The notes below the pieces were generated by a model that worked only from the letters and a program-made list of their open reading frames with translations, ran no database searches and was not told the origin of the DNA. From Terriglobia bacterium (GTDB lineage: Bacteria > Acidobacteriota > Terriglobia > JAIQFV01), in NCBI GenBank assembly GCA_028716525.1, contig JAQUPQ010000015.1:1237-65236 (forward strand): a stretch of 64,000 nt of DNA, written 5' to 3'. The position numbers were made by a program, and so were the translations under genes. Shown piece by piece: positions 1 through 64,000 of the stretch (position 1 is the stretch's first letter; the number at the start of each line of letters is the position of its first letter).

Positions 1-11
1 GGAGGAAGCTT

Positions 12-734
12 TCAGTCGCGGATCACAAAGGTCGGCAGGCGCTGCCCTTGGAGCTTGTAGGCGAGATGATTCGCATCCGTGAGCGAGCGTTCCGCTCCCA
101 CGCGAACGCGGAACAGGACGCCCAGGCCGGAGTCATAACGACTGATGGAGATATGGTCGAAGCGGCGGGATAGCTCGCTGCGCAAATGGTCGGCATTGCT
201 CCGGTTCGAGAACGCCCCGACTTGAACGGTAAAAAGACCTGTCGCATCTGCCGGCATCGAGAGAATATCCAAGCGGACGTGTGCCGTCCCCGGACCGATC
301 AAACCCATGCGGCGGCCGGCTTCCTCGGAAAGGTCGATGATGCGGCCGTCGATGAACGGGCCGCGGTCGTTGATTCTCACTTCCACAGAGCGATGATTGT
401 CCAAATCGTTGACTCGAACCCGGGTATTGAACGGCAAGGTTCGATGCGCCGCCGTCAGGGCATGTTTGTCGAAAACTTCCCCGTTCGCGGTCGGGCGACC
501 GTTGTGAGGATCTCCGTAATACGAAGCGATCCCAACCAGTTCGCTGGAATAAGGAGCATCAGCGCGTGGCCCCGGAGGGGGTGCGGTTCGATAAGTGATC
601 TGCGGCGGGGATGAAACCGGGGGATGCACGGTATGGGCTTTGCCCCCACACGATAATGCCCCCGTCATGAGGCAAACCAAGCACACACTCTTGGCACAAT
701 CCAGCGCTGAAAATTCTCCCCAAATAACTGCCAT
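12..734 (-). CDS. rlpA: Septal ring lytic transglycosylase RlpA family protein (DPBB domain + C-terminal SPOR domain)
   Basis: Translation carries an RlpA double-psi beta-barrel signature (GIASYYG...TANGE...LTAAHRTLPF...RVRV) and a C-terminal SPOR-like segment (FTVQVGAFSNRSNADHL...). Full ORF, no competing frame. Confidence 0.8.
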   Translation of the reverse strand: MAVIWGEFSALDCAKSVCLVCLMTGALSCGGKAHTVHPPVSSPPQITYRTAPPPGPRADAPYSSELVGIASYYGDPHNGRPTANGEVFDKHALTAAHRTLPFNTRVRVNDLDNHRSVEVRINDRGPFIDGRIIDLSEEAGRRMGLIGPGTAHVRLDILSMPADATGLFTVQVGAFSNRSNADHLRSELSRRFDHISISRYDSGLGVLFRVRVGAERSLTDANHLAYKLQGQRLPTFVIRD

Positions 735-1008
735 GCGTTATTTCCTCGATTGCGGATTCATCGCGGGTTTCAGATGAACGTCTCCCGCCCTGAAACCCGG
801 CCCTGCGTCGAGCGAATTACGCCTGGAGTGTGCCAGGAGGATGTTAAGAAATTTTCACAACTATTTGATTTGGTGAGCGGCCAAACGGAGGGAAAAATCC
901 ACCCAAAGCATGCTCGAGGAAGGGCAACTCTTATTATATGTTCGATTTTTCTTTAATTGGAGTTAACGGAGGCTCGCTGAATTGAGGCGCACAACAGCGC
1001 AAGTTCTA

Positions 1009-1809
1009 TCAATCCTCCTCCACGGGGGGAAGGCGTTTGAGTTCCTCTTCAGCGGAGATGCGTCCTTCGACCAGGGAATCGTCGCGAATTCGCCCGTCTT
1101 TGAATACCACATTGCGTTTGGCATACTTGGCGATATCGTGCTCGTGCGTCACCAAGACAATGGTGATGTTGTAGCGGTCATTGAGTTTTTGAAAGATGTC
1201 CATGACTTCGACCGAGGTGCGGCTGTCGAGGTTACCGGTGGGTTCATCGGCCAGAATAATGGAAGGTTCATTCACCAGGGCCCGGGCGATCGCCACGCGC
1301 TGCTGCTGTCCTCCCGACAACTGATTGGGCATGTGATATTCACGTCCGGCCAAGCCCACGTCATGCAGCGCCTTCATGGACCGCTCGTGCCGCTCCTTGG
1401 AGTCCGTGCCGGCGTATAACAGCGGCAACTCCACGTTGTCCAGCGCCGTGGTCCGGGCCAGCAGGTTGAATCCCTGAAAGACAAATCCGATGCGGCGGTT
1501 GCGGATGTCGGCCAAGGCATCCTTGTTAAGCGTCGAGACGTCAACCGATTCCAGCCAATAGGTGCCTTGAGTAGGCCGGTCCAAGCAGCCCACAATATTC
1601 ATGAACGTGGACTTCCCCGATCCCGAGGCTCCCATTACAGCCACAAACTCGCCGCGATGAACTTCAATGGAAACCCCTCTCAAGGCATGGACTTTGACCT
1701 CACCCAGATCGTAGGTCTTGTGAAGATTCTCAATACGAATGACTTTATTGTTGGGACTTGTCACACTTGTGTCCTGATCCAAAGAATCGAGTACTTCTGT
1801 TGGCGCCAT
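1009..1809 (-). CDS. ABC transporter ATP-binding protein (MacB/LolD/DevA-like ATPase, no fused permease)
   Basis: Walker [13 protein letters not shown] signature [15 protein letters not shown], Walker [15 protein letters not shown] extends to 1935 but the homologous core starts at MAPTEVL (cat at 1807-1809), so the start was trimmed. Confidence 0.8.
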
Positions 1810-1879
1810 TTCAACGAATCCCTGCCGCGTCACCGGATGATCGCCGGCTCGCGAAAATTTTAGGCGAAGACATCCTGCA

Positions 1880-3328
1880 TCAATGGAATCCGCCGCGAGC
1901 GCCACCGGCCATCCCGGGAGGACGCTGTTGGCCATTGCGTACTGTGGTGGTCATTTGCTGCCCCACGACCACTCGATCGCCTTCCTGCAACTGACCTTCG
2001 ACCAATTCGGTGTAGATGCCGTCCGTGATGCCCAGTTTCACCGTGATGGGTCGCAGCTTGTTGCTCTTGGCATCCCACAACCACACCTTCTGCTCGCCCT
2101 GGTTGCGGCTGGCACCTCCGGCGCGCGGTCCCTGACCCTGCGGACGGGATCCGCCTTTGCTGAAACCTCCCGCGCCCCCGGGCTGGCCTGCGCCCTTGGC
2201 TTGAGCGTCACCCTTCGGTGTCTTGGCCACTCCCGCACTGGCTTTCTTCTCTTCCTCCGACTGCGGAGGAATAAAACGAATGGCGGCATTAGGAATCTTC
2301 AGTACATTTTCACGTTGCGCCACCAGGATGGTTACATTGGCCGTCATTCCCGGCATCAACTTCAATTCCGGATTCTCCACCTGGATTACGGCGGTGTAAG
2401 TCACCACGTTTGAAATCGTCGTGGGGTTCAATCGAATCTGTGAAATGCGTCCTCGAAACGTTTCGCCGGGATAAGCGTCCACATTGAACATGGCCGGACT
2501 GCCTTCATGAATGCTTCCGACGTCGGCTTCATCGATGTTGGCGAACACCTGCATTTTTGTGAGGTCGTTGGCAATGGTGAAAAGCGTGGGCGTTTGGAAG
2601 CTGGCCGCCACGGTCTGCCCGACATCGATGGCCCGGTTTACGATGACGCCGTCCATCGGCGCATAAATCTTGGTGTGATCCAAATTGACCCTGGCCGTGT
2701 CGAGACTGGCTTTGGCCTGTGCCACCCGCGCCACCGAAGAATTCACTTGGGCTTGCTGGGAATCAATCTGGGCCTCGGCGGACTTCTGAGTCGCCACCGC
2801 GGCATCGAAATTCACCTGCGCCGTGTCGAGGTCCTGCTGCGACAAGATGCCGTCTTTGACCAGTCCCTTGGACCGGTCCAACTTGATTCTGGCATCCCGC
2901 ACCCCGACCTGGGCCTTCACCAGGTTTGCCTGCATGTTCACCAGTGCGGCTCTTTGGTTGGCCACATCGGCTTGCGACGTCTTCAGATTTGCAGAAGCTT
3001 GCTCATAGGCCGCCTGAAAGAGGGAAGGCTCAATTTCAGCGAGGAGCTGGTGAGCTTTCACATGGTTGTTGAAGTCCGCATACCATTTTGAAATGGTGCC
3101 CGAAACCTGGGTTCCAACCTGGGTCGTGGTGATAGCCGTCAAAGTGCCTGTGGCGCCCACTTCGGCCCGGATGCTGCCCCGCTCGATGGGCTGGTCCAAA
3201 TACTTGGGTGCATCTTCACGCGAATAGACCATGTAAGCGGCGAACAATCCGACCACAACTATAAGTATAAGAACCGACGCGAAACGGTGTTTTTTAATAA
3301 AGTCCTTTGATGCCATGTGACTTCTCAC
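1880..3328 (-). CDS. Efflux transporter periplasmic adaptor subunit (HlyD/MacA family) with Gly-rich C-terminal tail
   Basis: N-terminal TM anchor, long coiled-coil (Q/A-rich heptads), then beta-barrel/lipoyl-like segments typical of membrane-fusion proteins. Directly upstream of and co-oriented with the ABC ATPase. Confidence 0.8.
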
Positions 3329-3465
3329 TTTCTCGAATTGGATCGAAGGAATAATGACTCGGCGGTCTTCCTTTCGTTCCTCCGCCCGCCCCCTGAGCGG
3401 ATACTTTAAAGACGAAGGGATAACGGCTGAAGTTACAACAGCATGCTTGGAACAATCCGGGACTT

Positions 3466-4323
3466 CTACCGGCGTTGCACCGCCACCACGCGGGGGATGG
3501 ACTGCAAATCGTTCACAAACCTCAGGCCCTGCCAGTCGTCAACCGAAAATTCCTCTTGCAACAGCGGTTTTTGACCTGCGCCGATCTCCATGACCAGATA
3601 CCCACCCTGTCGTAGAAGCGGCGCCGACTCCCGGATGAGGCGGCGAAATAGGGTCATGGGGCCGCTTTCTGGAGAATAAATAGCCGCGGGTGGTTCGTGA
3701 TCCCGCACTTCTTTCGCCAACGTCTCCCGATCACCGGGAGGGACATAAGGCGGATTGGAAACCACAAAGTCCAGGGCGGCGCGATCTTCTTTCAAATGGA
3801 GCGGCGCCAGCAGATCGCCGTTCACGAACTCGATCCGATCGCAGACTCCCAAGCGTTCGGCATTTCGAGCTGCGACGTTCAAAGCCGCTCGGGATTGGTC
3901 CACAGCCACGAGGCGCGCCCCGGGAATTTCTTTGGCTAACGCGATCGCAATACAACCTGATCCTGTCCCCACATCCACAATCTGAGGTTGCGGGGATTGG
4001 TTCAATTCCAAAACGGTTTCAATGAGGTGTTCCGTCTCCGGCCGGGGAATTAGAACTTCGGATGTCACTTCGAAATCGAGCCCCCAGAATTCCTGATGTC
4101 CGGTGATGTATTGAGCGGGCTCTCCACGGGACCGGCGGACTATCCAGGAAAAATAAGTGTGCTCCTCTTCGGGCGTCAAACCTCGTTCGGAATGAGAAAT
4201 CAGCCGGACTTTTTCCACTCCCAACAGCCTCTGCATCAATACTTCGGCGTTCAACGAGGGACTCGGCGTGCCGGCCTCCGCCAGTTGTTTCTTTCCGAGC
4301 GTTAATGCCTCCGCAAGGTCCAT
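3466..4323 (-). CDS. prmC: Peptide chain release factor N5-glutamine methyltransferase PrmC/HemK
   Basis: VDVGTGSGCIAIALA SAM-binding motif and the catalytic NPPY motif (VVSNPPYV). Sits immediately downstream of prfA, as is typical. Confidence 0.9.
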   Translation of the reverse strand: MDLAEALTLGKKQLAEAGTPSPSLNAEVLMQRLLGVEKVRLISHSERGLTPEEEHTYFSWIVRRSRGEPAQYITGHQEFWGLDFEVTSEVLIPRPETEHLIETVLELNQSPQPQIVDVGTGSGCIAIALAKEIPGARLVAVDQSRAALNVAARNAERLGVCDRIEFVNGDLLAPLHLKEDRAALDFVVSNPPYVPPGDRETLAKEVRDHEPPAAIYSPESGPMTLFRRLIRESAPLLRQGGYLVMEIGAGQKPLLQEEFSVDDWQGLRFVNDLQSIPRVVAVQRR

Positions 4324-4376
4324 CCGATTCCTTCGCCGTTCCTAATCCTTGAACTGCGCGCTTAGGCCCTTCAACC

Positions 4377-5456
4377 TCACGCCGCCTCCACCGTCTGTTT
4401 CAACTTCTCCGCTTGAAAATGCGACAGCACGGCGTCGATCACCGGGCTCAAACGGCCGTCCAGGATGGAATCCAGCTGATGCAAAGTCAATCCGATGCGA
4501 TGGTCGGTCAATCGATTCTGCGGATAATTGTACGTCCGAATTTTCTCGCTGCGGTCCCCGGATCCCACCTGTGAGCGGCGGGCCTGCGCAATCTCCTGCT
4601 GTTGTTTCGCCTGCTCCATCTCAAACAGACGCGATCTCAAGACGCGCATGGCCTTGGCGCGATTCTTGATCTGGGATTTCTCGTCCTGGCACGACACCAC
4701 CAGTCCCGTGGGCAAATGTGTGATGCGGACAGCGGAATAGGTGGTATTCACCGACTGTCCGCCCGGTCCGGAGGAACAAAACGTGTCGACGCGAACGTCT
4801 TTGGGGTCGATTTGAACCTCCACTTCATCGGCCTCCGGGAGCACGGCCACGGTGACCGCGGACGTATGAATCCGCCCGCTGGCTTCGGTTTTCGGGACGC
4901 GCTGTACGCGGTGAACGCCGCTTTCGTACTTCAGTTTGCTGTACACCTTGGCCCCTTCAATCACCGCGATGACTTCTTTGTAACCGCCCACGCCGGATTC
5001 CGAGGTCGAGAGGATATCCACACGCCAGCCCTGCGATTCAGCGTAACGCGAGTACATGCGAAAGACCTCGGCGGCAAACAGCGTGGCCTCATCGCCGCCT
5101 GTGCCGGCGCGTATCTCCAGGATCACGTTTTTCTCATCGTTGGGATCCCGCGGCAGCAACAGAACTTTCAGCGACTCGGTGCACTGCTGTTCCTGCCGCT
5201 CGAGCTTCTGCAGCTCTTCTTGAGCCATGGCTTTCATTTCGGGATCGTTTGCCGATTCCAACAGCAACTGCTTGGTCTCGCGCAGGTGCTTTTCGGCTTC
5301 CTTGTATTCGCGATACTTCTCGACGATGCCGGCGATTTCTGCCCGCGCTTTGGCGGTCTTCTGATATTTGCCCGGGTCGTTGAGCGTTTCGGGCTGAGCC
5401 AGTGACATGGTCAGCTCCTCAAATTTTTGCTCCAAGGCTTCGAGTTTGGAAAACAT
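4377..5456 (-). CDS. prfA: Peptide chain release factor 1
   Basis: GGQ motif ([12 protein letters not shown]), PxT-type recognition region, about 360 aa. Gene order prfA-prmC. Confidence 0.95.
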
Positions 5457-5546
5457 TTGAAAATCCTTAAGTCCTGCGTGGGTTGAAACGATGCGGCCGG
5501 AACTCGACCGCCCGAATGGGTTGATCGTTCAGAGGAGATCGGACCG

Positions 5547-6581
5547 CTAACCTTGGGGTGCGGAATACGTCGGTTCGAGCGAGAGGGCTTCTTCCAAAGC
5601 GCGGATTCCGGTGGCCAGTTGAGCGTCGTCGGGAGGCTGGGTGGTGATGCGCTGCAGCCACAATCCGGGTTTCGTCATGATGGCGAACAACGACCCCGGT
5701 TTCTTGGCGGCATATCGAATGATCTCGTAACTCAAACCCATCACGACCGGCAACAACAAGATTCGGAAGAGAAGTTTGAGGGCAAAGGATTGGAAAGGAA
5801 TAAAACAGTACACCACAATCGAAATCAACATCACAGTCAGCAAAAAACTGGTTCCGCATCGGGGATGCAGAGTGGAAAAACCGCGGGCATTTTCGACCGT
5901 GAGCGGTTTTTGGCTTTCAAAATTGAAAACCACCTTGTGCTCGGCGCCGTGATATTCGTACAGACGATGAAACTCCTTCCACAGACCCAAGCCGCCGATG
6001 TATCCGACGAAAAGCGCCAATCGCACCACACCGTCCACCAGGTTGAATGGAATCCGGCTCTTCGCCCATTGCGTGTGATTCTGAAAATAAGTGGCGACCG
6101 ACAAGGGAAGGAACTTGAACAAGAAAATGAACAACACCGTTGCCACGATGGCATTCACGGCGATAAACCACGGCCCCAACTCGCCGCCCTTCTTGGGAGG
6201 CTCGGCCGTCGATGTCGAAGGCGCCGCTTTCCGGGCCTCCTCCTGGTCGAAAGCCTCCATCAGCTGATCGGCTGAAAATTTGATGGCTTTCATTCCCAAA
6301 ACAAAGGCCTGTCCCAAAATTCCCACGCCGCGCAACACCGGCCACTTGAACAACGGATATTTCTCCGAAACCCGGGGAACCGGCTCTTTGCGCACGGCCA
6401 CTTCCTCCGGCGTCCGATGAACCGCAATGGCAAAGGAGTGCGGCGAGCGCATCATCACCCCTTCCAGGACCGCCTGGCCGCCCACCAACAAATCTTCGGT
6501 CGGTTGCATAACCGAGTCGTTCAGCAGCTGGGTGGTGGCCCCGAGTCCTTGCAGCCAAATTCGAAGTCGGACGTTCATCAA
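5547..6581 (-). CDS. DUF1385-family membrane protein (often encoded upstream of prfA)
   Basis: N-terminal VGGQAVLEGVMMR hallmark of DUF1385, followed by several hydrophobic helices. True start may be the internal Met at about 6509. Confidence 0.6.
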   Translation of the reverse strand: MMNVRLRIWLQGLGATTQLLNDSVMQPTEDLLVGGQAVLEGVMMRSPHSFAIAVHRTPEEVAVRKEPVPRVSEKYPLFKWPVLRGVGILGQAFVLGMKAIKFSADQLMEAFDQEEARKAAPSTSTAEPPKKGGELGPWFIAVNAIVATVLFIFLFKFLPLSVATYFQNHTQWAKSRIPFNLVDGVVRLALFVGYIGGLGLWKEFHRLYEYHGAEHKVVFNFESQKPLTVENARGFSTLHPRCGTSFLLTVMLISIVVYCFIPFQSFALKLLFRILLLPVVMGLSYEIIRYAAKKPGSLFAIMTKPGLWLQRITTQPPDDAQLATGIRALEEALSLEPTYSAPQG

Positions 6582-6631
6582 ATATCCAATCCTTTCGAGC
6601 TTCCGCGTTCTCGTTCAGAAATCCCCAAGCC

Positions 6632-6868
6632 TCAGGCGTTGGGGGATTTCTTTTCCGCCTTGCCTTTGTTCTCGTACTTCTTCTTGAATCGTTCGATGCG
6701 CCCGGCGGTGTCGATGAACTTCTGTTTGCCCGTAAAGAACGGATGGCAGCCCGAACAAATGTCGAGGCGGATCATATCGGCCTTGAATGTGGAGCGGGTC
6801 TTGAACGTATTCCCGCAGGCGCACACCACCTGCACCTCATGATACTTGGGATGAATCCCTTCTTTCAT
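6632..6868 (-). CDS. rpmE: 50S ribosomal protein L31
   Basis: [19 protein letters not shown]...[12 protein letters not shown]: classic L31 with the Zn-ribbon cysteines. Confidence 0.95.
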
Positions 6869-6989
6869 TGTGAGCTCCTCTAGTCTATCTCAGATGGCCC
6901 CTACAAAACGTAAAAATATACTATAAAACGGCTTGGGTATCAACTGGGGGCCCGGCTGTTCTCCACCGGAGAGGTGTGTCCCGACGGCG

Positions 6990-7507
6990 CTAATAGTGCA
7001 GCAGGGATGTGATATCGATTCCTTCCAGCTTTTGTCGGCCTTTCAAGAAATCCAACTCCACCACGAAAGCGGCCCCCACCACCTGTCCGCCGAGTTTCTG
7101 GATCAGTTTCACAACCGCCGCCGCCGTTCCCCCCGTCGCCAGGACATCATCCAGCAGCAGCACGCGCTGACCCGGTGTGATGCCGTCGCGATGGATTTCG
7201 AGCGTATCGGTTCCATACTCCAAGTCATAGGTAATGCGTTCGGTGGCGGCTGGCAGCTTCTTTGGCTTACGGACCGGGACGAAGCCGGCGCCGATGGCAT
7301 AGGCCACCGCGGGCGCAAAAATAAAGCCGCGGGCCTCCACCCCGACTATCTGATGGATTTCCTGATTCTTGAAAATTTCCGAGAATCCATCAATCACGTG
7401 CCGAAACCCTTCGGCATCCTTCAACAACGTGGTGATGTCGTAGAACAAAATCCCTTTTTTTGGAAAATCCGGAACTTCGCGAATCAAGCTCTTCAGTCGT
7501 TCCATAA
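6990..7507 (-). CDS. apt: Adenine phosphoribosyltransferase
   Basis: [25 protein letters not shown]... and the PRPP-binding [14 protein letters not shown] motif. The ORF track gives 7691 as start, but homology begins at the Met encoded at 7505-7507. Confidence 0.9.
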
Positions 7508-7524
7508 GAATGGTGTCCTCAGCT

Positions 7525-7794
7525 TCAGTAGGTGATGCGAAAAGATTCCAGCTCGCGGTCGACGCTCTCCGGAAACTCGTCCACGCGCTCGACAAACGCC
7601 ATGCGCGGCCCCTTGGCCAATTTCTCCTTGAACCGTTCGAGTTGTGCTTGCGTGCCGACGGCGTAACACTCCACGGTGCCCTCAGGGGCATTCCGCACGA
7701 AACCCTTGACGCCGAGTTCGGCGGCCCAGTGCTGGGCGTAATATCGAAAGCCCACGCCTTGAACCCGGCCCGATATGTGATAACCGCGGGCCAT
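7525..7794 (-). CDS. acyP: Acylphosphatase
   Basis: About 90 aa with the VQGVGFR...GFVRN acylphosphatase signature. Start trimmed to MARGY. Confidence 0.85.
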
Positions 7795-7907
7795 CAGCGA
7801 TTGAAACGAGTTACCCATTAGTCTTGATGAATGGGGAAAACCGCAGCGCCGGCGTTACCACGAAATCCCCGCGTGTCGGCCGTGGCTTTGACGGGCGCTC
7901 CATGATC

Positions 7908-8708
7908 TCAAATCTTCAACGAGGCCAACCTCTTCAACCACTGGGAGCGCTCTGTTTTTACCTTTTCCGTGAGCTCTTGCTGCCAGGGCGTCAGCGACTC
8001 CAGCGCCGAATAATCGGTGCGATTGATATTCAACGGGGTGATCGAAATCGTTCCGGCATCAATGGCGGCGTAATCGGTTCCGGCATCCCCGTGGTTGGCG
8101 GCGGGCGGGTCGTGCAGCCAAAAATACTTGCGGCCGCGAGGATCCTTGTTCTCCAGCAACATGTTCTTGTTGTTCTTCTTTCCCTGCCGGGTGAACTCCA
8201 CAGTCCCCGTCCAGTTGGGTGGAATATTGACGTTGAGCAGCACCCCGTCGGGCAAGCCCTTGGTCAGCACCGCCTCGGACAAACGGGCCGCAAATTCCGC
8301 GGCGGGCTTGAAATTGAAATCCGAGCGCATGCAAAGGGACAGGGCCAGCGACGGCACTCCGTTGAAGGTTCCTTCCAACGCGGCCGCCACGGTCCCGGAA
8401 TATGAAATGTCGTCGCCCAAGTTGGCGCCTTTGTTGATGCCCGACACGATCAGATCGGGCGGCGTTTTCATGATGGTCCGCAAAGCCAGGATCACACAAT
8501 CGGCCGGCGTGCCTTCCACTCGGAACTCGTGGTCGCTGAGTTGGGAATAACGCAGGGGGGAATGCAGCGTGATGGATTGCGACACGGCGCTCATCTCACG
8601 GTCCGGCGCCACAATCGTGACTTCACCCAGCGCCTGAAGAGCTTCGTTTAATGCCTTCAACCCTTCCGAATGAATCCCATCGTCATTGGTGAGCAGAATT
8701 CTCGCCAA
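7908..8708 (-). CDS. surE: 5'/3'-nucleotidase SurE
   Basis: MARILLTNDDGIHSEGL N-terminus and DDISYSGTVAAA core of the SurE family. Confidence 0.9.
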   Translation of the reverse strand: MARILLTNDDGIHSEGLKALNEALQALGEVTIVAPDREMSAVSQSITLHSPLRYSQLSDHEFRVEGTPADCVILALRTIMKTPPDLIVSGINKGANLGDDISYSGTVAAALEGTFNGVPSLALSLCMRSDFNFKPAAEFAARLSEAVLTKGLPDGVLLNVNIPPNWTGTVEFTRQGKKNNKNMLLENKDPRGRKYFWLHDPPAANHGDAGTDYAAIDAGTISITPLNINRTDYSALESLTPWQQELTEKVKTERSQWLKRLASLKI

Positions 8709-8801
8709 TTTCTATCTCAACCTCGTTCCCGTATTGGAATGAATGATGAAAAATGAGGCCGGCTCAGCATGCTGCACGCAAGGACGAAGCGCCGAGGTAA
8801 A

Positions 8802-8878
8802 TGGTCGGGGCGATCCGATTTGAACGGACGACCACTCGCACCCCAAGCGAGTGCGCTACCAGGCTGCGCCACGCCCCG
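8802..8878 (-). tRNA. tRNA-Pro (anticodon GGG)
   Basis: Reverse complement folds as a cloverleaf: acceptor CGGGGCG/CGCCCCG, D-arm GCGCAGCCTGGTAGCGC, anticodon stem CTCGC/GCGAG with loop TTGGGGT, T-arm GGTTCAAATCC, 3' CCA encoded. Confidence 0.85.
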
Positions 8879-8905
8879 ACATTCCGGTTTCGTCAACTCC
8901 TGCTT

Positions 8906-8984
<79 letters not shown>

Positions 8985-9069
8985 TCCGTCAACTTGTTTC
9001 AACTACCGTTCTTACAGCGCCGCCGTCTCACAGAAAAGATTTTCGTGTCCACGGCGACCGGCGAATCTA

Positions 9070-9471
9070 TCACCTTTTATTTAAGAGTGTCAAGATCGAC
9101 TCCAGCTCCCCTTTCACCTGGCGCAGTGTCTGTTGCGTGCGGGGTGCGCTCGCGGCCACGGCGACATTTTCATTTTCCGGCGCGGCTCTTTCCACGGCCG
9201 GCGCGGAGTGATGATTACCTTCCGTCAAACGTTTGCGCGCGCCATCAATCGTGAACCCTTCATCGTAAAGCAGCCGCTTGATCTCCAACACCTTCTCGAC
9301 ATCCTGGCGCCGATACACCCGCCAGCCGGCACGATTCTTCTCCGGCGCCAGCTCTTTGAATTCTGATTCCCAGAACCTCAGGACATAGGGCTCCACTTCC
9401 GCCAGCTTGGCCACCTCCCGAATCCGGAAAAAGAGTTTGTCGGGAATCTCTTTAACAACCTTGCTCATCAC
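9070..9471 (-). CDS. MerR-family transcriptional regulator
   Basis: N-terminal MerR-type HTH ([24 protein letters not shown]) and a coiled-coil dimerisation region; 133 aa. Confidence 0.75.
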
Positions 9472-9614
9472 TCAGACCGTCCGATCAGAAGATTGACCTC
9501 GTCTCGGGACGAAGGAAGAGGGGTTTCCCCGACTTTCGGCCGCCGCCTGGAATTCGGATTGGAGCTCCTCAAAAAATTCTAGCACCGCGGGCAAAGATTC
9601 AGAAGTTCAAAAAG

Positions 9615-11003
9615 TCAACGCGCCGACGAGCGGCCTTTTTTGATGCGCTGCTCAATGCGGATGGGCGTTCCTTCAAAACCAAAATGCTCCCGAATGCGGT
9701 TGATCAAAAAACGCTCGAAACCGAAATGAAACCGGCCCCGCCGATTTGTAAACAGGACGAAGGTGGGCGGACCCCAGCGGGTTTGAGTGGCATAAAAAAT
9801 TTTGGCGCGCTGCGACATCGGCACGGTAGCCCGTTCGATATCCAGTTTTTGAAAAAAGCGATTCAACTCCCCGGTGGTGATATGCCGCCGCCGCTGCCGG
9901 GCCACTTCCACCACGCGCTGCATGAGATTCGTAACTCGCTGCCCCGTCAACGCTGAAATGAACACCACGGGGGCATACTCCAGGAACTTGGCGCGCCGGC
10001 GGACGCTTGCTTCAAAACGTTTCGCGGCATCGGGGGTTTTCTTGGCCAAGTCCCATTTGTTGACCACCAGCACCAGGGACTTGCCGGCGTCGTGGGCGTA
10101 GCCCGCAATGGTGGCGTCTAACGCCGTGATTCCCTCCACGGCGTCGATCAACAGCAGCGCCACCTCAGATTGTTCGAGGTGTTTGCGCGCCAGAACGACG
10201 CTCAATTTTTCGGCAATTAACTTGGTCTTACCCTTGCGCCGAATGCCGGCGGTATCGACCAGACGAAAGCGCTGTCCCTCGCGTTCCACCAGCGCGTCCA
10301 CGCTGTCGCGCGTAGTCCCGGGAAGCGGCGAAACAATGGCCCGCTCTTTGCCGCAGAGGTTGTTGAGAAGAGTCGATTTCCCGACGTTGGGACGCCCCAT
10401 GATGGCCACCCGAATTTCCTCTTCCGGGCCGGCAACGGCCGCGTTTGAAGTTTCCTGGTCGGACGATGCCTGCTCTCCAAGCGCTTTCTCCGGGCCAGGG
10501 CGCAAGTGCGGTTGCGAAAACAGGACATCCAACATTTCCGTGATATTGTGGCTGTGTTCGGCTGAAATAAAAAAAACAGGCTCGATACCCAGGCGGTGAA
10601 ACTCGCCGGCGGCAGCGACCTGTTGCGGCGAATCGACTTTGTTCACCACCAGGGCCAACGGCTTTCCCAACGGTCTTAACAAATGCGCCAACTCCTCGTC
10701 GAGCGGCACCACACCTTCCCGGAAATTGGTCACCAACAAAACTTGTGCGGCCTCCTGAAGAGCCGTGCGCGCTTGCTTCAGAATGCTCTGGGCAATCACA
10801 TCTTCGTCATGAGGCAACAGGCCGCCGGTGTCCACGACTTCGAGCTGCCGTCCGCCCCATTCCAAGCGGCCGTAGATGCGATCGCGCGTGATGCCGGGCT
10901 CGTCCGTCACGATGGAGCGACGACGCCCCACCAGGCGGTTGAAGAGCGTCGACTTCCCCACGTTGGGGCGGCCCACAATGGCCAGCAGTGGCATTTTGCT
11001 CAT
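9615..11003 (-). CDS. der: Ribosome biogenesis GTPase Der (EngA), tandem GTPase domains + KH-like domain
   Basis: Two G-domains, each with [10 protein letters not shown] (G1), DTGG/DTAG (G3) and NKVD/NKWD (G4). Confidence 0.95.
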
Positions 11004-11544
11004 ACCACGCCAAGGTATGCGGTGAAGAAAAATCTGTCAAGCTGAGAAGAAATTCTTTTGTGTACACCCCGAGGGTTTGGAGACATGGTCGGATTGAAAA
11101 TTCCACACTCCAAGCACCCCAATCCAGATAAAATCCAATTCCCAAGAAAGCCAAGAACTCATGCTGTTATCTCGGATTTGGAGATCGGATATTGATATTT
11201 GGAATTTGTCTGGAGTTGGGTCACCGGGATTTGGATTTTTTCTCTACAGCCGGCAAGGTGGACAACTGTGCTATCGACGAACACCCCTCTATTTGTCGAC
11301 ATTTATGGTAGATCGCTTCACCGCCGAGACGCAGAGGCCGCAAAGAAAGCGCGAAGATTTTTTCCAACATTTGTTCATCTTGAAAACTCTCATTCCAGAC
11401 ACCTGATCAACGGCCCCTACGCCGCACACTCGACCCTCACACCTCGCACCTCAAACCGGATGACTCTTCTAAATTTTAAGGTTTGAATTTCGCCTGGAAT
11501 TTGATATTGGAAGTCTCCTGGGAGAACGCGCACCTCAAATCGGT

Positions 11545-13545
11545 TTGAACATGACGACCCCGCAATCCATCTTCGGCGCTCACGGCCGCTTGTCGACCCT
11601 GCTGGATAACTTTGAGTTCCGTTCCGGGCAGCTCGACATGGCCGAAGCTGTGGAGCATGCCATCCAGCATCAACATCACTTGGTGGTCGAAGCCGGAACG
11701 GGCACCGGAAAAACCCTGGCCTATCTTGTCCCGGCCGTGAAGAGCGGCAAGCGCGTGGTCATCTCGACGGGCACCAAAAATCTTCAGGAACAACTCTTCT
11801 TCAAGGATATTCCCCTGGTGGAAGAATTGTTTCCCGGCGAATGCCATGCCTGCCTGATGAAAGGGCGCTCCAACTATCTTTGCCTGAAGAAACTTTCAGA
11901 AGCCAAGAAACAACCGATGCTGGAATCCATGGAGGAGGTCGACCTCTTCCAACAGATCGATGAATGGGCGCAAGCCACGGAATCCGGCGACCGGGCCGAA
12001 ATTCCCGATCTGCCCGAAGATTTGCCTTTGTGGTCGCGGCTCGACGCGCGCGCCGAAGACTGTCTTGGCAAAAAATGCTCCGATTACGAGCGCTGTTTCA
12101 TCGTCCGGATGCGAGCCCGCGCCGAGCAATCCAACATTATCATTGCCAACCACCACCTGGTGTTCGCCGATCTGGCGGTGCGGGAAAGCGATTTCGGATC
12201 GGTTCTCCCGGAGTATGAAGTTTTGATTCTGGACGAAGCCCACACCATCGAGAACATCGCCACGCAATATTTCGGAATTCAGATATCCAACTATCGGCTG
12301 GAGGAGCTGGTGCGCGACACTTACGCCGCCCTGCGAGCCCATGAAATTTCGAGCGGATCCATCGATGCTGTTTTGAATGATCTCTCGGCCCGATCGCTGG
12401 CTTTCTTTGGATTGCTGGCAGGAAAGGAGGGACGCTTCAATCTGATTCCCCGGCTGGAACAAACCGAACATCTAGGCTCTCATGCGGACCGTTTGGCCTC
12501 CGGCTTGGAAAAGCTCGAAGGTCAGTTGGGCGAGTTGCCCAACCGGCCCGAGATCATCTTCGCCTTGATCCGCCGTTCCAAGGAAATGCGGCAGGAGTTG
12601 GATTTCTTGCTGCGTCACGACAGTCGCAATCATGTGTACTGGCTGGAATGCCGTGGGGGTACTCGTCGGGCTCACGCTTCCCACAAACCCTCCCGCGGGG
12701 GCGTTTTCCTGCAGGCCTCACCCATCCATCTGGGAGGCCTTCTCAGGGAGAGGTTGTTCGATCATGTGCCCACGGTGGTTTTGACTTCGGCGACGCTCTC
12801 CGTGAGCGGAAAGTTTGAGTTCATCCGTTCCCGGCTCGGACTGGAGGAGTCGCCGGTGGAACGCGTTCGAGAAGCCCTGTGCCCCTCGCACTTCGATCAT
12901 CGCCGCCAGGCCATTTTGTTTGTTCCGACGCATCTGCCTCCGCCCGGTTCGGCCGACTACACCACGGCTTCGGTGAGTTTGGTGGCGCAGCTGCTCGAGC
13001 TGACGCAAGGTCGCGCCTTCTTCCTCTTCACATCCATTGAGCAGATGCAGCGATCCTTTCGGGTGCTGAAGAAAAGCATTCCTTATCCCGTCCTGATGCA
13101 AGGCCAATTGAGCCGCACTGCATTGCTGAACAAATTCCGCAAGACGCCGCACGCCGTCTTGTGCGCCACAGCCAGCTTCTGGCACGGTGTAGACGTCGTG
13201 GGAGAGCAATTGAGCTGTGTTATAATCGACAAGCTCCCGTTTGCTGTGCCGGACGATCCGATTGTTCGGGCGCGCACGGAAGCGCTGGAAGCTGCCGGGC
13301 GAAACGGTTTTTTGGAATATCAGGTGCCGGAAGCCGTCATTCAGCTCAAGCAAGGCCTGGGCCGGTTGATTCGGTCGACGCGCGATTACGGGCTGTTGGC
13401 CGTGCTGGACGACCGGGTCATCCGTAAAAGTTACGGGCAGATGTTTCTGGCCAGCCTGCCCGATTATCGGCTGACCCACAGCTTGGATGAAATCCGGCAA
13501 TTCCTGGAGTCGTTCGCAGCGGCCCGCCAGTCCCGCCGCAAATGA
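11545..13545 (+). CDS. ATP-dependent DNA helicase, DinG/Rad3 (DEAH, Fe-S) family
   Basis: Walker A AGTGTGKT, four-Cys Fe-S insert (CLMKGRSNYLC...CLGKKCSDYERC), DEAH box, C-terminal helicase motifs; 666 aa. Confidence 0.85.
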   Translation: MNMTTPQSIFGAHGRLSTLLDNFEFRSGQLDMAEAVEHAIQHQHHLVVEAGTGTGKTLAYLVPAVKSGKRVVISTGTKNLQEQLFFKDIPLVEELFPGECHACLMKGRSNYLCLKKLSEAKKQPMLESMEEVDLFQQIDEWAQATESGDRAEIPDLPEDLPLWSRLDARAEDCLGKKCSDYERCFIVRMRARAEQSNIIIANHHLVFADLAVRESDFGSVLPEYEVLILDEAHTIENIATQYFGIQISNYRLEELVRDTYAALRAHEISSGSIDAVLNDLSARSLAFFGLLAGKEGRFNLIPRLEQTEHLGSHADRLASGLEKLEGQLGELPNRPEIIFALIRRSKEMRQELDFLLRHDSRNHVYWLECRGGTRRAHASHKPSRGGVFLQASPIHLGGLLRERLFDHVPTVVLTSATLSVSGKFEFIRSRLGLEESPVERVREALCPSHFDHRRQAILFVPTHLPPPGSADYTTASVSLVAQLLELTQGRAFFLFTSIEQMQRSFRVLKKSIPYPVLMQGQLSRTALLNKFRKTPHAVLCATASFWHGVDVVGEQLSCVIIDKLPFAVPDDPIVRARTEALEAAGRNGFLEYQVPEAVIQLKQGLGRLIRSTRDYGLLAVLDDRVIRKSYGQMFLASLPDYRLTHSLDEIRQFLESFAAARQSRRK

Positions 13546-13728
13546 TCCCCGGTAAAAAATCAACGAGGGAGACGGACGCTGTCGGGGAGTTTCCCCGCGC
13601 CCCAGAGCCGCTCAATTGCAGTGACCGCCAAAGCCACGCCCAGTTCGACTTCCGCGACGTGCCACCCGCAGAATTCGATTTCCCCGGATTCTACCCGCAA
13701 CGGCGCCCTCCGCCTGAAGACCCGCACA

Positions 13729-14418
13729 CTCAAGATCAATGAAATCTTCTATTCTCTTCAGGGCGAATCGTCGTGGGCCGGACAACCCTGCGTGTTTGTC
13801 CGCTTGGCCGCCTGCAATCTGCGCTGCCAATGGTGTGACACCACCTACTCTTTTTACAGGGGCGAGCCGATGTCGTTCGAGGAAATTCTGCGGCACGTCG
13901 AATCGTTCCATTGCCGGCTCGTCGAACTGACCGGCGGTGAACCATTGTTGCAACCGGAGGCCGTGGCGTTAATGCAGGAATTGCTGGCGCGAAATTTCCG
14001 GGTGATGCTCGAAACCAGCGGAGAACAATCCATCGCTCCGGTTCCCCGCGAGGTCGTGAAAATTGTGGACGTGAAATGCCCTTCCAGCGGCGAGGCCGGC
14101 AAGTTTCATCCCGACAATTTGAAACACCTGGCGCCTCATGACGAATTGAAATTCGTGATCGCGGATCGCTCCGATTATGAATTCGCGCGGGAATGGATCC
14201 GTTCCAAGGCCATTCCGCCGGAGGTGACGATCCTGTTTTCTCCCTTGTTCGATTCGGGCCAGGATACACCCTTCGCCGCGGCTTCGCCGGATCCGCTGGC
14301 TTCAAGCGCCACCCGCGCACGCCAACTGGCGGAGTGGGTGTTGCGTGATCATCTGCCGGTAAAGCTCCAAACACAGCTGCAGAAATGGTTGTGGGGCACC
14401 GACACGCGCGGTGTCTGA
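13729..14418 (+). CDS. queE: 7-carboxy-7-deazaguanine synthase QueE (radical SAM)
   Basis: INEIFYSLQGES...CNLRCQWCDT radical-SAM/QueE motif. The ORF opens at 13621, but the first 36 aa are low-complexity; conserved QueE begins at LKINEIF, likely a non-ATG start near 13729. Confidence 0.8.
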   Translation, partial: LKINEIFYSLQGESSWAGQPCVFVRLAACNLRCQWCDTTYSFYRGEPMSFEEILRHVESFHCRLVELTGGEPLLQPEAVALMQELLARNFRVMLETSGEQSIAPVPREVVKIVDVKCPSSGEAGKFHPDNLKHLAPHDELKFVIADRSDYEFAREWIRSKAIPPEVTILFSPLFDSGQDTPFAAASPDPLASSATRARQLAEWVLRDHLPVKLQTQLQKWLWGTDTRGV

Positions 14419-14446
14419 GGCCGGCCTGTAGCAGGAAAGCGTTTCT

Positions 14447-15142
14447 ATGACATCCGAGAAAAGAAACCGGGCCGTGGTTTTGTTGAGCGGCGGCATGGAC
14501 AGCTGCGTGACCACGGCCATCGCCCGACTCCAGTATGACCTGGCGCTGTTGCACGTCGACTACCACCAGCGGACATCCACTCGGGAACGGCAATCGTTTG
14601 AAGCCATTGCCGACCATTATCAGGTTTCCCGGCGCTGGGCGACCACCCTGGATCATCTGAGAACGATCGGGGGTTCGTCACTCACAGATCCCGGTGTCGA
14701 AGTGTCCCCAGCCAATTTGAATTCCACCACCATCCCCAGCAGCTATGTGCCCTTCCGCAATGCGCATTTGCTTTCCATAGCGACGTCCTGGGCGGAAGTG
14801 ATGGGGGCAACGCGAATCTTTATCGGCGCCGTGGCGGAAGACAGCTCCGGATACCCGGATTGCCGTCGCCAGTTCTACGACGCTTTTGAACGCGCCATTG
14901 AGGCCGGCACCAAACCGGAGACGCATATTCGAATCGAAACTCCGGTTATCGCCATGCGAAAATCGGAAATCGTCCGAAAAGGCATCGAATTGAACGCTCC
15001 CCTGCATCTCACCTGGTCCTGCTACCGCAACACCGAGGTGGCTTGTGGGGAGTGTGATAGTTGTGCGCTGCGACTGCGGGGCTTTCAGCAAGCGGGTGTC
15101 GAGGACCCTATTCCTTATGCCCGGCGCCCCTCGCTGGTTTGA
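14447..15142 (+). CDS. queC: 7-cyano-7-deazaguanine synthase QueC
   Basis: PP-loop [11 protein letters not shown] and C-terminal Zn-binding cysteines (CYRN...[10 protein letters not shown]). Confidence 0.9.
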
Positions 15143-15266
15143 ACAAACTTTGTCTGCGACAATTTGGAATTTTGGCCGCGGTAGATTAGGATAGGAACGG
15201 ACTTTTAATATGGAGGGCGGTTCCGTAGACCATTTTAAGGCTCACCCGCCCTGGGAGGACTTCATG

Positions 15267-16370
15267 TTGAAGAAATTTTTTATCGGCATTTTGTTGGTGG
15301 CGGCGTTCGCCCTCGTCGGCTTTCTCGCACCACGACCCGTCTTCGCTCAAATCGGCGGCATCGAAGGCGATGTTAAAGGTATGAAAGGCGAGCCCCTGAT
15401 CGGCATCACCGTTCAACTGGACCGTAAGGAAATCAAGGGCCACTTCGAAACCAAGACGGACAAGAAGGGACATTATTTCCATACCGGCCTACCCTCAGGC
15501 ACCTATCGCATCTCCTTGTGGGATGGCACTCAACAGATCGATTTCCACGACAACATCCGGATCCCCAGCGGAGAACCCACGCTTCACGATTTCGATCTGA
15601 AAGCGGATCAAGAAGCGGCGATGAAGAACATCCCCAAAGAAGTCAAAGAGCAGATGGAGAAGCGCGAGCAGGAAGTCAAGAAGCAGGGCGATTTGAAGCA
15701 GCATTTTGAAGCCGGTGTGGCCTTCCAGCAAAGCAATCAATACGATAAGGCGCTGGAAGAGTTCCAACAGGCCGCGCAAATCGATCCGACGCAGTACGTG
15801 GTCTTTGGCCGCATGGCCGATACTTATTCATCCATGGGAAAGTTGGATCTGGCCGCCACGAATTTTCAGAAGACCATCTCCATCCTGGAGAGCAAACCGG
15901 ATCTGAAGCCCGACATGAAGCAAAATTTGGCGGGTTACTACAACAACTATGGCGGCGTCCTCGCCAAGGAAGGCAAGACCAAGGATGCCATGGACACCTA
16001 CCAGAAAGCCGCCAACATCAATCCCGAGAGCGCCGGGATGTATTTCTATAACATGGGCGCAGTGCTGACCAATGCCCACGCGCCCGTCGACGACCGCGTT
16101 GCGGCCTTCAAGAAAGCCACCGAAGCCGATCCCAAGAATGCCAACGCCTGGTATCAGTACGGATTGACGCTTTCCGAGAAAATGTCGTTCACGTCCGACG
16201 GGAAAGTGACGGCGCCTCCGGAAATGGTCGTGGCACTCAACAAATATTTGGAGTTGGACCCGCAAGGCAAATATGCGGAAGGCGCCAAAGGGCTGATCCA
16301 AGCAGCCGGGCAAACCGTGACGACCTCGGTCGGCATGCGCAAAGAAACCAAGAAAGGCAAGAAGCAATAA
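15267..16370 (+). CDS. Secreted carboxypeptidase-regulatory-like domain + TPR repeat protein
   Basis: Signal peptide MLKKFFIGILLVAAFALVG, CarboxypepD_reg-like beta-sandwich (GxVKG...PLxGxTVQ...GxYxI), then TPR-like helical repeats (YDKALEEFQQAAQIDP..., AMDTYQKAANINP...). Confidence 0.65.
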   Translation: MKKFFIGILLVAAFALVGFLAPRPVFAQIGGIEGDVKGMKGEPLIGITVQLDRKEIKGHFETKTDKKGHYFHTGLPSGTYRISLWDGTQQIDFHDNIRIPSGEPTLHDFDLKADQEAAMKNIPKEVKEQMEKREQEVKKQGDLKQHFEAGVAFQQSNQYDKALEEFQQAAQIDPTQYVVFGRMADTYSSMGKLDLAATNFQKTISILESKPDLKPDMKQNLAGYYNNYGGVLAKEGKTKDAMDTYQKAANINPESAGMYFYNMGAVLTNAHAPVDDRVAAFKKATEADPKNANAWYQYGLTLSEKMSFTSDGKVTAPPEMVVALNKYLELDPQGKYAEGAKGLIQAAGQTVTTSVGMRKETKKGKKQ

Positions 16371-16533
16371 TTAATGATACGGCCGGCGCGGTCCTTTCCA
16401 CGACACGGGACTCGCCGTCCGTCTGCAAGGAATGGCGCGGCGACTTGGGGTCCCTGACCCGCCTGAAATGAGACGGACCGCAGGCGCCGCGAATTTGCCT
16501 GCAGTTATTCATTGAAAAATTCAATCTCCGGAT

Positions 16534-17172
16534 GTGTCCATGCCGTCTCGAATGGAAATACGAACTTCCTTTTTTTTGTTGACGCTGGTAATGGCACTGG
16601 TCATCGGATTTCTGGCCGGTTATATCTACACCAATCAAGTCAACTGGAATGCCCAACGCGGCGCCCCGGCCGCAAATTCCGCCGACACGGCCGGACTTCC
16701 GCCGGCGTCCGCGGATACGTCCGGCCGATTGCCCGAAGGCCATCCTCAAATCAATCCCGAACCCGTGATCGCCGCCATGAAGGCCGACGCCGAGAAGGAC
16801 CCCGGTAACATCGAGAAGACGGCCCGCCTGGCGAATTTTCTTTATGACAGCAAGCGCTACACGGAGGCCATCGATTGGTACCAAAAGGCGCTGCAGCTGG
16901 ATCCGAAAAACGCCGACATTGAGACCGATCTCGGGACGGCCTATTACTACACCAACGATCCCGACTCGGCGCTCTTGCACTTCAACAACGCCCTGCGCAA
17001 CGATCCGCGGCATATTCAGACGCTTCACAACAAGTTCATCGTTCTTCTCGAAGGGAAAAAAGATACCGCCGCAGCGCGGGCGACGATGAAGCAATTGGAG
17101 ACGATTGCCCCCAATGATGCTTCGCTCAAGGAGCTGCGCGACATGCTCGACCGCGCCGAAAAGCGCCCCTAA
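16534..17172 (+). CDS. Membrane-anchored tetratricopeptide-repeat protein
   Basis: One N-terminal TM helix, then three or four TPR motifs (YTEAIDWYQKALQLDPKNAD..., ALLHFNNALRNDPRH...). Confidence 0.6.
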   Translation: MSMPSRMEIRTSFFLLTLVMALVIGFLAGYIYTNQVNWNAQRGAPAANSADTAGLPPASADTSGRLPEGHPQINPEPVIAAMKADAEKDPGNIEKTARLANFLYDSKRYTEAIDWYQKALQLDPKNADIETDLGTAYYYTNDPDSALLHFNNALRNDPRHIQTLHNKFIVLLEGKKDTAAARATMKQLETIAPNDASLKELRDMLDRAEKRP

Positions 17173-17226
17173 GCGTCGCTCCAAACCGGCGTGCGAGCCC
17201 GCCAGGCTGACTCGCTTCAAAACAGA

Positions 17227-17502
17227 ATGATCCAGTTTCTGCTGCGCATTATCTTCTACGTCTTCCTCCTGTTCCTCCTGCTCCGCGTGATCCGGAGTTT
17301 GTTTTCTCGACCCTCCAAACCGCGGCCCAATCCCTCCGGTTCAAGCCCTGATTCCAGTGCCGTCACCGGCCGCATGGAGAAGGATCCCGTGTGCGGAATG
17401 TATGTGGATGTGTCCACGGCGCTCAGGGAGGAGCGAAGCGGAAAATCGTTTTTCTTTTGTTCGGAAGAGTGCCGGCGCCGATTTTTGAAATCTTCCCCCT
17501 AA
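17227..17502 (+). CDS. YHS/TRASH-domain small membrane protein
   Basis: N-terminal TM helix, C-terminal DPVCGMYVD...FFFCSEECRRRF (YHS metal-binding domain). Start set at MIQFLL. Confidence 0.65.
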   Translation: MIQFLLRIIFYVFLLFLLLRVIRSLFSRPSKPRPNPSGSSPDSSAVTGRMEKDPVCGMYVDVSTALREERSGKSFFFCSEECRRRFLKSSP

Positions 17503-17662
17503 AGCATTCTATAGAATCCTGTCGGAGCCAGTGCGGTGCCGGTGAGTTTACTTTCCCTTTTCGCTTGCCTAGAATATTATGAATTTGCAGCGCGTAAAGT
17601 CTGTCTTCCGCGTGCTCCCGGCGTGGGGGCCGGTGAACAAACGCAGTTAGGATGAGGTCATC

Positions 17663-19090
17663 ATGCGACACCAATCCGGGCAACACACCCTCGCGGTTTT
17701 ATGGATAACCCTGGTTCTGACAGCCAGTTCTTTTCTTCTGGAAGCGCGCACCGGCGTCAAACCGGGATTCAACATTTTTACTCCCCAGCAGGACATCGAA
17801 ATCGGCCGCGCCTCGGCTCAAAATGCCGAAAAACAGCTGGTGTTGTTGAACGATCCCGCGGCGGACCGCTATGTCACGGACATCGGCAAGAAGTTGGCGG
17901 CCAAATCCATGAACCCGAATTATCCGTGGACCTTCAAAGTGGTGAACGACCGCGCCATCAATGCCTTTGCGCTTCCGGGCGGATTCATCTATGTGAACCG
18001 CGGCGCCATACAATCGGCCGACAATGAAGCTCAGATCGCCGGAGTGATCGGACATGAGATCGGCCATGTCGTGGCCCGCCATGGAACCAATCAAATCTCT
18101 AAAGCCATCTGGCCGCAAGTGGGATTGGCCATGCTGGGCAGCCTCACCGCCGGCCGCGGCGGTTGGGCCAACACCTTGGCGCAATACGGCATCCCCATCG
18201 GAGTCAACCTCTATTTCCTGAAAAACTCCCGGGAGCACGAAGCGCAAGCCGATCTTCTCGGCACTCAAGAAATCACCGACGCCGGGTACGATCCTCATCA
18301 ATTCGCTTCATTTTTTGAAAAGCTGGAACGCGACAATAAACAGAATATTTCCGGCGCCGCCGCCTGGTTCGCCGATCACCCTTCGCCCGCCAACCGAGTT
18401 CAAAGCATCGACCGGGAAATTGACGGATTGAATGTTCCCGGTCAACCGATTCGGGATACGACCCGCTTTGAAGACCTCAAGACTCATTTAAGATCTTTGC
18501 CGCCCGCTCCTCAGCCCAAGCCGGCCGGCGCGGGATCGAAGACCACCAGCTCCGCCGGGAGCGCGGCGTCTCAAAGCGCCAACATTCCCTCACCCTCCGA
18601 AAACTTCTCGCGCTTTTCAGCGCGCGGCAATCTGTACCTCGTGGAATACCCTTCCGGCTGGAATGTTTCGGCGGTCGGTTCGGGGGTAAGCTTTTGGCCC
18701 GAGGGAGGCCTGCAAAAAATCGAGGAACGCAGCGATTTGGTGTATGGAATTCAAGTCTCCATTTTCGAGCCCCAAGGTCACGGCGGACACCAGGATTCAC
18801 TCGACGCGATGACGGATCTGTTCGTCGGCAATCTTCTCAAAGGCAATAATTACTTGCAGGAAGACACTTCCGGGCATGTTCAGATGCGCGTGGGGAATGA
18901 TCGACTCCTGGTGACACAACTGGGAGGTAAGCCGCCGTACCGCCCCGAAGATTCCACCGTGCGAGTGGCCACCCGGATGTATGACGCCCACCGGCTTTTT
19001 GCGGTCGTGTGCATCGCGCCGACCGACCGCTTCAAGGAATTTGAACCCGCATTTCGGCACGTCTACGAAAGTGCGCGTTTCGAATTCTAG
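17663..19090 (+). CDS. M48-family zinc metalloprotease (secreted/periplasmic)
   Basis: Signal peptide, HEIGHVVARH (HExxH), downstream E and typical M48 context (NAFALPGGFIYVNRG). Confidence 0.8.
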   Translation: MRHQSGQHTLAVLWITLVLTASSFLLEARTGVKPGFNIFTPQQDIEIGRASAQNAEKQLVLLNDPAADRYVTDIGKKLAAKSMNPNYPWTFKVVNDRAINAFALPGGFIYVNRGAIQSADNEAQIAGVIGHEIGHVVARHGTNQISKAIWPQVGLAMLGSLTAGRGGWANTLAQYGIPIGVNLYFLKNSREHEAQADLLGTQEITDAGYDPHQFASFFEKLERDNKQNISGAAAWFADHPSPANRVQSIDREIDGLNVPGQPIRDTTRFEDLKTHLRSLPPAPQPKPAGAGSKTTSSAGSAASQSANIPSPSENFSRFSARGNLYLVEYPSGWNVSAVGSGVSFWPEGGLQKIEERSDLVYGIQVSIFEPQGHGGHQDSLDAMTDLFVGNLLKGNNYLQEDTSGHVQMRVGNDRLLVTQLGGKPPYRPEDSTVRVATRMYDAHRLFAVVCIAPTDRFKEFEPAFRHVYESARFEF

Positions 19091-19132
19091 GGAGGCGCAG
19101 ACTTTTTCGCCGAGGTTCACGCTCGACATTCC

Positions 19133-20731
19133 ATGTCCGATATCCGCAAGCCAACAACAGCTTCCGCGTCTGCGTCCCCAGCCGCTCGGGACTCCAGGCC
19201 CATCAACCCTTGGTTTGCCGCCTTGGCGGTGACACCGGCCACGCTGATGGAGGTTCTCGATTCCACCGTGGTGAATGTTTCCATCCCTCACATCGCGGGA
19301 TCCATGGGTGTCACCAATGCGGAAGCGACCTGGACCATGACCACTTATCTGGTGGCCAACGCCATCGTTCTTCCCATGACCGGATGGTTAGCCAACTATT
19401 TCGGGCGCCGTCGGCTGTTCATCATCTGCCTGTGGAGTTTTACGTTTGCCTCGGTGTTGTGCGGCGCAGCCCCTTCGCTGGGATTTATGCTGTTCTTTCG
19501 GGTGCTTCAAGGCATGAGCGGCGGCATCCTGGTCCCCATCGCCCAGGCCATCATGCTGGAGAGCTTTCCCCCCGAAAAACGCGGCCGCGCCATGGCCGCC
19601 TTCGCCATCATTATTATATTCGCTCCCATCGTGGGACCCATTTTGGGCGGTTTCATCACCGACAACTATTCCTGGCGCTGGGTTTTCTATATCAACGTAC
19701 CGGTCGGAGCGTTTGCGTTTCTGCTGGCCAACGCCTTGGTCTTTGACCCGCCTTACATCCGGCGCAAGCACAACGTCATCGATTACTTCGGATTGGCCCT
19801 GCTGGCCATCGGCCTGGGATCGCTCGAAATCGTTCTCGACAACGGCGAACTCAAAGATTGGTTCGGTTCCCCCTTCATCCGGAACTTCAGCTTCCTGGCT
19901 GCGGCGGCGTTGGTTGTTTTTATTTTCTGGGAATTGTCGACGGATCATCCCGTCGTCGACTTGCACCTGCTCAAAGATCGAAATTTCAGCGCCGGATTAT
20001 TATTGATGACCACGCTCGGCATGGTGCTGTACGGATCCATTGTCTTGCAACCCATCTATCTTCAAACCCTCATGGGTTACACGGCGCTTCTGAGCGGTTT
20101 GACGCTGGCGCCACGCGGGGTCACGAGCCTGCTCTTTGCGCCGCTGGCGGGCCGGCTGACCGAAAAGAAAGATGCGCGCTGGTTGATTGCCTTTGGCGTC
20201 ATCATGACATCGCTCACCCTGTGGATGATGTCGCACTGGAATCTGCAAACGGATTTCCGCGCTCTCATGCTGCCGAATTTGATCCAAGGCGCCGGCATCG
20301 TTTTCTTGTTTGTCCCGTTGACGACGGCCACGATGGCCTACATATCGAATGAAAACATGGGCATGGCTTCGGGACTTTATAACCTGATGCGGAACATGGG
20401 GGGCAGCGCCGGCATCGCTTTTGTCAACACGCTGCTCTCGCGGCGGCTGCAGTTCCACCATGAACGTCTGGCCGAGCACATCACTCCTTACAACCCGGCA
20501 ATGCAACAGGCCTTGCATCGGCTCCCAACCCTGTTGTTCCAACACGGGGTTCCATCCGGAAACACCAAGGCCCTAAGCTATGGAATGATCCACGGTGAAC
20601 TCTCGCGGCAGGCCGCCATGTTGGCCTTCATCGACAACTTTTGGATGTTGGGGCTCATTTTCCTCATCATGCTGCCGCTCCTCCTTTTAATGAAAAAACC
20701 GCCCCACCAGCAAATCAAAGCCGGCCACTGA
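19133..20731 (+). CDS. MFS transporter, DHA2 (EmrB/QacA, 14-TMS) drug:H+ antiporter family
   Basis: About 14 predicted TM segments; conserved LDSTVVNVSIPHI, GxLaDrxGrR-like loop and FRVLQGMSGG motif. Confidence 0.85.
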   Translation: MSDIRKPTTASASASPAARDSRPINPWFAALAVTPATLMEVLDSTVVNVSIPHIAGSMGVTNAEATWTMTTYLVANAIVLPMTGWLANYFGRRRLFIICLWSFTFASVLCGAAPSLGFMLFFRVLQGMSGGILVPIAQAIMLESFPPEKRGRAMAAFAIIIIFAPIVGPILGGFITDNYSWRWVFYINVPVGAFAFLLANALVFDPPYIRRKHNVIDYFGLALLAIGLGSLEIVLDNGELKDWFGSPFIRNFSFLAAAALVVFIFWELSTDHPVVDLHLLKDRNFSAGLLLMTTLGMVLYGSIVLQPIYLQTLMGYTALLSGLTLAPRGVTSLLFAPLAGRLTEKKDARWLIAFGVIMTSLTLWMMSHWNLQTDFRALMLPNLIQGAGIVFLFVPLTTATMAYISNENMGMASGLYNLMRNMGGSAGIAFVNTLLSRRLQFHHERLAEHITPYNPAMQQALHRLPTLLFQHGVPSGNTKALSYGMIHGELSRQAAMLAFIDNFWMLGLIFLIMLPLLLLMKKPPHQQIKAGH

Positions 20732-20804
20732 CCCTGCCGTTTGATCCTAAATTCCATATGAACACAGTGGATCGTAAAGCGATATATCCACCCTCGCTTC
20801 TACA

Positions 20805-20842
20805 AAAATCCGTAGCCCTTTACGGATTTTAGAATATTTTTT
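20805..20842 (+). terminator. Rho-independent terminator downstream of the MFS gene
   Basis: Perfect 10-bp stem AAAATCCGTA/TACGGATTTT with loop GCCCTT, followed by a T-run (AGAATATTTTTT). Confidence 0.6.
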
Positions 20843-21267
20843 GGGCCTCGCCGGGCCTTCGGAAACTCCGAAGTTGCGCATTGAAATTCCTGGAGGAAAA
20901 TGGATATGCCTTATCTTATGCATTTTTAAAATGTTAAAGGATCCCCTCCGAAGGGGAACGCTCCTCCCCGTGCAACAATATCGCAACACGATATAGTGTA
21001 CTGTTTTGGCTGGACGATTGCAGTACAACAATGTGCCAAATATTACAAGCTTAAGAAACTGATGTTTGAACGGGCGCGCGCGCCTTCGGGGTCTTGCAAA
21101 CACAAGTTATCGAGGAATGTTTAACGCTCTTCGTTCTGAGGAAATCGGGTGGGTTTTTCCGAGGCGGCTTGTCACGCAAGCCGCGTTTTGCCCCCAACAA
21201 TCAATTCGGCATCATGATCAGATTTCAGGCAGCACATTCAAACCCTACTTCGACAGGAGGATATTCC

Positions 21268-24200
21268 ATGAAGGATTTGCATCGGCAGCGTTTTGTTCGC
21301 CTCTTAAGCGGCGTTGTATTAGCCGCTCTCTTCTTCCTACCCGCGCTGCAGAGGGCGCAGTCGACCGTATCGTCGGGGAGCATTCAAGGCACCATCAGTG
21401 ATCCCACGGGTGCTGTGGTCCCGGGCGCGGTCATTAAGATCACCAACGCCGCGACCTCGCAATCTATTGCAGTGAGCAGCAGCAGCACGGGTACCTACAA
21501 CTCCGGCGCTTTGTTGCCGGGCAGTTACACCGTGCGCGTCACAGCGAAGGGATTCAAAACTTCCGAAGCCACGGTGTCGGTTCAGGTCGGTGTCACCACA
21601 CCCGCCAATGTAACCCTGCAGCTGGGTGCGGAGAGCACGGTGGTTTCCGTGGAGGAATCCGCTAACGTGGTGAATACCGAACAAGCCTCGGTTCAGGGTG
21701 TGATGACCACTCAACAGATCGAAAATCTTCCTATTGGCGGGCGCAATTTCCTCGATCTGGCGCAGTTGCAACCGGGCGTACAAATTCAGGACGGATCGAA
21801 TTTCGATCCCACCAAGAACGGATTTCAATCCATTTCATTCGGCGGAAGATTCGGACGCACCGCCCGCATTGAAGTCGATGGCGTGGACATCAGCGACGAA
21901 ACCGTCGGCACCACCACGCAAAACATCCCCGCCAGCGGCATTCAAGAATTTCAGGTGGGGCAATCGACCCTGGATCTGTCGACCGAGCTGACCTCTTCCG
22001 GCGCCGTCAACGTGGTCACGCGTTCCGGCAGCAACCAGCTTCACGGGGAATTCTTTGACGTCTATCGGAACGACAACTTTGCGGCCCGCTTGTCCAATCA
22101 GCCGACCCCCTTCGACCGCGAGCAATTCGGCGCGCGCATTGGCGGACCCTTCATCAAAGACAAACTCTTTTTCTTTATGGACTACGAACGCACGATTCAG
22201 GACCAGGCCGCCCCGGCCGCACTGACCGCTCCCTTTTCCGGTTTCGACACGGGAATCAACTCGCCGTTTCATGAAAGCGAATTGTTGGGGCGCCTCGACT
22301 GGCAGATCAAGCCCGACATGCGGGCCTTCTATCGATGGACCTACGATCAGAACGACAGCTTCGTGCCCTTCATTCCGAACACTTTTTCGTTGTTCCGCAA
22401 CCGCGACAACACACCCGTTCAGGCGGCCGGACTGGATTTTAATACCGGCTCCTTCACGCACAGCATCCGGTTTGGATACACCCGTTTCCGCAATGCCATC
22501 GCGGACGCGAGTTTCAGTCTGCCCAATCCGGCGCCGGGCGTGGAACTGGCTATCGGCAACGACCCCTTCTGCCTGACGGCAGGGGCGGATCAATTCTGCT
22601 CCGGTCCCAATATTCTGGCCCCGCAACAAACCTTGCAGCACAACACGCAGATTAAGTACGACGGCAGCAAGGTGTTCCACTCCCACATTTTCCGTTACGG
22701 CGTCAGCCTGAACCACATTCTGGGCGGCGGCTTTGCAAACTTCTTCGGCTTGGCTCCGCCGGCCAGTTCCCAACTGACGGCGGCGACCGAAGCCTTTGCC
22801 GCCAGTGGCCCTCTGGCCGGAGGCGCCAGCAATCCGGCTAATTACCCTGCACAGTTTGTGCTGCTGGGAAACGGCCAAGGATTCTTCTCGGAAATTCCGC
22901 AATTTGGTCTTCCGGCGGGCGGGCAATATGATAATCGGTTTGCCTGGTATTTCGGCGACACTTGGAAGGTGCGGCCGAATCTGACCCTGACCTACGGAAT
23001 CCGCTATGACCGCGACACCGGCCGATCCGACAGCGATCTTCCGGCCGTAGCAGCGCTCAATCAGCTCGCGCCCGGCCTCGGAAATCCGGTCCATCAGCCC
23101 AACAGGAACTTCGCGCCTCAAGCGGGTATCGCTTGGGATCCTTGGAACAATGGAAAGACGGTCTTTCGCGCGGGAATCGGGCTCTACTATGAGAACGCGA
23201 TTTTCAACAACGTCTTGTTCGACCGTCCCGGGCGCCTCACCAAGGGATTGTTCAACGGGACGGCCTTAGCTTGCTTGGACAGTCAAGCTGTTCCTGTCAC
23301 ATTTCCGAACGGAACCACGGTGACCCCGGCGTTCTGCGGCCAGCCCATCGGATCAGTCGCCAGCCAGATCGCGGCGTTGCAATCCCAATTCCAAGCCGCC
23401 GTGGCGGCCGCGGGCCCGCAAAGCAACGGCAGCTTCTTTGGAAACGCTATGGCCGCCGGAAGCTTAGTCAACGGCGTGACTTTCTTCTCCCCCGATTATC
23501 GCTCTCCTTACTCCGTGCAAATGAACGTGGGAGTTGAACATCAATTGGGGAAAGGCATCGTCATCTCGGCCGACTATCTGAGAAACGTGGGATTGCACTA
23601 TCTGGTCGCCTATGATGTGAACCACACGGGCGACGCCCGGTTTTTGAATAAAGGAGCCGCTGTCGCAGCGATTACCGCCACCAACGCCGCGTTTGGATGC
23701 CCGCCGGGACAGGCCGGCATCACTTGCGCCATCAACAATGGAGCGACCATCGCCGACTACGCCGGAAACGGATTGACCTCCACGGCGGAATTTTCCGGAG
23801 GCTTTCCTGCACCTGGAAGTATCGCCTTCGGTGGAATCAATCCCAATTTCGGCGAAGTCTTCATGAACTTTCCGATCGGCCGTTCCGTCTACAACGCCCT
23901 GCAGATTTCCTTGCGGATGAACCGGGCGCATCCGCTGCCGTTCGTCCGTAACGCCAACCTTCAGGTGTCCTATTCCTTGTCACGATTCAACAGCATGGTA
24001 CGTGACCAGGATTTCGTGAACAATGCCATCGACAACAACAATGTGAACGGATTCTTCGGTCCGAATTCCCTGGATCGCACCAGCCAGTTGTCGTACGGAG
24101 GAACATTGGATCTTCCGGGCGCACTGCGGGCCAGTTTCATTTCCCACATCTACTCGCCGTTGTCCACCACCTTGACAGTTGCTCCGGTAGGAACGGGCGG

Positions 24201-24756
24201 CGAAATTTTCATGACGGATTTTACGGGCGACGGCACGATAGGTGATGTCATACCCGGAACCAACGTCGGCGCCTTCGGGCGAGGCATCGATTCGGGCAAC
24301 ATCAACAGCTTCATCAGTGCCTACAACAGCCAATTCGCCGGCAAGCTCACGCCCGCCGGCCAGGCCTTGGTCAGTTCCGGCCTATTCACTCAGGCGCAAT
24401 TGATTGCCTTGGGCGCCGTTGCTCCCACGGTGCCGTTGGCCCCGGCAAACCAGGTGAATCTGAGCTGGCTCACGACTTTCGATTTCCGCTTGGGTTGGGA
24501 ATTGAAGCCGCATCGGGTGATGGACCGCATTCCGGAAGGCGTGGTCGTGGAGCCCAGTGTTTCAATTTACAATCTGTTCAACTTTGCCAACTTTGACGGA
24601 CCCAGCAACCCCATGAGCGGGCAGTTGAACGGATCAGCCGGTTCGGTGAACGGAACTACACCCGGGGATCGCACCAACCGCATCGGATTGGGTTCGGGTG
24701 TGTTCGGCCTGGGCGCCCCGAGACAGTTTGAATTCGGGGTCAAAGTCACTTTCTAG
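21268..24756 (+). CDS. TonB-dependent receptor with N-terminal carboxypeptidase-regulatory-like domain (Acidobacteria-type)
   Basis: AGGAGG RBS then ATG at 21268, signal peptide, CarboxypepD_reg domain (GTISDPTGAVVPGAVIKITN...GSYTVRV), TonB plug (NxxxLPIGGRNFLDLAQLQPGV) and about 900-aa barrel ending in aromatic F. The upstream 58 codons of the ORF are not part of the protein. Confidence 0.85.
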   Translation: MKDLHRQRFVRLLSGVVLAALFFLPALQRAQSTVSSGSIQGTISDPTGAVVPGAVIKITNAATSQSIAVSSSSTGTYNSGALLPGSYTVRVTAKGFKTSEATVSVQVGVTTPANVTLQLGAESTVVSVEESANVVNTEQASVQGVMTTQQIENLPIGGRNFLDLAQLQPGVQIQDGSNFDPTKNGFQSISFGGRFGRTARIEVDGVDISDETVGTTTQNIPASGIQEFQVGQSTLDLSTELTSSGAVNVVTRSGSNQLHGEFFDVYRNDNFAARLSNQPTPFDREQFGARIGGPFIKDKLFFFMDYERTIQDQAAPAALTAPFSGFDTGINSPFHESELLGRLDWQIKPDMRAFYRWTYDQNDSFVPFIPNTFSLFRNRDNTPVQAAGLDFNTGSFTHSIRFGYTRFRNAIADASFSLPNPAPGVELAIGNDPFCLTAGADQFCSGPNILAPQQTLQHNTQIKYDGSKVFHSHIFRYGVSLNHILGGGFANFFGLAPPASSQLTAATEAFAASGPLAGGASNPANYPAQFVLLGNGQGFFSEIPQFGLPAGGQYDNRFAWYFGDTWKVRPNLTLTYGIRYDRDTGRSDSDLPAVAALNQLAPGLGNPVHQPNRNFAPQAGIAWDPWNNGKTVFRAGIGLYYENAIFNNVLFDRPGRLTKGLFNGTALACLDSQAVPVTFPNGTTVTPAFCGQPIGSVASQIAALQSQFQAAVAAAGPQSNGSFFGNAMAAGSLVNGVTFFSPDYRSPYSVQMNVGVEHQLGKGIVISADYLRNVGLHYLVAYDVNHTGDARFLNKGAAVAAITATNAAFGCPPGQAGITCAINNGATIADYAGNGLTSTAEFSGGFPAPGSIAFGGINPNFGEVFMNFPIGRSVYNALQISLRMNRAHPLPFVRNANLQVSYSLSRFNSMVRDQDFVNNAIDNNNVNGFFGPNSLDRTSQLSYGGTLDLPGALRASFISHIYSPLSTTLTVAPVGTGGEIFMTDFTGDGTIGDVIPGTNVGAFGRGIDSGNINSFISAYNSQFAGKLTPAGQALVSSGLFTQAQLIALGAVAPTVPLAPANQVNLSWLTTFDFRLGWELKPHRVMDRIPEGVVVEPSVSIYNLFNFANFDGPSNPMSGQLNGSAGSVNGTTPGDRTNRIGLGSGVFGLGAPRQFEFGVKVTF

Positions 24757-24827
24757 GAGGGCTAAGTTCTGACCTTATGGACGAACTGGAGGCCACCAGT
24801 TCCACTTAAGGTTGATGAACCTCTCTC

Positions 24828-24860
24828 GCGGCGGAGTTGAAACACTCCGCCGCTTTTTTT
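24828..24860 (+). terminator. Rho-independent terminator after the TonB-dependent receptor gene
   Basis: 10-bp stem GCGGCGGAGT/ACTCCGCCGC, 6-nt loop, then TTTTTTT. Confidence 0.75.
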
Positions 24861-25247
24861 ATGGCTGAAACTCTTCGGTAGTAACTCAAGTGGCCCGTCG
24901 GTCAAGCTGAAGTCGCCGCGGAGCGGCGTAATCGAGTAGCCTGGGGTGGGGGCTGGCCTTAGAGCCTCCACCCCAGGTAAGAGAGCTCTTCATGGAGGGC
25001 AATTGTGCCGCCCTGTCAGGGCTGACGGGGGTGGTCCATAGGGAGAAGAGATGACGACCCTCTTCCTTGGGTCGCGGGCTCCAATAAAGCTGGAGCTCCG
25101 CGGCCAAGTTGGCGCTACGGCAAGAGGATCTCACATCGAGCCCCCCCTTCCCTTCCATTTGCTTCTCGTCCACCTCCCCTTCCGGTATAATTGATCGCAC
25201 CCCAAGGAAGCGGTAGTTTTCGAATTTCAGTTTCGCGGAGATCGGGC

Positions 25248-26390
25248 ATGACACTGGAAGCATTTTCGCTGGTGCTGATTGTTCTTCTCGCCCTGGTCGG
25301 TCTGGCGATCTATTTTCGGTCCCAGATTCGAGGGTTGCAACACTCCGGCGACGCCACCCCGGCCCTGCAGATCATGCAGCAACAGATCGACGCCCTGCGG
25401 GCCCAACTGCAGGAATCTCTCAACGCCAACGCCCAACAGATCTCCCGACAAATGGCACAGACGATCGACACCGTGGGCAACGGCTTGAATCAAATCACCT
25501 CCCAGTTGCAAACCTCTCAAAGCGCCATCGGCCAACGGCTCGATCACGCCGCCCGGGTGGTGGGCGAGGTTCAGAATAAACTGGGGGTCATGGAAGAATC
25601 CTCCAAACGCATTTTCGACATCGGCAAAGACCTGGCGGAATTGCAGAACATCCTGCGGGCGCCCAAACTGCGCGGAGGATTGGGTGAGCTGTTCCTCGAA
25701 GACCTGTTGCGACAGATCTTTCCCCCGCAATACTTCGAAATGCAATACACCTTCAAAAGCGGTGAACGCGTGGACGCCGCATTGCGCCTCATGAACGGGC
25801 TGGTACCCATCGATTCGAAGTTTCCTCTGGAAAGCTTCAAACGCATCAGCGAGGCCGGCTCGGATGATGAACGCCGCACCGCCCGCCGGTCGTTCAATAC
25901 CGACGTCAAAAAGCATATCGAAGCGATTGCCAAGAAATACATTCTGCCGGAGGAAGGCACGTTCGACTTCGCTTTGATGTACATTCCGGCCGAGAACGTC
26001 TACTACGAAACCATCATCAAAGACGAAACCTTCGGCGAAGAACACAGCATTGCGCATTATGCCCTGATCCGCCACGTCGTTCCCGTCTCCCCCAACAGTT
26101 TTTATGCTTATCTGCAAGCCATCCTGCTGGGGCTTCGGGGATTGCACGTCGAAGAAAGCGCCCACCAGATCATTCGCACCCTGCAGCAACTGCAGGGCGA
26201 TTTTGACAAGTTCTCAGAAACCTTCGGGTTGCTCGGCAAACATCTGAATTTTGCGCAATCCAATTTTTCCGAGGGCGAGAAGCGCCTGGAAAAACTGCAG
26301 ACCAAGTTGAGTCAGACGCTTCCCGATAAAGAAGCCGCCGAACTCGCGCCCGAGGCGCCCGTGGGCGCAAAAACGCTGTCTGATTCTTAA
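25248..26390 (+). CDS. rmuC: DNA recombination protein RmuC
   Basis: N-terminal TM helix, long Q-rich coiled coil, C-terminal RmuC domain (MYIPAENVYYE, ...SPNSFYAYLQAI). Start at the Met at 25248. Confidence 0.85.
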   Translation: MTLEAFSLVLIVLLALVGLAIYFRSQIRGLQHSGDATPALQIMQQQIDALRAQLQESLNANAQQISRQMAQTIDTVGNGLNQITSQLQTSQSAIGQRLDHAARVVGEVQNKLGVMEESSKRIFDIGKDLAELQNILRAPKLRGGLGELFLEDLLRQIFPPQYFEMQYTFKSGERVDAALRLMNGLVPIDSKFPLESFKRISEAGSDDERRTARRSFNTDVKKHIEAIAKKYILPEEGTFDFALMYIPAENVYYETIIKDETFGEEHSIAHYALIRHVVPVSPNSFYAYLQAILLGLRGLHVEESAHQIIRTLQQLQGDFDKFSETFGLLGKHLNFAQSNFSEGEKRLEKLQTKLSQTLPDKEAAELAPEAPVGAKTLSDS

Positions 26391-26529
26391 ACAGCCGGAA
26401 AAATAATGAGGAATTCAGGAGACCAGATATTTAACGATCAAATCTCCCCAGCACGCCGTCCCGGAGATGTACTTTGGGGCCTCATGGTTTCCTTATTGAA
26501 ATCTTTTTGACCGCCAAGGAGGCACTCCC

Positions 26530-26964
26530 ATGAAACGCATCGGTGAAATCGTGGCGAACCGGGAAGTTTATTTCGTACGGGAAGGACAAACGGTGATGGA
26601 AGCGGCGCGCTACATGGCCGAAAAAAATATCGGCGCCGTCCTGGTGCTGGGAACCGACCGCATGACCGGCATTTTCTCGGAACGCGACGTGATCAAACGC
26701 GTGTTAAGCGCCGGCTTGGATCCGGAGCACACCCGCATCGAACAGGTCATGACGCATGAAATGGTCACGGCCGATGCGGATGATTCTTATGAAGACTGCC
26801 TCCGCAAAATGAAACAAATGAGTATCCGGCACCTGCCGGTGCTGGAGAAAGGCACACTGCAGGGCCTGGTTTCATTGCGTGACTTGTTGCTGGTGGATCT
26901 GGACGAAAAAGATCACGAACTGAAGATGATGACTGCCTATATCCACTATGTGCCGCCCCGATGA
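26530..26964 (+). CDS. CBS domain-pair protein
   Basis: Two CBS motifs (...VYFVREGQTVMEAARYMAEKNIGAVLV... and ...HEMVTADADDSYEDCLRKMKQMSIRHLPVLE...). Confidence 0.75.
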   Translation: MKRIGEIVANREVYFVREGQTVMEAARYMAEKNIGAVLVLGTDRMTGIFSERDVIKRVLSAGLDPEHTRIEQVMTHEMVTADADDSYEDCLRKMKQMSIRHLPVLEKGTLQGLVSLRDLLLVDLDEKDHELKMMTAYIHYVPPR

Positions 26965-27065
26965 TCGCGGGCGGCTTCGCCTTCCGAGCGCCGCGGAAAT
27001 CATCCGGGAGAACTGAGGATTTCCCTTCAACCTGAGATCTCAGGCCCTCGTCCATACCCTTCCCC

Positions 27066-27821
27066 ATGAAATTGATCGCCCATCGCGGAGATTCGGCCCA
27101 CGCCCCGGAAAACACCCTGGAAGCTTTTCGCCGGGCTATTCGATGCGGCGCCCCAGCCGTGGAATGCGATCTGCAGCGAACGCGCGACGGCCAGTGGACG
27201 GTCCTTCACGACGCCATCCTGGGCCGCACCACCAATGGACGGGGACTGGTCCGAAGAAAATCGGCGGCCGAGTTGCGCCGGCTTTCCGCGGGATATCGAA
27301 GAAAATTCGGGGACAAATTTTTAACCGAACCTATCCCCACTTTCGAGGATTTGTTGCGCCTGCTGCAGCCCTGGGGCGTTCATCTCTACGCCGAAATTAA
27401 ACGGGAAGCGCTGTGGGGAAGATCGAAGTATCTGGAATCTCTCGTGACCCCGGTCGATGTCCATAAAATGATCTCCAACCTGACCTTCATTTCCTTTGAC
27501 TGGCGGGCCTTGAAAGCTCTGCACACATTGAATTCCAACTTGAGTTTGGGGCTGCTGTTTGAACACCACCAACCCCGCAGGCTTTTTGCTGCGGCCGAGA
27601 GAATTGGGGCGAAAATCCTGATCGGGCACGTGGGCGTGGTGGAACGGCATCCCGATCTGGTGACTTGGGCTCATCAGTTGGGGACCCCCGTGGGCGTATA
27701 TACGGTCGATTCGCTCGAACGCCTGAGAAAACTGGAACGCCTCGGCATTGATGCTGCAGCGACCAACCGGATTTGCGAATTCCAAAGATTTTTCAATCGC
27801 AGCGCGCTTCCCCGACGATAA
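27066..27821 (+). CDS. Glycerophosphodiester phosphodiesterase family protein
   Basis: MKLIAHRGDSAHAPENTLEAF...ECDLQRTRDGQWTVLHD: GDPD catalytic His/Glu motifs. Confidence 0.85.
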   Translation: MKLIAHRGDSAHAPENTLEAFRRAIRCGAPAVECDLQRTRDGQWTVLHDAILGRTTNGRGLVRRKSAAELRRLSAGYRRKFGDKFLTEPIPTFEDLLRLLQPWGVHLYAEIKREALWGRSKYLESLVTPVDVHKMISNLTFISFDWRALKALHTLNSNLSLGLLFEHHQPRRLFAAAERIGAKILIGHVGVVERHPDLVTWAHQLGTPVGVYTVDSLERLRKLERLGIDAAATNRICEFQRFFNRSALPRR

Positions 27822-27912
27822 AAATGTTTCCTGCAACTGGGATGAAAAAGAATGTTATGGTACCCTTGCTTCAGTACTCTCCTGATTCGGTTTCCCCCCG
27901 CCAAGGAGAAGG

Positions 27913-29607
27913 ATGAGACCTGTCCCGATGAAAAAATTTGAGGTTTTTTTTGACAGATTTCTTGCGGACTACTATGCCGCTCACCCCGATGTTGCAACCC
28001 ACTGTGGGTTTCACGATTTCGACTCGCAACTTCCCGATTTCAGTTGCGCCGGAATTTCTCGAGATGTGACACGCCTCCGGAGTGCCCTTTCTCAATTAAA
28101 ACGCCTGAGGCCTTCGCGGCAGCCTGGAAAACCTGACGCGGTTTCTCCGCAGTTCAACCTGGATTTGCAGCTAACCCAACAAACCTTGGAGGCGGCTTTA
28201 TTCAATCAGGAGATCCTACGCCCCTGGGAATGGAATCCGAATTTTTATAACGAACGCCTTTTTCAGGCTATTTTTCTGCTTATTCGACGGGATTTCGCTC
28301 CCCTGGAGCGGCGTGTCCAATCGCTGATTGAGCGGGAGCGTCAAATCCCGGATGTGCTCCGGGCTGCCGAGAAGCAGTTGAAAAATGTTCCCCAAATGGT
28401 GGCCCGCCTGGCCGTGGCGCACTGCGATGGAACCATCAACTTCTTGAAACACTCTTTACCACGCTCCGTGCACGCCCTGAAAAATCCCGAATGGAAGGCC
28501 CGCTTTGAAACAGCCAATGCCGGGGCTGTGGCGGCGTTTCAGCGGTACGGTGGTTTCATTCGTGAAAGGCTTCTTCCCAAGGGTCGAACCTCCTTTGCCT
28601 TGGGAGAAGATCTGTACTGCCGCAAACTCGCCGTGGATGAACTCGTGGAACTGCCTCTGGATTTTCTCCTGGCCCAGGCCGAGGGTTCGCTCGAAGAGCA
28701 TGAAGAAGAAATGAAGCGCGTCGGCGCTTTGATTCATCCGCGCCGGAAACCGGACCAGATTTTGGAAAACATGACCGCCGATCACCCGGGCGCCGGCCGG
28801 TTGATCGCATCGACAACCGGAGTGTTGAACCGGCTGCGGACGTTTCTTCGAACTCACAACATCGTTTCGTTGCCACCCTCGAAGCACAAGCCACACGACA
28901 ACTGTACGGTGGAAGAAAGCCCCGAATGCCTGCGGGAGTTGACTTTTGCTTCTCTCGACATTCCGGGCCCGTTTGAGCGCAAGGCGAATGACTATTATTA
29001 CTATGTCACGCTGCCGGATCCGCGTTGGACCCGGGCACAACAGGAACAACATCTGCGTTTTTTCTCCCGGCATCTCATTTTGACGACCTCCATCCACGAA
29101 GCCTACCCCGGTCACTTGGTGCATTTCCGCTGGGTGAACCGGCATCCTTCCAAAGCGCGCCGCATGTTCGGGGCCATCTCCCATGTGGAAGGCTGGGCTC
29201 ATTACTGCGAACAGATGATGATCGAAGAGGGATTCGGTAACAGCGATCCCCTTCTGCACCTGGCGCAACTTCACGAAGCCCAAATGCGGTTGTGCCGCTT
29301 CATCGCCGGCATCCGGATGCATACCCGGGGAATGACTTTCGAACAAGCCAAGAACCTCTTCATTCGAGGCGCCCACACCCAGCCCCTCAACGCCGAACGC
29401 GAGGCCAAGCGCGGCATCGTCGATCCTACTTACATCGTTTACACCCTCGGCAAAATGCAATTCCTGCGGTTGCGCGAAGATCTCCAAAAAAAGTGGGGAC
29501 CAAAATTCTCGCTCAAGAGGTTTCACAACAACTGCATTCAAAACGGATTTCCTCCGATCCCGCTGCTGCGCGAATTGTTGCTGAATGATCGGCGCGCAGT
29601 GGTGTGA
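27913..29607 (+). CDS. DUF885-family protein (putative metallo-hydrolase)
   Basis: About 560 aa with conserved HEAYPGHLVHF and YYYYVTLPDP-like segments typical of DUF885. Assignment from motif memory only. Confidence 0.5.
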   Translation: MRPVPMKKFEVFFDRFLADYYAAHPDVATHCGFHDFDSQLPDFSCAGISRDVTRLRSALSQLKRLRPSRQPGKPDAVSPQFNLDLQLTQQTLEAALFNQEILRPWEWNPNFYNERLFQAIFLLIRRDFAPLERRVQSLIERERQIPDVLRAAEKQLKNVPQMVARLAVAHCDGTINFLKHSLPRSVHALKNPEWKARFETANAGAVAAFQRYGGFIRERLLPKGRTSFALGEDLYCRKLAVDELVELPLDFLLAQAEGSLEEHEEEMKRVGALIHPRRKPDQILENMTADHPGAGRLIASTTGVLNRLRTFLRTHNIVSLPPSKHKPHDNCTVEESPECLRELTFASLDIPGPFERKANDYYYYVTLPDPRWTRAQQEQHLRFFSRHLILTTSIHEAYPGHLVHFRWVNRHPSKARRMFGAISHVEGWAHYCEQMMIEEGFGNSDPLLHLAQLHEAQMRLCRFIAGIRMHTRGMTFEQAKNLFIRGAHTQPLNAEREAKRGIVDPTYIVYTLGKMQFLRLREDLQKKWGPKFSLKRFHNNCIQNGFPPIPLLRELLLNDRRAVV

Positions 29608-30015
29608 CCAATCTTTGGTTTCCTCCCCGACCATAGATTCGGCCAGTCTCCGCGGACCCTCCGCGTCCTTTGCGCCTCGGCGGTGAAGGACCTAGTTTGT
29701 GACATGAACTGGTTAGCCCCCTCAACATCGCATCAGACAGATTGACAAACCCCAACCGAAAATGGCAGAATCCCTGCCGTATCCTAAAAGAAGAGACATT
29801 CTTAAATCATAAGCTTTCTTAAGATTTATGGCGTGAGGACTTACGCTAGCGCCGCGATCAGCACGCGGGAGGGGAGTTTTTCCTAATAACACCCTCTTGC
29901 CGATATTGGGGGGCCGTTCATCGCGTGATGCACAAGTGTCCAAAAGATTGCTGCAATGACATTCGAAGCCAAGTTGCAAATTTCGTGAATTTCACCAACT
30001 AACACAGGAGATAAC

Positions 30016-31461
30016 ATGAACAAGAAATGGTTCGTCTGCATTATCACGGGCGTTGTGCTCAGCCTGACCCTTTCGGCGACAGCTCCCGCCCAAAACTGCA
30101 AAATCGATGGATTCAACTCCGTTCGCGCGGGCAACGGATGGAGTTTTACCGACGGTACGTTCTTGGCGCCCCTTCGGGCCTTGTTGACCAGCACTACCTA
30201 CTTTGACGCCACCGCGGGCGCCGTTCCGTTCGGCATCACCATTCTGGCGGGACAAACCACGGTGACCGGTGCCTCGCTCACATTTCCAGCCAGCACCGTT
30301 TTCGCAACCGGATGGATTCCGACCTCTTCCTACACGGGCGCGGAAAAAACGGCCATCTTGGCCTATGTCATGGCTGGCGGCAATTTTCTGGGAACCTTCG
30401 ACGATACCGGGCATACCGCCTCCGACATTTTCGGGGTCACAACCATCGACTTTGGGGGGTCGGCTAATCTCACCATTAAGGATAGAAACCATTCCATCAT
30501 GGACGGTCCTTTTGGGGGTGTGGAGACCCTCATCAACGCCGGCGCTTATAGCCAATTTTCGGTGCTTCCCGGGAGCACGGCGCAGATCTTAGCCGCGAAC
30601 CAGACAGGCACAAATCCTTTTGAGGCGACTGTCCTTGTCTTTGACAATAATGCATTGGGCCCCGGATCAGGTCGGGTCGTGCTGATTAACGATACCAACT
30701 TCGGCTCTGTATCAGATGGTGGTGGCGACGACAACGTGATGATCCTCAACACCTTCGCTTTCCTTTGCGGCGCTCCCGGTACGCGGGGCGGCAACACTTT
30801 CTATTTTCCCCAGACAGCCCAGAATCAGGGATTCTCCACCCGCATGATTGCTACGAGCGCGTTCAATTCCAGCTCGGTTCCGGTAAGCATCAATTTTTTC
30901 AGTAACACTGGAGTTGCGACCGGAAATTGCGGCACAACAACTGTGGGCGGGTCATCCACGTTCGCCGGTTGCAATTTAGGTAATTCCCAAACCTCACCGA
31001 TTGTCACGGGTTGGGCTCGGACACGAAGCAGCGATCGGAACAACTATTTCGCAACGGAGAGTTTTCTCTTGTCCGATCCTTCGGGCAACCCTCAGAGTGT
31101 TGTGGGAGTTCCTGCTGCCTCGCCAGGCCACAACTTTACCCTTACAGGAATCATCGGGCCGAACAATGACTTGGGCGTGGCCATCCTGGCGCTGCCGACC
31201 AACAGCGCGGTCGCAAACATTACGGTCAAAGCGTTCGACGGGACCGGAACGCAAATCGGCGCGACCGGGAACTTGACCCTAAACCCCGGAAATCAGACGG
31301 CCGCGTTTGCCTCGCAGGCGCCGTTCAATGTTCCTCGAGCCACCTTCCAAGGGATCTCGGTCACCATTTCAAGCGATCAACAAATTGGCGTCTTAGCTTT
31401 GGGAGACGCCGAACCGGGCGCGCGGCTCTTCGGGACTCCAACTTTTGGCGGCCGAAAATAA
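30016..31461 (+). CDS. Secreted hypothetical protein, paralog A of a tandem pair (unknown function)
   Basis: Signal peptide (MNKKWFVCIITGVVLSLTLSATAPAQN). Clearly homologous to ORF 32043..33599 over its whole length (GFNxxRxxxGxSxxDG..., TGWxxTSSYTxxEKTxIL, NxALGPxSGRVVxxNDxxxx, YFPQxAxNxGFST, GWAxxRSDxxxxFxxExFxxSDxSGNP, GxLGPxxDxGxAxLALPT). No confident known domain. Confidence 0.7.
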   Translation: MNKKWFVCIITGVVLSLTLSATAPAQNCKIDGFNSVRAGNGWSFTDGTFLAPLRALLTSTTYFDATAGAVPFGITILAGQTTVTGASLTFPASTVFATGWIPTSSYTGAEKTAILAYVMAGGNFLGTFDDTGHTASDIFGVTTIDFGGSANLTIKDRNHSIMDGPFGGVETLINAGAYSQFSVLPGSTAQILAANQTGTNPFEATVLVFDNNALGPGSGRVVLINDTNFGSVSDGGGDDNVMILNTFAFLCGAPGTRGGNTFYFPQTAQNQGFSTRMIATSAFNSSSVPVSINFFSNTGVATGNCGTTTVGGSSTFAGCNLGNSQTSPIVTGWARTRSSDRNNYFATESFLLSDPSGNPQSVVGVPAASPGHNFTLTGIIGPNNDLGVAILALPTNSAVANITVKAFDGTGTQIGATGNLTLNPGNQTAAFASQAPFNVPRATFQGISVTISSDQQIGVLALGDAEPGARLFGTPTFGGRK

Positions 31462-31530
31462 AAAATCGGACGATCCAAATTAATCAGTGCCGTTCGCGAT
31501 GAGATGCGGTCGGCCAATGACAATAACCTC

Positions 31531-31567
31531 GGGCGCTGAGCAAATTGACTGTCAGCGCCCCTTTTTT
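31531..31567 (+). terminator. Rho-independent terminator after secreted paralog A
   Basis: Stem GGGCGCTGA/TCAGCGCCC with a 12-nt loop, followed by CTTTTTT. Confidence 0.7.
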
Positions 31568-32042
31568 GTCATGGATCCACCACGTTCCATCGCAATACGA
31601 TATTTGACTTCACTTCTTCTCTCGTGAGAGAATCTCTCGTCCATAAGCTGCAGTTGGTTCTTATCCCGAATTCAACAACTTTCATAATGATTGGGTAGCA
31701 GCCTTCGAGCGAGATGAACGGTTCATGCAACGGAGGCAGCCGGCGCTTGAAGAGGCATGTGGTGGGTCACCATCACTGCATTTTGAGGCGGAGCAACGCG
31801 TCTCTTGATGGGTTGCGGCAAGCGTGGGCTTGTGGGCCATGCTGGAGCAGGGTGCGTGGCCGTCAGTTTCATACACGTTCTTGATTGAGAATCATCCTGG
31901 TTGATGGGGGTTCTTATTTTGCGGTTCTCTTCATTCGGTTTCATGCATCGGTGTTTTCAGACGTCCAGGAAAGATCAAGCTCTTTCGAGGGCAGTTGGCT
32001 TGACCTGAAGGCAATTGGAGAATCCCAAACCCAGGAGGGAAC

Positions 32043-33599
32043 ATGAAAAGACAGGTTTTTCGCATTGCATGCCTTGGCATTTGTTGGTTTATTCTTATGA
32101 GTCTTGTGCTCCATGCCCAGACTCCTTGTGTTGTCAATGGATTCAACAATGCTCGTGTCGATGGGGGATACAGCATCATTGATGGGAGTGTTTATACTAA
32201 CCTCCGCAGCAAGCTTTCAAATCCGACCTTTTTCAGTTTTGCGTCAGGAGCCGCTCCCTTTCCCATCCAGTTGCAATCGGGCTTATCGACGGTGGGTTCC
32301 TCCTCGCTCCAGCCGGGAAATCCGACTGTGTTTGTAACCGGCTGGACCGCCACGTCAAGCTATACCCCGACCGAGAAAACGAATATTCTTAATGCGGTGA
32401 TGAACGGGGTCAGCATTATTGTCCAAGCAGACGATATCAACCACAGCATTGTTGATCTCTTTGGCCTGACCCAAGTGAATAGCGGCACGGGGGGAGGAAG
32501 CACCAATCAAGAGATCGCGGATTACGATAACCCCGTCATGAATGGCCCCTTCGGCCGAGTGGGTCTGTTGATACCGGCCGGGTTTGTGGGTCAGTTCTCG
32601 GGTGTTCCCGGGAATGCCACCCTTCTGGCGCGTAATATCGGTGGATCAACTGGCGGAAACACGGCAGCCGTAGTCATATTTCGAGAGAACGCCCTCGGGC
32701 CAACCTCTGGACGTGTGGTGATTTTGAACGACTCGGATTATGCCGGTAATTCTGAGGCTACCAGCCCCAACGGCAACGACGCGACCGTCATGTTCCTCAA
32801 TGCCTTGGCCTTTGCCTGCTTCATTCCCGATGCCCCTGGCGGTGCCAATTACAATACCTACTACTTCCCGCAAATCGCATTCAACGGCGGTTTCAGCACT
32901 GTCGAACAGTCTTCCAACGGCACTACTGGAAACACGATCGCCAATATTCAGTTCACCAATTTTGATGACAACGGAAGCTCCATTGGGTCATGCTCGTTTT
33001 CCACTGAACCGGGCAGTGGGACCAACAGCTGTGTTACCAACGGGACTTTATCCTCCCCGATTAAGACCGGCTGGGCGTGGATTCGCTCCGACGACCTGCA
33101 TGCGTTTTTTGCCCAGGAGAAGTTCATTCAGTCGGACGGATCCGGAAATCCCATTACTGCAGTGGGTGTTCCGCCGGCACAACTAGGACGGGCGTTCACA
33201 CTGGTCGGATTCTTGGGCCCCTTGGACGACATTGGAATTGCCTTTCTGGCCCTTCCTACAGATCCCGCAACCGCTCACATCCAGGTGATGGCATTCAACT
33301 CTGGTGGAAGCCAGGTGGGGAGCACCGGTAGCATCAATTTGCCACCGGGTACGCACACGGCCGCATTCATTGATGGAATCGTGAGTGTCAATCGGAACAC
33401 CCTCACCCCCACAAATCTGTCGGTGGTCATCACGAGCGACCAACAACTGGCCATCACCGGTTTGGCTTCCAATGATCCGGGCTTCAAACTGAGTGGAATC
33501 CCCACGTTGCCGGGCCGGCTAATTACGCTGTTTGCCGTAACTAAAAATGCAACGGGAAGAGCTTCCAGGTCAGTAGAGTCTGGCCGGTCGAGCCATTAG
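32043..33599 (+). CDS. Secreted hypothetical protein, paralog B of the tandem pair (unknown function)
   Basis: Signal peptide (MKRQVFRIACLGICWFILMSLVLHAQT). Collinear similarity to 30016..31461, plus an extra about 40-aa C-terminal tail. Confidence 0.7.
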   Translation: MKRQVFRIACLGICWFILMSLVLHAQTPCVVNGFNNARVDGGYSIIDGSVYTNLRSKLSNPTFFSFASGAAPFPIQLQSGLSTVGSSSLQPGNPTVFVTGWTATSSYTPTEKTNILNAVMNGVSIIVQADDINHSIVDLFGLTQVNSGTGGGSTNQEIADYDNPVMNGPFGRVGLLIPAGFVGQFSGVPGNATLLARNIGGSTGGNTAAVVIFRENALGPTSGRVVILNDSDYAGNSEATSPNGNDATVMFLNALAFACFIPDAPGGANYNTYYFPQIAFNGGFSTVEQSSNGTTGNTIANIQFTNFDDNGSSIGSCSFSTEPGSGTNSCVTNGTLSSPIKTGWAWIRSDDLHAFFAQEKFIQSDGSGNPITAVGVPPAQLGRAFTLVGFLGPLDDIGIAFLALPTDPATAHIQVMAFNSGGSQVGSTGSINLPPGTHTAAFIDGIVSVNRNTLTPTNLSVVITSDQQLAITGLASNDPGFKLSGIPTLPGRLITLFAVTKNATGRASRSVESGRSSH

Positions 33600-33605
33600 A
33601 AAACC

Positions 33606-33699
33606 AGGGACAGACACCGGCGGCTCAACACATTGGAAAGAGTAAAGCCTGAGGTGTCTGTCCCTATCTTCGGGATGCTTCAAGAAAGGAAGCATCCCG
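33606..33699 (+). terminator. Two consecutive strong hairpins downstream of paralog B (terminator-like, no T-run)
   Basis: 13-bp perfect stem AGGGACAGACACC...GGTGTCTGTCCCT with a 34-nt loop, immediately followed by an 11-bp stem CGGGATGCTTC/GAAGCATCCCG. Confidence 0.45.
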
Positions 33700-33812
33700 G
33701 CTACCAGATTACTTTGCCCATTCCCCCAAGATTCAGTAGAATGCCCACTTTACAAATCGACGGTTGACACCGCCGGCGCGGCGCCACCGAACGGAGCACT
33801 CTCTCAAAACTC

Positions 33813-34622
33813 ATGCGGGCGGATTTGCATATTCATACCTACCACTCCGACGGATCATTTCCGACGGAAACCCTGATTGATCTGGCCGAAAAAAACCGGC
33901 TCGATTATCTGGCCATCACCGACCATGACTGCTTCGCTTCCTTCGAAACCGCCACTCGCTTAATCGGCGAGCGGGGATTGGGCCTGAAGCTGATTCCCGC
34001 AGCCGAATTTACGGCCATGCTGAACGGCGAAGAAATCCACATTCACGGCTACTTCAAAGAGGCGCCGTCGCCGCGGTTGCTGCAATATGCCCAAATGGTG
34101 CAGGCGGAGCGCCGGGCTCGCATCGAACGCGCCCTTGAGATCCTCGGAACCATCGGCGTGAAAGCCACCATGGATGAAATTCCGGCGCATCCGGATTGCC
34201 TCAGCCTGACGCAGTTGCATCTGGCCTTTTTGCTGATCAGCAAGAATTACGCCCGTTCGATGGGGGAAGCGCGCCGTGTATACCTGAACGAGCGTGTGCT
34301 TCCGAAGTTTACAATGCGGGCCGAAGATGTCATCCAAACCATTTCGAGCGAGGGCGGCTTGGCCGTGTGGGCCCATCCGGATGAAGAAAATTTCGACAAC
34401 CGATTGAAGACTCTGATGGGATTCGGTTTGGCCGGCCTGGAAGTCTTCAACCTGCGACGCCAGGAGAAAGCTTCCAAACAATTTCTGAAAGCTTCAAAGA
34501 AAAACGGGCTGGTGGCCTCTCTGGGCAGCGATTGGCACGGCCACAGTCATACCTATCATTATGATCACCAGCTGGACGGCACAAAAATTTTGCCGGAGTT
34601 TCTGGGGAAACTGTATCATTAA
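33813..34622 (+). CDS. PHP-domain metal-dependent phosphoesterase
   Basis: MRADLHIHTYHSDGS...LAITDHD motif set of the PHP (polymerase/histidinol phosphatase) family. Confidence 0.8.
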   Translation: MRADLHIHTYHSDGSFPTETLIDLAEKNRLDYLAITDHDCFASFETATRLIGERGLGLKLIPAAEFTAMLNGEEIHIHGYFKEAPSPRLLQYAQMVQAERRARIERALEILGTIGVKATMDEIPAHPDCLSLTQLHLAFLLISKNYARSMGEARRVYLNERVLPKFTMRAEDVIQTISSEGGLAVWAHPDEENFDNRLKTLMGFGLAGLEVFNLRRQEKASKQFLKASKKNGLVASLGSDWHGHSHTYHYDHQLDGTKILPEFLGKLYH

Positions 34623-34692
34623 AACCGTTGGTTGTTTCCGGGGATGAATTGAATTCCGTCTAACCCGACCTTTTTCAAACCCACTGAGAAAT

Positions 34693-35628
34693 TTGATGAA
34701 AGACGAATTGGAAGAAATCCGAAAAGCCATTCTTGCCGGAGAAGCTGAGGGGAATGTTCGCCGCACGCCTACCGGCTCCACTCCCCTGCCTTCCAAAGAA
34801 ATTCTCGGCGTCATCCTGGAGGCGCTCGAGGCCCTGATTTATCCCGGCTACTTTGGAGAATATTCCACTCATCCGGGTGATAGAAGCGAACGCGCGGGCC
34901 GTCTCGTCGAGGCGATTTTTGAAAAACTGCACGAGCAGGTGTACTTAAGCTTCCGGCATTTTTGCGAGAGCCCGAGCTCACCGTGCCCTCACTGCCAGGA
35001 AGCGGCGAAAACCAACACGCTGGATTTTTTGAGGAAGATTCCGGCGCTGCGGGGAATGTTGCGCGCGGATGTTGAAGCCGCCTTGGATGGCGACCCGGCC
35101 GCCAAGAGCACCGACGAAATCATTTTCAGCTACCCCGGCATGTACGCCGTCACCGTCTACCGGCTGGCGCATGAGCTGGAGCTTCAGCGGGTGCCCATCA
35201 TTCCGCGTATTCTGACCGAAATCGCCCACTCCCGAACCGGAATCGACATCCACCCCGGCGCCCGCATCGGACGACGCTTCTTCATCGATCACGGCACGGG
35301 CGTGGTCATCGGCGAAACGACGATCATCGGCGATCGCGTCCGCCTCTACCAGGGCGTGACACTCGGCGCGGTTAATTTTCCCAGAGATACCCAGGGACGC
35401 CTCATCCGCGGTACCAAACGACATCCCACGGTAGAAGACGATTGCATCATCTACGCTAATGCCACCGTCCTGGGTGGTGAAACCGTGGTGGGGCACGGCT
35501 CCATCATCGGATCCAACGTTCGCTTGATGGAAAGCGTTCCACCCGGTTCGAAGGTCATGGCCGAGCCGGCCCGCCATACCATCACCACGCGACGGACTAC
35601 GCCGAATGCACCTTCCAAGAAACGCTGA
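34693..35628 (+). CDS. cysE: Serine O-acetyltransferase (long form with N-terminal helical extension)
   Basis: Left-handed beta-helix hexapeptide repeats: IDIHPGARIGRRFFIDHGTGVVIGETTIIGDRVRLYQGVTLG. Confidence 0.8.
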   Translation: MMKDELEEIRKAILAGEAEGNVRRTPTGSTPLPSKEILGVILEALEALIYPGYFGEYSTHPGDRSERAGRLVEAIFEKLHEQVYLSFRHFCESPSSPCPHCQEAAKTNTLDFLRKIPALRGMLRADVEAALDGDPAAKSTDEIIFSYPGMYAVTVYRLAHELELQRVPIIPRILTEIAHSRTGIDIHPGARIGRRFFIDHGTGVVIGETTIIGDRVRLYQGVTLGAVNFPRDTQGRLIRGTKRHPTVEDDCIIYANATVLGGETVVGHGSIIGSNVRLMESVPPGSKVMAEPARHTITTRRTTPNAPSKKR

Positions 35629-35671
35629 GTATCATAGGTGCCGGGTGTCGGGTGTCAGGGGTATGAGAAGA

Positions 35672-35934
35672 GCAGTCAGCCGTCAGCTTTCAGCCGTCAG
35701 CTTTCAGCTACAAGCCATAAGCCTAAAGCAAACAGGAATTAGCCGGAAGCCCCAAGCTTTAAGCCCTAAGCGTTCAATGCGGATCCGAAAACAAGAATAT
35801 CTTTTGGACGAGACTTCATCGATAAGCCATTCTTCTCGACCGATGACAGGTTTTTGAATATTGAGTTTCTTGTTTGCTTACAGCTTAAGGCTTGTAGCTG
35901 AAAGCTGACGGCTGAAAGCTGACAGCTGACGGCT
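35672..35934. repeat. Heptad-periodic repeat array forming an about 40-bp imperfect inverted repeat around a 170-bp spacer
   Basis: 35674-35771 consists of 14 consecutive heptamers NNN(C/A)AGC (cgtcagc tttcagc cgtcagc tttcagc tacaagc cataagc ...). 35889-35934 carries the reverse-complement heptamers (gctgaaa gctgacg gctgaaa gctgaca gctgacg). Left arm 35681-35716 is the exact reverse complement of 35889-35924. Confidence 0.8.
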
Positions 35935-36298
35935 GATACGGATGTTCCGCAGAATCGAGATCGGTGAACGCCGTCAGCGCGCCCAAAGCTTCATTGAAAA
36001 GTACCGGCAGGCCCACAGCGTCTTTAAAATCTTGATAGAAATCATTGATGTGTTCCAGCATGTCGGCAAGTGCAGGAATTTCCACGGAGTCGTCGCTTAA
36101 AAATTTCTGGAACCCACGGTCCAAGAGTCGGAAGATTTTCCCTTTCCGCACCAATCCCGCAGACCTGAAAATCTCAACACGCCCGGCGTTGGCCCGGAAA
36201 AGAATGGCGCAGCCTTGGCGTTCGGCTCTGTACCAGCCCGCCGGGTCTGGCGACGATATCTCAAAGCCAAAAGCTTTAAGGTTTTGAATCGGATCCAT
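35885..36298 (-). CDS. Hypothetical protein (C-terminal about 15 aa encoded by the heptad repeat arm)
   Basis: 137-aa ORF with no recognised motif. Its last codons (…SAVSFQPSAFSYKP) are a translation of the inverted-repeat arm, so the true stop or length is uncertain. Confidence 0.35.
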   Translation of the reverse strand: MDPIQNLKAFGFEISSPDPAGWYRAERQGCAILFRANAGRVEIFRSAGLVRKGKIFRLLDRGFQKFLSDDSVEIPALADMLEHINDFYQDFKDAVGLPVLFNEALGALTAFTDLDSAEHPYQPSAVSFQPSAFSYKP

Positions 36299-36755
36299 AG
36301 TCGGTCGATCCTGTCTTGAAGACGCCTCTTCCAGCCGCCGTCAAGTTCTCGCATGCAATATAAGTTTTCAAGATACCACAAGAGAACAACCAACGCCACC
36401 CTCGGCGATCCTGATTGCACTGAGCCTGAAAATTTTGAATCGGAACCACCATGTCTTCCTTATACATCTAACTCTCTCCACAAAGACCTGTGAATTCAGA
36501 CCGTTTTTATGCGACAATTACACCGGAGGCTTGAAGGCGGTTCGCAGCAAAGGATCGCTGAATTGGATTCTTTTTGGGGGGCTTGACCGCAGGAAAAGTT
36601 TCGGCTTCTTTTTTGCCATCATAAATGGTATTTAGCTTCGTCTTTTTGTCTTATTCGCACTTCAACGCCCTTCCTGCCCTCAGTGCCCCAAGCCATCCCG
36701 GAATGAACGGCGAACGCATCCGCCAGCACCCCTCCGCTCCTCATTTGAGGACATC

Positions 36756-38390
36756 ATGCCCAAGCGGTTGGTTCAGAAGCTCATCCTCGCCTTAACCATC
36801 CTGGTGGTGGTTGTGGAAGGCGTGGCGGGTCTGATCAATATGCGCACCCAGGAGCGGCAACTGCTGAACGCCATGATTCTGGGCGCCGATCAGCTCTCCA
36901 AGGGCATCGCCAGCGCCACTTGGCACGCCATGTTGGCGGACCGTCGCGAAGCCGCCTACGAAGTGATGCAGACCATCGCCTTGAAGCAGGGCATCAGCCG
37001 CATCCGAATGTTCAATCACGAAGGTCGCGTCATGTTCTCGACCGCCCCGACCGAACAGGGCCAGGTGGACAAGACCACGGAAGTGTGCTCGGCCTGCCAT
37101 ATTCCGGGGCAGCCCAAGCTGCATGTCGATATTCCCTCCCGGTCGCGCATTCTGGTCGATCCCAGCGGACGGCGCCGGCTGGCCATGTTCACACCCATTT
37201 ACAACGAACCTTCCTGCAGTCAGGCAGTGTGTCATGCCCATCCGGAGTCGAGGCGCGTTTTAGGCGTGTTGGATGTGGCCTTGAACCTCGACACCGTGGA
37301 CCGCGAAGTGGCCGGTATCAAGTGGCGCGTATTGCTGGTCACCGGTGTTCAGATTCTCCTGATGGGATCGTTCATTGTGTTGTTCGCGCGGCGATTTGTC
37401 GAAGCCCCCATCCGCAAATTAATTGAGGGCACACGCGCGGTGAGCGACATGAAGCTGGACCAGCCCATCACCATCGATTCCAGTGAAGAACTGGGCGAGC
37501 TGGCCCGTTCCTTCAACGTAATGCGGGATCGGTTGCGACAGGCCATCGAGGAAATCAATCAATTCACACAAAGCCTCGAAACCAAAGTCGAGGAACGCAC
37601 CGAACAACTGAAAACGGCCCATGAACGCTTGATGAAAAGTGATCGGCTGGCGTCGCTCGGACAGCTGGCCGCCAGCGTCGCCCACGAAATCAACAACCCC
37701 ATCTCGGGAGTCTTGAATCTGGCGATGCTGATGCAGCGGATCCTCAAAGACGACGGTGTCCCACCCGACCGGCTCAACGATTTTCGCAAGTATCTCTCGC
37801 AGGTCATCACCGAAACTTCCCGGGTCGGACGAATCGTGTCGGACCTGCTGGCGTTCTCCCGCCGTTCCAAACCTCAACACACGAACGCCGATCTAAACAA
37901 GATCGTAAAGACCACATTATCGCTGGTGGATCACAAACTGAAGCTGAACAATGTGGCGGTCTCAGCCCATTTCGAGGAGCAGTTGCCCCCGGTGTCCTGT
38001 GACGCTTCGCAAATCCAGCAGGTCGTCATGAACCTTATCTTGAATGGCGCCGAGGCTACCCAGCCCCGCGGCTCGGGCCGAATCGCGGTGACCACGCAGT
38101 CCGATCCCAAGAACCACGTGGTGGCCCTCACCGTCAGCGATAATGGCGAGGGAATTCGCCCGGAGCATCTTTCGAAGGTCTTCGACCCATTTTTCACCAC
38201 CAAGGAGGAAGGCAAAGGAGTCGGCCTGGGTTTGGCCGTGGTTTATGGAATCGTGGAATCCCATGGCGGCGACATCGAAGTGAAGAGCACCTTGGGAGAA
38301 GGGACCTCGTTTCGTGTCACTCTGCCGCTGAGCCCGGCAGAAAAAGCGCCGGTGGCGCCGGCGGAGGCGGGAGCCGCCTCGAGGCGGTGA
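36756..38390 (+). CDS. Sensor histidine kinase with periplasmic domain carrying CxxCH / Cx4CH putative heme-c binding motifs
   Basis: TM1 (aa 8-28), about 160-aa periplasmic loop containing CSACH (aa 111-115) and CSQAVCH (aa 154-160), TM2, HAMP-like linker, H-box [13 protein letters not shown], HATPase_c N/G1/G2 boxes ([26 protein letters not shown]). Confidence 0.85.
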
Positions 38391-38978
38391 GTGAGCGTGA
38401 ACCGGATTTATCTGGCGTCGATGGGACACTTGGACGCAGACATTCTTGAAGATCTGGAAGAAGCCTTGACGATGCACTTTGGCTTTGAAACACGCCGACA
38501 CCCTCCGATCGCCGAACCGGAGCATGCCTATGATCCGCAACGACGCCAGTTTAGCGCCGTGGCTTTTCTGCAGCAGGCCGTGGAACATTGTCCCCCCGAG
38601 GCAGTCAAGATGTTGACGATCACAGAACGGGATTTGTTCATCCCGATGCTGAGTTTTGTTTATGGACAAGCTCAACTCGGCGGGAAAGTCGCGGTCGTAT
38701 CACTGGCCCAATTGCGGCAGGAATTTTACGGCTTTCCCTCGGACGGCGATCTCTTGCGTGAACGCGCCTTGAAAGAAATGTCGCATGAGATGGGCCACAC
38801 CTTCGGATTGATTCATTGTCCGGAACGGCTTTGTATCATGTCGTTGTCAACCAATATCCGGCACATTGATTTAAAGGGAAGCGAATTTTGCGGCGGTTGC
38901 CGCGCCGTGCTGCGGGAAAACACTGCGGTCACTCGAGCCGGCGGTTCTGAAGTTTTAGCGTGGGAGGAACGATTATGA
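38391..38978 (+). CDS. Archaemetzincin-family zinc metallopeptidase (peptidase M54-like)
   Basis: Complete archaemetzincin signature HExxHxxGx3Cx4CxMx16CxxC: SHEMGHTFGLIHCPERLCIMS...SEFCGGC. Start/stop fused with the flanking kinase and regulator genes. Confidence 0.8.
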   Translation: MSVNRIYLASMGHLDADILEDLEEALTMHFGFETRRHPPIAEPEHAYDPQRRQFSAVAFLQQAVEHCPPEAVKMLTITERDLFIPMLSFVYGQAQLGGKVAVVSLAQLRQEFYGFPSDGDLLRERALKEMSHEMGHTFGLIHCPERLCIMSLSTNIRHIDLKGSEFCGGCRAVLRENTAVTRAGGSEVLAWEERL

Positions 38979-40351
38979 AATCAGCATGGGAAATCCTGGT
39001 GGTGGACGATGAGGAGATTATGCGGGAATCTTTGGCCGCCTGGTTGCGCGAAGACGGCTACGAAGTCGAGACCGCGTGTTCCGGCCGCGAAGCGCTCGAC
39101 AAGGCCCGCGCCAAGGAATACGCCATCTATTTTGTCGATTTAAAAATGCCGGGCGGCATGGATGGCATTGAAACCATGATGGAAATCCGCCGGCTGCACG
39201 CCGAGGCCTCCATCATTATTATTACGGCCTTTGCCACCGTCGACACCGCCATCACCGCCATGAAGGAAGGCGCCCAGGAATATATCGTCAAGCCGTGCAA
39301 TCCGGCGGAAATCTCGATGCTGGTCAACCGCATCATCAAGGTGAAAAACCTGCAGCGCGAGAATGCCATTTTGCGCAAGAAATTGTCGCGCCAATACAGT
39401 TTTCACGACATCATCAGCAAAAACCCGAAGATGCTGGAAATCTTCGACCTCATCAAGGAAATTGCCAGTTTGCGCAGCACGGTGCTGATTCATGGAGGCA
39501 GCGGAACCGGCAAGGAGCTCATCGCCCGCGCCATTCACAATTCAGGAAATCGCGCCGACAAGCCGTTCATTGGCGTTTCCTGCGCTGCTCTGGCCGAGAC
39601 CTTGCTGGAATCGGAGCTCTTTGGTCACGAGAAGGGATCGTTCACAGGCGCGGATCAACGCAAGAAGGGGAAGTTTGAACTGGCGGATGGCGGCACGATC
39701 TTCCTGGACGAAATCGGCGACATCTCGCCTAAATTGCAGTTGGACCTGCTGCGGGTGCTGCAGGAACGCTCCTTTTATCGGGTGGGCGGGTCTGAAGAAG
39801 TCCAGGTCGATGTGCGGGTCATCGCGGCTTCCCATGTGGATTTGCGGCAGGCCGTCCAGGAGGGAAAATTCCGCGACGACCTCTATTATCGCCTGAATGT
39901 CATCACTATTTATATCCCGCCTCTCAGCGAACGCCGTGAAGACATTCCGCTGTTGGCGCGTCACTTCATCGAACGCCTCTCCCACGAACTGGCTAAAGAG
40001 GTCGTGGATCTTTCGGAAAATGCTTTGAAATTATTGCTGGAATACGACTGGCCCGGAAACGTTCGGGAGCTTGAAAACGCCATCGAGCGCGCCATCGTCA
40101 CCTGTCGCAGCAAAATTCTCACGGAAGAGGATTTCAATTTTCTGCAGCGCAGCATCGAAGACAAGAAAGGCTGGACCGTCCCAACCCACCTTTCCCTTGA
40201 CGAGCTGGAACGCCAGGTCATTACCGCCACGCTTCAACGCACCCAAGGCAACATCAAAGAAGCGGCGGCGGTGCTCGACATTGACCGCTCCACCTTGTAC
40301 GAGCGCATCAAGAGATACGGAATCCAACGCGAACGGCTGGTCGAAAAATAA
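38975..40351 (+). CDS. Sigma-54-dependent Fis-family response regulator (NtrC class)
   Basis: REC domain (VVDDEE...D...K), AAA+ sigma54-activation domain with Walker A GGSGTGKE, the GAFTGA-equivalent motif (EKGSFTGA) and ESELFGHE, C-terminal Fis-type HTH. Confidence 0.9.
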   Translation: MKSAWEILVVDDEEIMRESLAAWLREDGYEVETACSGREALDKARAKEYAIYFVDLKMPGGMDGIETMMEIRRLHAEASIIIITAFATVDTAITAMKEGAQEYIVKPCNPAEISMLVNRIIKVKNLQRENAILRKKLSRQYSFHDIISKNPKMLEIFDLIKEIASLRSTVLIHGGSGTGKELIARAIHNSGNRADKPFIGVSCAALAETLLESELFGHEKGSFTGADQRKKGKFELADGGTIFLDEIGDISPKLQLDLLRVLQERSFYRVGGSEEVQVDVRVIAASHVDLRQAVQEGKFRDDLYYRLNVITIYIPPLSERREDIPLLARHFIERLSHELAKEVVDLSENALKLLLEYDWPGNVRELENAIERAIVTCRSKILTEEDFNFLQRSIEDKKGWTVPTHLSLDELERQVITATLQRTQGNIKEAAAVLDIDRSTLYERIKRYGIQRERLVEK

Positions 40352-40375
40352 TCTTTCGGGATTCGCTGTGCGCGG

Positions 40376-41218
40376 CTAGGGTCGAAGGAACAACGCATCA
40401 CACACCAGTTGCCAATCAGCTTTCGGGTGCGTTGCCCCCAAATCGCGCACCGGGACGCCGCCGTCGGCCAAACTGACGCCGACACCCTCCACCGCCAAGG
40501 CGCTTTGAAGCCGATCCAGCTCCCTCAAAAACCAGGGTCGAAGTTCGTTCCCATGCAACAAGGATCGAAGGTTGAAGCCGGCTTCCGGCTTCACTTTGAG
40601 GAACCAGCCTTGCTCCGGGCCGCCGGCGGCTACCACTTCGCCGGAAATCGGAGCAAGAACTCGAATGGCCACTCCGGATTTTTTCATGAACCAGCCGATC
40701 CCGTTTACCTTCAGCTTGGCGCCCACCGGAGGCAGGTCGAGGACCTCGGGATCGGGCATCATCCGGGCGCCCAAATCGTCCAAACCCACATGCACGGTTC
40801 CATCATTCTCAGGTTTCACCCAGGTGTGTCCGCGATGATAAAACCGGTCCAAAGGCACTTCCAACCCAAAAACATCTTCAGTCGCTTGAAAATTTTCTTC
40901 AACCCGAATATCGGAAGGAAGAGCCTTCGCCGTCAACCGTGCGTGCTCAGCGCAATCCCAGCATTCGAACTGGTTTTCACAGACACGCTGTTTGAACTCC
41001 CCCGTCCAAACGTGACGGCACGTGCGGTCCTGCGGCGATAATTCCTGGAAATCGGATTTCCAACGGATCGTTTCCTGCAGGTCGGAGCGAAAGGCTTTCA
41101 CGGCTCGCCACACCGCCAGGCCGACGGTCACGCCGATCACCATCAACACGGAATAAAAGACTCCCAGAAAAATCAAGAACCCAGGGCTCCAATGAAAACC
41201 ATAAATTCCGGGGAACAT
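40376..41218 (-). CDS. Membrane-anchored glycine-cleavage-H-like (lipoyl-carrier fold) domain protein with 4-Cys cluster
   Basis: N-terminal TM helix, Cx13Cx5Cx2C segment, then a GcvH-like domain: HTWVKPENDGTVHVGLDD...LPPVGAKLKVNGIGWFMKKSGVAIRVLAPISGEVV...GWFLKVKP aligns with GcvH HEW...DGT.TVGIT...LPEVG...ESVKA...APVSGEIV...GWIFKIK. Last gene of the redox operon. Confidence 0.6.
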   Translation of the reverse strand: MFPGIYGFHWSPGFLIFLGVFYSVLMVIGVTVGLAVWRAVKAFRSDLQETIRWKSDFQELSPQDRTCRHVWTGEFKQRVCENQFECWDCAEHARLTAKALPSDIRVEENFQATEDVFGLEVPLDRFYHRGHTWVKPENDGTVHVGLDDLGARMMPDPEVLDLPPVGAKLKVNGIGWFMKKSGVAIRVLAPISGEVVAAGGPEQGWFLKVKPEAGFNLRSLLHGNELRPWFLRELDRLQSALAVEGVGVSLADGGVPVRDLGATHPKADWQLVCDALFLRP

Positions 41219-41230
41219 GCTCTTCCTCCA

Positions 41231-42463
41231 TCACGGCCGCGCCAATTCCCTTTCCTGCGGGAAAAGATTGAGATAGCGGAATGAAAAAGAATAAACCAAC
41301 ACACCGTAAGCCACGATCGCCAGGAACGCCGCCGTCTCCTGCCAGCTGGGCAGATACGACAAGAACCGATCAAAGGGCAACGTCGGCAACGCCAAGGTTT
41401 GAATGGTCAGCACAAAACGGTTCAAGGCGACACCGCCGCAGACCAGCACGGCGGCCGTCAACAACCAGCCACGGTGCGCCCGAAGACGGCGGCTCAACAA
41501 AATCACAGCGGGGAGCAAGCCGAACAGCACAATCTCTGCAAACAGGATCCAGGTTCCGAACGGTTTCCACTGATAATACTGGTAGGCCGGAAAGCCCCGC
41601 GCCGGCGAAGTACCGTTGATCCATACCAGGGTATCCACGGTTTTTAACAAGGTATAAACGATCAACAGGATTCCGGAAATCTGGCCCAGCTCGCTGAACA
41701 CTTCGGGCCGGACGAGTCTTTTGCGGGAAATTTTTGACACCAGCCAGGTTGTCAACAGAATGAAGCACGGCCCGGCGGCCAGCGCCGACAGGATGAAGAG
41801 GAAAAATGTCGACGGCCAAATCGCCAGGCCCTCGCGAAATGCAAAGGGCCGCCCTCGCAGGACACCATACAGCCCTCCCAACGATCCCTGGTGGAAAAAC
41901 GAGAGAATCGTGCCGACACCCGCCAACACCACCATAAGTTTGTGCAATTCAAACTCAAAGACCAGGAACGACGGCACCTGCCGCAGTTTGCGGTTCTTCA
42001 AAATGATGGGAAGATATTCGATGAAGAGCACCGCCAGATAGCAACTGATGCAAAACGTCACTTCCGTGAGCATGGAATGCACATTGGGATGCCAAAAAGT
42101 AAACCAGGCCCGCAGGGGCTGTCCCACGTCAACCATCAACACGGCCACCGCGCCGCTGTAGCAGACGAAACCCAGCACTACGGCGCTGTTAATTACGGCT
42201 TTCAACTCTTCTTTCTTCAAAATATAGACCAGGAATCCGGTGAAGAAAGCGCCCGCACCCAACGCAATCACCGTGAGATCCAGAAAAATCCACAGCCCGA
42301 AGGCAAAACGATTGTCCATGTGCGTTTGATTCAAGCCCCGCGAAAAACACAGCCATGCCGCGTAGAGCCCCAAAGCCAACAGGGCCGTCCAAGGAAGAAT
42401 CCACATCAAAAATTTCGAAAAGGACGAGCGGGTGACGCCGCGAACCATGTATCCCCTATCCAT
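41231..42463 (-). CDS. NrfD/PsrC-type polysulfide-reductase-family integral membrane (quinone-interacting) subunit
   Basis: About 410 aa, 9-10 predicted TM helices with the NrfD-family pattern. Positioned downstream of the Fe-S subunit, as in psr/qrc/act operons. Confidence 0.75.
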   Translation of the reverse strand: MDRGYMVRGVTRSSFSKFLMWILPWTALLALGLYAAWLCFSRGLNQTHMDNRFAFGLWIFLDLTVIALGAGAFFTGFLVYILKKEELKAVINSAVVLGFVCYSGAVAVLMVDVGQPLRAWFTFWHPNVHSMLTEVTFCISCYLAVLFIEYLPIILKNRKLRQVPSFLVFEFELHKLMVVLAGVGTILSFFHQGSLGGLYGVLRGRPFAFREGLAIWPSTFFLFILSALAAGPCFILLTTWLVSKISRKRLVRPEVFSELGQISGILLIVYTLLKTVDTLVWINGTSPARGFPAYQYYQWKPFGTWILFAEIVLFGLLPAVILLSRRLRAHRGWLLTAAVLVCGGVALNRFVLTIQTLALPTLPFDRFLSYLPSWQETAAFLAIVAYGVLVYSFSFRYLNLFPQERELARP

Positions 42464-43229
42464 GAGTTTGGTCCTTCCGTGCCATCTGCACCTCATCTTC
42501 TGAAACTTTCCTGACCCAGGATTGGCGCGTCAGGTAATAAATTTTCGGTTCGGTTCCAAGTTGTTCGAGCATGCGAAAGGCTTCGGGACGCCGCGCCAGA
42601 CGGGCCACTTCACTGGTTTCGTCATTCAAATCACCGAAGACGATGGCGCGCGCCGGGCATGCTTCGACACAGGCGGGAACATATTCGCCGGGTTGAAGTG
42701 TGTCGCGGCCTGCGGCGGCCGCTCTCTCCCGTGCCGCATGCAATCGCCCGTGACAGAAATTGCATTTTTCCACGACACCCCGCATGCGCGTGGAAACATC
42801 CGGATTGAGAGTTTTTTCCATCCCCGGGGGCCACACGGCGTCCCACCAATTGAAATAGCGGGCGTGATACGGGCACGCGGCCATGCAATAACGGCATCCC
42901 AGGCAGCGTTCCGGCATCTGGCCGACCACGCCGGTCGCCGGGTCGACATCCACGGCTTGTTGCGGACAAACCGAAACGCACGGTGTCTCGCGGCCGCATT
43001 GCTGGCAGGGCACAGGTACAAACACAGAACGGTTGTTCGGAAACTTCAATCCATTGTTGAAACGATACACGCGCAGCCAGGTGATCCCGGTGCGATCGGT
43101 GGCCTCACGGTGCGCCGGAGGAACATTGTTTTCCACCGCACAGGCCATCATGCAGGCCCCGCATCCGTTGCAGCGATCCAGATCGATTACCATGCCGTAT
43201 CGAGATTTTTTTTGTGTTGGCGTGGTCAT
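42456..43229 (-). CDS. 4Fe-4S ferredoxin-type iron-sulfur subunit (PsrB/QrcC/HybA-like, four clusters)
   Basis: Four Cys clusters: CNGCGACMMAC, CQQCGRETPCVSVCP, CLGCRYCMAACP, C...CVEACP. Start set at MTTPTQ. Confidence 0.85.
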   Translation of the reverse strand: MTTPTQKKSRYGMVIDLDRCNGCGACMMACAVENNVPPAHREATDRTGITWLRVYRFNNGLKFPNNRSVFVPVPCQQCGRETPCVSVCPQQAVDVDPATGVVGQMPERCLGCRYCMAACPYHARYFNWWDAVWPPGMEKTLNPDVSTRMRGVVEKCNFCHGRLHAARERAAAAGRDTLQPGEYVPACVEACPARAIVFGDLNDETSEVARLARRPEAFRMLEQLGTEPKIYYLTRQSWVRKVSEDEVQMARKDQTHG

Positions 43230-43234
43230 GGCTG

Positions 43235-45481
43235 TCAGACTCCGCTCATCTTTGCCCGCGTCACCCTCCACACGCCATCGTCGTCGAGGTTGCACAGACA
43301 CAGAATATTCCGGCCGTCCACTTCCTGAGATTCGTGGAATTCTTTAAGGTTGGGCCCGACGATGACTTGAATTACTTCCGGCATCACAGCGTCGTCGAAA
43401 TGAACCCGCGCCACTTTGGATCCGCAGCGCGTTTGAATCAGAGCCGGGCCGCCATCCGTCAGACCCCAACGCCGTCCCGTTTCTACATTGACTCGAGCTT
43501 CGCCTCCAAGGTGGCGCAATCCCGATTCCTGATAAATCTTCGTCATGACGGGTGAAAGGCCATTCTGGCCCACGGCGCCACGCCAACCTTCCGGCATCAA
43601 GACCAGCGGAAATTCAGTTGCCGGGTCTCGCTGTATTTCCAAGCGTCCATGGCCCACGGCCTCCAGTCTTTCCGCCGCGTTGGCGGCCTTCCCCAGCAAG
43701 GAGAAACGAGAAGCAATCGGCGATGTGGAAGACGGTGGGTCATCGCGCCACGACGCTCCATCGCAAAACATGGCCCACATCGAATCCGCTGATGCGACGT
43801 CTTTCACCCGTGTCTCGGACTCGTTACGATAGCTGAAGATCGTTCCGCGGCGATCACGATGGAACTGCTCCACTCGCCGTTTGAACAAATCCTTCGGAGA
43901 GACGTCTTGAAATTCGGGGGCCAGGTGAACTCCCGCAGCCACAGCGACACGCCGAATAAAATCAAACGGCTCTTGAACTCCACCCGGTGGGACCAGCAGC
44001 GGCAGGGACAGACTGTAGGAAGTCGTCGGAGAATCCAATGGAGTCAAGACTTCTTCCCAAGACTCCAAATAGACCGGTGAAGGAACAATGAACTGCGCAT
44101 TCCGGCTTATTCCCAACAGGTACGGTGAAAAACTGACGACCACAGGATTGTCTCGCACCAACTTCTTTTCCAAGAGGGTCCAGGGGATGGCATTCCCAGA
44201 AGGCAAGGCATCGACGAATAAAACCCTGATGGAATGGTCGGGAATATCGCGAAGAGAACTTGCGGGTTTCAAATTCTTCGATGGCTCTTTTAACCATTTC
44301 GGCAGCTCGCGACGAGGGAGAAATCCGCCCCTGCGACCTACATTTCCCAACACGAAATTCAGCGCCGCAATAGCCGTTTCTTCCTCCGGACCCAACGGTC
44401 CAGCTCCCGGATCGCCTCCTCCCAAAACGATGGAGGGACCGCGTTGGACCAATTCCCGGGCCAGACTGACGATTTTATCTTCAGATACTCCCGTAATGGC
44501 AGCGGTCGTTCGGGGAGAAAACTTTTCCGTGAGCTCACGAAATGATCCCTGGGCTCCCTGCTCAAGATCGATCGCCTGCCGAGAAAGCGCCGCCATGTCG
44601 ATCAACTTTTCTTTAATCAATATGCCCGCCAGACCCAGAGCCAAAGCCGCTTCCGTGCCCGGGCGCAGAGGCAGCCACTCATCGGCCAGGAGAGCCGTGC
44701 GCGATTGGTGCGTCTCAGCCTGAATGATTTTGAGATGACTTTCAGAGGAATCTTGCAGCCCTTCCGACATTTTCCAGAGCCTTGCAGGATTCCCCCATCC
44801 GTCCAGCAGCGGCGTTCCAAAACTCAGAATGGTTCGTGTGTTTTCAAGATCAATTCCCAGGGCGCCATAGGGTTTCTCCGCGGCTGATTCCATGGCATGC
44901 AATGTGGCCCCGGAATCAGAAACCGGGTTCAGATAAACGCCGTTGGGAAAACCCGACAAAAAATTCCGATACATCAATGAGGTGACACGCCCCGGCCGTT
45001 CGTCAAGGATCGCCGCCAGATCCCCGGAACCGGACGCCCGCGTGGTGGCCAACGCCTCGGACACAGTCAAGACAATATCCTCCGGCGTACACGGCTGAAA
45101 CGATGCAGATATTCCGGAGGCGCGCCGGAGTGGCTGTGTGACACGTTGGGGATGGTAACGGAGATGATGCCCTCCGAGGCCCACGGCACACAGCGCACCC
45201 CGGCTCCCGGATTGCGGTGCGATACCCGCCAAACTAATGGGCTGTCCGCCCACGCATCGCGCCCGCACTCCACACCCTGCCGGACACAAGGTGCAGTTGG
45301 AATAACGAAACTGGATTTCGCCGCGTGGAGGAGAGGTCACCCAGCGGCCGTTTTGCGTCCAGATGGACACATCATCGAGGAGCTTCCAGGGAATGGGCGT
45401 GAACCACAACCCCAGGGCCGAACCCCCGGCCAGCCTTAACAGATCTCGACGCGAAATCTTTTCCCTCATGGCGACCCTCAA
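43235..45481 (-). CDS. TAT-exported molybdopterin-oxidoreductase (MopB/CISM family) catalytic-type subunit
   Basis: Twin-arginine signal SRRDLLRLAGGSALG. N-terminal 4Fe-4S motif CTLCPAGCGVRARC...C. About 745 aa with MopB-like domain order. Confidence 0.8.
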   Translation of the reverse strand: MRVAMREKISRRDLLRLAGGSALGLWFTPIPWKLLDDVSIWTQNGRWVTSPPRGEIQFRYSNCTLCPAGCGVRARCVGGQPISLAGIAPQSGSRGALCAVGLGGHHLRYHPQRVTQPLRRASGISASFQPCTPEDIVLTVSEALATTRASGSGDLAAILDERPGRVTSLMYRNFLSGFPNGVYLNPVSDSGATLHAMESAAEKPYGALGIDLENTRTILSFGTPLLDGWGNPARLWKMSEGLQDSSESHLKIIQAETHQSRTALLADEWLPLRPGTEAALALGLAGILIKEKLIDMAALSRQAIDLEQGAQGSFRELTEKFSPRTTAAITGVSEDKIVSLARELVQRGPSIVLGGGDPGAGPLGPEEETAIAALNFVLGNVGRRGGFLPRRELPKWLKEPSKNLKPASSLRDIPDHSIRVLFVDALPSGNAIPWTLLEKKLVRDNPVVVSFSPYLLGISRNAQFIVPSPVYLESWEEVLTPLDSPTTSYSLSLPLLVPPGGVQEPFDFIRRVAVAAGVHLAPEFQDVSPKDLFKRRVEQFHRDRRGTIFSYRNESETRVKDVASADSMWAMFCDGASWRDDPPSSTSPIASRFSLLGKAANAAERLEAVGHGRLEIQRDPATEFPLVLMPEGWRGAVGQNGLSPVMTKIYQESGLRHLGGEARVNVETGRRWGLTDGGPALIQTRCGSKVARVHFDDAVMPEVIQVIVGPNLKEFHESQEVDGRNILCLCNLDDDGVWRVTRAKMSGV

Positions 45482-46063
45482 CTACTTGTGACAATCCAGA
45501 CAGGCATCGGAACGCCCGCGGGCGGCATGACACCGTGAGCACTCCGTCATCTTCATGCCTCGCGAGAAGCCGGCAATGTTCTGCCCCCAGATATCGCGGC
45601 TGTACCCGCTGAGGCGATTGCGTTGGAATTCCCGCAACGACTCACTCGACCCGTGCGATCCATGGCATTCATCGCATTTCAGCCGGGCTTGCCGGACATG
45701 AAAGAGATGTGAGAAATAGGTGTTATCGGGTTGCCGGGAATACACGCGCCACGGGATTTCTTCGCCCGGGACGATGTATTTTTCGACGAGAAGTTTTTCG
45801 TCCGCAGAAGCCGTCAATGGCGCGGCATGGCACTCCGCGCACTTGGAGACGCTTGGAATTCCGGCAAACGAGCCGTCGCTGCGGAAGGCGTGGCAATCGT
45901 CACATTTCAAGCCGACTTTTTCCGAGGTGTGAACGCGATGGCTGAATTGCAGTGGTTGATCGATCCGCTCATAAAGCATCCGGGGAAATCCCATCCATCC
46001 AATCCCCAGTGCGGCCAATAATCCAGCCGCAAAAAATAAGAGGCCTCGATTCATTACCACCAT
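45482..46063 (-). CDS. Membrane-anchored pentaheme c-type cytochrome (NapC/NrfH/ActA-like)
   Basis: N-terminal TM helix, then five CxxCH motifs (CDDCH, CAECH, CDECH, CSRCH, CLDCH) in 193 aa. Confidence 0.85.
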   Translation of the reverse strand: MVVMNRGLLFFAAGLLAALGIGWMGFPRMLYERIDQPLQFSHRVHTSEKVGLKCDDCHAFRSDGSFAGIPSVSKCAECHAAPLTASADEKLLVEKYIVPGEEIPWRVYSRQPDNTYFSHLFHVRQARLKCDECHGSHGSSESLREFQRNRLSGYSRDIWGQNIAGFSRGMKMTECSRCHAARGRSDACLDCHK

Positions 46064-47010
46064 TTCCTCCAGTTGGCATAAGGCGAAAAGAATTGATTGA
46101 TAAACGACAGGCGGGCTTCATAGTCCAAACGATTGAAGAAACCGGGAACAAACAAACCGCCGTCGGTCATCAGCTTTTCATCCTGAGGAGCGTCCGGCGC
46201 ATGGTTCTGTATAAATTCGGTGACCCGGTTGAATTCCTGCTCCATCCAGGTCTTCGCTTCCGCCCCCGGCATCAATCCGGAGCGCGCGCCGCGTTCTCCC
46301 GCTCCGTTGGGAGGGTCCATGGTTTCGAACAACCATCCGGCTCCATAGGGTTCGGACGTCAAACGCTCGGGACTGCTCCGCAAACTCACGTTGGTGTTCG
46401 TCACGACGACAAGATTTGGAAACGCCATCTGCAGCTCCACATCCTTCAGCGTCAAAACCACGGTGGGACGATCCATCGCCCGTCGGGCCAGAAACCGGAC
46501 TTGATCCACCCGTCCCAACGCTCTCGCTAAAAACGCATCGACACCGATGTGGCACATGCCGTCATCACCCACGTCCAGCCACATGTGATTGGCGGAGTAA
46601 AACAGCTCCGGGGGAACGGGAATGCCTTCCACACGGTCATCTTCGGTGGAGGAGTGTGAACCCGACCAACCCGCCGGCGCCGTCCCCGGCATGCGGGGAT
46701 GCGCCAGGGCATAAAACAAATCGCAGAAGCGGTGAGAATCGCTGCTGCAGCGCGAGGCCAAAGACTCACTGTAAGGGATGAATTTCGTGACGGGCGCCGC
46801 CGAACAAAACTGCACCAGGGATTCTTCCAGGAACGGACACTTCTCTTGAGCCGGTCCCTCGGCATGCATTCGGGCCACCGGACAATCCAGATATGCCGGC
46901 GTGGAGCATTTTTCGCCGGCCGCGTTTCCCGGCCTTTCCACAATCATCTTGCGGAACGTCGCCGTCTGGCAGTTCTTCACGTAGGTTTCCTTGAGGAATG
47001 GACACTTCAT
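46054..47010 (-). CDS. Cys-rich protein with GcvH-like (lipoyl-carrier fold) domain; first gene of the redox operon
   Basis: N-terminal 100 aa carry 10 Cys, including two repeats KCPFL(K/E)E..V..C. Central HMWLDVGDDGMCHIGVD...LTLKDVELQMAFPNLVVVTN...SEPYGAGWLFETMD matches the GcvH fold (HEW..DG..VGIT...ESVKAASD..APVSGEIV..SEPYAGGWIFKIK). Confidence 0.6.
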   Translation of the reverse strand: MKCPFLKETYVKNCQTATFRKMIVERPGNAAGEKCSTPAYLDCPVARMHAEGPAQEKCPFLEESLVQFCSAAPVTKFIPYSESLASRCSSDSHRFCDLFYALAHPRMPGTAPAGWSGSHSSTEDDRVEGIPVPPELFYSANHMWLDVGDDGMCHIGVDAFLARALGRVDQVRFLARRAMDRPTVVLTLKDVELQMAFPNLVVVTNTNVSLRSSPERLTSEPYGAGWLFETMDPPNGAGERGARSGLMPGAEAKTWMEQEFNRVTEFIQNHAPDAPQDEKLMTDGGLFVPGFFNRLDYEARLSFINQFFSPYANWRKWW

Positions 47011-47240
47011 GTGGCACTCGTTTCTGCTATCTCACCCTCTGCCCGCCGAGAGAGTCTCCATGTCGAGTCGAAATCGAGTTTGAGTGTTTTCATCTCTGCC
47101 TCTCGACAACTTCCTCGGCGTTTTCCAAAAGGGATGGTGGCAAGAAGGCGTGAGATGGAAATTTCTCCTCGCCACCACCCTTCGCCGACGAACCACCCGC
47201 TGATTCACGTGTTTGGGGTTCGCGGCACACTGGTGCGGCC

Positions 47241-47627
47241 CTAATTCACCGACCGCACAATGTGAGGTTCTTCATCGTCCGAGACGCAATCGCCGTGCAC
47301 ATGCGGTAAGGTCGGCGCTACAGACTCGCCCCCATCCGCCATCGTGAATCCCAATTCCGGTATGAGGAAAGCATGATCGTCTTCCTTTACACTCTTGCGC
47401 TTCCGGATCATGACCATCTCGGAGTAAACCACTCGTCCCACCACGATCACGCAAGCCAAGGTCACCAATCCCAATGCAACATTGGTCAGGTTTAACCAGA
47501 ACGTGGCAGGATCAGTTGCGTTGAACACGACGCGCCTCCTTTGAAGACTTCCCGGTCTTCGCTGAACGTTGTTCACAAGGACTGGAGTGCAATCGGATGA
47601 CCGATCCGTGTTCAGCTTGTGGGACAA
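47241..47627 (-). CDS. Hypothetical small membrane protein
   Basis: ORF with one clear TM helix (NVALGLVTLACVIVVGRVV) and no recognisable motifs. Coding status uncertain. Confidence 0.25.
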   Translation of the reverse strand: MSHKLNTDRSSDCTPVLVNNVQRRPGSLQRRRVVFNATDPATFWLNLTNVALGLVTLACVIVVGRVVYSEMVMIRKRKSVKEDDHAFLIPELGFTMADGGESVAPTLPHVHGDCVSDDEEPHIVRSVN

Positions 47628-47834
47628 GCCAACATCGCATTGAAAAATCTGGAAATTAAATTGTTGGGGTGAAACGCGGCATCAGCGGACGATCACAACG
47701 GATGTGGGGTTTTCCAACACAGAATTCTAAAATTCCGGCACGACAAAGATGCGGATCTGACGTGAGATAAATCTTCTTGCAGGGGGTCGGGCGGAGGAAA
47801 GGAAGAGGAGATCCCCAGGTTTCAAAAGGGCGGT

Positions 47835-48797
47835 TCAGCTTCCCAGCTTCTTCAGCTCGCCATCAATAATCTTTTGGAATACCGGGAAAGGTTGAGCGCC
47901 GGCCACGGGACGGCCATCAATGAAGAACAGCGGTGTACCCGTGAGGTTGAGCGCCTGACCTTCCTCGATGTCGGCTTGAATTTGCGGCAAGGGCTTCTTC
48001 TGGTCGTAACAGCTTTCAAACTCGGGGATATTCAGCCCCGATTGCGTGGCGATTTCCACCGACTTAGCGCGAATCGTTTGTTCGGTGATCGTAGACTGAT
48101 TTTCAAAAAAACCGTTGTAGAAATTCCAAAAGGCGTCCTTCTTCTGCTCAAACGCGCACAAGCCGGCCACGGCAGCGCTCTCCGCCCACTTATGGATGGG
48201 CAGGGGATAATTCTTGTAAATCAGTTTGATCTTGTCGCCGTAGCTTTTGAGTACTTCTTTTTCCAGAGTTTGATAGGCCTGGCCACACATGGGGCATTCG
48301 AAATCGGAAAATTCCACAATGGTGACGGGAGCATTTTTGTTGCCGAGCATGGGCTCATTATCGAGCTTCATTTTCTTGAGATTCTCTTTGAACGGATCGA
48401 CCGTGAGATCCAGAATCTGCCCCAGGAAGGCCAAGCGATTATCCTTGCTGACCAGGACCTGAATGCGCTCGATATTGGTCCCGTCGCTGTATTTAACCGT
48501 CACGGTATCAAAACCGCTGAGCTTGGAGGAAGTACGGTCCACCACCCACATTTCCAGCCCGGCTGCCACGGGCTGGGCATTTAGAATGTTGTTGACGAGG
48601 CGCTCATTGAACTGCTCCGTGGTCATCGTGGAAGTCGGCTTTTCATCCGCGCGAGCTACGGATTTCTTGGCCGCAGCCGGCGGGGATGTTTTCTTGGTCG
48701 TCTGGGCCAAGGCCGCGGGAAAATTGAGGGCCAACAATCCCACCAGGACAAACAAAATCTCGGTAAAGAAGAAACAATTCAGGCTTCTCGGCTTCAT
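47835..48797 (-). CDS. Periplasmic DsbA-family thiol:disulfide oxidoreductase (thioredoxin fold)
   Basis: Signal peptide, Ala/Lys/Pro-rich linker, thioredoxin-like domain with active-site FECPMCGQ and the conserved cis-Pro region. Confidence 0.8.
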   Translation of the reverse strand: MKPRSLNCFFFTEILFVLVGLLALNFPAALAQTTKKTSPPAAAKKSVARADEKPTSTMTTEQFNERLVNNILNAQPVAAGLEMWVVDRTSSKLSGFDTVTVKYSDGTNIERIQVLVSKDNRLAFLGQILDLTVDPFKENLKKMKLDNEPMLGNKNAPVTIVEFSDFECPMCGQAYQTLEKEVLKSYGDKIKLIYKNYPLPIHKWAESAAVAGLCAFEQKKDAFWNFYNGFFENQSTITEQTIRAKSVEIATQSGLNIPEFESCYDQKKPLPQIQADIEEGQALNLTGTPLFFIDGRPVAGAQPFPVFQKIIDGELKKLGS

Positions 48798-49152
48798 ACG
48801 TATTGAACCCTCCTCGTCCTAATCTTCGGGCCTTCAACGCCGCAACATCATCACTGGTGACGGCTCAGTCGAAACGAATGCATTTTCAAAAGCGCCGCCC
48901 AGTGTATCAAAGTTTCCGAAGGCTGTCGCGCCGAGTTGAAATGCCCGAACGACATTTCCTCCCATATGCGTCACGTGGTCTTTTGATTTTTGGATTTTGG
49001 TGATTGGATTTTATTTGAATTTCGATTTTTGGGGTCTGGAATTTGCGGTCGAGGCTCTGTCCCCAAATTTCCGGTCGAGAATGTTATACTCCCCATTCGT
49101 CTCCAGGGCCTGATCCACAAACCATTTTCCAAATCAAAGGAGCGTCCCCACG

Positions 49153-52100
49153 ATGCTTTCTCCTCTGAGCCGTTCCCCTTTCAAGCTTCTGGCATTGCTA
49201 GCTTGCGTTTTTATTCTCTCGTCTTCAACCGTTTTGCCCCAAGATGTGCCCGCCAATGCTTTGGCGGCCCTGAAGTGGCGACTGATTGGGCCCTTCCGGG
49301 GAGGCCGGGCTTTAACCGCTGCAGGCATCCCTGGCGACCCCGCCACATTTTATTTCGGGGCGGTGGGAGGCGGTGTTTGGAAAACCACCGACGGCGGCGT
49401 GGTGTGGAGGCCCCTCTTCGATTCCCAGCCGATCGCTTCCATCGGCGCGCTGGCTATCGCACCTTCCGATCCGAAAATTCTTTATGTCGGGAGCGGTGAA
49501 GCCGACATGCGCTCCGACATCTCTTTCGGCGACGGCCTTTACAAATCCACGGACGCCGGGGCTACTTGGACGCCTATCGGGTTACGCGATTCTCACCAAA
49601 TCGGCCGCATTCTTGTCGACCCGCACGACCCCAATATCGTTTTAGTGGCGGCGCTGGGGCATGCCTACGGACCCAACATCGAACGCGGGATCTTTCGCTC
49701 CACAGACGGCGGAAAAACATGGTCGCGGGTGTTGTACAAGGACGAGAATACCGGGGCCGTCGATTTGTGCTTCGATCCTGAAAACTCAAAGGTCGTTTAT
49801 GCTTCGCTGTGGCGCACACGCCGTCCGCCTTGGAACGTGTATCCGCCTTCTGGAGGTCCGGGCAGCGGACTCTACAAATCCAGGGATAACGGTCAAACCT
49901 GGCAGGAACTTCAGGGCAACGGTCTTCCCTCGGGAGAATGGGGGCGCGTCGGCATCGCAGTCGGCTACGGCAAGGATCACAACCGCGTCTACGCCCTCAT
50001 CGATGCTCGTGAGGGCGGGCTGTTTCGGTCTGATGACGCCGGAAAGAACTGGCAACGGGTCAGCACCGACTCCCGTGTGCGCGGCCGCGCCTGGTACTTC
50101 AGCGGCGTGACGGTCGATCCGCACAACGCCGATGTGGTCTACATACCCAATGTCTCAATTTACAAATCCACGGATGCCGGAAAAACTTTTGTGGCTTTCA
50201 AGGGCGCCCCGGGAGGAGATGATTACCATTTCTTGTGGATCGACCCCACTGATTCGCAGCGCATGATCGTGGCCAGCGACCAGGGCACGGTCATCAGCGT
50301 CAACGGCGGGCGAACCTGGAGCTCCTGGTACAACCAGCCCACGGCCCAGTTCTATCACGTCGTCACCGACCATCGCTTTCCCTATCACGTTTACGGCGCA
50401 CAGCAGGACAGCGGCACCGCCGCCGTCTTGAGCCGCAGCGATTACGGCTCCATCACATTTCGCAACTGGTACCCGGTTGGCGCCGGTGAAAGCGGGACCA
50501 TTGCTCCGGATCCGACGAATCCCAACATCGTCTTCGGCGGCGACACGAACGGCCGCCTCTTCCGCTTCAATCGCGTCACCGGACAATCTCAAAACATCTC
50601 TCCTTCACCGGCTTCTGCTTTTGGCGAGGATCCGGCCACCGCGAAGTTTCGGTTTACCTGGACTTCACCGCTTGTTTTTTCCCCCTTGCAGCCTCACACG
50701 CTGTATTTCGGCTCTCAATTCGTCCTGCAGACAAAAGATGGAGGCATGAGCTGGACGAAGATCAGCCCCGATTTGACACGCCATGCGGATAAGCCGCCGA
50801 AAACGACCGCTGCCGAGGGCGGCTCCATCGATACCAGCCACAGCTATGGCCGCGGCGTGGTTTATTCGATTGCGCCTTCATTCGTGAAATCCGGTGTCAT
50901 TTGGGCGGGCACGGACGACGGGCTCATTCAACTCACCCGCGATGACGGGAAGGCCTGGCACAACGTCACGCCGCCCGAACTCACCGTGTGGAGCAAGATC
51001 GGAATCATCGAGGCCTCCCACTTCGACCCCGCCACCGCCTACGCCGCCGTGGATCGACATCGTTTGGACGATTATCAACCGTATATCTATCGCACCCATG
51101 ATTTCGGAAAAACCTGGAAGCGCATTAACGACGGAATTCGAGAGCCTGCATTCGTCAACGCCGTGCGCGAGGATCCGGTGCGAAAGGGGTTGCTCTTCGC
51201 CGGGACGGAACTGGGGGTCTACGTGTCATTCGATGACGGCGAACACTGGCAACCCTTGCAACTGAATCTTCCCGTCGCATCGATACGCGACCTCGCCGTC
51301 GAGCAGAACGATTTGATCGCCGCCACGCACGGGCGTTCCTTTTGGATTCTCGATGACATTGCGTCTCTGCGGCAGATGAATCGTGGTGTGTTGGAAAGCG
51401 AGGCCCACCTGTTTAAACCGCAGGATACCGTGCGCGTTCGCGAAAACGTCACTCATGATACGCCCCTGCCGCCGGAGGAACCGGCCGGCCAGAATCCGCC
51501 CTACGGCGCATTGATCGACTACTACCTGAAGTCCGAGCCCGCCGGTGACGTCTCCATCGAGATTCTCGATAACACGGGAAAACTGGTTCGAAAATTCTCC
51601 AGCAGCGACAAACCCTTCGACCCCGGGACTCCTCCTTTTCCCAATTACTGGCTTCGCCCGGCCGGTCCTCCTTCGAAAAATCCAGGGTTGAATCGGTTGG
51701 CGTGGGATCTGCGCTATCCCAGGCCGGCGGTATTGAATTTTCAATTCGGAATCGCCGCGGCTTTCGGCGCCAACGCGCCCGCCCTGCCCATGGGCCCGCG
51801 AGTTTTGCCCGGAACCTATCGCGTTCGGCTCGCTGTGAACGGCAAGTCCTATTCACAAACTTTCTCTGTGAAACCGGATCCGCGGGTCACCACAGCCCGG
51901 CTCGATCTGGTCAAACAATTTGATCTGGAGATGAAAATCGATGGCGCATTGAAACAAGATTTTGATGCGCTCACCGAAGCGCGGAAGGTTCGCGAGCAAA
52001 TTAAGAAACTGGATAACAGTCTCTCGAAAACAGCCGGCAACGAAACGTTGCTTGGTCATTTGAAGTCGCTCGATGAAAAGATCGGCGGCCTTCTCGGAGA

Positions 52101-52341
52101 AGGGGGCTCGCGGCGTTCTGCCGGCGCGGGTTTGGCGCGATTAAACGGGGGTCTGGCGGGATTGATGACCGTCGTCGATACCGCGGATCGGGCGCCCACG
52201 GCGGCGGCACAGTCGGCCTTCGCGGATTTCCGAAAACAGCTTGATGCCGGGCTTCAAGCTTGGAACAAATTGAAACAATCCGATCTCGCGGATCTCAACA
52301 CTGAACTTCGGAACAATCACCTGCAAGAAATCACGCCGTAG
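49153..52341 (+). CDS. Secreted BNR/Asp-box repeat protein of the sortilin-VPS10 / GH74-like family
   Basis: Signal peptide. At least 10 Asp-box motifs S-x-D-x-G-x-T-W (STDAGATWTPI, STDGGKTWSRV, SRDNGQTWQEL, SDDAGKNWQRV, STDAGKTF, SVNGGRTWSS, TKDGGMSWTKI, TRDDGKAWHNV, THDFGKTWKRI, SFDDGEHWQP) spread over about 1060 aa. Confidence 0.8.
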   Translation: MLSPLSRSPFKLLALLACVFILSSSTVLPQDVPANALAALKWRLIGPFRGGRALTAAGIPGDPATFYFGAVGGGVWKTTDGGVVWRPLFDSQPIASIGALAIAPSDPKILYVGSGEADMRSDISFGDGLYKSTDAGATWTPIGLRDSHQIGRILVDPHDPNIVLVAALGHAYGPNIERGIFRSTDGGKTWSRVLYKDENTGAVDLCFDPENSKVVYASLWRTRRPPWNVYPPSGGPGSGLYKSRDNGQTWQELQGNGLPSGEWGRVGIAVGYGKDHNRVYALIDAREGGLFRSDDAGKNWQRVSTDSRVRGRAWYFSGVTVDPHNADVVYIPNVSIYKSTDAGKTFVAFKGAPGGDDYHFLWIDPTDSQRMIVASDQGTVISVNGGRTWSSWYNQPTAQFYHVVTDHRFPYHVYGAQQDSGTAAVLSRSDYGSITFRNWYPVGAGESGTIAPDPTNPNIVFGGDTNGRLFRFNRVTGQSQNISPSPASAFGEDPATAKFRFTWTSPLVFSPLQPHTLYFGSQFVLQTKDGGMSWTKISPDLTRHADKPPKTTAAEGGSIDTSHSYGRGVVYSIAPSFVKSGVIWAGTDDGLIQLTRDDGKAWHNVTPPELTVWSKIGIIEASHFDPATAYAAVDRHRLDDYQPYIYRTHDFGKTWKRINDGIREPAFVNAVREDPVRKGLLFAGTELGVYVSFDDGEHWQPLQLNLPVASIRDLAVEQNDLIAATHGRSFWILDDIASLRQMNRGVLESEAHLFKPQDTVRVRENVTHDTPLPPEEPAGQNPPYGALIDYYLKSEPAGDVSIEILDNTGKLVRKFSSSDKPFDPGTPPFPNYWLRPAGPPSKNPGLNRLAWDLRYPRPAVLNFQFGIAAAFGANAPALPMGPRVLPGTYRVRLAVNGKSYSQTFSVKPDPRVTTARLDLVKQFDLEMKIDGALKQDFDALTEARKVREQIKKLDNSLSKTAGNETLLGHLKSLDEKIGGLLGEGGSRRSAGAGLARLNGGLAGLMTVVDTADRAPTAAAQSAFADFRKQLDAGLQAWNKLKQSDLADLNTELRNNHLQEITP

Positions 52342-52507
52342 TGAGGGACGATGCACGCCGGGTGAAAAAGCCATCTTCACCGTATCTTGGGACTCCGGCA
52401 TGAAATAAAAAACCACGTCGAATAACTTAGGCTCGACGTGGTTGGTTCCTTGAAGTGATTTCAGGACTCAGATCATCGCGGGCTGAAACTTTTCGCCTGC
52501 GACGCTC

Positions 52508-52810
52508 TCAACCTTTGACATGACACTTGGCGCAATTACCCGCCGACGGGAAGGCTTTCCCACCAGCCACATGGCAGGCCCCACAGGATTTCTTGGCGGC
52601 TTCCGCGGGCTTATGCATTCCCGCGGCGAAATTCAAGGGCGCCTTTTTCTGTGGAAACAAGGTGTCGTGGCACGTCTTGCAGTTATTCTTCTCACGGGCC
52701 ACGTGCTTGGCGTGATCAAAGGTTACCTTTCCGGTCTTGGCCTCAAACACGAGCTTGTCGGGAGCCTTCTGGGCCAACAGGTTCAAGGTCAAAATGGAAA
52801 ATAGAAGTCC
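52508..52810 (-). CDS. Small periplasmic triheme cytochrome c (cytochrome c7/c3-family-like)
   Basis: Signal peptide MKKYLSIFLILGLLFSILTLNLLA, then three CxxCH motifs (CKTCH, CGACH, CAKCH) in an about 75-aa mature protein with many Lys. Start trimmed to MKKYLS. Confidence 0.75.
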   Translation of the reverse strand, partial: GLLFSILTLNLLAQKAPDKLVFEAKTGKVTFDHAKHVAREKNNCKTCHDTLFPQKKAPLNFAAGMHKPAEAAKKSCGACHVAGGKAFPSAGNCAKCHVKG

Positions 52811-53053
52811 AAGGATTAAAAAGATTGAGAGATATTTCTTCATCGGGTCGAGCCTCCTGGTATGAAAGATCAACTGCGTTCTCTCACAAACAATTGGATG
52901 TGATTGTATGCATTCTCCGTTGTTTTTCAATCTATTTAATTTCCCATTCTGACGTCAACGTGCAATTTTGACGGCGCGTATCTTGAAGTGAGTTCTTGTC
53001 TATCACTACGGATTGATGCTTGGCCTTTAACTCAAAATTCATGGAGGATGATT

Positions 53054-54064
53054 ATGAAGAAGTTATTGTTCATGGCGATTTTGGTGCTGGCGTTCGGTGG
53101 CCTTCTGACGGGCGCAGAACCGGCGGCTCAGGCCCGATCCGCCTCGGCAATGCCGGCGGTATATAACCTGCAGCAGGGCTTTGTGGATGCCCACGGAGTT
53201 CTTATTTATTACGAGTCTCTAGGCGTCGGCGCGCCGCTTGTAATTGTTCATGGGGGACCGGGCGCATCACATGACTATTTCCTTCCTTACCTGCTTCCCC
53301 TGGCGCGAAAGAATCGATTGATTTTCATCGATGAACGCGGTTCCGGTCGATCGGGAAAACTGGAAGACCCCAAAGGTTATACGGTTGAAAATATGGTGGA
53401 AGATGTGGAAGCGGTCCGCCAAGCGCTTCACCTTGGCCAGATCAACTTGTTGGGCCACTCCTACGGCGGCGTTCTGGCACAAGCTTATGCGCTGAAATAT
53501 CAGAAAAACCTCTCTCACTTGATTCTTTGCAGCACCTTTGCCAGCACCAAAGAAATGAATGAAGTCTTTGTCCGGATGAAGGAAAAAATGGCGCCGGAAC
53601 TTCGAGAACGAATCGATCGTTTGGAAAAAGCCGGTCTGTTTGGTCACGGAAAGGATTATGAGAAGAATCGCTATACCAATGATTACATGGTGGCGGCATG
53701 GGGCGAGGGTTACTTTCCATACCTCTATCAAAACCATCCCGACCCCAATTTCGATCCAGCCGGACAAGGCGTGACCTCGTGGGACCTCTACCGTGAAATG
53801 TGGGGGTCAAACGGCGAGTTCATTATCGATGGCAACCTGAAGTCGGTAGAGTACCTGAAACGCCTTCCCTCGATCAAAGTGCGGACGCTCATTACCGCCG
53901 GCGACCACGACGAATGCGACCCCAGCTTGTCGCGCGAGACGCACGAAAAAATCGCCGGCTCCAAGCTGGTCATCTTTCCCAAAAGCGGGCACATGACCTT
54001 CGTCGATCAGCCCAAGATGTTCATCTCGACCATCAATGACTTTCTGCACCCTGCAGCGAAATAG
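53054..54064 (+). CDS. Secreted alpha/beta-hydrolase (proline iminopeptidase-like family)
   Basis: GGAGGA RBS then ATG at 53054, signal peptide, HGGPG oxyanion motif, nucleophile elbow GHSYGG, C-terminal catalytic D/H. Confidence 0.8.
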   Translation: MKKLLFMAILVLAFGGLLTGAEPAAQARSASAMPAVYNLQQGFVDAHGVLIYYESLGVGAPLVIVHGGPGASHDYFLPYLLPLARKNRLIFIDERGSGRSGKLEDPKGYTVENMVEDVEAVRQALHLGQINLLGHSYGGVLAQAYALKYQKNLSHLILCSTFASTKEMNEVFVRMKEKMAPELRERIDRLEKAGLFGHGKDYEKNRYTNDYMVAAWGEGYFPYLYQNHPDPNFDPAGQGVTSWDLYREMWGSNGEFIIDGNLKSVEYLKRLPSIKVRTLITAGDHDECDPSLSRETHEKIAGSKLVIFPKSGHMTFVDQPKMFISTINDFLHPAAK

Positions 54065-54218
54065 TTGAATGATCGGGTCGGACCAGGACGACAGATCCGG
54101 TCCGGCCCGAATCAGAGCCGCCCCCTCATCGTAAAAAAAATTGAAACCCTAGACCCCGATTTAACATCTTAGTATACGTTACAGGGTTGGGCTCCCATCT
54201 TTCCTTAAGGATACTTCC

Positions 54219-56036
54219 ATGGCTCGCACTCTTGTAGTCTTAGCTGCCGCTCTATTCCTGACACTTAGTCTGCAAATCCCGGCACAAAACCCCGCTCCGA
54301 CCACGCCGGGGCTCACCGACGAGCAGCTTAAAGCCAAGCAGGAGCTGGAGCGCAAAGGCGCTCAACTGCTCCTTGAAACCGTCCCGGAGATTGGCCTGCT
54401 GAGGACCGGCTACAACCGCGCCCGATCGTACGCCCTGGCCGGAAGCCTTCTGTGGAAATTTGATGAAACACGCGCCAGGAGTTTTATCCAACAGGCCCAG
54501 GAAGAATTTCAGCACATCTTCGGGGCGGAAGATCCGAACGATATGAATTATATGGGCCGGTTCTACACCTTGCAGCAATTGCGGAGAGAAATGTTCCAGT
54601 CTATTTCACCACTGGACCCCCAAGTGGCTCTCGATTTTCTGCATGCCACGAAACTCCCTCCCCCCGCTCAGATGGGGAGCCGTTTCGCTTCGATTGATCA
54701 GGATGCCGGCCTGGAATTAGAGCTTGCACTCCGCCTTGTAAAGACCGATCCGCAGAGGGCGCTTGAGATCGGAGAGGCGGCCGTTGCTTTGGGCCCGTCT
54801 CCCCAAGTGATCACCCTCCTCAATCTGCTTCGAGCGGGCAATCCGGATGCAGCGGGCGCCTTGATGAATGATCTGCTCAAGGCTTTCGCTTCCGGTAAAC
54901 TCAACACTAATAATCAAGCGTTCTACGCGGCCTACAACCTTCTTCAGATTGGATTGCGATCGAAGTCGACACCGGTCCAGGCGCCGGGGACCGGCCAAAT
55001 ACAGCCCCTCCAATTGAGTGATGCATCGATGGGCCTCCTGGTATCGTACTTGGCTTCGGCTATCGCGGCAGCCAAGGACGATTCTGCCGGCCCTGGGGGC
55101 GGATACTATTCAAATTTTGTGCAAGCGTCCTCGTCGCTCCTCCCCGATCTTCAAAAATTCGGGTTGATGACCGATGCCCTCCGAACAGCGATCGGCTCCG
55201 GCGCTTCCTCCATCAACCCGGGCCAACAAGCCTGGACCGACTTTCAAGCCCTCCAAGCGAAGAACCCCTCCGTGGATGCTTTGATTCAAGCAGCAGCTTC
55301 CGCGCCGATGCAGACACGCAACAACTATTATCAGGCGGCTTCCAATCAAGCCGTCAATGCCGGCGACTACGACCGGGCGCGCCAAATCCTGAACGATAAT
55401 GTTTCCGCTGAAGCGAAAAGCAATATGCTTGATAATTTGAATTTTCAAATCCTCATTAATTTGGGGCAGAAAGGAAACTTCGAACAGGCGCGGCAGCTGG
55501 CCTTGGGGCTTTCGAAAATCCAGAATCGCGTGAATGGATTGTTGCAGCTCTCCCGAATTGCCGGACAGAAGAAAGACCTTTCGCTGGCGCTCAACCTGAC
55601 GGATGATGCAAGAAATCTGCTCACCGTTCCGCCTGAAAACATCCAACAGCTAAGTTCTCTGCTCGCGGTGGCGGAAACGTTTGCCAGCTTGAAATCAAAG
55701 CATGGTTTGGACCTTCTTGATCCGCTGCCCCCGCAGATGAATCAATTAATCTCTGCTTCGCTGCTGATCGATTCCTACATGCAACCTGATAATCCCGCCA
55801 TCAGAGAAGGCGAATTGACATTCGTCGGTGGGTTCGGTCTGTCGAGCTCCATTCAGCAAATCAGCAACGCCTTGGAAAGCCTGTGCGTTAACGATTTCGA
55901 CGACGCGAAATCCGTTGCCGATCATTTTCAACCTGTCGAAGTGCGTGTGCGCCTTCATCTCGCCCTGGCGCGTGCCGCCCTCGGCGGCGCTTCAAACGAA
56001 GCGCAGTCCGGCTTTTTCTTCGGTATCGTGCGCTAA
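54219..56036 (+). CDS. Secreted alpha-helical repeat protein of unknown function
   Basis: Signal peptide (MARTLVVLAAALFLTLSLQIPAQ), then 580 aa with helical/Ala-Leu-rich repeat character and no catalytic motif I recognise. Confidence 0.5.
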   Translation: MARTLVVLAAALFLTLSLQIPAQNPAPTTPGLTDEQLKAKQELERKGAQLLLETVPEIGLLRTGYNRARSYALAGSLLWKFDETRARSFIQQAQEEFQHIFGAEDPNDMNYMGRFYTLQQLRREMFQSISPLDPQVALDFLHATKLPPPAQMGSRFASIDQDAGLELELALRLVKTDPQRALEIGEAAVALGPSPQVITLLNLLRAGNPDAAGALMNDLLKAFASGKLNTNNQAFYAAYNLLQIGLRSKSTPVQAPGTGQIQPLQLSDASMGLLVSYLASAIAAAKDDSAGPGGGYYSNFVQASSSLLPDLQKFGLMTDALRTAIGSGASSINPGQQAWTDFQALQAKNPSVDALIQAAASAPMQTRNNYYQAASNQAVNAGDYDRARQILNDNVSAEAKSNMLDNLNFQILINLGQKGNFEQARQLALGLSKIQNRVNGLLQLSRIAGQKKDLSLALNLTDDARNLLTVPPENIQQLSSLLAVAETFASLKSKHGLDLLDPLPPQMNQLISASLLIDSYMQPDNPAIREGELTFVGGFGLSSSIQQISNALESLCVNDFDDAKSVADHFQPVEVRVRLHLALARAALGGASNEAQSGFFFGIVR

Positions 56037-56169
56037 CATTCGATTGGCAGCACCCGCAGACAACAAAAACTGCATCACTCTTCCACTTCGAAATGCTTCT
56101 TTCGGATGGTAAACTCTGCCGTCCGGAGTTGCGATCCATAATCCCGCCGCGGGGAGGCCTGTCGCTTCG

Positions 56170-57825
56170 ATGTGGCAGCAGATTTATGTTCCGCTGGAAG
56201 GCAATTTGGGACTTTCCTGTGCGGTCGCGGCTATTCCCATCTTCGTGGTGCTTTTTCTGATCGGCCTCCGGCGCAAGCCCGCCTGGATTTCCTCGCTGGC
56301 CGGATTAGCTGCAGCTTTCTTGGTGGCTGTGGCCGTCTACCGCATGCCCGTGGGAAAAACCGTGAGCGCCACTCTCTACGGCGGCGCATTCGGACTGTTT
56401 CCCATCGGCTGGGTGGTTTTCTGGGCGATTCTTCTCTATCGCCTGGCGGTCGAAAGCGGGCAGTTCACCCTCATCAAAGACTCTCTCGGCAGCCTGACGC
56501 CCGATCGTCGGCTGCAAGCGCTGCTGATCGCCTTCGCTTTTGGGGCCTTCATCGAAGGTGCTTCCGGATTCGGAACGCCCGTCGCGGTGGCCGGCGCCAT
56601 GCTCGCCGGACTCGGCTTCTCCCCCTTTTATGCTGCCGGAATTTGCCTTCTGGCCAACACCGCCCCCGTGGCTTTTGGAGCCATCGGAATTCCTATCGTC
56701 ACACTGGCCGGTACCACCGGACTTCCCCTCGACCGCCTGAGCGCCGGCGTGGGACGCATCTGCGCCCCCATTTCACTGTTCATTCCCGCTTATCTCATTT
56801 GGGTTATGGGCGGATTCAAAGCTTTGAAAAAAGTGATCCCTGCCGTGGCGGTTTGCGGGATCGCTTTTGCGGGAATGCAATTCTTCATCTCCAATTTTGT
56901 GGGTGTCTATTTGACCGACATCCTGGCCTCCCTGACCGCCATAGCGGCGCTCACGGCTCTGCTGCGTTTTTGGAAGCCACGTGAAACAGCCGAAGTTGGA
57001 ACCAGCAAAAGAGAGGCGGCTTGGTCCGTCAATGAGGGTGCGGGCCTTAGTCCTGCCATCACACACTCTCCGCGAAGCCTGCTCCGGGCCTGGGGACCTT
57101 ACGGATTTCTGGTGGTCCTCGTCTTGTTGTGGGGCTACGCGCCGGTGCAAGGGTTCTTGAATCGCGTGAATCTATCCTTTGCCTGGCCGGGTTTGCACAA
57201 TTTGATTCAACGCATGCCGCCAGTGGTGGCCCAACCGGCTGCTTACCCCGCCCTCTTCAATTTCAATTGGCTTTCGGCTTCGGGGACGGCGTGTTTGGTC
57301 GCCTGCCTCCTCTCGGTCGTGTGGTTGCGAATGTCGATGAAAACTTTTTTGGGGATTCTGGCGCGGACTGCCCGACAAATGTTTTTCGCGGAGCTTACCA
57401 TTGCAGCAGTGCTTTCGCTGGCCTTCCTGATGAATTACTCCGGCGCCACGGCCACGCTGGGGATTGGATTTGCCGCCACCGGCCGGCTGTTTCCGTTCTT
57501 CAGTGCATTGTTGGGATGGTTGGGCGTGTTTTTGACGGGGAGCGATACTTCGTCAAATGCTTTGTTCGGAAACCTTCAGGTCGTGACTGCCGGCAAGCTC
57601 CACATGAGTCCGCTCCTGATGGCGTCCTCGAATTCTGCCGGAGGGGTGATGGGCAAAATGATCAGCCTGCAAAGCATCGCGGTGGCAGCCGCCGCGACCA
57701 ACCTGAAACCTGAAGAAGAACCGAAACTGTTTCGTTTTACCTTGCGCCACAGCTTGTTTCTTGCTGCGGTCGTCGGACTTGTTGTGACCTTTTATGCCTA
57801 CGTCGCCCCCCGGTTGGCGCCTTAA
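56170..57825 (+). CDS. lldP: L-lactate permease (LctP family)
   Basis: Strong collinear match to LldP/LctP: N-terminus MWQQIY.PL.N...L.A..PI, PDRRLQALLIAFAFGAFIEGASGFGTPVA, NTAPVAFGAIGIPI, WLGVFLTGSDTSSNALF, GKMISLQSIAVA. Confidence 0.9.
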   Translation: MWQQIYVPLEGNLGLSCAVAAIPIFVVLFLIGLRRKPAWISSLAGLAAAFLVAVAVYRMPVGKTVSATLYGGAFGLFPIGWVVFWAILLYRLAVESGQFTLIKDSLGSLTPDRRLQALLIAFAFGAFIEGASGFGTPVAVAGAMLAGLGFSPFYAAGICLLANTAPVAFGAIGIPIVTLAGTTGLPLDRLSAGVGRICAPISLFIPAYLIWVMGGFKALKKVIPAVAVCGIAFAGMQFFISNFVGVYLTDILASLTAIAALTALLRFWKPRETAEVGTSKREAAWSVNEGAGLSPAITHSPRSLLRAWGPYGFLVVLVLLWGYAPVQGFLNRVNLSFAWPGLHNLIQRMPPVVAQPAAYPALFNFNWLSASGTACLVACLLSVVWLRMSMKTFLGILARTARQMFFAELTIAAVLSLAFLMNYSGATATLGIGFAATGRLFPFFSALLGWLGVFLTGSDTSSNALFGNLQVVTAGKLHMSPLLMASSNSAGGVMGKMISLQSIAVAAAATNLKPEEEPKLFRFTLRHSLFLAAVVGLVVTFYAYVAPRLAP

Positions 57826-57865
57826 ACCGGACGTCTCCCATGGTTAGTTGAAAATAGAAGAGGTC

Positions 57866-58323
57866 TCTGTCGCCCCTGAAGGGGCTGCGCGATAAGGTCC
57901 TACAACCTACCCCACCCTTGCTCTCCGCCTACGGCGGACGAGCGGAGGGTGGGGCTACTATCTGACCGGCCCTCCGGGCCTAACCGAATCGACCACCATC
58001 ATTTTCATGCTCCTATTGACGAAGATAAAATATAGAGACAGACAGCAGCTCTTGGCGACGCGCCATCGTTTGGGTAGCCGCGGTGCGGTTTCTGCACCGC
58101 GGGACTCGAGGCGTCACTATATTCTGTCAGCATCTGCAGGCGCGACAAAAGCCCATGAGGAACTGCTCCGAAAACAGATGGAGCTCTGGTAGCCACCCCG
58201 ATGGATCGGGGTGGGGTTTTCCCTAATCCATCTCAAGAGCTTACCCCGATTCATCAGGGTGGGCTCTTTCTGCCTTCCAGATATCTTCAAGCAAAACAAT
58301 CAAGCCCCTTCAGGGGCGACAGA
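57866..58323. repeat. about 460-bp structured non-coding element bounded by perfect 20-bp terminal inverted repeats (element 1)
   Basis: TCTGTCGCCCCTGAAGGGGC at 57866-57885 and its exact reverse complement at 58304-58323. Interior is hairpin-rich (CCGCGGTGC..GCACCGCGG; CCACCCCGATGGATCGGGGTGG followed by TTTT at 58185-58219). No credible ORF. Confidence 0.7.
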
Positions 58324-58337
58324 ACCTTATCGACAAA

Positions 58338-58733
58338 TCAAAAAATCTTTCGGATTTTGGCCACTCCGATCGCGGTTCCCTTGGCGGCATGCGCGGCCGA
58401 TTTTCCAACACCAATCCCCACGTTCTTTCCAAATCCCCCGACCCCTGCACCAAACGCCATCGTTCCCTTAATCGGCTCGCCTTGCACGGTGTCCGACGCC
58501 AGCTTCACGCTGCCGTCCCCCAAATCGGACCCGGCTTTTCCCGCATGCGTGGTGAGCGTTTCTCCGGACTTCTTGAATTCAGTAACGGAAGAATCGGACT
58601 TCTGATGATGATTGGCCTTCTTGCTGCTGGAGACGGCGTATGAATCGTTGTCTGAAGCCGTTGTCGATTGCGCCAACAAAAAGGCAGGACACAAAAGAAG
58701 AAGCAAAAAGATCATGTATCGAGCTGGTCGCAT
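58338..58733 (-). CDS. Small secreted Gly/Ala/Lys-rich protein (unknown function)
   Basis: Signal peptide MRPARYMIFLLLLLCPAFLLAQS, then low-complexity GxGxG-rich C-terminus. Compositionally plausible but unsupported by motifs. Confidence 0.4.
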   Translation of the reverse strand: MRPARYMIFLLLLLCPAFLLAQSTTASDNDSYAVSSSKKANHHQKSDSSVTEFKKSGETLTTHAGKAGSDLGDGSVKLASDTVQGEPIKGTMAFGAGVGGFGKNVGIGVGKSAAHAAKGTAIGVAKIRKIF

Positions 58734-59013
58734 GAAAACCCTCCAATGAAATCCTGGTTTTTGATCATTCTATTGGATGTTGAAAAGTATAAAAGAAGTT
58801 GGCTCGGGAAGAACGGGTGTCGGGTGTCAGGTGTCGGGCCGTCAGGTCCGCCCACTTTTTGGCAGATGCCCGGGATGAGGTGTGAGACACCACCTTGCCC
58901 CCAACCGCGCCTTTGCCGTAAACTTCGTATATCGATTGATTTAATAAAGAGCCGCGGCCCCGGCTTCCCAAGATGGAAGCGAGGGGCCATTTGCATTCGA
59001 AGGATTTGAAACC

Positions 59014-60345
59014 ATGAACCTCAAATCTCGCGTTGTCGCCGCCACCCTCGGGCTCGTGTTCCTTGCCGCTTATGTGGTTTTATCTTGCCGCTCGCGCTCC
59101 ATGGGCGGCGAAAATTCATCCGGTGACTTAAGAATATTTCACGACTATCGCACCGAAAAACCCGGACAGACTTACAAGATTACAGTCGCCGATCTTCCCC
59201 GACCTTATACCACGCACTCCGTAGACAACGGTCCGCGCCTTATCCGGCGTCCCGCCGATGCCTGGCCGCAAGCGCCTGCAGGTTTCAAAGTGGATCAATA
59301 CGCCGCGGGACTCGACAATCCCCGTCTTCTTCGCACCGCGCCCAACGGCGATGTGTTTCTGGCCGAGAGCCGGCCGGGGCGCATCAAAATTTTTCGGGGA
59401 GTCGACAAGAACGGTCAAGCCCAAACGGTCAGCGTTTTTGCGTCCGGATTGGATCTGCCCTTCGGAATCGCTTTTTATCCGCCCGGGCCCAACCCGAAAT
59501 ATGTTTATGTGGGTAACACCGGGTCGGTGGTTCGATTTCCTTATGAAAACGGTGACTTGAAAGCGCGCGGCCCGGCAGAAACTATCGCGGAGATTCCCAG
59601 CGGCGGACACCTTCGCGGCGGTGGACACTGGACCCGCGATCTGGCTTTTTCTCTTGATGGCCAACACCTTTTCATTTCCGTCGGCTCGCACTCCAACGTC
59701 GATGACACCGACGGCAATCCTCGCGAACACAATCGCGCCGACATTCTCGAAGCCAATCCCGACGGAACAGGGCTCCACGTCTACGCCTGGGGAATTCGCA
59801 ACGCCGTCGGCATTGCCGTTCATCCCCGCAGCGGCGAACTGTGGGCTTCAGTGAACGAACGCGACGAACTCGGCGACAATCTTCCCCCCGATTACATCAC
59901 GCACATTCAGGAAGGCGGTTTCTACGGCTGGCCGTGGTTTTACATCGGCGACCACCAGGATCCCCGCCACGCCGGCAAACATCCCGAACTAAGAAACAAC
60001 GTCATCGTGCCGGATGTGCTCCTCCAACCGCATTACGCTTCACTGGAATTAGCTTTTTATGAAGGCAGCGGCGCCTCGGCATTTCCAAAAGAATATTCCG
60101 GCGAAATCTTCGCGGCCGAACACGGGTCTTGGAACCGCGCTCTTCGGACTGGTTATGAAGTCATCCGGGTTCCATTGAAAGACAGACACGCCACGGGCGA
60201 GTATCAGGATTTCCTGACGGGCTTTGTGACACCCCAAGGCGAAGTGTGGGGTCGTCCGGTGGGCGTGGCCGTTGCGCCCGACGGATCGCTCTTGATCAGC
60301 GACGACGGATCGGAATCCATCTGGCGAGTGAGCTATACGAGATAG
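59014..60345 (+). CDS. PQQ-dependent sugar (glucose/sorbosone) dehydrogenase-family beta-propeller protein
   Basis: Signal/TM N-terminus. Conserved SGDH-family blocks (LDNPRLLRTAPNGDVFLAE...GRI, GWPWFYIGDHQDP, GSLLISDDG). Confidence 0.75.
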   Translation: MNLKSRVVAATLGLVFLAAYVVLSCRSRSMGGENSSGDLRIFHDYRTEKPGQTYKITVADLPRPYTTHSVDNGPRLIRRPADAWPQAPAGFKVDQYAAGLDNPRLLRTAPNGDVFLAESRPGRIKIFRGVDKNGQAQTVSVFASGLDLPFGIAFYPPGPNPKYVYVGNTGSVVRFPYENGDLKARGPAETIAEIPSGGHLRGGGHWTRDLAFSLDGQHLFISVGSHSNVDDTDGNPREHNRADILEANPDGTGLHVYAWGIRNAVGIAVHPRSGELWASVNERDELGDNLPPDYITHIQEGGFYGWPWFYIGDHQDPRHAGKHPELRNNVIVPDVLLQPHYASLELAFYEGSGASAFPKEYSGEIFAAEHGSWNRALRTGYEVIRVPLKDRHATGEYQDFLTGFVTPQGEVWGRPVGVAVAPDGSLLISDDGSESIWRVSYTR

Positions 60346-60409
60346 CCTCGGTAGCCATGATGCTTCGCTCCTCAGAGCATTCTGGGAATCGGATTCATTT
60401 CGAACAGAA

Positions 60410-60900
60410 GAACCACTCACCGCAGAGGCGCAGAGGGCGCCGAGAACACTTGGTTATTTTCGGGGCTGCTCCTCACGCGTTGTGGTCGCACCCGGGATCA
60501 TGAAAATGGCAGGATCTGGTAGCCACCCCAATTCATCGGGGAGGCTACCAAAGCGCCACCTGTTTTCAAGGCAGTTCTCCATACCCCGATGGGTCAGGGC
60601 ACCCAAGGGAATGAAAATCACCAGGTCGCTCCATTCGAGGCCCGCAGGGCCGACCAGAATTTAGCCCCGTCCGATGCTCCACGCCTTTTGTGGAGCAAGG
60701 GCGGGGTACGGTGATGGGCAGGGCCGTCCAGCCCGCCTTGGCGGGCGGCAGAACAGCCTGTTCGAGACACTTGACCATCCAGTGAGATAGACAGAAACAG
60801 ATTAGGAACCAGAACCGGCATCCGAATAAATCTGTTCTTCATACAGCCATTGAACCTCTGCGCAACCTCTGCGTTCTCTGCGCCTCCGCGGTGAGTGGTT
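60410..60900. repeat. about 490-bp structured non-coding element bounded by 26-bp terminal inverted repeats (element 2, homologous to element 1)
   Basis: GAACCACTCACCGCAGAGGCGCAGAG at 60410-60435 versus reverse complement of 60875-60900 (1 mismatch). Interior contains the same two motifs as element 1: CTGGTAGCCACCCC..ATCGGGG hairpin (60516-60549) and TACCCCGAT..TCAGGG (60583-60605). Confidence 0.7.
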
Positions 60901-60910
60901 CTCAAAATCT

Positions 60911-62050
60911 CTACACGCGCGACAACCGCCCTTGCCGAGATTCGTACTCCTCACCTTGCCAATACACTCGATTCACCCACAGACTCACGAACCACACGAG
61001 AAATCCAATGGCATCGTGAACTGGCAACATCCACCATCTTTTTCTCACCAATCGATCTCCCAGAACCCAATCCCCCACCACCAGGGCCATAACAGTGCGC
61101 AGGACGAGATATGCCGCAAGAAATCCAACCGTAATGCGGCTTGATGGCGCCATCGCGGCCGCAGCAACAGCCCAAGGCAAGCCTTGCGCGAAGACATAAC
61201 CGAGGTAGCCCGCGAGCTCTGACTGCCGTGTCACCACTCCCCATCGCACCTGATGCCGGAAAAAATCGCGCCAGCTCCCGGAGGAACACTGGGTCTCGAC
61301 AACGCTCCGTGTTACCTCGACTTTGTACCCGCGCTCGGCGATTCGATGGCCCAGCTCACGGTCATCTGCAGCGGAGTCGAGCAGTGCTTCGAAACCTCCA
61401 ATATCCTGAATGGCTTTTCGAGTCACCGCCATGGTGGCGCCAAAAGTAAATTTCACACCCAACACGCGAGCCACAAAAGCGCCCGGCAGAAAATCGGTGC
61501 TCACATGCAACGCTTCGAGCTCCGACCACACATTCCGTCGGGCGATTCCCCGATAGAAACACGTTGCCGCCCCCACTCGAGTGTCACCGAACACCGCCGC
61601 CACGCGGCGAAGATAATCTCGATCAGCGCGAATATCACTGTCACTCACCACCAAGAGGTCATGGTGCGCCTCCCGCGCCAATCGGCACAGTTTCTCGACC
61701 TTGTTGTTCGAACCGCGGGCCTCCGTGCCGATGAAAAGCCGGATGCTCGCCGCCGGAAAATCACGAATCAGTTGATGAACCGTTGGAATCGCGGCATCTT
61801 CGCTCGAATCGACCGCCAGCAGAACTTCATAATCTCCGTAATCCTGTCGGCAGAAGCTGGCGAGGTTTTCATAGAGCTGTGGCTCCGCTCCGTGAAGCGG
61901 CTTGAGAACGCTGACAGAAGGCAAGAAATCATTCCGGCCTTCATCCTTTGTCACGTGAAATTGCCACGCCGAGATGAAGGCGGCCACGTAATAAATTCCT
62001 GCAATCCCAAATCCGAGATCGAAAATTGTCTTGAGGATGCTCCAAAACAC
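60911..62050 (-). CDS. Family-2 glycosyltransferase of the ceramide-glucosyltransferase-like (GT21/HpnI-like) type
   Basis: N-terminal TM helix, VLKPLHG...D motif, DSD (SDSDIR) and later Q/RxxRW-like region. Membrane-embedded C-terminus. Confidence 0.65.
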   Translation of the reverse strand: MFWSILKTIFDLGFGIAGIYYVAAFISAWQFHVTKDEGRNDFLPSVSVLKPLHGAEPQLYENLASFCRQDYGDYEVLLAVDSSEDAAIPTVHQLIRDFPAASIRLFIGTEARGSNNKVEKLCRLAREAHHDLLVVSDSDIRADRDYLRRVAAVFGDTRVGAATCFYRGIARRNVWSELEALHVSTDFLPGAFVARVLGVKFTFGATMAVTRKAIQDIGGFEALLDSAADDRELGHRIAERGYKVEVTRSVVETQCSSGSWRDFFRHQVRWGVVTRQSELAGYLGYVFAQGLPWAVAAAAMAPSSRITVGFLAAYLVLRTVMALVVGDWVLGDRLVRKRWWMLPVHDAIGFLVWFVSLWVNRVYWQGEEYESRQGRLSRV

Positions 62051-62062
62051 AAAGTTTCTCTT

Positions 62063-62437
62063 TCAGCGATTCGTGAGAGCCACCAGCGCCACGCCGAGGG
62101 TGACGAGCACAATGCCCATCCACCGCATCGAGGAAAGCCTTTCTCCCAAGAACACCTTGGCCCCGAGCGCGCCCGCGACGTATCCTAGCGCCGTGGCCGG
62201 AATCACAAAACTGACGTCGTTCCACGAGAGCAGCACCAGCAATGAGAAAAATCCCATGGCCAGAAACACAATCCCCAATCCAAACGATTTCTTCCGAATC
62301 CCCTGCCCCAAAAATCGAAAGATCGACCGCAGCGAGAAGTTTTTCACTTCCTCCATCTGCTTCATGGCGCGCGTGACGAGGAGCTCACCGGCTGTTGTCG
62401 CGAAGACTACGATCAGGAGCCAGATTGTGGTGCGCAT
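62063..62437 (-). CDS. Half-size DMT-superfamily (EamA/SMR-like, 4-TMS) transporter subunit
   Basis: 124 aa, four TM helices, EamA-like pattern. Confidence 0.6.
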   Translation of the reverse strand: MRTTIWLLIVVFATTAGELLVTRAMKQMEEVKNFSLRSIFRFLGQGIRKKSFGLGIVFLAMGFFSLLVLLSWNDVSFVIPATALGYVAGALGAKVFLGERLSSMRWMGIVLVTLGVALVALTNR

Positions 62438-62438
62438 G

Positions 62439-62855
62439 TCAATTCTGCCTTGTTGTTGACGAGGGCGTGCGGGTGATCAGCGCCACACCCACACAGATGC
62501 ACACGACGCCCGTCCAGCGCAGAGCCGTTACCGATTCGCCCAGCCACCAGCGGCTGAAAATCGCCAGCAGGACATAGTTCAGTGCCGACGCCGGCATCAC
62601 AAAACTGAAGTCGGCCCACGAGAGAATCACCATGAAAGAAATCAGAAAAAGAAGCAGGCCGGCAATCCCCAGCCAGATCCAGCCGTTCGTAAAGACTTTT
62701 ATGAAGAGCAGGCCCAGCGCCGCCGGCGTCCACTCGTGGACATCACCAATCTGCCGCATGCCCATGCCCAGCAAGACATTGCCGATCGCCGAGAAAAAAA
62801 TGATCGGAACCAGAATGGTGTAGGTTTTCAACTGCAAGTTTTGTGGCTGAGACAT
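62439..62855 (-). CDS. Half-size DMT-superfamily (EamA/SMR-like, 4-TMS) transporter subunit
   Basis: Four TM helices. The 40 N-terminal codons of the ORF as given are a translation of the upstream tandem repeat, so start trimmed to MSQPQNL. Confidence 0.55.
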   Translation of the reverse strand: MSQPQNLQLKTYTILVPIIFFSAIGNVLLGMGMRQIGDVHEWTPAALGLLFIKVFTNGWIWLGIAGLLLFLISFMVILSWADFSFVMPASALNYVLLAIFSRWWLGESVTALRWTGVVCICVGVALITRTPSSTTRQN

Positions 62856-62874
62856 AAGAAGAAAAGAGGTCCGT

Positions 62875-62971
62875 GGGTGGCGCAGGCACGCGTTCGTGGC
62901 ATGTCTGCGGTGTGTCAGATAGGCGGGTGGCGCAGACATGCGCTCGTGGCATGTCTGCGGGATCTCAGACA
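62875..62971. repeat. Two-copy 50-bp tandem direct repeat immediately upstream of the DMT/glycosyltransferase operon
   Basis: GGGTGGCGCAGGCACGCGTTCGTGGCATGTCTGCGGTGTGTCAGATA (62875-62921) and GGGTGGCGCAGACATGCGCTCGTGGCATGTCTGCGGGATCTCAGACA (62925-62971), about 85% identical, 20-115 bp upstream of the predicted start. Confidence 0.75.
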
Positions 62972-63269
62972 CCTTCCTTTACTTGATCCCTACCTGTCGA
63001 ATCATCCTCAGTCCCCCCGATTCCTCGGGGCGCCACCCAACAGCTATTCTAACCCGAGTCACGCCAACGAGAAATCAAAGCTCGGTAGCGCCGGCAAGTT
63101 CTTGAGCCGGCGAAAAACAACAGCCGCCGCCTTAAAGAACAGGCGGCGCTACCAAAACCGGTCATCATAAGCACCGGCTCGATGTTGAACCTGATCTCTT
63201 GAATAATGTAGACTCTCATCTTGAAGGTGCCCTGCAACAAGGAGGCACAAACCTTCCGGGAGGCCTACC

Positions 63270-63791
63270 ATGAACCGTGCCGCGTTGTTGGCGCTTGTGC
63301 TTTGCCTGATGATTCTGTTGATGGGTTGTCCCTACGAGTCGACCGTTCCGATCGGCGCTCCCGGGCCGGGCTCATTGGATGCGCGCCTGTCGGGTCACTG
63401 GACTTCGACGGATTCAAAAGACGGCAAGGTCACGAAGATTGACTTTGCGCCGTTCAACAAAACCGAATATCACGTCGAAGCCCGAGAGCAGGACCAGCCG
63501 ACTGATGTGGAGCGCTATCGCGTCTACACAGTGAAGATCGGCGAGCGGTTGTTTCTCAACATCAACGAAATCAAAACCGAAGCCAAGCCGGGTCCGTATT
63601 ACCTGGCTGAATACTCCTTTTCTAAATCCGGCGAGCTCTCGATGCGTTTCGTGAGCGACACGGTAGTTCCAAAGTCTCTGCAATCCGATCCCAAGGGTTT
63701 AGTGAATTATTTGGAAAAGCATCCCACCGGCATTTTTGATCCTGACGACCAACCCCTCCTGCTCGAGCGTTCCAAGGAAAAGAAGCGTTAG
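63270..63791 (+). CDS. Lipoprotein of unknown function
   Basis: Lipoprotein signal with lipobox LLMGC (Cys25). About 150-aa mature soluble domain, no known motif. Confidence 0.55.
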   Translation: MNRAALLALVLCLMILLMGCPYESTVPIGAPGPGSLDARLSGHWTSTDSKDGKVTKIDFAPFNKTEYHVEAREQDQPTDVERYRVYTVKIGERLFLNINEIKTEAKPGPYYLAEYSFSKSGELSMRFVSDTVVPKSLQSDPKGLVNYLEKHPTGIFDPDDQPLLLERSKEKKR

Positions 63792-63800
63792 CGCTGGTAG

Positions 63801-63838
63801 CGCAGCCTTCGCCCCGATGAATCGGGGCGAAGGCTGCG
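63801..63838 (+). terminator. Very stable hairpin (18-bp perfect stem) directly after the lipoprotein gene
   Basis: CGCAGCCTTCGCCCCGAT ga ATCGGGGCGAAGGCTGCG. Shares the CCCCGAT..ATCGGGG palindromic core and CTGGTAGC 5' flank with elements 1 and 2. Confidence 0.5.
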
Positions 63839-64000
63839 GCGTTTGTGCACTGGTAGCCCCGGCATTTTTCAGGCCGGCGGATCCCCTCCGCAAATCCCGG
63901 ACTGTCCGGATGAAATAGAATCGACGCAGCGAAAAGCCCCGCCCTGCGGGCGAGCTACCCAAACCGCGATCAATGGGGTAGCACAGCCCAGCCCGTTTTA

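Follow-up and report, generated by a model that had tools for sequence, protein, structure and literature searches.

The closest described systems to the locus analyzed here are the Qrc complex of Desulfobacterota and alternative complex III (ACIII). In Nitratidesulfovibrio vulgaris, Qrc is encoded by DVU0692-0695 (QrcABCD), in the order of a cytochrome c, a MopB-like subunit, a four-cluster Fe-S subunit, and QrcD, a 10-helix NrfD-like protein. A pentahaem cytochrome, a cofactor-less MopB-like subunit, a four-cluster Fe-S part, and NrfD-like subunits are also found in ACIII (ActABCDEF), together with extra small single-helix subunits seen in the cryo-EM structures cited in PMC13059093. The Qrc gene order and the parts common to both systems are observed in the window, which is the whole stretch of DNA analyzed (64,000 nucleotides of a Terriglobia bacterium). 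However, differences from ACIII are evident, the MopB-like and Fe-S subunits coming from separate genes instead of being fused as in ActB, with one NrfD-like subunit rather than two (ActC and ActF) and no monohaem ActE; a small single-helix protein is present as in ACIII, whereas GcvH-fold proteins accompany the complex here and ACIII has no such subunits. In comparison with the four genes of Desulfobacterota Qrc, the unit comprises seven, and homologues of its three additional proteins (the GcvH-fold proteins G1 and G6, and the small protein) are present neither at the N. vulgaris qrc loci nor at one related uncultured qrc locus. A literature search returned no description of GcvH-like or other such partners of these complexes, as the sequence-only reading had supposed. 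The seven-gene form, with its three accessory proteins, a shared ADGG motif, and its regulatory features, is new with respect to the known four-gene Qrc. Also, the hosts differ, being mostly Acidobacteriota and Bacteroidota/Ignavibacteriota here and cytochrome-rich sulfate reducers for Desulfobacterota Qrc.

Six of the genes lie on the minus strand at 40376-47010, with the ORFs, overlaps, and gaps first described for them. The genes of G1 and QrcA share 10 nt, those of QrcA and QrcB abut with a gap of 0, about 5 nt separate QrcB from QrcC if the ATG at 43229 is taken as the start of QrcC, QrcC and QrcD overlap, and 12 nt lie between QrcD and G6. On sequence grounds, the inner four genes are assigned as a sister group of Desulfobacterota QrcABCD, the best NCBIfam matches being QrcA to QrcD, which bears out the cytochrome/MopB/FeS/NrfD membrane redox module originally proposed. 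The QrcA-like protein (45482-46063, minus strand) is a membrane-anchored pentahaem cytochrome c of 193 aa that scores 216 against an equivalog cut-off of 180, and its five CXXCH motifs are found in 69/69 orthologues, compared with six haems in N. vulgaris. The QrcD-like NrfD-family quinone-interacting membrane subunit (41231-42463, minus strand, from the likely ATG at 42463; longer ORF start at 42496) also passes its cut-off (576.8 versus 570), is homologous over its full length to N. vulgaris QrcD, and shows 67-82% identity among related loci. The QrcC-like four-cluster Fe-S subunit (42456-43229, minus strand, from the likely ATG; longer ORF start at 43301) bears the same four Cys groups as N. 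vulgaris QrcC, although it stays below the cut-off (363 versus 400), as does the QrcB-like subunit (257 versus 440). Identities of the window proteins to N. vulgaris QrcD, QrcC, QrcA, and QrcB are 50, 51, 39, and 29%, respectively.

The QrcB-like subunit (43235-45481, minus strand, 748 aa) is a putatively Tat-exported MopB-fold protein with a CxxCxxxC...C motif and a twin-arginine signal, the latter being present in most orthologues. These range from 441 to 765 aa, with conservation confined to the N-terminus. Pfam Molybdopterin domains are sub-threshold, no Mo-ligand region is conserved among the orthologues, and the residue aligned with Cys173 of PsrA falls within a segment deleted in most of them. 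A Mo site is likewise absent from N. vulgaris QrcB. The cofactor residues of this subunit had been named beforehand as a check that could speak against the sequence-only reading, and the result does so in part: of the proposed Qrc/ACIII/Psr-type assignment the Qrc element holds, whereas this lack of a conserved Mo-ligand region rules out a catalytic reductase of the Psr/Phs/Sre type. The FS0 [4Fe-4S] motif CxxCxxxC, lost in N. vulgaris QrcB, is kept in full-length orthologues, which hints at an electron route differing from that of canonical Qrc.

Moreover, as in N. vulgaris Qrc, the quinone-site residues of QrcD (5/5, in the window protein and in 47 clade members) and most proton-pathway residues are kept; of the 26 residues that Calisto & Pereira 2021 (PMC8076601) list for the site and the pathway, 21 are conserved. 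The core most likely works as in Desulfobacterota: the membrane-anchored multihaem cytochrome c would exchange electrons in the periplasm, and these would pass through the four QrcC clusters to menaquinone, whose site in QrcD would be close to the periplasmic face, with protons drawn from the cytoplasm. QrcC has no signal peptide in the window and must be co-exported. The four genes have also been labeled qrcABCD in a study of an acidobacterial MAG (our locus L030), where they are reported to be transcribed only under anoxia and at very low levels (PMC10564751).

The six-gene unit first delimited contains its six genes correctly, but its extent was underestimated, since a small-protein gene upstream (about 47241-47528) and regulatory genes at 36756-40351 were overlooked. 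A comparison of those related loci that have 7 kb or more of upstream sequence shows all seven genes colinear, in the same order and strand, in 58/61 loci from several phyla, an arrangement far beyond chance that also answers positively the proposed survey of GcvH-like genes beside NrfD/MopB operons. Median spacings across loci are 5 nt between the small protein and G1, −10 nt between G1 and QrcA, and 2.5 nt between QrcD and G6, and any further neighbor recurs in at most 7/80 loci. This colinearity, the tight gaps, and the absence of another recurrent neighbor argue that the accessory proteins belong to the unit. Among related loci their conservation is close to that of QrcA and exceeds that of QrcB. 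One locus (L071) carries G6 without G1 and the small protein, and transcripts in the L030 data set are near zero, with zero for the G6 homologue; both observations weigh against the seven-gene complex favored below.

G1 (46054-47010, minus strand, 318 aa) is a soluble protein with a Pfam GCV_H match of 27.7 bits and 252 homologues, and its paralogue G6 (40376-41218, minus strand, 280 aa) is a single-TM protein. The full GcvH fold is found in both, for G1 by Pfam, a structure model, and Foldseek, in agreement with the GcvH-like character first ascribed to them. In G1 the fold follows an N-terminal Cys8 module (2 x CPFL-x7-C...C-x7-C) whose eight Cys are invariant among homologues, whereas in G6 it follows an N-tail MxPxxYGFHW and a Cys4-His module (C-x12-C-x5-C-x2-C-x2-H); in both cases a helix and an ADGG extension come after it. 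The Cys modules are modeled at low confidence (pLDDT about 45-65), and they have no known relatives, that of G1 matching nothing in the PDB, Pfam, or NCBIfam, so metal binding and the type of metal are guesses. Compared with the glycine cleavage H-protein and LbpA of sHdr, these Cys-rich modules, the C-terminal helix, the ADGG extension, and the membrane anchor of G6 are additions. Cofactor-less N-terminal barrel-sandwich domains occur in NqrA (Na+-NQR) and RnfC, although the likeness is weak and partial and the analogy loose, these proteins being much larger and multidomain, with other membrane partners and no sequence similarity to G1 or G6.

A further difference from H-protein and LbpA is at the lipoyl hairpin, where neither family has a conserved lysine and the window proteins carry Gly (G6) and Asp (G1). 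The proposed role of lipoate carriers is rejected on this basis. Lipoate-binding GcvH-like proteins act in sHdr-type sulfur oxidation, and the confirmed fold and the Cys-rich character of both proteins would suit lipoyl or cysteine carriers of sulfur or electrons serving a Psr/Phs/Sre-like reductase of sulfur compounds in the periplasm; moreover, Sulfopaludibacter, one of the hosts, has a dissimilatory sulfur metabolism (PMC10564751). However, besides the missing lysine, the NCBIfam GcvH equivalog gives only 29-36 bits where the cut-offs lie at about 116, genes for lipoate ligase, sHdr, or glycine cleavage (gcvT/P included) do not recur near the operon in the 80 loci surveyed, and the MopB subunit, of such variable length, has no Mo-ligand region. 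The carriers would also lie on the wrong side of the membrane, because a cytoplasmic location is predicted for the GcvH-like domains whereas the redox module is periplasmic, and no His or Cys specific to the clade is seen in QrcD that might carry electrons across. The cluster is found as well in Solibacter usitatus (strain Ellin6076 encodes a G6 homologue), an aerobic heterotroph. The sulfur-carrier model is then largely refuted and we give it almost no credence.

The small protein (47241-47528, minus strand) has about 95 aa from a GTG at 47528 preceded by AGGAGG, the mechanical ORF start being a TTG at 47627, and its gene lies directly upstream of G1 in 65/80 loci (tblastn). No Pfam match is found for it. 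Its C-terminal motif LGxTMADGGE carries the ADGG common to G1 and G6, with the DGG core in 65/65 small proteins and in 68/68 and 80/81 members of the other two families, within surroundings that are flexible in the models (pLDDT 58-74). The topology predicted from the positive-inside rule and from the absence of signal peptides is N-out/C-in for G6 and the small protein, whereas G1 would remain in the cytoplasm. In G6 and the small protein, both the periplasmic N-tails and the TM residues are conserved, which argues for specific contacts inside a complex. We favor, with moderate confidence, the reading that the seven genes form an operon under sigma-54 control and encode a respiratory complex of the Qrc family, in which the small protein, helix-anchored G6, and soluble G1 are added to the core, all on the cytoplasmic side, as structural or regulatory subunits that may bind metal (Cys4/Cys8) and would cap the cytoplasmic face of QrcD. 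Such a cap has no obvious job where the redox chemistry is periplasmic.

Co-transcription is equally expected of assembly factors, which commonly share an operon with the enzymes they serve. The three proteins could then be membrane-tethered cytoplasmic chaperones or Fe-S donors, holding QrcB and QrcC until cofactor insertion before handing them to the Tat translocase, much as NapD/NapF, TorD/DmsD, and HybE do for other redox enzymes that are exported by Tat. Their predicted location, their Cys-rich character, and the twin-arginine signal of QrcB are in line with this, and the retention of FS0, unlike in N. vulgaris QrcB, makes an extra cluster and extra proteins co-occur in the clade. Nonetheless, the Tat proofreading chaperones known so far are soluble proteins of unrelated fold, a mere tether would not need such strongly conserved N-tails and TM segments, the accessory proteins roughly match QrcA and surpass QrcB in conservation, and the four-cluster QrcC of N. 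vulgaris is exported without such factors. We consider a role in maturation possible but rather doubtful.

The FS0 motif, strictly conserved despite the lost Mo site, calls for a redox partner, which could be G1 if it were exported folded by Tat hitch-hiking with QrcB and QrcC. Two periplasmic Cys4 sites bearing Fe-S would then exchange electrons with FS0 as a second electron entry. The eight invariant Cys, the co-export that QrcC also needs, and the overlap of G1 with qrcA, implying translational coupling to periplasmic subunits, are compatible with this. However, Fe-S binding at the Cys sites would be conjectural, and the same ADGG occurs in the paralogue G6 and the small protein, where it is predicted to face the cytoplasm, so that a partner common to all three in that compartment is the simpler assumption; export of G1 seems very unlikely.

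Returning to the favored operon of cytoplasmic-face subunits, candidate sigma-54 control and, in about half of the loci, a two-component system of its own distinguish it from Desulfobacterota Qrc. A candidate sigma-54 (-24/-12) promoter, CGGTCATCCGATTGCA, is located at 47588-47603 on the minus strand, a GG-N10-GC element with TTGCA. In most related loci, TGGCMC-N5-KTGCA is followed after about 40-55 nt by the gene of the small protein; the window element is a weak match alone but resembles those of L017 and L018, the loci most closely related to it. A palindrome, TGCCGGAWTTTCAGA-N7-9-TCTGAAAATCCGGCAC, precedes the -24 element by about 55-95 nt in Acidobacteriota loci, the window copy being a more degenerate, imperfect palindrome, TGCCGGAATTTTAGA-N8-TTGGAAAACCCCACA (47704-47740, minus strand), about 100-135 nt upstream and a candidate upstream activator site. 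Convergent with the operon, on the plus strand, are a sensor histidine kinase (36756-38390; HAMP, HisKA, HATPase_c) with a periplasmic Cache/PAS-like domain, an archaemetzincin-family (peptidase M54) protein (38391-38978; Pfam Peptidase_M54 E = 9e-24; NCBIfam archmetzin 161 versus a cut-off of 145), and a sigma-54-dependent response regulator of NtrC/ZraR/AtoC type (38960-40351; Response_reg, Sigma54_activat, HTH_8). The regulator, 71-81% identical and usually adjoining the operon, is found in 41/80 loci, and the trio is detected in about half of the loci (41/80 overall, 28/45 of those with room on both sides). The adjacent kinase and regulator probably switch on expression of the operon.

The archaemetzincin gene, which encodes a cytoplasmic metalloprotease and is present in 35 loci, sits between those of the kinase and the regulator, and one short motif recurs in flexible stretches of all three accessory proteins. 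These facts could point to a signaling or regulatory layer that reports or controls the state of the complex from the cytoplasmic side. It might, for instance, gate the path of proton uptake in QrcD, or the archaemetzincin-like protease might process ADGG, with feedback on the two-component system. The Cys-rich modules could serve as redox or metal sensors, and N. vulgaris QrcD does take its protons from the cytoplasm (PMC6303296, PMC13059093). However, this proposal is entirely inferential and the trio is detected in only about half of the loci; we regard it as improbable. No substrates are known for archaemetzincins, and GcvH folds are not known to act in signaling. Finally, the sensor domain of the kinase bears CXXCH and CX4CH motifs and matches weakly the haem-c sensor domain Mcp40H-20_sensor (E = 7.7e-4), CSxAxCH being present in 37/37 aligned orthologues and CXXCH in most.

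The six tightly packed minus-strand ORFs that the sequence-only reading had placed at 40376-47010 are present exactly as described, and a seventh gene lies upstream of them. From upstream to downstream, and all on the minus strand, the operon encodes a small single-TM protein (~47241-47528, with a GTG start preceded by AGGAGG), the GcvH-fold protein G1 (46054-47010), a QrcA-like cytochrome c with five CXXCH motifs (45482-46063), a QrcB-like MopB protein (43235-45481), a QrcC-like four-cluster ferredoxin in the ORF after the QrcB-like gene, a QrcD-like NrfD-family protein (41231-42496) and a second GcvH-fold protein, G6 (40376-41218), the assignments of the six ORFs coming from HMM searches. 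The source is an Acidobacteriia MAG, with locus tags PHX83_07955 to PHX83_07980.

The core of this operon is an ordinary Qrc homologue. QrcA and QrcD exceed their NCBIfam cut-offs (216 against 180 and 576.8 against 570, respectively), whereas QrcC (363 against 400) and QrcB (257 against 440) fall short of theirs, although the Qrc model is still the top family for each subunit; for QrcB the runner-up is PhsA, with 107 bits. A QrcD search of 50%-identity cluster representatives gave only 115 sequences with E <= 1e-30, and the nearest full-length outgroup (P0244, 52% identical, 618 bits on the QrcD model) has among its relatives the QrcD of Nitratidesulfovibrio vulgaris and Oleidesulfovibrio alaskensis G20. 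The window subunits are 50% (QrcD), 51% (QrcC), 39% (QrcA) and 29% (QrcB) identical to those of N. vulgaris. Moreover, the window and 47 clade members have all five quinone-site residues of QrcD (D70, D120, S138, E142 and S202 in N. vulgaris numbering) unchanged. Counted together with the proton pathway, 21 of the 26 residues listed for the N. vulgaris protein (PMC8076601) are likewise identical in these sequences. The four cysteine groups of N. vulgaris QrcC all recur in the window QrcC, and five CXXCH motifs are found in 69/69 QrcA orthologues. The best-supported reading of the locus is a Qrc-family putative cytochrome c:menaquinone oxidoreductase. An electron wire across the membrane through extra haem ligands in QrcD was considered and rejected, since the search for clade-specific conserved His or Cys residues in this subunit came up empty. 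Further full-length QrcD-like proteins (P0261, P0267, P0278 and others) are 35-42% identical to the window QrcD and score 210-375 bits on the QrcD model; these represent further uncharacterised 10-helix NrfD-type lineages.

The inner four genes had been likened to the Qrc, alternative complex III or Psr/Phs/Sre modules, and only the first of these assignments holds. In alternative complex III, ActB is a fusion of MopB-like and Fe-S parts, and two NrfD-like subunits (ActC and ActF) and the monohaem ActE are present, whereas here the MopB-like and Fe-S genes are separate, the NrfD-like gene is single and there is no further cytochrome gene inside the operon. A catalytic reductase of the Psr/Phs/Sre type fails on the QrcB subunit. 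Essentially every full-length QrcB orthologue has a twin-arginine signal and the [4Fe-4S] cysteine motif FS0 (CxxCxxxC...C); the remainder of the protein shows little conservation, with identities of 24-50% and lengths of 441-765 aa. The Pfam Molybdopterin and Molydop_binding models match the window protein below threshold (15.4 and 19.1 bits against cut-offs of 24 and 26.8), and the Mo-ligand Cys173 of Thermus PsrA aligns with D189 of QrcB, in a segment that is missing from most orthologues. Thus, unlike the Mo-bisPGD reductases of the Psr/Phs/Sre/Ttr group, this QrcB has no conserved Mo ligand (Cys/Ser/Asp) and lacks a molybdopterin active site. N. vulgaris QrcB is described as cofactor-free (PMC13059093) and has lost the FS0 motif. 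Because it keeps FS0 while the Mo site is lost, the QrcB of this lineage represents an intermediate between catalytic molybdoenzymes and cofactor-less QrcB.

The two flanking proteins do belong to the GcvH fold, as had been proposed from the sequence. Pfam GCV_H matches G1 with 27.7 bits (gathering score 22.2) and G6 with 34.3 bits, and the AlphaFold models of both proteins, with a mean pLDDT of ~75 and GcvH cores near 90, match solved H-proteins across the full fold. Profile comparison shows G1 and G6 to be paralogues, the alignment covering the GcvH fold plus a C-terminal helical extension (hhalign probability 97.3%, E = 1.8e-11). The suggested role as lipoyl or sulfur carriers, by contrast with the fold itself, is largely excluded. 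In profile alignments, the lipoyl lysine of the E. coli H-protein (..ESVK*AAS..) falls opposite a Gly of the window G6 and an Asp of the window G1. This position varies within each family and a conserved lysine is found in neither, so that these proteins are not lipoylatable in the canonical way. The GcvH models of NCBIfam score them at 29-36 bits against cut-offs of 115-117. Also, the gcvT/gcvP, lipoate ligase and sHdr genes that accompany GcvH and the sHdr carrier LbpA do not recur in the 80 related loci fetched, nor are they among the window ORFs scanned.

Outside this fold, both proteins carry cysteine modules. The N-terminal module of G1 has eight invariant cysteines in two repeats of CPFL-x7-C...C-x7-C, and in G6 the TM helix is followed by an invariant C-x12-C-x5-C-x2-C-x2-H module and preceded by an N-terminal tail, MxPxxYGFHW, that is nearly invariant. 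Searches of Pfam (E <= 10), NCBIfam and PDB profiles found no relatives of either module. A further ADGG motif is common to the three accessory proteins: it stands after a long helix in G1 and G6, and within the C-terminal end of the small protein (LGxTMADGGE), and its DGG core is present in 65/65 small-protein, 68/68 G1 and 80/81 G6 sequences. In G6 and the small protein the N-terminal tails carry either no charge or acidic residues, and the helix is followed by Arg/Lys clusters, so the positive-inside rule predicts an N-out/C-in orientation for both. Given this orientation, and since a signal peptide is missing from G1, a cytoplasmic location is predicted for both GcvH folds and for all three ADGG motifs. 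As an alternative, G1 could be periplasmic, exported by hitch-hiking on the Tat pathway, and feed the FS0 cluster of QrcB, the subunit with the twin-arginine signal.

A G6 profile scan of a one-genome-per-species collection gave 365 loci with a relative, the best 80 of which were fetched. According to the record titles, in which MAG labels can be wrong, these 80 are mainly from Acidobacteriota (Bryobacterales, Solibacteraceae, Sulfopaludibacter and Thermoanaerobaculia) and from Bacteroidota/Ignavibacteriota MAGs, with Kryptoniota, KSB1, one Verrucomicrobiia and one Limnocylindrales MAG also represented, and the habitats are mostly soils, peat and sediments. The neighbourhood survey confirmed the co-occurrence of GcvH-like genes with the NrfD/MopB operon: tblastn with the window proteins shows a single gene order (small TM protein, G1, QrcA, QrcB, QrcC, QrcD and G6), and the seven genes are colinear in 58/61 of the loci with at least 7 kb of upstream sequence. 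Median intergenic distances in the related loci are 5 nt between the small gene and G1, -10 nt between G1 and QrcA and 2.5 nt between QrcD and G6. In one Bryobacterales locus (L071, 2500-6100), QrcABCD and G6 are kept without G1 and the small protein, and upstream there are instead multihaem cytochrome genes and a putative LarA-like gene, judged by eye. Moreover, two loci whose MAGs are labeled Acidiferrales and Verrucomicrobiia (L052 and L056) are nearly indistinguishable in their promoter and palindrome and do not differ in gene spacing, which suggests mis-binning or a very recent transfer; for this reason, the phylum-level spread of the cluster is to be read with caution.

Compared with QrcABCD of N. 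vulgaris (L081), the core has the same order of multihaem cytochrome c, MopB-like, four-cluster Fe-S and NrfD-like subunits, although QrcA has five haems here and six in N. vulgaris, and seven genes are conserved here against four there. The two N. vulgaris loci (L081 and L082) and a related uncultured qrc locus (L083) contain qrcABCD only, with no GCV_H gene, and tblastn of G1, G6 and the small protein against them gave a best E of only 0.14. Recent specialist papers present Qrc as a complex of four subunits that belongs to the sulfate reducers among the Desulfobacterota (PMC8076601, PMC13059093). For the acidobacterial MAG CO124, the four core genes are already labeled qrcABCD, with transcripts under anoxia only and at very low levels, and the gene table lists a neighbouring "Glycine cleavage H-protein" gene that the text does not discuss (PMC10564751). 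Full-text literature searches for Qrc or NrfD together with GcvH or glycine cleavage returned nothing relevant, and the searchable literature has no description of the accessory trio, its lysine-less GcvH folds, the common ADGG motif or the regulatory module. The operon belongs to a sister Qrc lineage with intact quinone-site residues, marked by G6 at 365 places, in which three uncharacterised proteins accompany the complex and a dedicated sigma-54 system often does. This gives Qrc-type energy conservation a wider ecological reach, and it provides context for a large protein family that is mislabeled "glycine cleavage system H protein" in databases.

In the reading that we favor, this Qrc lineage would have acquired or retained three cytoplasm-side components, and these would be stable subunits rather than assembly factors. 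In the two anchored proteins, conservation is strong along the TM segments and the periplasmic tails, the accessory proteins are as conserved as QrcA and the translational coupling is tight, all of which argue for subunits. Alternatively, the three proteins could be Tat and Fe-S maturation factors tied to the FS0 cluster that QrcB retains. G1 and G6, taken as metalloproteins with a lysine-less GcvH fold, could form together with the small ADGG protein a previously unseen cytoplasmic module that actively couples or gates an NrfD-type respiratory complex, for example through redox- or metal-dependent control of the cytoplasmic proton-uptake path of QrcD or through protease-linked signaling to the sigma-54 system; we regard this as improbable. 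If true, membrane bioenergetics would hold a role for the H-protein fold that is new and independent of lipoate. The work can be put to a direct test, since a cultured host, Solibacter usitatus Ellin6076, has a G6 homologue.

Next to G6, and on the plus strand, are the genes of a histidine kinase (36756-38390), an archaemetzincin-family protein (peptidase M54, 38391-38978) and a sigma-54 response regulator (38960-40351). The regulator is found at 71-81% identity in 41/80 loci, and the best-supported reading is that a sigma-54 two-component control system adjoins the operon in about half of the loci. Among other neighbors, including hydrogenase, formate dehydrogenase, cytochrome c3, lipoate ligase and Hdr, no gene family is shared by more than 7/80 loci. 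The archaemetzincin gene sits inside the two-component operon, its start abutting the kinase stop and its end overlapping the regulator start, and the kinase-archaemetzincin-regulator arrangement recurs in 35 related loci. To our knowledge, archaemetzincins have no described part in two-component systems of bacteria. A further alternative to stable subunits is that the accessory proteins form a regulatory layer in which this archaemetzincin is involved. The periplasmic sensor domain of the kinase (residues ~28-190) contains CSACH (CXXCH) and CSQAVCH (CX4CH) motifs, the CX4CH motif being present in 37/37 aligned orthologues and the CXXCH motif in most, although not in MAG CO124. Geobacter chemoreceptors have haem-c PAS sensors to which this domain is weakly similar (E = 7.7e-4, a match under the Pfam cut-off), and the kinase may be a haem-c redox sensor. 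In the published gene table of MAG CO124 (L030), three small hypothetical genes (71-86 aa) stand between the sigma-54 regulator and the G6 homologue (PMC10564751), so other genes can intervene between the regulator and the operon.

A -24/-12 element (TGGCMC-N5-KTGCA) is found ~40-55 nt ahead of the small gene in most loci, and a further 55-95 nt upstream the Acidobacteriota loci have a 36-bp palindrome. The window copies are degenerate (element at 47588-47603, palindrome at 47704-47740); scanning the window for plain TGGCAC-N5-TTGC gave no useful signal, and the promoter emerged only from the comparison across loci. Terminator and sigma-70 promoter scans performed no better than chance, and an Rfam scan of 40000-48000 gave zero matches. 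Just upstream of the promoter region, the minus strand encodes a protein of thioredoxin fold, DsbA-like and carrying a signal or anchor (47835-48797), which is absent from all 80 related loci and hence probably unrelated to the operon. Finally, a 230-nt non-coding spacer separates the small gene from G1 in the window (47011-47240, minus strand), whereas the corresponding gap in the related loci is 5 nt at the median and never exceeds 88 nt. No Rfam family matches the spacer. Its predicted fold, a long GC-rich hairpin followed by UUUU, is more stable than that of shuffled sequence (z = -2.7), and the spacer could act as an attenuator or as an internal regulatory element confined to this genome.

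Follow-up and report, generated by a model that had tools for sequence, protein, structure and literature searches.

Two hairpin-rich, oppositely oriented intergenic mosaics in a Terriglobia genome resemble REP/BIME clusters and the Acido-Lenti-1 motif

We analyze a 458-bp non-coding element (el1, 57866-58323) and a second, homologous element (el2, 60409-60902) in a 64,000-nucleotide stretch of a Terriglobia/Acidobacteriia MAG (hereafter, "the window" is that whole stretch and "the source MAG" the genome it comes from). Both elements are mosaics of two recurrent types of hairpin module, which we call H and S, and the "perfect terminal inverted repeat" of el1 is a pair of identical S modules in inverted orientation. 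Because short tagged hairpin modules recur in the source genome and in another soil acidobacterial genome, we read the elements as lineage-specific relatives of REP/BIME sequences rather than as a classical MITE or a new RNA gene. We put at about even the chance that el1 and el2 are diverged, oppositely oriented copies of a lineage-specific non-coding mosaic, that is, a REP/BIME/REPIN-like cluster with a putative Y1 (HUH) mechanism behind it. The part of the element that consists of an H hairpin, a linker and an S hairpin looks like a diverged relative of the Rfam motif Acido-Lenti-1 (RF01687).

Architecture and genomic setting of the two composites

A preliminary description of this DNA had proposed perfect 20-bp terminal inverted repeats around el1 and a homologous element 2 kb away (60410-60900), and both are present. 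The el1 arms (57866-57886 and 58303-58323) are 100% complementary over 21 nt rather than 20 and enclose an interior of 416 nt, as seen in the sequence and by repeat search. At up to three mismatches, the arm sequence has two matches in the window, which are its own sites (0.00 expected), and we estimate that chance would give about 1e-5 perfect 21-mer inverted repeats within 1 kb in 64 kb. The arms of el2 (60409-60444 and 60867-60902) are 36 nt long, 89% complementary (32/36) and built from the motif CACCGCNGAGGCGCAGAG; they are unrelated in sequence to those of el1. Other parts of el2 are a double-foot GTAG hairpin (60517-60550), a copy of the block that we call block A (60523-60577) and, on the minus strand, a copy of the ~115-nt V unit (60755-60634). 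The features, with the evidence for each in brackets, are as follows.

57866..57886, plus strand: left arm of el1, an S module of tag TCTGTCG and hairpin GCCCC-TGAA-GGGGC (perfect 21-nt inverted repeat; S-descriptor scan)
57866..57985, plus strand: V unit of el1, made of S, a ~22-nt spacer, H, a GCTA linker and S (colinear with el2 minus strand and with three L044 copies)
57890..57898, plus strand: 9-mer CGATAAGGT, complementary to 58324-58332 (12 nt at 92% in repeat search)
57910..57958, plus strand: H module, an expanded hairpin CCCCACCC...GGGTGGGG followed by CTAC, which reads as GTAG at the foot on the minus strand (folds)
57955..57981, plus strand: linker CTACTATCTGAC and S-type hairpin GGCCC-TCC-GGGCC, termed hp2 (S-descriptor match at 57961)
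58001..58008, minus strand: ATGAAAAT module (common to el2, at 60500 and 60611, and to L044)
58013..58170, no strand assigned: insert of ~160 nt, absent from el2, with an AT-rich stretch and one GTAG hairpin (alignment gap)
58074..58102, plus strand: H module, GTAG followed by CCGCGGTGC-GGTTTCT-GCACCGCGG (hairpin and module scans)
58160..58214, minus strand: block A, the best conserved el1-el2 stretch (84% identity over 55 nt with el2 60523-60577, E = 8.6e-11)
58235..58268, no strand assigned: hairpin AAGAGC-TTACCCCGATTCATCAGGGTGG-GCTCTT with a degenerate CCCCGAT-NN-ATCGGGG palindrome (repeat search)
58303..58323, minus strand: right arm of el1, an S module, followed by TTGATTGTTT on the minus strand (repeat search; S-descriptor scan)
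58324..58332, plus strand: 9-mer ACCTTATCG, the partner of 57890-57898 (repeat search)
58338..58733, minus strand: 131-aa gene (annotated in the source MAG, MDD5543107.1)
60409..60902, plus strand: el2, the second composite (repeat search, fold, alignment to el1, module scan, profile search)

Several of these parts have counterparts elsewhere. Two MAGs supply eight other TTCTGTCG-hairpin units that align with the left arm of el1. The H module at 57910-57958, which is hp1 in the V-unit alignment, is homologous to el2 60664-60708 with a compensatory A-U/G-C change. The stretch CAAGGGAATGAAAAT agrees at 15/15 positions between el2 and L044 2144-2158. On the minus strand, the H module at 58074-58102 continues with CTACCCAAACGAT and a small hairpin GGCG-ACG-CGCC (58054-58064). 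Block A, read on the same strand, consists of an H hairpin CCACCCCGA-TCCA-TCGGGGTGG, a linker CTACCAGA and a hairpin GCTCC-AUCUGUUUUC-GGAGC; on the plus strand it presents GTAG (58189-58192) followed by the hairpin at 58193-58214, and a pattern search finds it at the el1 and el2 sites only. Pairing of 57890-57898 with 58324-58332 would cross the arm helix.

El1 contains no credible open reading frame, as first described: none of the nine ORFs (41-95 aa) in the two elements matches Pfam at E<=1, and the reading frame of the conserved block differs between the two copies, which together rule out a coding remnant. A compositional island is likewise ruled out, GC content and skew being the same as in the surroundings. 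The strong interior hairpins are real, with RNA minimum free energies of -222.6 kcal/mol for el1 (z = -7.4 versus shuffles) and -232.8 kcal/mol for el2 (z = -8.2). One of them, CCACCCCGATGGATCGGGGTGG at 58193-58214, does stand before a T-run (GGTTTTCC) in el1, as the preliminary description had it, but its el2 counterpart is followed by CTACCAAAGC, and we reject the T-run as a conserved terminator because el2 does not keep it. The right arm with the TTGATTGTTT that follows it on the minus strand is terminator-like for the 131-aa gene, which ends at 58338.

The setting is tighter than the 1.2-kb intergenic gap after lldP that had been proposed, since the 131-aa gene occupies part of that space and leaves a non-coding gap of 512 nt. 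Both genes that flank el1 end, rather than start, at it, and el1 and el2 bracket exactly two divergently transcribed genes, the 131-aa gene and a GSDH-like gene. The homology between the elements is in opposite orientation: the global alignment scores 151 with el1 reverse-complemented versus 75 direct, and nhmmer gives E = 2.9e-7 and 2e-5. Such an arrangement could suggest a single mobile or duplicated unit of ~3 kb (57866-60902), with el1 and el2 as its long, degenerate inverted termini and the 131-aa and GSDH-like genes as cargo. The mutual inversion and the exact bracketing speak for it, as does the lack of a conserved neighbourhood around GSDH homologues in other Terriglobia, where five homologues (72-76% identity) stand beside different genes and have only short spacers behind them. 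We nevertheless regard it as a very remote prospect: there is no transposase or recombinase inside the unit, no direct repeats flank 57866 and 60902, composition is that of the surroundings, the cores are only ~75-85% alike while the outer ends differ, and the L044 locus of another Terriglobia MAG has the same modules without such an arrangement. Among the five GSDH homologue loci, modules are present only in that MAG (L038/L044), and the four other Terriglobia loci are without them.

Recurrent modules and the V unit

The H module is a GC-rich hairpin of variable sequence with an unpaired GTAG at its foot; read on the other strand, it is a hairpin followed by CUAC or CUAA and a linker of ~10 nt. 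The S module is a tag, (T)TCTG(N)CG, with a 5-7-bp hairpin. An initial 5-mer/hairpin enrichment test with 6-bp stems was uninformative, and we used stricter hairpin sets instead. In the window and its extension, GTAG abuts GC-rich hairpins seven times versus 1.0 expected (p = 8e-5), and in L038 five times versus 0.33 (p = 2e-5). With perfect stems only, the counts are 7 versus 0.73 in shuffles for the window and its extension and 6 versus 0.07 for L038. S modules number ten versus 2.95 in shuffles, half of them (5 of the 10) inside el1 or el2, and each el1 arm is a hairpin module that is also found singly and internally.

A larger arrangement of these modules also recurs. The V unit (~115 nt: S, spacer, H, GCUA-linker, S), the conserved core of the repeat, is colinear in five copies, one each in el1 and el2 and three in L044. 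A profile of the unit, searched with nhmmer against 451 kb, recovers exactly these copies, as it must by construction, and no others. The source MAG has two units in ~70 kb, and L044 has three, plus a partial one, in 14 kb. There, two V units form a 268-nt composite (9904-10171) with near-identical arms, which is also bounded by an 8-nt tag and hairpin, TTCTGTCG-hairpin. The modules match those of this other, unrelated Terriglobia MAG at 85-100% identity; the GSDH proteins of the two are only 73% identical.

The stems of the V unit covary. In hand-curated stems, at least two Watson-Crick pair types are seen at 3/7 pairs of hpS, 5/8 of hp1 and 3/5 of hp2, and only 3 non-pairs occur in ~120 cells, again as curated by hand. 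The order and orientation of modules vary among copies, the ATGAAAAT module and H modules being flipped relative to the V unit. Units lie on both strands relative to the flanking genes, and one is in a divergent promoter region (63083-63160). Complementarity between GAUNNAUC loops, which might suggest kissing loops, was dismissed, since it follows automatically from a near-palindromic motif.

Readings of the composites as mobile DNA

The likeness to REP, BIME and REPIN sequences, including the GTAG-tagged SMAGs of Stenotrophomonas (PMC3733652, PMC6006769), lies in the unpaired GTAG directly 5' of a 7-17-bp GC-rich stem, in the "double-foot" unit (GTAG...CTAC) at 60517-60550, and in the occurrence of single copies, inverted doublets that can form a long hairpin, and clusters with conserved spacers. 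Like those sequences, the units are intergenic, mostly at gene 3' ends, and lack target-site duplications. A published rule for REPs asks for GT[AG]G, 0-2 nt 5' of a GC-rich basal stem that is fully paired over 7-20 bp, and for a loop of 2-5 nt (PMC6006769). Units of this form occur in el1 at 58074 (9-bp stem, with a 7-nt loop that exceeds the 2-5 nt of the rule), 58189 (9 bp, loop 4) and 57958 (minus strand), and in el2 at 60519. The three el1 units are 115-121 nt apart, with spacings of 116 and 115 nt when counted from 57958, 58074 and 58189, within the distance of at most 150 nt that defines a REP cluster or BIME in the same work (PMC6006769).

There are also differences from known REPs. 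Classical REP families consist of many near-identical copies, whereas the stems here are highly diverse and differ from unit to unit in the ~70 kb of genome examined, rather than forming one or a few near-identical families; a Logan contig that passes unbroken through el2 also argues against many copies with identical 31-mers. The el1 arms carry another tag (TCTGTCG) and stand 416 nt apart, far more than the usual REP-dimer spacing of 20-100 nt. Superfamilies of GTAG-tagged REPs are known, as are TIRYT transposases in Acidobacteria; a 2013 survey did not report GTAG REPs from this phylum, only TIR-associated Y1 transposases (PMC3733652). The class 3 Y1 transposases of Acidobacteria have atypical hairpins on their flanks, with ~600 copies in Solibacter (usitatus) (PMC6006769). 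The repeats of these class 3 TnpA-Y1/TIRYT systems are alike in phylum, in their REP-like "atypical secondary structures", in a short foot tag and in being multi-copy, sometimes as inverted repeats (TIRs) or clusters (PMC6006769, PMC3733652). Their published foot is CnGA and their TIR motif GGGGWSAS, whereas here the S tag is CTGTCG and the H tag GTAG; the CnGA foot fits only the left arm of el2 (CAGA + GGCGC-AGAGG-GCGCC). The S tag is neither a published GTAG/CGTC tag nor a class 3 foot. None of ten small window ORFs is a Y1 transposase or RAYT gene, and the neighbouring genes are unrelated.

On the REP/BIME-like reading, the hairpins would fold while the DNA is single-stranded, as on the lagging-strand template, and their shape and foot tag might be recognised by a Y1 HUH transposase of the class 3 (RAYT/TIRYT) kind that Acidobacteria possess. 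Modules or inverted doublets would then be copied or moved without target-site duplication, and recombination could shuffle them into mosaics. Hairpins resident between convergent gene 3' ends probably serve in addition as 3'-end barriers or terminators of transcripts, as the right arm may do behind the 131-aa gene.

We also considered a classical MITE, in which el1 would have arisen by deletion from a DDE-transposase insertion sequence and would be moved in trans by way of its terminal inverted repeats. The preliminary label "MITE-like" fits only loosely, in that the element is non-coding and bounded by inverted repeats: the repeat is perfect over 21 bp, the 458-bp size is that of a MITE, there is no ORF in el1, the TTCTGTCG tag also terminates a second composite, found in another MAG, and Logan contigs break inside el1. 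However, the breaks are at 57937 and 58082, not at the arms. None of the three composites has a target-site duplication, the flanks reading GAGGTC|...|ACCTTA (el1), AACAGA|...|CAAAAT (el2) and ATTTCG|...|AACACG (L044 9904-10171), as is expected for Y1 transposition. The arms of el2 are unrelated to those of el1, and each el1 arm is a module that also occurs on its own or internally. No further copy was found in the 451 kb searched or in public data, and we consider a classical MITE very improbable.

The public scans used exact patterns from the blocks conserved between el1 and el2 and required exact matches at 18-21 positions, so that copies below ~90% identity would be missed. Within that range, there was no close copy in the JGI, GTDB or IMG/VR collections. 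All 21 matches in JGI metagenomes were by chance, 13 of them in one conserved protein-coding stretch whose translation looks ArdC-like to us. GTDB species representatives gave ten matches, all by chance, and the source MAG is evidently not among the representatives. IMG/VR gave zero and four matches in its scans, the four by chance, and blastn against a plasmid collection gave nothing. Neisseria Correia elements are small, non-coding, intergenic MITEs that end in terminal inverted repeats and, once transcribed, can fold into a long hairpin, and el1 is similar in all these respects. It differs from them in having no target-site duplication and no family that shares the same ends, its ends being independent hairpin modules.

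Another reading of the inverted arms is an inverton, in which a site-specific recombinase would flip the 416-bp interior between the 21-bp repeats and so turn a promoter toward lldP or the 131-aa gene. Repeat length and interior size are typical of such switches, and weak -35/-10 matches lie on either strand of the AT-rich centre, with promoter-like hexamers in or near the insert at 58002-58031 (plus) and 58058-58029 (minus). Flipping the interior would also make the 9-mer ACCTTATCG a direct repeat on both sides of the right arm, and the assembly breaks inside el1. Yet there is no recombinase gene within ~6 kb on either side, and both flanking genes end at el1, so that transcription from an internal promoter would be antisense to them. 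The contig breaks at 57937 and 58082 do not coincide with the inverted-repeat boundaries, the arms of el2 are imperfect, and those of el1 are ordinary S modules of a wider family. We rate an inverton as highly improbable.

Relation to Acido-Lenti-1 and the structured-RNA reading

At gathering thresholds, a covariance-model (Rfam) scan of the whole window yields two tRNAs only, el1 and el2 lying below every gathering score. Relaxed scans of el1, el2 and 62850-64000 return generic miRNA-like hairpin noise and sub-threshold matches to Acido-Lenti-1. These weak matches fall at the homologous place and strand in the two elements, scoring 14.7 bits at el1 57928-57981 (plus) and 13.1 bits at el2 60669-60638 (minus); relatives in L044 reach 29.1 and 21.0 bits, and the gathering score is 37.

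The RF01687 architecture is a hairpin 1 of 8 bp, a GCUA-linker of ~11 nt and a hairpin 2 with a 5-bp stem and 3-nt loop. A hairpin, CTAC or CTAA, a linker of 9-10 nt and GGCCC-NNN-GGGCC follow in that order at el1 57910-57981 and el2 60708-60638. In el1, this Acido-Lenti-1-like part comprises the linker and hp2 at 57955-57981 with the hairpin before them. In some seed sequences, the loop GAUGAAUC and the linkers CUACUAUCAGA and CUACCAACUGG are those of the window units; CUACUAUCAGA is the seed linker to compare with that of el1. The taxonomic range agrees as well, RF01687 being a multi-copy motif of Acidobacteria or Lentisphaerae whose seeds occur several times per genome, often in tandem or clustered, and the source being a Terriglobia/Acidobacteriia MAG. 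In contrast to the motif, el1 and el2 have a first hairpin expanded to ~44 nt, and the conserved unit here, the V unit, is longer by a third, tagged hairpin that lies ~22 nt upstream. These units also sit within composites of 270-490 nt that have inverted repeats at their ends, and RF01687 matches none of the window's other GTAG hairpins. A Koribacter seed sequence of RF01687, taken with its flanks, shows the three-hairpin V layout.

Part of the interior of both elements thus resembles a motif proposed to be RNA, graded "probably RNA" by its authors (Weinberg et al. 2010, PMC2864571). If the composites belong to a structured non-coding RNA family, each would be transcribed either on its own, as a free RNA, or as a 3' extension of the preceding gene, which is the 131-aa gene in the case of el1 and GSDH in that of el2. 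The arm helix would close its multi-hairpin body, and the V unit would represent a longer version of the Acido-Lenti-1 RNA. Folding energies far below those of shuffles (z = -7.4 and -8.2), covarying hairpins and linkers conserved across two MAGs are consistent with such a family, and the two copies in the window are oriented alike with respect to their immediately upstream genes. The idea in the preliminary description that the terminal repeats are the closing helix of a structured RNA gains some support, as el1, el2 and L044 9904-10171 all have near-identical inverted arms although the arm sequences differ between composites, so that three composites retain a long closing helix made of unrelated sequences. 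Linkers that are conserved and stems that covary across genomes would be just as expected of a functional RNA.

The elements are less easily read as one "sRNA-like" RNA gene, a claim that we find unsupported: no Rfam gathering score is reached, and module order and orientation differ between copies, with the ATGAAAAT module and H modules flipped relative to the V unit. The units lie on both strands relative to flanking genes, including the one in the divergent promoter region at 63083-63160, and a search for a conserved promoter or terminator gave none. G-U versus A-C mismatches do not point consistently to one strand, and many modules are near-palindromic and so alike on both strands. On balance, we consider a structured RNA family rather unlikely.

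We also entertain, as a rather doubtful proposal, that the V unit (TTCTGTCG-hairpin, spacer, hairpin-GCUA-linker, TCTG-N-CG-hairpin) and its composites are an undescribed class of Terriglobia element that extends or re-interprets Acido-Lenti-1, either as a substrate of single-stranded DNA transposition or as a structured RNA of ~270-490 nt. In the former case, it could have its own foot tags and a single-strand DNA system still to be identified; in the latter, the closing helix could be kept by concerted evolution of the two arms. The REP-like reading alone reveals no new mechanism. If borne out, it would extend GTAG-tagged, REP-like palindromes to Acidobacteria, along with a second type of tag (TCTGTCG), and would suggest that Acido-Lenti-1, filed as an sRNA of unknown function, belongs to a larger mobile or structural DNA repeat. 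It would also account for long hairpin-dense intergenic regions and assembly breaks in soil MAGs and provide a concrete candidate substrate for acidobacterial Y1 transposases.

A further repeated feature is the CCCCGAT-NN-ATCGGGG palindrome, present in degenerate form in the hairpin at 58235-58268, which has six copies in the window versus 0.41 expected.

The elements and their genomic setting

The element picked out in the preliminary description is a real feature and was correctly spotted. Its coordinates are right, with perfectly complementary arms (the inverted repeats that close it), and the arm sequence has no further site in the window at up to 3 mismatches. Folding agrees with the strong interior hairpins described there (-222.6 kcal/mol, z = -7.4 versus shuffles), and the view that the region holds no credible ORF stands as well, the 41-95-aa ORFs of this element (el1) and of the second one (el2) having no Pfam match at E ≤ 1.

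Elements and adjacent gene (window positions)
57866-58323, el1: arms 57866-57886 (TCTGTCGCCCCTGAAGGGGCT) and 58303-58323, 21 nt each, 416 nt between
58338-58733, minus strand: 131-aa gene, MDD5543107.1, annotated in the source MAG
60409-60902, el2: arms of 36 nt, 89% complementary, 422 nt between

The second element is present, and its proposed homology to el1 is confirmed (nhmmer E = 2.9e-7 and 2e-5) with a correction: the two lie in opposite orientation (alignment of 151 for the reverse complement of el1 against el2, 75 for the direct comparison). An AT-rich insert of ~160 nt is present in el1 and absent from el2. Origin from a decayed gene was excluded, because the conserved block is in one frame in el1 and in another in el2. 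The arms are near-identical to each other inside each composite and differ from composite to composite, those of el1 and el2 being unrelated in sequence. A MITE of the classical, DDE type, suggested by the bounding inverted repeats, fails, as both a target-site duplication and shared ends are missing. The 9-mer CGATAAGGT/ACCTTATCG at el1 would form a pairing that crosses the arm helix.

After lldP the gap measures 512 nt rather than the 1.2 kb first described, the annotated small gene occupying the rest. LldP (+) and the 131-aa gene (-) converge on el1 with their 3' ends, as do a GSDH-like gene (+) and the gene for a GT21 glycosyltransferase (-) on el2. Relative to the inner gene directly upstream, both elements point the same way. 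A 3-kb composite with the two inner genes as cargo has the inverted arrangement of el1 and el2 as its sole support. Homologues of the GSDH at 72-76% identity have other neighbourhoods and short spacers. The window belongs to an 80.6-kb contig of a MAG that NCBI labels Acidobacteriia/Terriglobia bacterium. Each source-MAG protein that we checked forms a 90% identity cluster of its own, and the lineage is therefore thinly sampled.

In the independent Logan assembly of SRR22315506, contigs end at 57937 (L041) and restart at 58082 (L001), giving two breaks inside el1 with 144 nt unassembled; the assembly spans el2 and the 62.9-64.3-kb hairpin region without a break. An inverton, in which the el1 interior is flipped between the arms, is unlikely: these breaks fall at unfitting positions, the gene geometry does not fit, and no recombinase is found among the neighbouring genes.

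Tagged hairpin modules in the window

El1 is assembled from modules that recur nearby in the window. Strong GC-rich hairpins there are often adjoined by GTAG, mostly inside YTGGTAGC, and these H modules are enriched (7 observed versus ~1 expected, p = 8e-5; with a perfect stem, 7 versus 0.73 in shuffles, shuffle maximum 3). Read on the opposite strand, an H module is a hairpin followed by CUAC and a linker of ~10 nt, often with a small hairpin after it. In S modules, TCTG(N)CG precedes a hairpin of 5-7 bp; these modules number 10 versus 2.95 in shuffles, half of them (5/10) within el1 or el2; the el1 arms are two identical S modules, inverted.

Modules of el1 and examples of H modules (window positions)
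57866-57886 and 58303-58323: S modules, the arms
57910-57958: H module, minus-strand reading
57961-57980: S module
58074-58102: H module
58189-58214: H module
58235-58268: degenerate palindrome hairpin
58074, 58189, 60519, 63085, 63797, 24940: H modules (GTAG-abutted hairpins)
63152 (-), 33704 (-): H modules (GTAG-abutted hairpins)

Read on the minus strand, the right arm of el1 resembles a terminator, with a hairpin and a T-rich tail 15 nt past the 131-aa gene's stop codon. A "double-foot" unit at 63083-63160 (GGTAGC-hairpin-spacer-hairpin-GCTACCA) stands upstream of a pair of divergently transcribed genes, and the modules therefore also occur away from gene 3' ends. Two isolated GTAG hairpins, remote from the main cluster, stand at 33671-33706 (11-bp stem, then GCTACCAGA; after the gene at 32043-33599) and 24936-24977 (GAGTAG and a 15-bp stem; after the gene at 21094-24756). 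The motif of both el2 arms, TTCACCGCNGAGRCGCARAGG, also occurs singly at 11316-11345 (+) and 29650-29690 (-), making 4 matches at up to 3 mismatches versus 0.13 expected.

A dense cluster of GTAG hairpins occupies 63792-64000 downstream of a 173-aa gene and runs on into L001 5711-5950; within it are a hairpin with a 17-bp stem (63801-63838) and two exact copies of a 24-nt direct repeat, GGGCGAAGGCTGCGGCGTTTGTGC (63825-48 and 64003-26). A 36-nt hairpin module, GGGTGGCGCAGACATGCGCTCGTGGCATGTCTGCGG, has two nearby copies in a divergent intergenic region (62875-62910 and 62925-62960) and no Rfam match.

The V unit, a second genome and Acido-Lenti-1

Five copies of a colinear series of ~115 nt, the V unit, could be aligned: an S module (hairpin hpS), a ~22-nt spacer, hairpin hp1, a GCTA(A/C) linker and the S-type hairpin hp2.

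V-unit copies
el1, 57866-57985 (+)
el2, 60755-60634 (-)
L044, three sites

In hand-curated stems, at least two Watson-Crick pair types occur at 3/7 pairs of hpS, 5/8 of hp1 and 3/5 of hp2, with only 3 non-pairs in ~120 cells. A profile search of 451 kb recovered the building copies, as it must by construction, and no others.

L044 and L038 are loci on CAZIDA010000028.1 of a different Terriglobia MAG (GCA_964537865.1), whose GSDH is 73% identical to that of the window. Their intergenic DNA carries the window's modules, with 6 GTAG hairpins in 14 kb versus 0.07 in shuffles. AGCCCGCCTTGGCGGGCGACAGAA matches el2 60730-60753 at 23/24 positions, CAAGGGAATGAAAAT matches el2 at 15/15, and a 35-nt hairpin module at L044 6295-6329 is 94% identical to window 62925-62959. 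At L044 9904-10171, two inverted V units form a 268-nt composite with ends TTCTGTCG-GTCCCGC-AAA-GCGGGAC and the near-perfect inverse. This composite sits inside a cox/xdh-like operon, where a 410-nt gap separates the Fer2 subunit gene from that of the FAD-binding subunit, and it looks like an insertion into the operon spacer. The two MAGs together give an alignment of nine TTCTGTCG-hairpin units, with a conserved tag and variable, compensating stems.

The hp1-linker-hp2 part weakly matches Acido-Lenti-1 (RF01687) at homologous positions of el1 (+, 14.7 bits) and el2 (-, 13.1 bits). The best matches here, 29.1 and 21.0 bits in the L044 composite, are still below the gathering score of 37, and the Rfam scan gave no family at gathering score for el1 or el2; two tRNA genes (8805-8878 and 8909-8982, -) are the only window matches above it. 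Some Acido-Lenti-1 seeds have the loop GAUGAAUC of the window units and their linkers CUACUAUCAGA or CUACCAACUGG, and one Koribacter seed with flanks has a GCCCC...GGGGC hairpin ~23 nt upstream, which is the V layout. The published seed comprises 89 copies, mostly in Lentisphaera araneosa and Koribacter versatilis with many per genome (PMC2864571). Because many L. araneosa seed copies are in tandem, 74-200 nt apart (PMC2864571), and several "RNA" units are, on the complementary strand, (G/A/T)TAG-tagged palindromes, Acido-Lenti-1 may be a DNA repeat of REP-like type and not an sRNA gene.

Classification of the repeats

It seems well supported that el1 is a mosaic of tagged hairpin modules, from a family that is related to Acido-Lenti-1 and shared by two or more genomes of Terriglobia. 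El1 is best filed with REP/BIME-like palindromic repeats related to that motif, their mode of working being what we infer from the likeness. As in REP, BIME and REPIN repeats (PMC3733652, PMC6006769), an unpaired tag stands at the foot of hairpins whose stems are free in sequence; units are single, paired as inverted doublets or clustered at spacings up to 150 nt, in both orientations; and they are intergenic (one within an operon), mosaic-reshuffled and without target-site duplication.

The main rival is a structured RNA, with each composite a folded RNA and the arms its closing helix. This would account for the covariation, the conserved linkers and the long closing helix built of unrelated sequence in three composites. 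However, module order is flipped among copies, units stand on either strand and also in a divergent promoter region, wobble pairs have no strand bias, and no conserved promoter or terminator is seen.

Against the REP-like classification, stems in classical REP families are far less diverse than in the el1 and el2 modules, and the S tag of the el1 arms matches neither of the published REP tags. The CnGA foot of acidobacterial class 3 Y1 transposase hairpins (PMC6006769) fits the el2 left arm (CAGA and GGCGC-AGAGG-GCGCC). Y1 HUH transposases cut and join REP-type repeats in single-stranded form, and Acidobacteria have the TIRYT/class 3 branch of these enzymes and hundreds of atypical hairpin repeats (PMC3733652, PMC6006769). 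Handled like REP repeats, the el1 and el2 modules would be processed as single-stranded DNA by such a transposase. The hairpins should also have the side effect of ending or stabilising transcripts, as with the right arm of el1 behind the 131-aa gene. Interest is moderate to low unless the family turns out to function as an RNA or to be acted on by a new system of single-strand transposition.

Exact-pattern scans with the conserved blocks of el1 and el2 gave chance matches only in JGI metagenomes, GTDB representative genomes and IMG/VR, and blastn against plasmids gave nothing. Also against the REP-like classification, no Y1 transposase was found among the neighbouring genes or the ten small window ORFs screened. 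That small-ORF screen met small multihaem c-type cytochromes of the c7/c3 family at 45482-46063 (-) and 52508-52930 (-).

Follow-up and report, generated by a model that had tools for sequence, protein, structure and literature searches.

The locus studied here raises the question of what kind of DNA fills positions 60410 to 60900 of the window, by which we mean the whole 64-kb stretch that was analyzed. The initial annotation described this segment as the second of two related, noncoding elements bounded by terminal inverted repeats (TIRs) and saw in the pair a lineage-specific family of mobile or structural RNA elements. We keep the name copy 2 for it and copy 1 for its partner cluster (57866-58323, plus strand, delimited by its inverted repeat and by homology). 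In our judgment, both copies are probably BIME-like mosaics of repetitive extragenic palindromes (REPs) between convergent genes, and the evidence for this reading, together with that for its rivals, is set out below.

Two intergenic regions with different inverted termini

Copy 2 lies in the intergenic region 60346-60910, as delimited by the ORF map, Pfam, and gene calls, and is flanked in convergent orientation by a PQQ/sorbosone dehydrogenase gene (59014-60345, plus strand) and a family-2 glycosyltransferase gene (60911-62050, minus strand). No coding potential was found in copy 2, where all six frames are interrupted; a 95-aa ORF at 60618-60905 has no protein homologue, and neither this ORF nor one of 61 aa has a Pfam match. 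Copy 1 is also placed between convergent reading frames, namely an L-lactate permease gene (56170-57825, plus strand) and a 131-aa ORF (58338-58733, minus strand). The 131-aa ORF, which lies between both clusters, has a hydrophobic N terminus and no Pfam match and is called as a gene in a Logan contig.

The 26-nt inverted termini that had been described for copy 2 are present in the sequence (60410-60435 and 60875-60900, with one mismatch), and the repeat finder extends them to 60409-60444 and 60867-60902, i.e. to 36 nt at 89% identity, 422 nt apart. The right terminus is built of CTCTGCG, as had been reported, with heptads at 60856, 60867, and 60876 and a CTCCGCG at 60884. Also borne out is the statement that the termini of the two copies differ: the boundary of copy 1 is a perfect 21-nt inverted repeat (57866-57886 and 58303-58323), whose two arms each form a hairpin of their own (hairpin A).

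The interior motifs of copy 2 were found as described. The first, CTGGTAGCC-CCCCnAT..ATCGGGG, is present, and its CTGGTAGCCACCCC portion occurs in both copies (60516-60529 and 58186-58199). The second palindrome, ACCCCGAT..TCAGGG, is present as well, with ACCCCGATnnnTCAGGG in both copies (60583-60599 and 58243-58259). From the first motif to the second, the distance is 67 nt in copy 2, against 57 nt in copy 1.

A GTAG head and a palindrome in the shared motif

REPs are defined (PMC8266576, PMC3733652) as palindromes of 20 to 50 nt with GTAG before them, which occur in REP/iREP pairs and clusters and favor the space between convergent or unidirectional genes. The motif shared by the two copies is a GTAG-tagged REP, in which the head (T)GGTAGC is directly followed by a GC-rich palindrome. 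The palindrome varies in sequence from unit to unit, and the head often has CT before it. In copy 2, the REP is symmetric (60518-60549) and reads GGTAGCC-ACCCCAAT-TC-ATCGGGGA-GGCTACC, so that the head is present on both strands; it was detected as an inverted repeat with a fold of -23.2 kcal/mol, and the same motif was also found in other genomes. Copy 2 also holds a degenerate REP-like palindrome, CCCTGACCCATCGGGGT (60583-60606, minus strand), which was recovered by motif search and folding and has GGGTGCC before it on the minus strand; what is a C.A mismatch on the plus strand is a G.T wobble on the head strand. A further GGTAGCC, with a weak hairpin only, stands 4 nt after the stop codon of the dehydrogenase gene (60343-60356).

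Copy 1 holds such units as well. R1, found by the hairpin and head searches (58073-58102, plus strand), reads GGTAGCC-GCGGTGC-GGTTTCT-GCACCGCGG and sits within a stretch of about 140 nt that is absent from copy 2. R2 (58188-58214, plus strand) reads GGTAGCC-ACCCCGATGGATCGGGGTGG and forms, with R3 (58243-58267, minus strand, degenerate head AGAGCC), a REPIN-like doublet at 58188-58267, in which a 20-nt inverted repeat at 90% identity folds at -46 kcal/mol; the two heads point outward, and the spacer is 30 nt. The window-identical Logan contig L001 starts at 58082, inside the loop of the R1 palindrome (58078-58102), where the assembly broke at the hairpin.

The same head precedes other palindromes at six or more further intergenic sites in the window. 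GGTAG(C) heads were located at 58073, 58188, 60518 (plus), 60549 (minus), 33705 (minus), 63084, 63153 (minus), 63796, 63852, 63959 (minus), and 57958 (minus), and we count about a dozen REP units in the 64 kb. The hairpin and head searches identified a solitary REP with a different palindrome, GGTAGC-CGGGATGCTTCC..GGAAGCATCCCG (33671-33705, minus strand), whose CGGGAT sub-type was also found in a related MAG; a head-outward dimer at 63084-63153 that consists of GGTAGC-GCCGGC.. (63084-63112, plus strand) and GGTAGC-GCCGCCTG.. (63125-63153, minus strand); and a cluster at 63796-63959 with units at 63796-63838 (plus), 63852-63880 (plus), and 63936-63959 (minus), which runs past the end of the window. 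The unit at 63796-63838 reads GGTAGC-GCAGCCTTCGCCCCGAT.. and has an 18-bp perfect stem with a nested CCCCGAT core, and it looks as if a CCCCGAT palindrome had come to be nested inside another REP. The outer stem of 63796-63848 (GCAGCCTTC/GAAGGCTGC) and its tail GCGTTTGTGC are found again some 180 nt further downstream, with another hairpin inside (63977-64000, continuing in L001 at 5896-5946).

Measured against the definition given above, the GTAG head stands directly 5' of the palindrome, the palindromes are GC-rich with stems of 7 to 18 bp and short loops of 2 to 8 nt, and both clusters are extragenic, between convergent genes. Pairs and clusters are represented by the R2/R3 doublet, the 63084/63153 dimer, the 63796-63959 cluster, and the mixed orientations within both copies, and regular tandem reiteration of the kind seen in E. 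coli BIME-2 was found in none of the window clusters.

The association between head and hairpin was quantified in several ways. A GGTAG or GTAG head is carried by 6 or 7 of the 12 strongest intergenic hairpins of the window. When all 1024 5-mers were ranked by the fraction of their occurrences that is followed by a stem (at least 7 bp, starting within 4 nt of the 5-mer), GGTAG came first with 8 of 51, and dinucleotide shuffles gave 0.63 ± 0.88 such sites, with none of 200 shuffles reaching the 8 observed. Two adjacent tRNA genes (8805-8982, minus strand) mimic this pattern, since their D-loop/anticodon arms read cctGGTAGcgc/agc plus a hairpin, and 2 of the 8 strict GGTAG matches are therefore tRNA. 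By our own ORF calls, the intergenic DNA (about 8 kb) has 14 GGTAGC sites and the coding DNA (about 56 kb) has 8, a density about 12 times higher between genes, and nearly all of the intergenic sites have a hairpin after them. The palindrome ACCCCGATnnnTCRGGG (at 58195, 58243, 60525, 60583, 63014, and 63811) gave 11 strand-matches against 1.75 expected, a number that 0 of 100 shuffles reached. All six palindromes of the CCCCGAT..ATC(G/A)GGG type fall within the last 6.2 kb (57800-64000), in four neighboring intergenic regions, which suggests a local spread of that REP sub-type.

The initial annotation had itself named the finding that would make its pairing of the two loci coincidental, namely that the shared motifs are REP-like sequences present in most intergenic regions. 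This is to a large extent what we observed: of the 32 intergenic regions that exceed 80 nt, 5 to 7 hold units made of a GTAG head and a palindrome.

The termini of copy 2 are an inverted pair of a dispersed repeat

The two ends of copy 2 proved to be related to sequences elsewhere in the window. They belong to a dispersed repeat of 45 to 60 nt, here called SRS, in which GTGA comes after three or four degenerate CTYYGCG heptads; SRS has neither a hairpin nor a GTAG head. Four SRS copies in the window align without gaps over about 40 nt. Two of them are the left terminus (60409-60444, minus strand, with degenerate heptads and then GTGA) and the right terminus (60856-60902, plus strand, with heptads and then GTGAGTGGTTC), both supported by the inverted repeat, pattern matches, and the alignment. 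The other two, identified by homology, pattern matches, and alignment, are solitary; one lies 40 nt downstream of the gene at 27913-29607 (29648-29692, plus strand) and the other in a divergent intergenic region (11294-11359, minus strand). Because its termini are SRS members, the "TIR" of copy 2 is an inverted pair of SRS. No SRS was seen in 15 kb of a related MAG. Since the SRS termini, like hairpins A and C described below, have no GTAG head, each cluster is, strictly speaking, REP only in part.

Like MITEs, the two regions are small, noncoding, and intergenic and have real inverted termini about 420 nt apart (21 nt without a mismatch in copy 1, 36 nt at 89% in copy 2), and the terminus of copy 2 belongs to a multicopy family. 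Each region might be a MITE, of two families with different TIRs that were moved by a DDE-type transposase and in which the REP hairpins are merely carried along; that the same REP sits in a TIR-bounded element of about 150 nt, present in some 25 copies in the FWPU01/FWWM01 metagenomes, speaks for it as well. We regard this explanation as unlikely. Unlike MITEs, the regions have no target-site duplication, as no direct repeat of 3 to 9 nt was found at any boundary within ±3 nt; there is no second full-length copy of either unit in the 64 kb; and termini also occur alone, with two of the four SRS copies solitary and without a partner nearby. The homology between the two regions also counts against MITEs, as shown next.

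The two copies share a composite block in inverted orientation

The proposal that the two copies are homologous was partly upheld. About 210 nt align at E=2e-10, beyond the short motif, so the regions are related; they are not, however, two copies of one TIR-bounded element. The alignment on the same strand, the arrangement that the initial annotation had assumed, is poor, and only the palindromic REP itself aligns (45 nt, 78%, E=6e-4). The significant matches are on the opposite strand: 57866-58008 of copy 1 pairs with 60752-60611 of copy 2 (148 nt, 67%, E=2e-10), and 58155-58214 of copy 1 pairs with 60582-60523 of copy 2 (60 nt, 82%, E=2e-10). Both copies thus have in common a composite block, A-B-C-D...E, of about 250 to 350 nt, in inverted orientation. 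Copy 1 carries about 140 extra nucleotides between its two homologous blocks, the order of the small palindromes differs between the copies, and the homology leaves out both pairs of termini.

In copy 2, block A-D (60611-60752, minus strand) contains hairpins A, B, and C, and block E occupies 60523-60582 (minus strand). Hairpin A, TCTGCC-GCCCGCCAAGGCGGGC (60727-60752, minus strand), is, by alignment, homologous to the left-hand inverted repeat of copy 1 (57866-57891), and complementary changes are seen on both of its arms when the copies are compared. Module B of copy 2 (60661-60710, plus strand, from alignment and folding) is a long imperfect palindrome with the degenerate head TTAGCC, and its counterpart in copy 1 (57907-57960, minus strand, from sequence and folding) has a palindrome of about 20 bp behind a GTAGCC head. 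In the fold comparison, module B is more stable on the strand that carries the head (-34.2 versus -28.3 kcal/mol for copy 2), and one compensatory pair, A-T to G-C, distinguishes the two copies. Hairpin C, GGCCCGCAGGGCC (60639-60651), is kept in copy 1 at 57968-57980 according to the alignment. Beyond hairpin A, 148 nt of copy 2, including the right terminus, have no counterpart in copy 1.

Since what is the left inverted repeat in copy 1 is an internal hairpin in copy 2 (60727-60752), the TIR-bounded units are not coextensive. For the MITE explanation, this means that the homology is internal and inverted and ignores the termini, and that the inverted repeat of copy 1 is a duplicated hairpin. 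The shared block is inverted as a composite, and we therefore favor a history in which the clusters owe part of their origin to a composite module that was duplicated or recombined, as in BIMEs. Copy 2 is made up of one symmetric REP, one degenerate REP, module B, and the small hairpins A and C, bracketed by the inverted SRS pair.

The inverted homologous blocks bracket a two-gene segment (58338-60345) and could also be read as the arms of a transposon-like composite that carried both genes along; the dehydrogenase does have different neighbors in the two relatives examined. This loss of synteny means little because the relatives are too distant (73-76% protein identity). No transposase, no flanking direct repeats, and no compositional break were found, and the arms are only 67-82% identical, so that we give this explanation very little credence.

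Distribution of the REP and of the block in other genomes

MAGs with the labels Acidobacteriota, Terriglobia, and Armatimonadota contain the exact motif GGTAGCCnCCCCnATnnATnGGGG, and so do 36 metagenome loci. Given this occurrence across genomes and phyla, the motif cannot be called lineage-specific, and that part of the original description does not hold. The motif had no match in viral contigs, and copy 1 had none among plasmids. Many of the metagenome matches lie at contig ends, as expected of repeats.

The MAG CAZIDA01, which holds the closest long-contig homologue of the neighboring dehydrogenase (its PQQ dehydrogenase is 73% identical), has 13 GGTAGC sites in 15 kb, mostly with a strong hairpin after them, and its hairpins are of the window sub-types CCCCGAT, CGGGAT, and CCCGGC. 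REPs with a GTAG tag seem to be common among uncultured members of the Acidobacteriota (Terriglobia), and fairly distant genomes have REP sub-types in common. In the related MAG (L044, 4040-4045), the stop codon of the dehydrogenase orthologue falls inside GGTAGC.

Apart from the REP, after which L006 and L025 have a T-run, no part of copy 1 or copy 2 was found in any fetched locus. Next to the orthologous dehydrogenases on long contigs (73-76% identical), the A-E block is absent and the neighbors are unrelated.

The FWPU01/FWWM01 metagenome contigs (L007-L042) contain about 25 copies of the TIR-bounded element of about 150 nt with the same REP. Its TIR is tagtgttccgtcaaggtaggtttgacg, and the REP is paired with another hairpin, GCAGGCGTAAAGCCTGC, closed by GGCTAC; the number of ATCCCGATGT units is variable, and many copies are at contig ends.

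Folding of the regions and a possible structured RNA

The shared block might instead be a structured noncoding RNA, either an sRNA gene or a 3'-UTR element, whose REP-like look is secondary. Both regions are strongly self-complementary, and the folds predicted for them are very stable (z about -9); pairing in hairpins A and B is preserved by complementary changes, the G.T wobbles are on the head strand, and REP R2 is followed by a T-run with a terminator-like score, an arrangement that recurs in L006 and L025. The reverse strands, however, fold almost as well (z of -7.9 and -8.5), and, relative to the flanking genes, the block points in opposite directions at the two loci, with about 140 extra nucleotides in the middle of copy 1 and a different order of the small palindromes. 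No Rfam family was identified in 57700-61100 even at E<=10: matches in copy 1 scored at most 17.5 bits, none fell inside copy 2, and Acido-Lenti-1 stayed below threshold with 14.7 against a gathering score of 37. With Rfam 15 in gathering mode, the whole window gave only two tRNAs, which lie elsewhere. Promoter-like sites were not above shuffle expectation, only the REP itself was recovered in the fetched loci, and the orthologous dehydrogenase loci are without the block. We hold an RNA of this kind to be quite improbable, slightly more so than MITEs.

A mobile origin is plausible, and nothing in the data favors a dedicated structured RNA gene, given the nil result with Rfam, the similar folding of both strands, and the rearranged modules. 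What we are probably looking at is fairly ordinary DNA of the REP/BIME type and not a new mobile or RNA element.

Relation to known repeat families

The units resemble the published GTAG-tagged REPs and BIMEs (PMC2817692; PMC3733652; Corneloup 2021, PMC8266576) in having a GT(A/G)G head, a palindrome of 20 to 50 nt, an extragenic location, and convergent pairs. As in BIMEs, inverted pairs are found within larger mosaics with variable linkers, and several sub-types exist per genome. The head GGTAGC and the stems of the window units are very much like the published REPs of S. maltophilia (Smal2, GGTAGCGCCGGGCCATGCCCGGCG) and P. mendocina (Pmen, GTAGCCCGGATGCAATCCGGG), listed in Table 1 of Nunvar 2010 (PMC2817692); the E. 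coli REPs that flank rayT read cGGTAGGCCGGATAAGG.. The window units differ from GTAG REPs in the unusual diversity of their palindromes, given the number of units seen, and in the presence of untagged hairpins and an unrelated heptad repeat in the clusters. Classical REP families usually comprise hundreds of near-identical copies, and the window palindromes are far more varied. REPs typically number more than 100 per genome, a figure with which the dozen or so units in the 64 kb and the 13 GGTAGC sites in 15 kb of CAZIDA01 would be compatible without proving it.

The R2/R3 doublet is similar to REPINs (Bertels and Rainey 2011, PMC3116915), in which two inverted REPs fold into one long hairpin, but there is one such doublet only, and the regions of 460 to 490 nt are far larger than a REPIN. 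For SRS and the inverted repeat of copy 1, the TIRYT-associated TIR families of Acidobacteria described by Di Nocera 2013 (PMC3733652) offer a lead and only that: these families are moderately repeated, non-GTAG, and occur singly, as dimers, or in clusters. The GGGGWSAS motif given in that account was not matched exactly, copy 1 having GGGGCGAC instead.

In this 2013 survey, GTAG REPs are reported for Proteobacteria, Cyanobacteria, Chloroflexi, and the PVC group; Acidobacteria are not listed for them and appear only with RAYT relatives flanked by unrelated TIRs. The host phylum of the window thus falls outside that catalogue. A 2025 tool paper counted palindromic elements in three Acidobacteriota genomes, without this detail.

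Proposed mechanism of spread

By analogy with described systems (PMC2817692, PMC3733652, PMC8266576), the REP units may have spread as folded single-stranded DNA hairpins, with the GTAG head recognized by a HUH tyrosine transposase of the RAYT/TnpA-REP type. According to PMC8266576, the RAYT would be expected to contact the GTAG head and to cut at a nearby CT, and several heads in the window do have CT just before them. The clusters would then grow by local duplication.

A scan for the H-x-H...Y-x3-NP motif found no RAYT gene in the window or in 44 loci, a search that covered about 70 kb of this genome (window, L001, and L047), and tblastn with E. coli RayT against the window and the fetched loci gave a best E of 0.56. 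A weak match in L010 in the RAYT search is a protein of the GxxExxY type and not a RAYT.

It is conceivable, though we would not expect it, that the composite A-B-C-D...E, from an untagged hairpin to a GTAG-tagged REP, could copy as one block (a "macro-REPIN" or BIME module), here inverted around the two-gene segment; more broadly, and with the same reserve, one head with varied palindromes across Acidobacteriota and MAGs labelled as other phyla could mean that the RAYT reads the head plus any hairpin.

Reading the seeming pair of lineage-specific TIR elements as REP/BIME-type repeat DNA prevents a false lead. Because REP clusters break short-read assemblies and yield spurious ORFs, recognizing them helps the annotation of MAGs. 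Judging from the REP literature, hairpins that are transcribed in the flanking 3' UTRs would terminate transcription or would stabilize and protect the mRNA. Elsewhere in the window, a textbook terminator with a hairpin and a T-run is found at 24828-24853, and about 90 nt past it (24940-24977), GAGTAG stands before a 14-bp hairpin and may be the variant head of a REP.
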